Virus record (IMG/VR): IMGVR_UViG_3300025647_003907
DNA length: 20,000 nt
Source: an uncultured virus (IMG/VR IMGVR_UViG_3300025647_003907)
Lineage: Duplodnaviria > Heunggongvirae > Uroviricota > Caudoviricetes
Strand: one strand, 5' to 3'
Part shown: piece after piece, positions 1 through 20,000 of the stretch
Position numbering within the stretch: position 1 is the first letter of the stretch
Layout: each line of letters opens with the position of its first letter
Translations under genes and position numbers: made by a program
The notes under the pieces: generated by a model
The model's database searches: none
What the model was told of the DNA's origin: nothing
What the model saw: only the letters and a program-made list of their open reading frames with translations

Positions 1-1
1 A

Positions 2-349
2 AGAGAAGCCTGTGTATAATCCAATGCGTTCTGGATACGAGTATTCGTTTAGTATGCTTGCTTGTATTTTGCCTGTAGCAAACAATGGAAGCACAGTATT
101 TTTATAATACTTTTTACCAATACCTGAGTTCTGTATGTAATCTTGTAATACTTCGTCGTTGCGGATAACAGTGTTTAAGTCTAACAAATCCTGCTTGCTA
201 ATACCAAGCCATTCTGCTGCTTCGCGCTGCTTAACAAAAGGATTGTGCGATAACATAGTTGCATACTCTCGCAGAGTTGTGTTATCGTAACCGTCAAGTG
301 TGCCACGATGCTCTTCTAATGTATTATGGTATGAATATCCAAAGTTCAT
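2..349 (-). CDS. desII: DesII-like radical SAM NDP-aminosugar deaminase, N-terminal part (runs off the window's left edge)
   Basis: Not in the ORF track. Hand translation from ATG 349 (ATGA overlap with the aminotransferase stop) gives MNFGYSYHNT...LSHNPFVKQREAAEWLGISKQDLLDL...GKKYYKNTVLPLFATGKIQASILNEYSYPERIGLYTGFS. This resembles Streptomyces DesII as I recall it (NSPF...YWKNTLLPL...FPYSVGLYPGPT-CMFRCHFC). The window ends exactly where the CxxxCxxC motif should begin, and the next base is T, compatible with Cys. Confidence 0.75.
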   Translation of the reverse strand, partial: MNFGYSYHNTLEEHRGTLDGYDNTTLREYATMLSHNPFVKQREAAEWLGISKQDLLDLNTVIRNDEVLQDYIQNSGIGKKYYKNTVLPLFATGKIQASILNEYSYPERIGLYTGFS

Positions 350-1437
350 TTAAATGAGTTTATGCTATCTACGATATATTGAACTTGATCATCTGTTAAT
401 GAATACCAGCTTGGAATACTTAATATTTCTTTAACAGCAAGCTCTGCATTAGGGCATTCCTGGTACCATTCTTTATATGCTGGTTGTGTATTAGTAGTAG
501 TTGCATACTGAATATTTGTTTCAATGTCTAACTCTGCTAGGTGTTGTTTAAGTTCATCGCGACGATTGCTGCGAATAACATACCCATAATATGTATGATC
601 ATTGCCTGGTTCTAGTACAGGAACATCAACAGTGACCAATTGCTCAGTATAATAGTTACAAATTTTTCGTTTACGTTTGAGCCAAGTATTTAAGTAAGGA
701 AGTTTTGTACGAACAATATTTGCTTGCATATTGTCAATGCGAGCATTATAACCTATGCGTTCATATGAATAACGATTACTGCGTCCGTGATCTCTGTACA
801 TGCGCACAAGTTCTATGTTTGACTCAGACCCTAATACACATCCTGCATCTCCCATTGCGCCTAAATTTTTAACTGGGTTAAAACTAACACAGGTATAATC
901 TGCCGGCAAAGATCCAACCGTGCGACCTTTATAACGATTACCAAAGGACTGTGCTGCGTCCTCAATTAATACAAGATTATATTCATTGCATATATTGCGT
1001 AAACGATCAACATCTGGACATTGACCGTATAAGTCAACAAACAGAATCGCACGAGTGCGCTTTGTGATATATTGTTCAATTTTATCTATATTGATTAGAT
1101 ATGTTTTAGGGTCAATATCGACAAATATTGGAACCGCGCCCACAGATGCTATTGATTCTGTGGTAGCAACAAATGTCATTGGTGTAGTAATAACTTCGTC
1201 TTTATAGCCAATTCCTGCTGCCTGCAAAGAACACGCCAATGCAGTAGTGCCAGATCCTGTAGACGCACATGCTTCTGCCCCTGTGTATTCGCATAGTGCT
1301 GATTCAAATGAGGTAACGTACGGTCCGGTGATAAATTGAGATGTAGCAATAGTCTCTTCGATTGCCCGATCGATCTCCCATTTACAATCAATATATTGTT
1401 GATATAAATTAGTGTAGGGAATTTTGAATCCACTCAT
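346..1437 (-). CDS. DegT/DnrJ/EryC1/StrS family PLP-dependent NDP-sugar aminotransferase
   Basis: Motifs GSGTTAL, PIFVDID, IEDAAQSFG, SFNPVKNLGAMGDAG (PLP lysine) and GYNARID. The start is more likely ATG 1437 (MSGFKIP) than 1461. Confidence 0.93.
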   Translation of the reverse strand: MSGFKIPYTNLYQQYIDCKWEIDRAIEETIATSQFITGPYVTSFESALCEYTGAEACASTGSGTTALACSLQAAGIGYKDEVITTPMTFVATTESIASVGAVPIFVDIDPKTYLINIDKIEQYITKRTRAILFVDLYGQCPDVDRLRNICNEYNLVLIEDAAQSFGNRYKGRTVGSLPADYTCVSFNPVKNLGAMGDAGCVLGSESNIELVRMYRDHGRSNRYSYERIGYNARIDNMQANIVRTKLPYLNTWLKRKRKICNYYTEQLVTVDVPVLEPGNDHTYYGYVIRSNRRDELKQHLAELDIETNIQYATTTNTQPAYKEWYQECPNAELAVKEILSIPSWYSLTDDQVQYIVDSINSFK

Positions 1438-2359
1438 AATACAGTGGGAATCCTTGTTCAATGTTGGTGTGTGGTTCGTAATTTAACAAGCGATATGCTT
1501 TTTCGGTACTTAGATATCCACGACTGGGCATGCTCATGTCGCGCTCGCATACATTAATCTCGCCCTTACCTACAATATCGCGCACAAGTTTAGCAGCACG
1601 CAGAATAGTATCTTCTTCGCCGCGTGTAATATTAAATGTTTCGTCAGCAGCAAGAACATGAGTAGCAGCAAGCACAATACCGTGTGCTACATCTTCTACA
1701 AACGAAAAGTCTAGTTTTTCATCTACTCCGTTTACGTTAAGCGGCTTGTCCTGTAGTGCATTCATAAAAAACTTACTAACAACACGATCTTCTACGTCAC
1801 GTGGTCCATATACAGCACTTGGGCGTACAATTGAATATTCCATGTTGTGCTTTGCTGCAACGTGTTTGGTTAATAATTCACCTGCGTGCTTGTATGCAGC
1901 ATAAATGCTGCCAGGTTTGCACGTGGCGTCTTCTGTAACACCGCCTGTAAAGTCACCGTATACCATGCTGCTGCTAATATACACAAACCGCTTAACACCT
2001 ACATCGACACTGGATGTTAATAGATTTTCAAGTCCGTCAATCATGGTATGACGAGCGGTTAGTGGATCTGTGTTTACAATTTTAGCACGCGGGAAACTTG
2101 CTAAGTGAATAACCACTTCTGGTTGATGTCGTTCAAATGATGTTTTAATATGTGCGGCACTAGCAATATCCCAAGGACATAAAGTAGGATGCCCCATATA
2201 ATTAATACGCTCATCAATAAGCGTCATGTGCTGCTTGGGGTCTAGAATTCCATAGGTAGTCCAGTTATCTAAAACAACACATGTATGTCCTTGATCTTGT
2301 AATTCTTTTACTACGTGATGCCCAATAAATCCAGCACCGCCGACTACCATTATTCGCAT
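1409..2359 (-). CDS. NAD-dependent epimerase/dehydratase (extended SDR, nucleotide-sugar modifying)
   Basis: GGAGFIG Rossmann motif, VIHLAS, YISSSMVYG, YAAYK catalytic YxxxK, RPSAVYGP and DFSFVED. Confidence 0.92.
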   Translation of the reverse strand: MRIMVVGGAGFIGHHVVKELQDQGHTCVVLDNWTTYGILDPKQHMTLIDERINYMGHPTLCPWDIASAAHIKTSFERHQPEVVIHLASFPRAKIVNTDPLTARHTMIDGLENLLTSSVDVGVKRFVYISSSMVYGDFTGGVTEDATCKPGSIYAAYKHAGELLTKHVAAKHNMEYSIVRPSAVYGPRDVEDRVVSKFFMNALQDKPLNVNGVDEKLDFSFVEDVAHGIVLAATHVLAADETFNITRGEEDTILRAAKLVRDIVGKGEINVCERDMSMPSRGYLSTEKAYRLLNYEPHTNIEQGFPLYYEWIQNSLH

Positions 2360-2361
2360 TT

Positions 2362-2598
2362 TTATCCCCAGCGTAATTGAAAATAAGTCGCAGCAGCATC
2401 GTCGACTTCTGCTTCAACTATTATATGATACCCCCAGGTGGTACCGTCATTTTGTATACTATAACGTAAATTTTGACTATTGTCAAGAACCCATTTTCCT
2501 TGCTCGCACCCTTTAAGTTTTGAGTCTATGATCATAGGCATTACTAAATGTGGTTCTTCAACATCGCCTACGTCAAAGTCAAAGACTCGTATACGCAT
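2362..2598 (-). CDS. Small phage hypothetical protein
   Basis: 78 aa ORF coupled to the thyA stop (TAATG overlap), ending in AATYFQLRWG. Confidence 0.75.
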   Translation of the reverse strand: MRIRVFDFDVGDVEEPHLVMPMIIDSKLKGCEQGKWVLDNSQNLRYSIQNDGTTWGYHIIVEAEVDDAAATYFQLRWG

Positions 2599-3482
2599 TA
2601 TACTGCCATTGGAGCTTTAATAGGTGGGTAAGATTCGTAGTTTTCCAAAAAGATATCGTCCATGGTAAATTTGTCAATATCACCGATAGTAGGATCTAGA
2701 CGTAGCACGGGCTGAGTCAGTGGTACCCTGCTGAGTTGTTCACGTACTGCGTCTAGATGATTGAGATAGATATGAGCATCACCAATTGTGTGTACAAACG
2801 TACCTGGTGTCAAGTTACATACTTGTGCAATCATGTATGTTAGCAAACTATAACTGGCAATATTAAATGGAACACCCAGGAACATGTCTGCACTACGCTG
2901 ATATAACTGACAACTTAGTTCGCCATCGTCACTGACATAAAACTGGCTTAATACATGACACGGCGGCAATGCCATTTGATCAAGCTCGCCCGGATTCCAC
3001 GCAGTTAATATATGTCTGCGTCCAAATGGATCTCGCTTAATGCCATCAATTAAGTTTTGAAGTTGATCAACGGTTTCGTAATGCCCAACTTGTAGATCAT
3101 CTTCCCAGGACATGTTGTTAAATTTGCGCCATGTGCGCCATTGTACACCATACACACGTCCTAAGTCGCCAGGATATTGTGCTTTTGACGCCCAGTAATC
3201 TGCCTCTGCGTTAGCAGTCCAAATAGTTTTCTTTTCTGGATCGCGTGTGCCGTGTAGAATTTCTGCTAGTCTACGTTCGTCACCGGACCCTTCAATAAAC
3301 CATAACAGTTCAGAAACAACGGCTTTCCACGCTAAACGTTTAGTAGTGACAGCAGGGAAATGCCCACGGATATTATAACGAGTTTGAAGACCAAATAGGC
3401 TGCGAGTCCCGACACCAGTGCGGTCAGTGCGGTCTTGCCCGCGATCGAGAACTTCTCTAAGAGCGTCATGATATTCCCTCAT
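2598..3482 (-). CDS. thyA: Thymidylate synthase
   Basis: DRTGVGT, ELLWF, YGVQWR, RRHILTAWN, catalytic LPPCH, YQRSADMFLGVPFNIASY (dUMP-specifying Asn present), GDAHIY and C-terminal APMAV. Confidence 0.98.
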   Translation of the reverse strand: MREYHDALREVLDRGQDRTDRTGVGTRSLFGLQTRYNIRGHFPAVTTKRLAWKAVVSELLWFIEGSGDERRLAEILHGTRDPEKKTIWTANAEADYWASKAQYPGDLGRVYGVQWRTWRKFNNMSWEDDLQVGHYETVDQLQNLIDGIKRDPFGRRHILTAWNPGELDQMALPPCHVLSQFYVSDDGELSCQLYQRSADMFLGVPFNIASYSLLTYMIAQVCNLTPGTFVHTIGDAHIYLNHLDAVREQLSRVPLTQPVLRLDPTIGDIDKFTMDDIFLENYESYPPIKAPMAV

Positions 3483-3943
3483 TGTTTTCTATTTAATACC
3501 TGAAATATGTGATCATCAAACTGTTCTTCATGTACAACTTTGAATTCATCTTCGATTCTTTTTAAATCAACGTGTGTATCGCAATCGTAATCACCAGGCA
3601 CACGTGTTAAAAAGATATAATCTAAATCATCAAACACGCTGTTAATTAATACAGCACCGCCGATTACCCAGGCAGTTGGAGTAGCATGCAGCATTGAAGT
3701 GTCGTACATATGAATTACATCATTAGGAAGGTCTAAATCGTCTCTGCTACTAATTACAACATTACGACGCTTAGGCAACGGAGTAGGCATATCTGTGCTT
3801 TCCCATGTACCGCGGCCCATAACAACTATACCATTTTCGGTAAGTTGTTTGAATCGTTTTAAGTCATCGGAAATCTTTGGCCAAGGCATATGTCCGTTTT
3901 TGCCTAAGCCGCCTTTTTCGTCAACTGCAAAAATTGCTTTCAT
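3479..3943 (-). CDS. folA: Dihydrofolate reductase
   Basis: GLGKNGHMPWP, DLKRFKQLT, VVMGRGTWES, PLPKRRNVVIS, VIGGA and CDT motifs; ATGA-coupled to thyA. Confidence 0.96.
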   Translation of the reverse strand: MKAIFAVDEKGGLGKNGHMPWPKISDDLKRFKQLTENGIVVMGRGTWESTDMPTPLPKRRNVVISSRDDLDLPNDVIHMYDTSMLHATPTAWVIGGAVLINSVFDDLDYIFLTRVPGDYDCDTHVDLKRIEDEFKVVHEEQFDDHIFQVLNRKQ

Positions 3944-4251
3944 AAATTTTTAAGAAAGTGTTCGGTTTCCGGTTGTATAATATCAGCAACAGCTTCTAGA
4001 TCCAAAAAGAAATCTACTTTACGAATATCATCCTGAAAATCAGTTAAAGTTCTAGAGATAATAATTTCAATTTCTTCAGGATCTAGTCCATTTTCTCTAA
4101 GCATTCTAACATTTACTGTTTTTTGCTTAGGACCAATATCACCATAAAGTTTAATTACTAGACGTTCAATACATTCAACTGGAACATTGGTTTTATCAAT
4201 GTTGTCAATTATGTGTTGCCATCTATCGTAAAAGTCCTCGCTCAAATACAT
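3940..4251 (-). CDS. Phage hypothetical protein (acidic, 103 aa)
   Basis: Uninterrupted ORF whose stop overlaps the DHFR start. Confidence 0.8.
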   Translation of the reverse strand: MYLSEDFYDRWQHIIDNIDKTNVPVECIERLVIKLYGDIGPKQKTVNVRMLRENGLDPEEIEIIISRTLTDFQDDIRKVDFFLDLEAVADIIQPETEHFLKNL

Positions 4252-4285
4252 TAATTGTTATTCTCATGGTAAGTGAGGACTGTTT

Positions 4286-4945
4286 TTATGCTTTCGCTTT
4301 AACAGCAACACGCTTCTTAGGTGCTGCCTTTTTAGTAGCGGCACGCTTAGGCTTTAGTGCAGGATTAAGGTTATATGCTTCTGCTTCTAAACGCTTGCTT
4401 TCGGCTAGCATACTTTCTGCTTCTGCTGTCATGCGCTGACTTTGTTGCAGCAAATCATTTGCTAAACTTTCGTCAGTGATTACACCTGCATCTGCCGCTG
4501 CTTCTTGTACCGTTTCTGCTTTTTTCTTAGCAGTTGGGTCTACTAAACCGGCATTGCGATCCATCTCGGCAAGTTTCTCTGCCGCTTCACCACCAGTAGC
4601 CAAATCATCCAGTACAGTGTTTAACTCGTCTAGGCGAATGTGGCTTTTAGCATTGGGAGTAACAACTACTTGGTTTGTAGGAACCTTTTTGATATAACCT
4701 TCTTTGTGCAGTGCATGCAAAGTATTTCTACCATCTGGTAAAATTTCTCTATCCAATGCATCAGCAAGATTTTCTGCTTCTTGACCAACTTTGCTTTCGA
4801 TACAGTTAATTACTGAATCATGAAAGTGGCTTGGAATCACTTCTGTGTAAGTTACTAAACACATGTGATCTTCGCCCGGAACTTTGCGATAAACTACAGC
4901 AACCTTGCGATCGCCGTGCTTGCCAATATGTTTTACGAATGCCAT
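4286..4945 (-). CDS. Phage hypothetical protein with coiled-coil segment and Lys/Ala/Pro-rich tail
   Basis: 219 aa; SD-like GAGG upstream; C-terminus KPKRAATKKAAPKKRVAVKAKA. Confidence 0.85.
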   Translation of the reverse strand: MAFVKHIGKHGDRKVAVVYRKVPGEDHMCLVTYTEVIPSHFHDSVINCIESKVGQEAENLADALDREILPDGRNTLHALHKEGYIKKVPTNQVVVTPNAKSHIRLDELNTVLDDLATGGEAAEKLAEMDRNAGLVDPTAKKKAETVQEAAADAGVITDESLANDLLQQSQRMTAEAESMLAESKRLEAEAYNLNPALKPKRAATKKAAPKKRVAVKAKA

Positions 4946-4948
4946 AAA

Positions 4949-5209
4949 TTAACCCTCTGAGGCTTCTGTTTCCTCTGTTGTTTCTTCTGCTGCTTCTTCT
5001 TGTGCTGGTGCAAGGCTGTTAAGGAACGCATTTAGCTTATTGTAAACACGACCAATTACTTCCATTTCTTCTGCACGGAAAGCACCACGTTGTGCAGCAA
5101 CATTAATAATTTGGCGCAATCCAGCTAAATCACCAATGTTTAACCCAACAGCATTAGCAGCTTCTGTTTGTGCAGCATTTTCTGCTACTTCGTTATTCTC
5201 TTCGCTCAT
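4949..5209 (-). CDS. Small acidic helical phage protein
   Basis: Strong SD (AAGGAG); core IINVAAQRGAFRAEEMEVIGRVYNKL resembles a family I recall from large phages. Confidence 0.85.
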   Translation of the reverse strand: MSEENNEVAENAAQTEAANAVGLNIGDLAGLRQIINVAAQRGAFRAEEMEVIGRVYNKLNAFLNSLAPAQEEAAEETTEETEASEG

Positions 5210-5241
5210 TATAATCTCCTTGTTTATTAATAGCGTGTGTA

Positions 5242-5247
5242 TATTTA
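5242..5247 (-). promoter_or_regulatory. TAAATA late-promoter-like motif
   Basis: GTTAAATA in the intergenic gap about 33 nt upstream of ATG 5209; the same hexamer recurs upstream of several other genes. Confidence 0.5.
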
Positions 5248-5274
5248 ACTGCGTATATAATGAGCTAAATTTTT

Positions 5275-5565
5275 TTAAAAGAAATTGTTGCGATCTTTAT
5301 TTCTAGACAAAAACGAAAGTGTGAAATATGTTGCTTCTGCTGGATCTTCAAAACCTGCATAAACTTTGGATAACAGTTTATTCTTTTCTTGAACAGCACA
5401 AGTAACTACAGCATAACGCCCTTGTGTATTTTCTGCAATCCATGCTTCTGCTTCGCCATGAATAAAAATATCAATGCTATCGATACTTACACGTGCAAAG
5501 TGTGCAGGCATCCACGCTAGTCTGCGTGTTTCAAACCAATCTCTAGGATCAATTTTTAACGGCAT
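5275..5565 (-). CDS. Phage hypothetical protein
   Basis: Start probably one of the tandem ATGs at 5565-5571, overlapping the VWA gene end; C-terminal GFEDPAEATYFTL. Confidence 0.75.
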   Translation of the reverse strand: MPLKIDPRDWFETRRLAWMPAHFARVSIDSIDIFIHGEAEAWIAENTQGRYAVVTCAVQEKNKLLSKVYAGFEDPAEATYFTLSFLSRNKDRNNFF

Positions 5566-6814
5566 CATCATAATATACAGTAATACCAAACGGTGCTTCT
5601 ACTTCGCGAGTGCCATGAATAATCCACAGCGTATCGCAGTAGTCTGGATCTCCCCACGAACCCCATGGATAACCATCGGTAAACACAACCAAGCGTTGCG
5701 GTTCCATTGCTTCATTCTTTAAATAGTTAAAGATAGCAGTAAAGTCAGTGCCGCCAAAGCCATTTACTTCATAGTCTTCAATATTGTCTAATGTTTCTGA
5801 AGTATAAGTTACCGGATTGTAAACATCAGTATCAAATGTAAACAAGTGAATGCGGAACTGTTCAAACTCCTCCATAATGCCTTTGATTTCGGAAAGGAAG
5901 TCGCGCAGCATTGTTTCGGAAATTGAACCTGAAGTATCAATAGCAACTACAACATCAGTGGTTTCGCCATTAGTCATGCCCGGCATTACTGAATCCATGT
6001 GCCAACCACGACGCGACGGACGCATCCACGAAAAGTCAGTTTTAATAGTAGATTCAATGTGTTGACGCAGTAGTTCACGCCAATTCATTTTAGGTTCAGT
6101 AAATGCTTTAATAAGACGCTTTACACCAGCAGGGGTATTTCCTGCACCTGCTTGTTCAGCAGCACCAAGCATTGCTTCTTTGAGTTCTTCGCGAATTTTG
6201 TCGCGTTCTTCTTTGCTAAGTTTTGGCTTGCCTTTGCCGTTACCGTCTTCGTCATCCTCACTGTCTCCGTCAATATGCTCGTCGATCATTTGTTCGATGA
6301 GTTTGTTCATGTCAATCTTTTCTGCGTTCTCGTACAAGTGATCGTAGATCTCTTCGGAGCACATACCATCAAACTTTGGATCATACAAGCAAGGCACAGT
6401 AGTAATACGTGTGCCTACTTTAGATTTAATCAAGTCAGAGTTTACAGCATAGTCATCTGCGATATTCCACAGCATAGGATGACGATCACCGCGGCGACCA
6501 AAATGGTCGTAGCAGCAATGAAGAACTTCGTGACCAAATAGGAATTCAAGTTCTTTGCCTTTGAGCATTTCAACAAACCGACTATTGTAGTAAAAGTTGC
6601 GGCCGTCTGTAGCAGCAGTAGAGCACCAATCGTCGGCATTGGTTAGCTGTAAACGAGTTGCCATGTTACCAAAGAATGGACTATTAAGCAGCAAACCTAC
6701 ACGAGCACCAATTAGTTTTTCGCGACTAGCACGATCGACAGCAGGATCAGTTGGGCCAATTAAATTAGCAAACTTTTCGTTTTCTTTGTTTTGTGTGGTA
6801 CTATTAGCAGACAT
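5549..6814 (-). CDS. Metallopeptidase-VWA protein (DUF2201-like), likely partner of the MoxR-like ATPase
   Basis: N-terminal TAATDG and HEVLH (HExxH), WNIADDYAVN, an acidic linker, and a C-terminal VWA domain with MIDAS elements DTSGS, GGTDF and VFTDGY. Confidence 0.92.
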   Translation of the reverse strand: MSANSTTQNKENEKFANLIGPTDPAVDRASREKLIGARVGLLLNSPFFGNMATRLQLTNADDWCSTAATDGRNFYYNSRFVEMLKGKELEFLFGHEVLHCCYDHFGRRGDRHPMLWNIADDYAVNSDLIKSKVGTRITTVPCLYDPKFDGMCSEEIYDHLYENAEKIDMNKLIEQMIDEHIDGDSEDDEDGNGKGKPKLSKEERDKIREELKEAMLGAAEQAGAGNTPAGVKRLIKAFTEPKMNWRELLRQHIESTIKTDFSWMRPSRRGWHMDSVMPGMTNGETTDVVVAIDTSGSISETMLRDFLSEIKGIMEEFEQFRIHLFTFDTDVYNPVTYTSETLDNIEDYEVNGFGGTDFTAIFNYLKNEAMEPQRLVVFTDGYPWGSWGDPDYCDTLWIIHGTREVEAPFGITVYYDDAVKN

Positions 6815-6847
6815 TTTGCACCTTTTTTTGTGTTGCTTAATTTATAT

Positions 6848-6875
6848 ATTATAGCAGATCTTGTTCAGAAGTCAA
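6848..6875 (-). promoter_or_regulatory. sigma70-type promoter for the VWA gene
   Basis: Minus strand reads TTGACT-16 nt-TATAAT with extended -10 TGc; it lies within the last codons of the SGNH ORF. Confidence 0.7.
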
Positions 6876-7622
6876 GACTTTTTTAAAGTCACTGTCCTGC
6901 ACAATAAAATCAAATAGTGTTTTTAAAGCAGTTCTATTTGGGTGAATACCGTCTGGATAGAATAATTCAGGAGCATCTTTAAATTGTTTTATCCGGTTAT
7001 TACCTAAATCAATATCAACGAGCAATTCGGAAATATCGCCGGGATTTTTTGAGTATTTTTTAATAATTTCAACAAACTCATTATTCGCAACAAATTCACA
7101 TAAAATAGGATTATTGATTCTATGATCACTATTTAGAAGAAGATTTGTTGCGCTTTGACAAATAACATTTACTCCTGGATATTCGTTCTTGTTATCAAAC
7201 CAAAGAGCATCGCTGCACCCTCCGATGACGTAAAATGGAATATGATAGAAATTATATAGTTCGTTTAATCTTATATAGAATCGTTCAACCCATCTACTTT
7301 TAAGAGAGGAATATCCATATTTGAGTTCCTCGTGAAGTACTGCTAAACTATTAAAAAGATTTATATTGTAAGCTCGGTAATCACGCCACCACTCGGTTTT
7401 CCATACTATAATGCCTTTAATTTTTTTTCGATAGTGATAATTAATCATTAGAAAGTTTTTTAAACTTTCGTAGGTATCAAAATTTGAGCCGCCTGGTTTG
7501 CTAATGTTTAGAGCATTAACCCCGATGTCGTCAAAATATTCCAGGAAGCCCGGATGGGAAATGCCATCACCAACTTCCTGGAATTCGCCTGCACCCCAGC
7601 TGTCACCAGCAATAAGTATCAT
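6849..7622 (-). CDS. SGNH/GDSL-hydrolase-like protein
   Basis: Block I ILIAGDSWG, block II/III-like NISKPGGSN, block V YPDGIHPN (DxxH). Visibly more AT-rich than its neighbours. Confidence 0.75.
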   Translation of the reverse strand: MILIAGDSWGAGEFQEVGDGISHPGFLEYFDDIGVNALNISKPGGSNFDTYESLKNFLMINYHYRKKIKGIIVWKTEWWRDYRAYNINLFNSLAVLHEELKYGYSSLKSRWVERFYIRLNELYNFYHIPFYVIGGCSDALWFDNKNEYPGVNVICQSATNLLLNSDHRINNPILCEFVANNEFVEIIKKYSKNPGDISELLVDIDLGNNRIKQFKDAPELFYPDGIHPNRTALKTLFDFIVQDSDFKKVLTSEQDLL

Positions 7623-7623
7623 G

Positions 7624-8709
7624 TTAGCTATTGTTGGCGTTTAAGATGTACTTGCCATATTTTTCGTGGAACTTGTCAAAGTTCTTGAGTTTGGTTGGCT
7701 TAAATGGTAGATCGTAAGTGGTAAGAGCAACTCGTGCGCCCATTACTACAAGCTCAACTTCGAAATTATCCATCATAAAGCCAAAGAAATTATCCGCCAT
7801 GGTGTGGAAGTTCTTTTCGTCAACACCCTTGTCTACGGCATCCTTGAGTTCATAGCACATTGAAGTTACCAGCGAATACATTGCAGATACTTCTTTGGTT
7901 TCAAGTTCCTTGACCTTGCCAGCAAGAATATCTTCTGGCTTGGGCAGTTTACCTGCAACCTTGCGATGCGCCATAAACTTCAGTGCAAGTCCTTCGCCGA
8001 CTGCACCAGCAACCAAATTGGTAGTGGTTTTTTCGTCTGGATTGCCTTCTAGCAGTTCGCTTACAAACGTCCAAGAACGCGGTGTAGCAAACGCACGCGA
8101 ACTGGACTTTGAATCAAAGTCGTACAAGTCTTGTTTAGCAAATGAAATGTAACCAACAACATCCTTGTGGATCTTGTTTTCTACGGCCCAGTCCAGCCAG
8201 GATTCGTAATCTACTTTCATTTCAAAGTGTACAAAACGATTGCTAAGTGGCATGGGCATGCGATAAGTTACACCTTTATCACTTTCGCGGTTACCAGCTG
8301 CTACAATCACTACATTATCTGGCAGACGATAGTTGCCAATCCGACGATTGAGGACCAGCTGGTAAGCCGCGGCCATGACACTCGGAGCACCCGAATTACA
8401 CTCATCAAGGAAAAGTACTACAACTGGATACTGACTGGCCAGTTCTTCAGTTGGAAGATCGATTGGTGGAGCCCAGTCCATTGTACCGGTGTCTTTGTTA
8501 TAAAATGGGATACCACGCAAATCAGTGGGTTCCATTTGACTCAAACGCAGATCAATCATGTATCCGTTCATGTCGCGAGTCATTTCTTCTACGAGTTCTG
8601 ATTTACCAATACCCGGCGGACCCCACAGGAATACTGGACGCTTCTTGTTGAAGCAGTGTTGGATAGCTACGCTAGCCTCTTTGGATGTTAGTGTACGTCC
8701 CTCGGACAT
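7624..8709 (-). CDS. MoxR-like AAA+ ATPase
   Basis: Walker A GPPGIGKS, Walker B VLFLDE, DLRGIP, AAGNR, LSNRF arginine finger and TPRSW; SD AAGGAG. Confidence 0.93.
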   Translation of the reverse strand: MSEGRTLTSKEASVAIQHCFNKKRPVFLWGPPGIGKSELVEEMTRDMNGYMIDLRLSQMEPTDLRGIPFYNKDTGTMDWAPPIDLPTEELASQYPVVVLFLDECNSGAPSVMAAAYQLVLNRRIGNYRLPDNVVIVAAGNRESDKGVTYRMPMPLSNRFVHFEMKVDYESWLDWAVENKIHKDVVGYISFAKQDLYDFDSKSSSRAFATPRSWTFVSELLEGNPDEKTTTNLVAGAVGEGLALKFMAHRKVAGKLPKPEDILAGKVKELETKEVSAMYSLVTSMCYELKDAVDKGVDEKNFHTMADNFFGFMMDNFEVELVVMGARVALTTYDLPFKPTKLKNFDKFHEKYGKYILNANNS

Positions 8710-8787
8710 ATTGTGCTCCTTGTCTTTGAGTGTAATAGTAGTGTAAGCTCGCCTGGAAAGTGCGTTTATTTGTTAACTTACCCTAGT

Positions 8788-8816
8788 ATTATACGGAAGC
8801 AGACAGCACGTGTCAA
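8788..8816 (-). promoter_or_regulatory. Consensus sigma70 (early) promoter for the ATPase operon
   Basis: Minus strand reads exactly TTGACA-17 nt-TATAAT. Confidence 0.9.
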
Positions 8817-8836
8817 CACTTTTTCGTTAATTTTAG

Positions 8837-8854
8837 TGTTGTATTTTTACAACA
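8837..8854. promoter_or_regulatory. Palindromic operator candidate
   Basis: TGTTGTA-TTTT-TACAACA perfect 7-bp inverted repeat, centred about -64 from the predicted start of the consensus promoter. Confidence 0.55.
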
Positions 8855-8861
8855 ACATGCG

Positions 8862-9092
8862 CTAGATCATTGAATATAGTAGTTTTTCTGCTACACTATC
8901 TCCGTAATTTTTCTTTAGATCACGCTTAATACCTCCCCAGTCTGCCCAGATTGGGTAGCGAGCAATAGTGTTATTATTAATAATACAGCGAAGTTTATCA
9001 CGGCTAACTGCGTTAAATTCGTTGTTGTGCTGGGCTTCGGCCAAGACGGTATCCCAACCACGGTTAAAAACGGTGGCAAAGTCATAATTCAT
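8862..9092 (-). CDS. Phage hypothetical protein (76 aa)
   Basis: SD AGGAGG upstream; TAAATA motif at 9134-9139 on the minus strand. Confidence 0.75.
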   Translation of the reverse strand: MNYDFATVFNRGWDTVLAEAQHNNEFNAVSRDKLRCIINNNTIARYPIWADWGGIKRDLKKNYGDSVAEKLLYSMI

Positions 9093-9160
9093 TTCTAATG
9101 GTTCCTCCTAGGTTAAAAGAATATTAACAACCGTATTTACACATATTTGTCCAGAATAGG

Positions 9161-9189
9161 TTGATAACTACGTTATTTTTTCTTATAAT
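9161..9189 (+). promoter_or_regulatory. sigma70 promoter of the decarboxylase operon
   Basis: TTGATA (9161-9166)-17 nt-TATAAT (9184-9189). Confidence 0.75.
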
Positions 9190-9222
9190 AATGTACATAC
9201 TTTAAAATTTTTTAATATTCTA

Positions 9223-9230
9223 TATAAATA
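9223..9230 (+). promoter_or_regulatory. T4-type late promoter consensus TATAAATA
   Basis: Exact TATAAATA 77 nt upstream of ATG 9308; the surrounding DNA is AT-rich, so a chance match is possible. Confidence 0.55.
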
Positions 9231-9308
9231 GAATAACTTTTTGTCTACATTTCGATTCGCGTCGGGGTGTGGATTTTTTTATTCTGAAATAAAAGGATGT
9301 AAAAACAA
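9230..9308 (+). promoter_or_regulatory. Structured 5' leader (terminator-like hairpin or alternative anti-SD helix)
   Basis: Stem 9243-9256/9261-9274 with several G-U pairs folds only on the + strand and is followed by T7 (9274-9280). An outer helix AGAATAA (9230-9236)/TTATTCT (9279-9285) is also possible. Confidence 0.55.
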
Positions 9309-9601
9309 TGGAAGCGAAAATGTGGAACGCTCAAGGTTGGGAAACTATTGATACTAAAACAGATTCTCAGCTCGAAAGCGAATATACGGAAATGTTAAAC
9401 GAAGCAGGCTTTAATGTACTAAATTTCGTAGAACATACCTTTGAGCCATTTGGCTGGACAGCACTATGGCTTTTGAGCGAGTCGCATTTTGCGATTCATA
9501 CGTTCCCAGAAGAAAACAAATACTACTGGGAATTAAGTTCGTGCATCGAACAAAAATACGTTGATTTCATCAGAACTAAAGGAGCACATGATGGCGTTTG
9601 A
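9308..9601 (+). CDS. speD: S-adenosylmethionine decarboxylase-like pyruvoyl proenzyme (short form)
   Basis: HTFEPFGWTALWLLSESHFAIHTFPEE carries the E|SH autocleavage site and HTFPE; ELSSC supplies the catalytic-Cys position. Confidence 0.85.
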   Translation: MEAKMWNAQGWETIDTKTDSQLESEYTEMLNEAGFNVLNFVEHTFEPFGWTALWLLSESHFAIHTFPEENKYYWELSSCIEQKYVDFIRTKGAHDGV

Positions 9602-9956
9602 ATATTGGGGTTACCACGTTATGTTGGATTGCCGCGCAGGCAAAGTTGATCGTGTTCGTGATGGTGAGAATATCAAGGCGTTTGCCAAGGAACTAGTTGA
9701 CGCAATTGACATGAAGGCTTTTGGTGAGCCAATTGTCGAACACTTTGCTACACACAATCCAGAAGCAGCAGGTTACAGCTTGCTACAACTAATTGAAACT
9801 TCTAACATTGCTGGACATTTTGTAGATAAGAATGGTGATTTTTATCTAGACGTTTTTAGTTGTAAAACTTTTGATTATGAGATTGTTAAGCAAGTTGCTG
9901 TAAAATACTTTGATCCAGAAAACATCAAAGTCATTTACATGACACGTCAAGCGTAA
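9588..9956 (+). CDS. speD: Second AdoMetDC-fold pyruvoyl-dependent decarboxylase proenzyme (substrate uncertain)
   Basis: WGYHVMLDC, GYSLLQLIETSNIAGHF (T|SN in place of E|SH) and YLDVFSCK. SD AAGGAG at 9579-9584 favours ATG 9588 or 9591; overlaps the first gene's end. Confidence 0.75.
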   Translation: MMAFEYWGYHVMLDCRAGKVDRVRDGENIKAFAKELVDAIDMKAFGEPIVEHFATHNPEAAGYSLLQLIETSNIAGHFVDKNGDFYLDVFSCKTFDYEIVKQVAVKYFDPENIKVIYMTRQA

Positions 9957-9960
9957 AAAC

Positions 9961-9984
9961 AAAAAGCCCCGCTAGGGGCTTTTT
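9961..9984. terminator. Bidirectional intrinsic terminator
   Basis: AAAAAGCCCC-GCTA-GGGGCTTTTT between the convergent decarboxylase and porin genes. Confidence 0.9.
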
Positions 9985-10011
9985 GTTATTTTGATATAAT
10001 GTAAGTTATAA

Positions 10012-10860
10012 TTAAAACTTGTGTTTCATACCAATTAGATATGTATTATCGCCAACATTTACGTCTTTATAACCAACATATACACGTGTCTTCTTAGAGA
10101 AGTTATGCTGTAATTCAACATTGATAGTGTCAGCAGCTTCGCTTTTGTTCTGCATGCCTACAATAATCTTATTCTTGCCAATGTCATGTTGAAGAACGGC
10201 TGTCTTAGATACAACCTTGTTGGTACCGTCGTTTTCGTCCATGCTTTCGTACAATGCACCAATTCGCGTAGTACCAAACTTAACATTGCCACCGACGCCA
10301 TAGTAATCATTATCGTTGACCTTGTCTTTATTTACAGTAGCAAACAATTTAGCTGGCCCAACAGGTACACCTACCATTGCTGCGGTTGAATCGGCACCTT
10401 TTTCGCCGCCTGCGTCATAAATTTGCGCTACAGCATATTCGATGCCATTTACATTGCCAAGTACCTTGACTTGAGAATCGGGCCGAGTTCCAATCTGACC
10501 AGTGTAGCTCTGACCTTCGTACCAGTCAATGGTTTGATTATATACGTGTTTTGGAGCACTTAGATCCTTGCCGGCTTGGATAGCAAGAGTATCGGTACCG
10601 AGACCAACATACGATTCGCGAACAACTGCGGTATCGCCGGTTTCGGAATCGATATCCCATAAAACAATACCGTATGCTCGCATCCCGTTGCCAAGATCTT
10701 CGCTCATTTTAACACCAACACGAGTGTCAGCAGATTTTTGATCCCAGGATCCTCCAGTATTAACCAACTGCTGTTCAACCTGACCGATCACTTTGCTGTC
10801 GGCATATACTGCGTTAGAGATTGCTAGCCCAGCGGCTAGCGCAATTAATGTTTTTTTCAT
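10012..10860 (-). CDS. Outer-membrane porin (Gram-negative beta-barrel), copy 1
   Basis: Sec signal MKKTLIALAAGLAISNAVYA; TRVGVKMSEDLGNGM, RESYVGL and HNFSKKTRVYVGY; C-terminal GMKHKF with terminal Phe (BAM signal); SD AAGGA. Confidence 0.9.
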   Translation of the reverse strand: MKKTLIALAAGLAISNAVYADSKVIGQVEQQLVNTGGSWDQKSADTRVGVKMSEDLGNGMRAYGIVLWDIDSETGDTAVVRESYVGLGTDTLAIQAGKDLSAPKHVYNQTIDWYEGQSYTGQIGTRPDSQVKVLGNVNGIEYAVAQIYDAGGEKGADSTAAMVGVPVGPAKLFATVNKDKVNDNDYYGVGGNVKFGTTRIGALYESMDENDGTNKVVSKTAVLQHDIGKNKIIVGMQNKSEAADTINVELQHNFSKKTRVYVGYKDVNVGDNTYLIGMKHKF

Positions 10861-10899
10861 AATAAATTTCCTTTTAATATTTTTGCATGATGCGGTACA

Positions 10900-10928
10900 A
10901 CTATAACATTATAGTAATAAAAATTCAA
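10900..10928 (-). promoter_or_regulatory. sigma70 promoter for porin copy 1
   Basis: TTGAAT-17 nt-TATAGT on the minus strand, overlapped by the palindrome ACTATAA-CA-TTATAGT (10900-10915). Confidence 0.65.
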
Positions 10929-10947
10929 GTGTTTTGGTAAAATTGCT

Positions 10948-10963
10948 AGTGAATATAATCACA
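10948..10963 (-). promoter_or_regulatory. CRP-family binding site candidate
   Basis: Minus strand TGTGA-TTATAT-TCACT matches 9/10 of TGTGA-N6-TCACA and is centred about -62 from the predicted porin TSS. Confidence 0.55.
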
Positions 10964-11066
10964 TACAAGACGGCGTTATATTGTATTACAATAGTAAAAG
11001 AGTAATTACTCTAAGCGTCGATATAGATCTTGGCGCCTAGCGGCGCTGCCAGAAATATTTAGTCAT

Positions 11067-11099
11067 AAAAAAAGGTGCTAGAAAATTTCTAGCACCTTT
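11067..11099 (-). terminator. Intrinsic terminator after porin copy 2
   Basis: Minus strand AAAGGTGCTAGAAA-T-TTTCTAGCACC-TTTTTTT: long perfect stem with a U7 tail. Confidence 0.9.
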
Positions 11100-11119
11100 A
11101 TAAATCTAAGTTTTTAAAC

Positions 11120-11956
11120 TTAGAAGTTTACACGCATACCAACCATGGTAACTGCTTCGCTGTTATCTGCGTCAGTGTCGCTGTAGTTAACATATGCACT
11201 TGTGTTCTTAGAGAAGTTATGAACACCTTCAACAACATAAGTTTGAACACCATTTTCAACATCTTCAATACCGGCCTTAACTGTATTATTGCCTGCGGCA
11301 AGTGAAGCAACTGCTGACATAGTTACGTCGTCGTTAGCTGCAATTTCGTAAGTACCGGCTAGGTAAAGGTTAGCAACATTTGCTGAAGCACCGAACAATG
11401 TAGTATCGTCGCCTGTGGTTTCGTTTTTGTTGTAAACACCAAGTACAGTGGCAGGGCCAACATTAGCACTTGCCATTAACTGATACGCATCATAAGTATC
11501 TTCGCCGCCAGCGTCGACGATAGCAACACCGCCTAGTGTAACACCACCGACTGAACCCATAACACGCACTGCTGAATCAGCGCGGTCAGCGCCGTCTGCT
11601 GTTAATGAAGTACCTTCAAAGATATCTGTAGTTGCATCATCTGCTGCGTCTAAGAAGTTAATTTGACGACCAGCTTGTACATTAACACTACCAAAGTTAA
11701 TACCAACAAATGAATCGCGAACAGTTGCGTTGCTACCTGATTCTGAAGCCATGTCCATTGAAATTTCGGCATATGCTGATGCACCGTTACCAAGGTCTTC
11801 GTTTGCACGGAAGCCGATAAAGTTGTCATCACTGGCCGAAGTCCAAGCACCGTTTTCTTTTACCAGGCGTTGTTCAACTGAACCATATACAGTAGCATCA
11901 GCTGATGCTGTGCCCATTGCGCTCGCTAGAGCTAATGCGATTAAGGTCTTTTTCAT
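11120..11956 (-). CDS. Outer-membrane porin (Gram-negative beta-barrel), copy 2
   Basis: Signal MKKTLIALALASAMGTASA|DATVYG; FIGFRANEDLGNG, RDSFVG and HNFSKNTSAYVNY; C-terminal VGMRVNF; SD GGAG. Confidence 0.92.
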   Translation of the reverse strand: MKKTLIALALASAMGTASADATVYGSVEQRLVKENGAWTSASDDNFIGFRANEDLGNGASAYAEISMDMASESGSNATVRDSFVGINFGSVNVQAGRQINFLDAADDATTDIFEGTSLTADGADRADSAVRVMGSVGGVTLGGVAIVDAGGEDTYDAYQLMASANVGPATVLGVYNKNETTGDDTTLFGASANVANLYLAGTYEIAANDDVTMSAVASLAAGNNTVKAGIEDVENGVQTYVVEGVHNFSKNTSAYVNYSDTDADNSEAVTMVGMRVNF

Positions 11957-11971
11957 TGTAAAATCTCCAAT

Positions 11972-12385
11972 TTAAATTTTATGTGTTTTAACTCCGGCTT
12001 TCTTTAATAATTGCAAGCCATCGTTGTTTCTATATTCTATTTCAAAATGCACTTCGGTTATACCCGATTGTATTATTAATTTTGCGCATTCAACGCATGG
12101 AGCATGGGTACAGAACATAGTACTACCCTCGCCTGACTCTACACTTCGTGCAAGTTTGGTAATAGCATTGCTTTCTGCATGCATTACCTCAGGCTTTGTA
12201 ACGAGTTCACCATCTACGTAGTGTTCACACTCGTTGCTCCATCCACTTGGTGTGCCATTATATCCAATAGAAATAATTCTATCGTCTTTAACAATAATAG
12301 CACCTACTTTAAGTCTTTGTGCGGTGCTGCACTCTGCAAACGCATGTGCAGTCTTCATATAAGCATTGATTAACTTTTGCTTCAT
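11972..12385 (-). CDS. dCMP deaminase (ComEB/T4 cd family)
   Basis: KVGAIIVKDDRIISIGYNGTPSG, zinc motifs HAESNAI and THAPCVEC. Confidence 0.93.
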   Translation of the reverse strand: MKQKLINAYMKTAHAFAECSTAQRLKVGAIIVKDDRIISIGYNGTPSGWSNECEHYVDGELVTKPEVMHAESNAITKLARSVESGEGSTMFCTHAPCVECAKLIIQSGITEVHFEIEYRNNDGLQLLKKAGVKTHKI

Positions 12386-12463
12386 TATTATTTAGCTATT
12401 TAAGGAAATACTAACGCATTTTTTCCGCATTTCTACTAATATATATCAGTAGAACTACTAATA

Positions 12464-13372
12464 TTACAAAAAATAAACCTGATGTACGTGTTGGTGTGTT
12501 TTAATTTGATCTAATATCTGTTGATCTGACAAAGTTGTGTTTAGCTTTGCAACTGGAATAAATCCTGGACGCAATCGATCGTCGTTAATTGAAACTCCAT
12601 GGTTTTTAAAAAACTCTTGGTATTTTATAAAGTAATTTTTTATTCCGTGTTCCGTTTGATCAATTTCGTGTTGATCATAATTGTAGAATCTAATTCCAAA
12701 ATCAGCACTAAAGTAATTAAACGGTTTAAATGCTTCGTTTCCAGCATGCGCATTATTTCCTAATTCATCGTCTCTCCAAAAGTCTTCTAGTGTCTTGCCA
12801 ATTTCAACATAATTAATATAAACCGTTCCAAATTCATAACGGTTGGTTAATAATTTAAAATCTTCTGCTTTAAATTTGTGTTTTTTTGGCAGACCAAAAT
12901 AAGTTACGACAAAACGAGGTTTGTTAGATCGATACACAGTTTCGCAGCGATGGACATGAATGTTTAGATTAGCTAGTGCTTTTCTAACATTTTTCGGAGC
13001 ATTGATCCAAAAATCATGTGTTTGCTGATCTAGCAGACCGTGGTAATCTTCGAATATTTTATGAAGATAATTTAATGTATTTTGATCTGAGATATCTTCT
13101 AAATGTCTATCAATTATAGGTTGATATGAGTTAATAATGTCAATATCACCATTAATTAATTTTAGTGCCTTTTTTGTTTCGTATTCGATATTATCAAAAC
13201 CATAAAACCGTTCTCGGTCATCTATTGCATAGCGTAATCTTTGAGCCGCCTTAACTTTTTTAATCCAGCGTTGAGTAATATTATTTTCTAATAATAAGTC
13301 AAAGGTTAATTTAAATATATCGTTGGATCGGTTATCGAGTAGCTCGATAACCAACTTGTTTGACTTTGTCAT
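12464..13372 (-). CDS. Hypothetical protein with His/Glu helical motifs (AT-rich gene)
   Basis: 302 aa uninterrupted ORF with LNYLHKIFEDYHG, LNIHVHRCE and YINYVEIGK; TAAATA lies immediately upstream (13379-13384). Confidence 0.8.
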   Translation of the reverse strand: MTKSNKLVIELLDNRSNDIFKLTFDLLLENNITQRWIKKVKAAQRLRYAIDDRERFYGFDNIEYETKKALKLINGDIDIINSYQPIIDRHLEDISDQNTLNYLHKIFEDYHGLLDQQTHDFWINAPKNVRKALANLNIHVHRCETVYRSNKPRFVVTYFGLPKKHKFKAEDFKLLTNRYEFGTVYINYVEIGKTLEDFWRDDELGNNAHAGNEAFKPFNYFSADFGIRFYNYDQHEIDQTEHGIKNYFIKYQEFFKNHGVSINDDRLRPGFIPVAKLNTTLSDQQILDQIKTHQHVHQVYFL

Positions 13373-13381
13373 TGAAAATAT

Positions 13382-13540
13382 TTATCGGCGAACTTTACTG
13401 ACTTGTTCCATTTTGGCTAGAACTTGTTCGATTGTGGCTGGATATGCAATAGGTTTGTTATTTTTGTATACAGCAAAGGTGCCGTGTTTTTCGTTTTCGT
13501 AGAAATTGTATTTGTGAACTGAGCCCAAGAATTTAAGCAC
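13382..13540 (-). CDS. Small phage hypothetical protein (52 aa)
   Basis: SD AGGAG 6 nt before GTG 13540 (MLKFLGSVHKYNFYE...), preferred over the track's TTG start at 13579. Confidence 0.7.
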   Translation of the reverse strand: MLKFLGSVHKYNFYENEKHGTFAVYKNNKPIAYPATIEQVLAKMEQVSKVRR

Positions 13541-13600
13541 GATAACTCCTGATAAGAAAAGCAACGTGGTATTTACCAACCACGTAATAAAACTGTAACA

Positions 13601-13891
13601 TTACAGTTCTTTTTGGACTCCTCTCACCACGTACTTGCCATAACGATACAGTGCTTCAATTCCTGCACCAAAATCACTACCGTTTGGTAGTTCTTCAAAC
13701 TTTTTCTTACCGGGGTATTTTACCTGATACGTCTCGGATTTATCATCAAACTTAATTGAGATATCCAAAAACTTTACGGCTTCTGCAACTGCTTCAACCA
13801 TTGTATCTGTATTGATAGCAAGTCCTTTGTGTTCTGCACTATCGTAATAACTATCTAATACATAACTTCTTTTAAATGTTCTGTTTACCAT
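13601..13891 (-). CDS. Phage hypothetical protein (about 96 aa)
   Basis: ATG 13891 (MVNRTF) preferred over TTG 13945; the start remains uncertain. Confidence 0.65.
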   Translation of the reverse strand: MVNRTFKRSYVLDSYYDSAEHKGLAINTDTMVEAVAEAVKFLDISIKFDDKSETYQVKYPGKKKFEELPNGSDFGAGIEALYRYGKYVVRGVQKEL

Positions 13892-13982
13892 TATACTGTT
13901 GTTCCATATAAATGACGTGCTAAAAACCAAGCACGTTCGTGACAAATACCTCTACCACGTAATTGATTGTATAATAGCAGCA

Positions 13983-14303
13983 TTAGGTTAAAATTAAATA
14001 ACGAGATAATGCAATACTATCAATGAAAGTAAGCAGCAAATAATTTGCCAGCATACCAAATGAGCCGCGAGTCCATGCTGCCCACAAATACATCAAGTGT
14101 CCAGTAATCCAAATTACATACATTGGAACCCACGGGCTATTTGGAAGTGTAAGTGCCATGAGAATGGCCATACCAATACTAATAGCCCAGGCCATTACTT
14201 CAATTACAAAACGTGTTGGATCACTTTGCCAATCGTTTTGAATCCAACGCCATGCTTCTGCTAATACTGTGTCAACGGTAAGCGGTTGTCTAACTGTGTT
14301 CAT
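13983..14303 (-). CDS. Small membrane protein (about 3 TM segments)
   Basis: ATG 14303 overlaps the upstream TGA. Hydrophobic segments FVIEVMAWAISIGMAILMALTL, WVPMYVIWITGHLMYLWAAW and FGMLANYLLLTFIDSIAL. Confidence 0.8.
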   Translation of the reverse strand: MNTVRQPLTVDTVLAEAWRWIQNDWQSDPTRFVIEVMAWAISIGMAILMALTLPNSPWVPMYVIWITGHLMYLWAAWTRGSFGMLANYLLLTFIDSIALSRYLILT

Positions 14304-14710
14304 CGTGCTAATCCTGCAATAACTTGATAACGATCCCATGCTTCTTGTACTGCCGGGTGCTGTTTTAATTCATCTTCGGGCACAACTGTGTCTAACCAAT
14401 GATAAGGCATGCGTTGAGGGTTAGCACCAAACTGTCGCGGTTGATGTATTTTACCTGCATCATAAAGTTGAACAGCAACATTTCGATACATGGCATTTAC
14501 TTCATCATCGTCAGTGCCCGGTTCAGCATCTTCCCATTCGGGTTTACTCCACCCGCCACGATAACGATAACCGCTCCAGATCTCTTCCCACTGCATGTTG
14601 TCGTGTGGATCAAAGTCTGTTCGAGCAATGATTACAAGTACATCTTCAAACTGAACACGTGCTTCAACGATGTCTCGCAAACAACGACTAAATGATAATC
14701 CTATTTTCAT
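14300..14710 (-). CDS. Phage hypothetical protein
   Basis: 136 aa, ATGA-coupled on both sides. Confidence 0.8.
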   Translation of the reverse strand: MKIGLSFSRCLRDIVEARVQFEDVLVIIARTDFDPHDNMQWEEIWSGYRYRGGWSKPEWEDAEPGTDDDEVNAMYRNVAVQLYDAGKIHQPRQFGANPQRMPYHWLDTVVPEDELKQHPAVQEAWDRYQVIAGLAR

Positions 14711-14949
14711 TGATCTACAAATTGTTCAGGCATAGCAGCACGAAAATCGTTTGCTGCTTCTATGCATTTAAAATGAAATGTATGCTCGTACACATCGGTG
14801 TATTCGGTCATACTCCAGTTTTGCCGCTCTAGCCATTTGCGACACCAGTCTTTGCCTTGTATATGTAAGTCCGAGTGTAGTCTTACGGTATACCCAGGCT
14901 TCCACTGTTGTTTGTATTCAAAAATTTCCTGCGGCGTCATTTCAGCCAT
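14707..14949 (-). CDS. Phage hypothetical protein
   Basis: ATG 14949 (or 14940) near the upstream stop; Trp-rich, ending YEHTFHFKCIEAANDF... Confidence 0.75.
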   Translation of the reverse strand: MAEMTPQEIFEYKQQWKPGYTVRLHSDLHIQGKDWCRKWLERQNWSMTEYTDVYEHTFHFKCIEAANDFRAAMPEQFVDQ

Positions 14950-15139
14950 TGTTAAACCCAAGATGTTCTTTAATAGCCCAACTCATTCGGTGTTTGAATG
15001 CTGGATCAACGTCTTGCGATTCTACAATTCTAGCACACTCTTCTACAACAAGTCTAGCGAAATGTTCTTCGTTTAATAATTTTACACCAAGAATATCTTC
15101 GGTGGCCTGTGTTTTTAGTTCGTTAAGTTTTTCGTTCAT
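14942..15139 (-). CDS. Small phage hypothetical protein
   Basis: SD GAGGAG and ATGA overlap; core EHFARLVVEECARIV. Confidence 0.75.
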   Translation of the reverse strand: MNEKLNELKTQATEDILGVKLLNEEHFARLVVEECARIVESQDVDPAFKHRMSWAIKEHLGFNNG

Positions 15140-15516
15140 TTATCAATCTCCTCAGCCCATTGAATTTTTGGATTTGTTTTTTCGTACATGTCAATTAGAT
15201 GGGTAAATTTCCAAATATCATCGGTCTCTAATGTGTCCAACCATTCTGTAAGTCTATGCCAGTCTTCCGCACGCATTGGGGCAAGACTATATTCTAGGCC
15301 GTATGGTTCACCAGGCACGCCACGAATGTCGATACGACCGCCAGCATAATGTGTTGTTATTTCTTCTGCAAGATAACTTTCACCAATATCCATTTTACGC
15401 AGATTAGCAACAAATTCGGATTCTACTTTTTTCCAAACTTGTTGAGTGAGACCGCGCTCACGATACCAGTCTAGAGAAATCGGTCCCATCCAGTTAGTCG
15501 AATAACTTATAGCCAT
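15136..15516 (-). CDS. Phage hypothetical protein
   Basis: ATG 15516 (MAISYSTNWMGP) overlaps the upstream TGA. Confidence 0.78.
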   Translation of the reverse strand: MAISYSTNWMGPISLDWYRERGLTQQVWKKVESEFVANLRKMDIGESYLAEEITTHYAGGRIDIRGVPGEPYGLEYSLAPMRAEDWHRLTEWLDTLETDDIWKFTHLIDMYEKTNPKIQWAEEIDK

Positions 15517-16244
15517 CAATCCCAAAGCGAAGAATAGTACTTGCCAAATAACGCAAATCCATTTTGGATACGTTTTTCAACTTTCTTGCGTCCATCCCAA
15601 TCTACTTCTGCGGTGTGCTTGGGACCTTCTACCATTTCACTACAACCATCTTCGAGTTTTTTCCACCGCCAATCATACTCGCCTTTGAAGAATTCATCTT
15701 CCCAGTTTTCGTTAGCACCGCCGGAAAGAGTATTAAAAGCAAAAATCATTTCGTCAAGCACCCAGTTCCAACGTTCAAAATGTGTACTATCAGTAGCACC
15801 CTCATTCTTTTCTTTCTTGGTCAGTTTAGCAGGCTGTAGTTCTGCTGGGCAATCCTTTGGATCAACAAAAGGAGCACCGTGCTGTTCTGCTTTTAGCTTT
15901 ACTAGCATAGGGCGAATGATATAACCCAGTGTGTCCTGCATATTCCAGGTATCCCACGGATCAATCTTTACCTCAATCTTACGACGCTGCTTACCGTGAA
16001 TCCAAGAAAGAAAACGATAGAGCCAAGTATAGTGACGTTCGTTGTGTAACATATCATACACTTCGCCTACTTTAGGTTCAGGTTCAATGTTACCGTGAGC
16101 AAGCCATTCACCAAAACGATGTACACGCTCCGCGGTATGTTCAAAACCATACTCGTCTTTTTCCTTTGGTGCCCAGAACATCAACTTTTCAGCAAGTTGA
16201 TATGGTCCAAAGAAATCAGAGTAATTTCCAATTTTGATTTTCAT
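15516..16244 (-). CDS. Conserved-type phage hypothetical protein
   Basis: KIDPWDTWNMQDTLGYIIRPML, ERWNWVLDEMIFAF and RIQNGFALFGKYYSSLWD resemble a family I recall from myoviruses; function unknown. Confidence 0.85.
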   Translation of the reverse strand: MKIKIGNYSDFFGPYQLAEKLMFWAPKEKDEYGFEHTAERVHRFGEWLAHGNIEPEPKVGEVYDMLHNERHYTWLYRFLSWIHGKQRRKIEVKIDPWDTWNMQDTLGYIIRPMLVKLKAEQHGAPFVDPKDCPAELQPAKLTKKEKNEGATDSTHFERWNWVLDEMIFAFNTLSGGANENWEDEFFKGEYDWRWKKLEDGCSEMVEGPKHTAEVDWDGRKKVEKRIQNGFALFGKYYSSLWD

Positions 16245-16252
16245 AACAGTAT

Positions 16253-16432
16253 TTACAATGCTGCGTCGTGATCCATTAGATTACGTACTTGTGTGTTATC
16301 TAGCTTGGCACGCAAGCGGTCAATTTTAAAATCAATTTCGTAACGATCCAGCGGGCTCAATTCATGATTGGCTAGTGTGTCCAGATAGTTAAGATATTCC
16401 ATTACATCATCAAACGGGTCTTTGTAGTTCAT
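16253..16432 (-). CDS. Small hypothetical protein (59 aa), not in ORF track
   Basis: SD AGGAG, then MNYKDPFDDVMEYLNYLDTLANHELSPLDRYEIDFKIDRLRAKLDNTQVRNLMDHDAAL; fills the gap between neighbours. Confidence 0.75.
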   Translation of the reverse strand: MNYKDPFDDVMEYLNYLDTLANHELSPLDRYEIDFKIDRLRAKLDNTQVRNLMDHDAAL

Positions 16433-16443
16433 ATTATGCTCCT

Positions 16444-16701
16444 TTAGCGAATTTTTTCAAAGCATTCCATTTGAATGCTGTTAGTACTACCACCTGACGC
16501 AATAAACACACAGGTGTGGTTAGGTTGGGTCACTGGTGTGAATTCATATACACGCAGGTCAAATCCATACACTTCAACTTTGTAGCGAGCATCTGGATCA
16601 CGAACTTCAAAATCCGAAGTCAACATATCACTAATAAGTCCGGCGTTTGCCGCTGTGGATACGCCTAGCGCAAATGCTGCTACCGCAATTTTCTTAAACA
16701 T
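16444..16701 (-). CDS. Small secreted/periplasmic protein
   Basis: SD GGAG before ATG 16701; signal peptide MFKKIAVAAFALGVSTAANA; two Cys in the mature part. Confidence 0.8.
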   Translation of the reverse strand: MFKKIAVAAFALGVSTAANAGLISDMLTSDFEVRDPDARYKVEVYGFDLRVYEFTPVTQPNHTCVFIASGGSTNSIQMECFEKIR

Positions 16702-16789
16702 GATAGTCTCCAAGTTGTTTACCGCTAACACGTTCTGCGGCTTGATAAGTTAAAAGAATAATAAATGATACAATAAACAAAGTAGCCAT
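16694..16789 (-). CDS. Putative 31-aa single-TM peptide, not in ORF track
   Basis: SD GGAG, MATLFIVSFIILLTYQAAERVSGKQLGDYHV; abuts the upstream stop and overlaps the downstream start. Confidence 0.5.
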   Translation of the reverse strand: MATLFIVSFIILLTYQAAERVSGKQLGDYHV

Positions 16790-16790
16790 G

Positions 16791-17033
16791 TTATACTCCA
16801 AGTTTTTTGCTCATTAAACTAATTTGTGCGCTATTAAGCATCATCCAAACTGCTACAAAATAAATCATAGCCATAAGATCATCCTTGCGGCGCCATGCGT
16901 TAAGCATCTGCCACGCAAATACAATTGACAACACACCGCTGAGAATTAATCCAGCATTAGCACCTACAGCAAGTCCAACATTTACCGGCATCGCCGCATC
17001 ACCCAACAGTTCACGAATAGTATCTAATTCCAT
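16791..17033 (-). CDS. Small membrane protein (2 TM segments)
   Basis: Hydrophobic stretches VNVGLAVGANAGLILSGVLSIVFAW and LMAMIYFVAVWMML. Confidence 0.7.
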   Translation of the reverse strand: MELDTIRELLGDAAMPVNVGLAVGANAGLILSGVLSIVFAWQMLNAWRRKDDLMAMIYFVAVWMMLNSAQISLMSKKLGV

Positions 17034-17060
17034 AATATTTCCTATTGATTTTGTTTTCCT

Positions 17061-17258
17061 TTATGCGTAGTCACATGACTCTGCACGATCTACTACCACG
17101 TTGCAACTTGTACACGCCTTGCGACCAATCACAGTACCCCATTCATTGTTGGTATCCAAACCTTCTTTAAACAACAAACAGTAGTTGTGCCAAGTATCCA
17201 AGAACGGGCAGTTTGCTCCGCAGTCGCCATCGTTATTAATGACAGTTAACGTAATCAT
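17061..17258 (-). CDS. Small Cys-rich protein (possible Zn/Fe-S binding)
   Basis: SD GGAGG and ATGA overlap at 17258; CGANCPF...C...CTSC...C. Confidence 0.65.
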   Translation of the reverse strand: MITLTVINNDGDCGANCPFLDTWHNYCLLFKEGLDTNNEWGTVIGRKACTSCNVVVDRAESCDYA

Positions 17259-17437
17259 TGTGCTGCCTCCATTTCCCATTTTTCTAAATCTTGTTCAGCA
17301 ACAAAACACGGGACCAACTTGTATCCACGAGTGTTCCAGTATGCTTCTTGAGCAATGTCAGATATCCACTGACGACCAATCTTGTATTCACCAAACTTGC
17401 CGTCCCAGCCAACAACCCAGTATCCTGTTTGTGTCAT
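17255..17437 (-). CDS. Small phage hypothetical protein (60 aa)
   Basis: SD AGGAGG and ATGA overlap at 17437 (MTQTGYWVVGWDG). Confidence 0.7.
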   Translation of the reverse strand: MTQTGYWVVGWDGKFGEYKIGRQWISDIAQEAYWNTRGYKLVPCFVAEQDLEKWEMEAAQ

Positions 17438-17826
17438 GCTGCCTCCTTGTGCATCTCTGCCAAAATGTTCACAAATTCGTGTTCCATGGTGTAAGGCAAA
17501 CCCAGTCGCCAGCACACAAAGCCTGCGTCGTCGTAGGGCGACAGTTCCATGCTATCCAGAATCCAACGAACAGCATCTTCACGAGTTGGTGCTCCGTGTA
17601 CCATATTGCGAAGAATCTGATGCTCGAATTCAGCAACTGCTTCTGCTTCGTGCCGGCGTTGAGCTTCTTGTTCAGCCTGCATCGCACGGATCATCAGTTC
17701 CCACTCTGCCTGCTTCTCATCAGCGGAGAGCGTTTCCCAGTAGAGGCGGTAGGTAATGCCCGGACGCGAACCGTATGCGTCTTTGTGCAAATCGGACATA
17801 AGTTCGTCTGAGTAAGTATATTCCAT
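17434..17826 (-). CDS. Phage hypothetical protein (SDLHKDAYGxRP type)
   Basis: SD AGGAG before ATG 17826 (MEYTYSDEL); the upstream extension in the track falls in AT-rich promoter-like DNA. Confidence 0.8.
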   Translation of the reverse strand: MEYTYSDELMSDLHKDAYGSRPGITYRLYWETLSADEKQAEWELMIRAMQAEQEAQRRHEAEAVAEFEHQILRNMVHGAPTREDAVRWILDSMELSPYDDAGFVCWRLGLPYTMEHEFVNILAEMHKEAA

Positions 17827-17919
17827 GTCTTGCTCCTGTGTGTTAACCATACCTATATTGTACTGATTATAGAGCAAAAGTAAAATTAAAATTTTTTATG
17901 GAGGTATAAATTATTGATT

Positions 17920-18105
17920 TTAATAGCTGTATCCTGCACTATTTTTGTGCAGATCTAGACTTACTCGAAGTGTGTGATTTTCAGTTTTGAGGTCAAGAAC
18001 GTCCTCTACTAGGTGCTTGAATTCTGGATCAGATTCGTCAATTTCCATGCCGTGGATAATACTAGCAATGCTCAGTAGAGTTTGCTTATAATCTTCGCAT
18101 TCCAT
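17920..18105 (-). CDS. Small acidic hypothetical protein
   Basis: SD AAGGAG upstream; 61 aa. Confidence 0.65.
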   Translation of the reverse strand: MECEDYKQTLLSIASIIHGMEIDESDPEFKHLVEDVLDLKTENHTLRVSLDLHKNSAGYSY

Positions 18106-18126
18106 ACATTTCTCCTTATAGAAAAC

Positions 18127-18150
18127 AAAGCGGGCTTTTTACACCCGCTT
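18127..18150 (-). terminator. Intrinsic terminator-like hairpin
   Basis: Minus strand AAAGCGGGT-GTAAAA-GCCCGCTTT followed by GTTTTC. Confidence 0.7.
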
Positions 18151-18179
18151 TATTTAGCAAGCGTAATATTACCGAAATA

Positions 18180-18317
18180 TTACGCTTTATTTTTGCAGCG
18201 TGGGCTGTTTGGCTTGCGCTCGCAACGAAAAGTACCGTGGCTTACGTGCTTCTTGCTCAGTTTGTTGCCATTTGGGTCGGTCTTGCGATTGCGATGCGGA
18301 ATAGCAGTTTTGCTCAT
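18180..18317 (-). CDS. 45-aa basic protein, not in ORF track
   Basis: SD GAGG, MSKTAIPHRNRKTDPNGNKLSKKHVSHGTFRCERKPNSPRCKNKA; has its own promoter upstream and a terminator downstream. Confidence 0.7.
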   Translation of the reverse strand: MSKTAIPHRNRKTDPNGNKLSKKHVSHGTFRCERKPNSPRCKNKA

Positions 18318-18353
18318 TTTACGTCCTCGGTTATTGTTGTTAAATGAGTGTTT

Positions 18354-18381
18354 ATTATACTACGATTTACAAAAAAGTCAA
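18354..18381 (-). promoter_or_regulatory. sigma70-type early promoter
   Basis: TTGACT-16 nt-TATAAT on the minus strand, 36 nt upstream of ATG 18317. Confidence 0.75.
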
Positions 18382-18385
18382 CTGT

Positions 18386-19138
18386 TTATTGCTTGTAGGT
18401 TAGCGACGGAACCGGTTCAACACTATCATCTTCAGGCCAAGAATATATGTAATCACCAAATTGGTCTCTAACTAACAGCCAACGAATTCCAGCAGCAGAA
18501 TACTGTTGAATGTCTGCGGTATATCCAGGAATTGATCCTTCGAAATCAATATCACCGCCAGTAACTTCTTGTCCATTCTTTAGGATCCACCCAGCCACAG
18601 CATTTACTTCTTTGGTAGTATTGGGCCCTTGGCCGTTTACATTTCCAATCATCCAGATATCGGTAGTTGGCGTTCTGGTAAACGCTCTAAATAGCATTTT
18701 CCCCAATGTGCGAATTGCTCTGCTCATGTTCCCAGGCAAATTGGCTACTTGATGAAACTCTGGGTATTGTACACCAGCTGCACGCAAGGCAGTTTGTGCA
18801 ACTGCGGGTAGAGTATCTACATCAACCGGAACATCCGGTAAAATTTCTGGTTCATCTTGATCGAACCCTTCGATATCTTGCATGCGATTTAATAAATCTC
18901 GCATTTGATCGGTTGGTGTGATGTTTTGAGTTGCCCTTGCAGTTTTAGCTGCGCTAGCTCTTGCACGAAGGTCAACAGCAGATGACTTTTCTTTGCTAGA
19001 TGGTTCATCTACTGTTGCCGGCGCATTAACTGGTTTTGATTTAAGAAGATCATCTAGTCCAGATAAGTTATCTGTCTTAACATCTGTTTTTGTTTTAACA
19101 GGTGCTTCAGTTAAATAATCTTCTAGCTTTTTAAACAT
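18386..19138 (-). CDS. Phage hypothetical protein (low-complexity N-terminus, globular C-terminal domain)
   Basis: 250 aa ORF with TAAATA just upstream (19144-19149); C-terminal FHQVANLPG...YIYSWP. Confidence 0.82.
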   Translation of the reverse strand: MFKKLEDYLTEAPVKTKTDVKTDNLSGLDDLLKSKPVNAPATVDEPSSKEKSSAVDLRARASAAKTARATQNITPTDQMRDLLNRMQDIEGFDQDEPEILPDVPVDVDTLPAVAQTALRAAGVQYPEFHQVANLPGNMSRAIRTLGKMLFRAFTRTPTTDIWMIGNVNGQGPNTTKEVNAVAGWILKNGQEVTGGDIDFEGSIPGYTADIQQYSAAGIRWLLVRDQFGDYIYSWPEDDSVEPVPSLTYKQ

Positions 19139-19146
19139 ACGTTTAT

Positions 19147-19626
19147 TTATTTGTTTTGTTTTGCAACTTCTTTGTCGTACTTGGCACGATCAACAACACC
19201 TTCGTTTAGAAGTTTTTGTCTGTTGATCTCGTGCTGTGCTTGCACATCTTCCTTGGATCCACCAAAGTAAGGAACACAATGTCCTTCGGCAATCATAACT
19301 TCGGTAACCAAGCGACCATCCGGAAGTTTAAAGTCACCTAGGATACGACCAAATTTTCCACGAGCGTCTTCGCCGTTCTTTTCTTCAGTTGTAACTAATA
19401 CAGCACCGTCGTGTAATAGCTCTTTTAGTCTGTTCTTTGCTGCTAGACCAAATAGTTTTTCTACTTTATTTGATGTGCGTGATTCTGGAGTGTCAATGCC
19501 CATGATGCGAACACGTTCGTCGCGTAACCAAATACCAAAACCTAGATCAATGTCAACATCAACGGTATCGCCGTCAACTGACTTTAAGAGCACGACGTCA
19601 TACTCGTTTACTTTTAATTCGCTCAT
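19147..19626 (-). CDS. Thermonuclease (SNase/micrococcal nuclease-like)
   Basis: VDGDTVDVDIDLGF, RVRIMGIDTPE and GKFGRIL catalytic motifs; SD AAGGA; no signal peptide. Confidence 0.9.
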   Translation of the reverse strand: MSELKVNEYDVVLLKSVDGDTVDVDIDLGFGIWLRDERVRIMGIDTPESRTSNKVEKLFGLAAKNRLKELLHDGAVLVTTEEKNGEDARGKFGRILGDFKLPDGRLVTEVMIAEGHCVPYFGGSKEDVQAQHEINRQKLLNEGVVDRAKYDKEVAKQNK

Positions 19627-19640
19627 ATACTGTGTCCTTG

Positions 19641-19964
19641 TTAGTGTTTATCACACGAAATCTCCTTCATGCATGACGTATAGCATACAGGACCAGATTT
19701 CGTAAATTTCTGGTGGACCCAGTAGTTCGTACAACCATCGCCGTCGGTGCTTCTGCCTTCGGGCTTTGGATTGGTTACTGATTTGACATTTTCGGCAATT
19801 TTATCAATAGGAGGTGTTAGCAATTGAATTGCTGTCATTACGGGCGAACCCGCACATCCCATTAACGCTTGACTGCAGATGCCCCAAAGTAGAAGCCAAC
19901 GAGCGCCGCCATTAAGTTTGTGTCTAATGGTGTGATCACTAAGCCTCCGGAGAATGATTTCCAT
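19641..19964 (-). CDS. Putative Cys-rich lipoprotein (start uncertain: 19964 or 19862)
   Basis: RWLLLWGICSQALMG|CAGS lipobox-like segment and four further Cys; its 5' part overlaps the upstream gene in another frame. Confidence 0.5.
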   Translation of the reverse strand: MEIILRRLSDHTIRHKLNGGARWLLLWGICSQALMGCAGSPVMTAIQLLTPPIDKIAENVKSVTNPKPEGRSTDGDGCTNYWVHQKFTKSGPVCYTSCMKEISCDKH

Positions 19965-19999
19965 ACGATTGCGTCTCTGCCTTCAGTAAAAAACCACAT
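19862..19999 (-). CDS. C-terminus of a membrane protein (possibly holin-like), entering from the window's right edge
   Basis: Hand translation ...MWFFTEGRDAIVWKSFSGGLVITPLDTNLMAALVGFYFGASAVKR*; hydrophobic helix ending GFYFG plus a basic tail. Confidence 0.65.
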   Translation of the reverse strand: MWFFTEGRDAIVWKSFSGGLVITPLDTNLMAALVGFYFGASAVKR

Positions 20000-20000
20000 G

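Follow-up and report, generated by a model that had tools for sequence, protein, structure and literature searches.

A conserved G·U-rich hairpin in the speD leader of an aquatic jumbo phage, probably a leaky terminator at a cassette boundary

The speD genes and their phage

The 20,000-nt stretch of viral DNA analyzed here (the window; IMG/VR record IMGVR_UViG_3300025647_003907) carries two overlapping AdoMet decarboxylase homologs, speD1 and speD2, preceded by a compact leader that contains two promoters and a hairpin (Table 1). SpeD1 contains the motif SESH, which we take to be the cleavage site. It is 52.8% identical to the enzyme of Croceibacter phage P2559S, described in the accessible text of one study as a proven AdoMet decarboxylase (PMC9992855). 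SpeD2 is 36.7% identical to the enzymes of the Sinorhizobium phages phiN3/phiM12, which the same text places among ornithine-decarboxylating homologs (PMC9992855); by sequence similarity, SpeD2 is perhaps a member of this ornithine decarboxylase clade. Pairs of SpeD and ornithine decarboxylase are known as fusions, according to the available part of another report (PMC10407285).

Table 1. Features of the speD leader and adjoining genes in the window.
Feature	Position	Strand	Remark
TAAATA late-type promoter motif of a divergent 76-aa gene (8862-9092)	9134..9139	-	left edge of the slot
Variable slot, holding the sigma70 promoter alone in the window	9140..9197	.	gene cassettes in relatives
Sigma70-type early promoter, TTGATA-17-TATAAT	9161..9189	+	start site predicted near 9196
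A/U palindrome enclosing the late promoter; forms in early RNA	9216..9235	+	not conserved
T4-type late promoter TATAAATA	9223..9230	+	start site predicted at 9235-9237
14-bp G·U-rich terminator-type hairpin	9243..9274	+	lower 7 bp invariant, upper 7 variable yet paired
U7 run (U6 in L074)	9274..9280	+	3' ends of terminated RNAs predicted near 9278-9281
Weak hairpin of 9280-9285 with the Shine-Dalgarno region 9294-9299	9280..9299	+	not beyond chance
speD1, class 1b AdoMet decarboxylase homolog, 97 aa	9308..9601	+	PF02675, E 1.5e-12
Codons 3-7 of speD1, complementary to the 5' arm of the hairpin (fold B)	9315..9326	+	probably incidental
speD2, second PF02675 homolog, 121 aa	9591..9956	+	E 5.6e-17; ATG also at 9588
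Canonical bidirectional terminator closing the speD operon, 13 bp	9958..9987	.	no G·U pairs

SpeD2 behaves as a dispensable cassette and was absent from 3 of the 6 loci that reach its position (L071, L073, and L075). These three loci carry terminator-like sequence directly 3' of speD1, and the window, L079, L080, and L081 share the overlapping tandem pair. Both genes were also found in L100-L102, in reversed order. The genes 3' of speD vary strongly among relatives; in the window, two Gram-negative porin genes (PF13609; 10012-10860 and 11120-11956, minus strand) converge on the operon. No spermidine synthase was found in three partial relative contigs, a count that is not evidence of absence. 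Among other speD2-type genes, L182 has a tRNA gene (1392-1464; Ser, TGA by ARAGORN) between late promoter and coding sequence, with no Rfam match at gathering score. The L100 speD2-type leader has a pyrimidine run just after TAAATA that is complementary to its Shine-Dalgarno (SD) region, an arrangement that, to our mind, resembles T4-type early/late translational control.

The source of the window is a large, aquatic, T4-like jumbo phage. In G001, one of its relatives, a scan covering 48 of the 79 called ORFs identified a gp55-like late sigma factor (E 3.6e-75) as well as portal and major head proteins. The ATPase neighboring the locus has its nearest cultured counterparts, at 48.5% identity, in PA5oct-like phages. 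Sequencing runs containing this stretch were mostly freshwater and estuarine. The closest cellular homologs of SpeD2 (60-64%) include many from Methylophilaceae/OM43 (e.g. L259-L264 and L270-L273), along with Chlamydiae and Verrucomicrobia; the Methylophilaceae/OM43 similarity may be a weak hint to the host.

Related leaders were collected by a pattern scan of metagenome contigs, which returned 12 loci. One of these (L080) equals the window over 3553 nt and two others are the same (L078 and L079). The comparisons below use 8 distinct leaders, each taken from predicted start site to AUG, which include the window and are about 90% identical, and 10 alleles that span the divergent gene through the hairpin. 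The close relatives are IMG/VR contigs of 78-87 kb with an estimated completeness of 22-25%; relative contigs overall range from 2 to 25%. Cultured phages gave no match to the leader, and the hairpin element was absent from the repeat families listed for the window. We found no description of the leader in the literature searched, a search in which subscription papers were largely not included.

Hairpin, promoters, and a variable slot

A preliminary description of this locus had noted a G·U-rich hairpin that folds on the plus strand alone, and both observations held. The hairpin comprises 14 base pairs, 6 of them G·U and 4 G-C, with a predicted energy of -15.3 kcal/mol (z -4.7). None of 200 shuffled sequences was as stable, and the minus strand reached -2.4 kcal/mol. 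Its base is weak (G·U, U-A, C-G, U·G). The reported run of seven U residues was present, but its first U closes the stem and six are free.

The hairpin was kept throughout the 8 leaders. Pairing was preserved in 111 of 112 cells (slid controls, 34-54%), with predicted energies of -13.1 to -16.3 kcal/mol, 3-7 G·U pairs per stem, and 6-7 U residues directly 3' of the stem in 8/8. Seven pairs were invariant, 5 showed one-sided changes, and 2 showed two-sided changes. The covariation score was reached by 12 of 500 shuffles and the two two-sided pairs by 88 of 500, a modest level of support since the leaders are about 90% identical. Substitutions spared the lower 7 bp, including two G·U pairs, and their flanks, although speD1 varied at 10 of 19 four-fold sites. 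The hairpin is real and under selection. It also formed without competition in nascent RNA: for transcripts ending at 9268-9280, the predicted hairpin probability was 0.99-1.0, and for RNAs reaching the U-run the best hairpin-free fold was worse by 11.3 (early) or 13.8 (late) kcal/mol.

The stem contains more G·U pairs than the other terminators of the genome and was the sole terminator-like element with at least four (3 of 23 entries, all homologs). A covariance model of the leader (R1) gave one match per contig in the window, G001, and G002, all partial contigs. Across 100 sources, which included the window and four relative contigs, R1 returned this clade plus 2 weak, unrelated matches (E 0.048). 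Neither 71 bacterial loci of speD2 homologs nor the regions before other speD homologs yielded a match. We also considered a speD-specific family of stems with an ACAC/GUGU core and dropped it: of 35 pattern matches, 28 were listed under a stricter test, and among these just 2 known relatives precede speD. This core is a generic terminator feature, found in unrelated phages. A looser stem pattern had 15 matches, 3 from this clade and the rest unrelated.

Both promoters were located where the preliminary description had put them. The sigma70 site matches 11 of 12 consensus bases and ranked third among the 55 sites listed. In alleles whose slot holds this promoter only, the -10 hexamer was kept in 7/7 and the -35 hexamer in 6/7, at a fixed 81-82 nt from the stem, while the spacer diverged. 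Conservation of the hexamers despite this drift indicates that the promoter is in use. The TAAATA core of the late promoter was invariant in 8/8 leaders, and TAAATA was enriched before genes (25 of 146, against 13.7 +/- 3.3 in shuffled sequence). Its start site was placed by the spacing we assume from T4. The late promoter ends 12 nt before the hairpin, and about 7-8 nt of the predicted late RNA would precede the stem. For the early RNA this would be about 47 nt, the extra 40 nt being A/U-rich and replaced in 3 of 10 relatives. The palindrome around the late promoter has changed arms in L073, L074, L076, L077, and L081. An extension of the stem using 9228-9235 was discarded as not conserved. 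A leader peptide starting at ATG 9191 was likewise rejected; this ATG precedes the predicted start site and is missing in L074 and L077.

The sigma70 promoter lies in a slot whose contents differ among the 10 alleles. The promoter-only form is the commonest (7/10). L073 instead carries inositol-phosphate synthase, an unknown gene, and a QueC-like gene, and L076 a metallophosphoesterase with a GT4 glycosyltransferase, all on the plus strand. In L081, which lacks both the sigma70 promoter and any co-oriented gene, the slot is occupied by a sigma-region-4-like gene on the minus strand. Each of the three filled alleles departs from the window at 9139, with 9140 to 9197-9207 replaced. In addition, three other runs have contigs with loose ends at 9201 or 9209, where the joined sequence resembles those cassette ends, and in two of these runs loose ends also occur at 9121 or 9139. 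From these replacements, and the loose ends in independent runs, it follows that the sigma70 segment is an exchangeable allele. The fixed unit consists of the late promoter, hairpin, U-run, and SD, which none of the 10 alleles has lost, together with speD1.

The co-oriented genes of L073 and L076 stop about 45-50 nt before the hairpin, within the range of most other terminators in these genomes. The preliminary description had stated that the hairpin has no upstream plus-strand gene to terminate. This is correct for the window, where the neighbor at 8862-9092 is on the minus strand, but not for all relatives, since 2 of 10 alleles have co-oriented genes. A reading of the hairpin as merely the terminator of a lost upstream gene was partly right; it was set aside with the promoter-only allele being the commonest and its hexamers conserved.

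Some details of the cassettes are recorded here. The L073/L020 cassette (381-2888; inositol-3-phosphate synthase, a 128-aa unknown, and QueC-like) carries its own sigma70 promoter. The L081 gene (433-804, 123 aa) matched sigma70 region 4 weakly, at an E-value of 2e-4 that fell below the cut-off. The flanks of the ATPase gene (window 6849-7622) are also variable slots, with different genes in L070, L072, L074, L075, and L077.

Alternative folds of the leader

The preliminary description had proposed a SAM-responsive, polyamine-responsive, or thermosensing switch, in which the hairpin alternates with a pairing of 9241-9252 to 9295-9308. The 11 alternative pairs can be drawn and do exclude the hairpin, but they are at chance level and do not provide a usable second state. 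The duplex amounts to -5.2 kcal/mol, a strength that 13 of 209 start regions from other genes match or surpass with the same arm. When the 11 pairs are imposed, the fold is less stable by 12.4 kcal/mol in the window and by 5.3-18.3 kcal/mol across relatives. At 37 °C they are predicted to form with a probability of about 1e-7, and even at 65 °C with no more than 7e-4. In favor of the switch, 6 of 8 leaders can form the full set of 11 pairs, and the two partners show almost no other variation. In the other 2 leaders U9250C breaks one pair, and the same change strengthens the hairpin by turning G·U into G-C. No two-sided change was seen in this pairing. Furthermore, the partner lies 15-28 nt beyond the U-run and therefore cannot prevent termination.

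A spermidine riboswitch class is known upstream of polyamine genes, as the accessible text of its description states (PMC10853860), and would offer a precedent. However, the four-stem aptamer of that class is lacking here. Only about 7 nt precede the stem in the late transcript, and 47 nt of A/U-rich, replaceable sequence in the early one; neither holds a multi-stem aptamer. Rfam searches returned no family at gathering threshold, either for the window or for 9 related loci. A scan of 9080-9400 by E-value produced three chance eukaryotic matches and nothing else. No antiterminator was found in nascent RNA, where the gap is 11-14 kcal/mol; one candidate, 9196-9203 with 9264-9271, was 11.3 kcal/mol worse and by inspection has one pair broken in L074 and L077. 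R1 finding nothing before other speD homologs also argues against the proposal. The two-state model is largely refuted, and we give it almost no credence. What stands is a loose sense of attenuation, namely that a conserved terminator-like hairpin must be read through.

Two further folds involve the start of speD1. A hairpin pairing the end of the U-run with the SD (anti-SD hairpin) was predicted in 8/8 leaders at -3.0 to -4.4 kcal/mol. Such strength is expected by chance, being reached in 50 and 112 of 1000 shuffles and in 48 of 209 other genes. The predicted probability of an unpaired SD rises from 0.001 to 0.021 over 10 to 37 °C. The other fold (B), found post hoc by including the first codons, is a rod in which the 5' arm of the hairpin is paired with 9315-9326 and the SD is sequestered by the U-run, so that neither SD nor AUG is exposed. 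B could form only after read-through. Its ensemble energy relative to the hairpin fold (A) was -0.8 to +1.0 kcal/mol in the window and -2.8 to +1.1 kcal/mol in five more relatives, so that A and B are nearly isoenergetic in 6 of 8 leaders.

This balance could make a compact translational switch of the read-through mRNA, tipped between A and B by polyamine level or temperature. The genes downstream of the leader are polyamine enzymes, and among energy-matched hairpin shuffles without flips just 1 of 43 was equally well competed. On the other hand, chance gave equal competition in 8 of 31 shuffles with flips, in 12 of 185 starts of unrelated genes, and in 37 of 300 synonymous recodings (the 43 and 31 shuffles are the survivors of an energy filter, from 400 each). 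B is disfavored by 2.7-4.0 kcal/mol in L073 and by 7.5-9.2 kcal/mol in L077, its pairing shows no two-sided change and 4 of 88 cells broken, and its coding side is fixed by Met-Trp-Asn. In addition, the SD is predicted to be paired in both A and B, and the leader of the more distant relative G003 forms no competition of this type. We consider such a switch very improbable. The broader proposition, that this leader of about 100 nt acts, without an aptamer, as a sensor of polyamines or of a phage factor, whether by tuning read-through of a weak G·U-rich terminator or by the hairpin/rod flip, also appears quite improbable. If it did, the leader would amount to phage-encoded feedback control of viral polyamine synthesis. 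A response to polyamines would make it both a very small sensor of these compounds and a metabolite-responsive RNA with which a phage meters an auxiliary metabolic operon. Earlier attempts at proving such RNAs fell short, as noted in the accessible portion of the spermidine riboswitch paper (PMC10853860).

Probable read-through of the leader hairpin, and known systems

With confidence a little above even, we interpret the element as a conserved, intrinsic (Rho-independent), and leaky 5'-leader terminator of the speD genes at a cassette boundary. In 8 of 10 alleles there is no co-oriented gene upstream, and both promoters lie upstream of the hairpin; speD expression must therefore read through it, and a terminator in this place must leak. 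In the 2 remaining alleles the hairpin is placed as a normal terminator. It would stop most transcription from the contents of the slot, be it a bare sigma70 promoter or a cassette, and also part of that from the late promoter. The weak, G·U-rich stem would pass a fixed share of polymerases, and this share would make the decarboxylases. On late transcripts the stem may also cap the 5' end. Neither a ligand nor a temperature switch is needed. One metatranscriptome contig (depth 4.8) extends from a cassette end across the hairpin to 9535, which is compatible with leakage and proves no transcript. If the element is an ordinary leaky terminator, it matters little, being one more phage 5'-leader terminator, and the slot would be a clean example of a swap site with a bare promoter among its exchangeable alleles.

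Some results count against a purely ordinary terminator, among them the singular G·U content of the stem, the invariance of its lower 7 bp, and the rarity of the layout of late promoter, hairpin, U-run, and SD. A view of it as routine in T4-like phages failed, as T4 itself has it at 0 of 32 TATAAATA sites. Among TAAATA sites, a hairpin with U-run followed 1 of 61 in G001 and 1 of 55 in G002 (both this element), 2 of 20 in the window, and 2 of 19 in G003; PA5oct has the layout at 13 of 609 TAAATA sites, against 7 of 729 controls. In phage loci led by speD1, 7 of 62 have TAAATA upstream and 4 combine it with a hairpin and U-run, three from this clade and one from G003. G003, whose SpeD1 is 72% identical, has a different hairpin and U-run at the corresponding place in front of its own two speD genes, a hint that the role may be tied to speD. 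A promoter-hairpin-U-SD arrangement also precedes non-polyamine genes, at 18126-18152 (minus) in the window and at 13524 (minus) in G003. The latter lies before a gene that we take to be PstS-like, and the layout is therefore not specific to polyamine genes. The block in the window (18126-18381, minus) consists of a sigma70 promoter, a probable 45-codon basic ORF, a palindrome, TAAATA, the hairpin, a U-rich run, and an SD, and precedes a 61-aa ORF (17920-18105).

Two other readings keep the hairpin and change its task. It may be mainly a 5'-end stabilizer of the late mRNA that terminates little, with the U-run serving chiefly in a translation-damping anti-SD hairpin. The weak stem base would suit this, as would the RNA contig that crosses the hairpin. 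So would the retention of everything from late promoter to SD throughout the 10 alleles, L081 included despite its lack of a sigma70 promoter and of a co-oriented gene. The second G003 hairpin points the same way, in that the upstream neighbor of the PstS-like gene has its own terminator. Against a stabilizer, 6-7 U residues directly follow the stem in 8/8 leaders, the hairpin lies at a terminator's distance from the cassette stops in 2 of 10 alleles, and the anti-SD hairpin is within chance by the counts given above. Moreover, late-promoter leaders of speD2-type phage genes are mostly hairpin-free: 28 of 64 speD2-led loci have TAAATA upstream, and by a strict test 1 of these 28 has a hairpin with U-run. 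We regard a stabilizer as unlikely, though it deserves some weight. Somewhat less likely still is a regulated gate, that is, an efficient default terminator opened stage-wise by a phage antiterminator or RNA-binding protein. Under this reading, early transcription would yield a short RNA of about 85 nt and late transcription one of about 45 nt, either of which may itself act, and the factor would recognize the invariant lower stem. The fixed distance of the sigma70 hexamers from the stem fits a gate, as does the invariance of the lower 7 bp and flanks against the variable speD1 sites, and 5'-leader terminators with two read-through modes provide a precedent in the available text of a phage transcriptome study (PMC10914365). 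Against it, no overlapping small hairpin or box accompanies the stem, the element occurs as a single copy among the 100 sources searched, its ACAC/GUGU core is generic in unrelated phages, and no candidate factor was found in relative contigs that are 2-25% complete.

RNA thermometers of the FourU/ROSE type place a weak, U-rich helix over the SD. The leader described here is predicted to have a similar helix; in contrast to the thermometers, this helix is no stronger than in the 48 of 209 genes noted above, lacks covariation, and is predicted to stay closed from 10 to 37 °C. The spermidine riboswitch, a class of SAM-I variants, likewise has a terminator in a speD-type leader, but combines it with a four-stem, SAM-I-like aptamer and an antiterminator, neither of which the present leader has (PMC10853860, accessible text). 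PeSL elements of T4-like phages resemble it as conserved blocks of promoter, stem-loop, and SD at the edge of a site where cassettes are exchanged among closely related phages. As far as their description is accessible, the PeSL stem-loop lies upstream of the sigma70 promoter and is repeated within a genome, whereas the present stem follows both promoters, beginning 53 nt after the -10 box, with one copy found per partial contig and the sigma70 part as the swapped piece (PMC4122927). For PA5oct, the available text reports sigma70-like promoters and 36 terminators, and no TAAATA motif (PMC7318152). Terminators in phage 5' leaders are frequent where RNA ends have been mapped: in six Pseudomonas phages, 42 were located by ONT-cappable-seq, e.g. 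T102 of phiKZ, according to the accessible part of that study (PMC10914365). The speD leader differs from these in having two promoters, sigma70 and T4-type late, and a G·U-rich stem, and in being known from sequence. It shares with them the order of promoter, short leader, hairpin with U-run, and gene, and both short and read-through RNAs would be expected from it.
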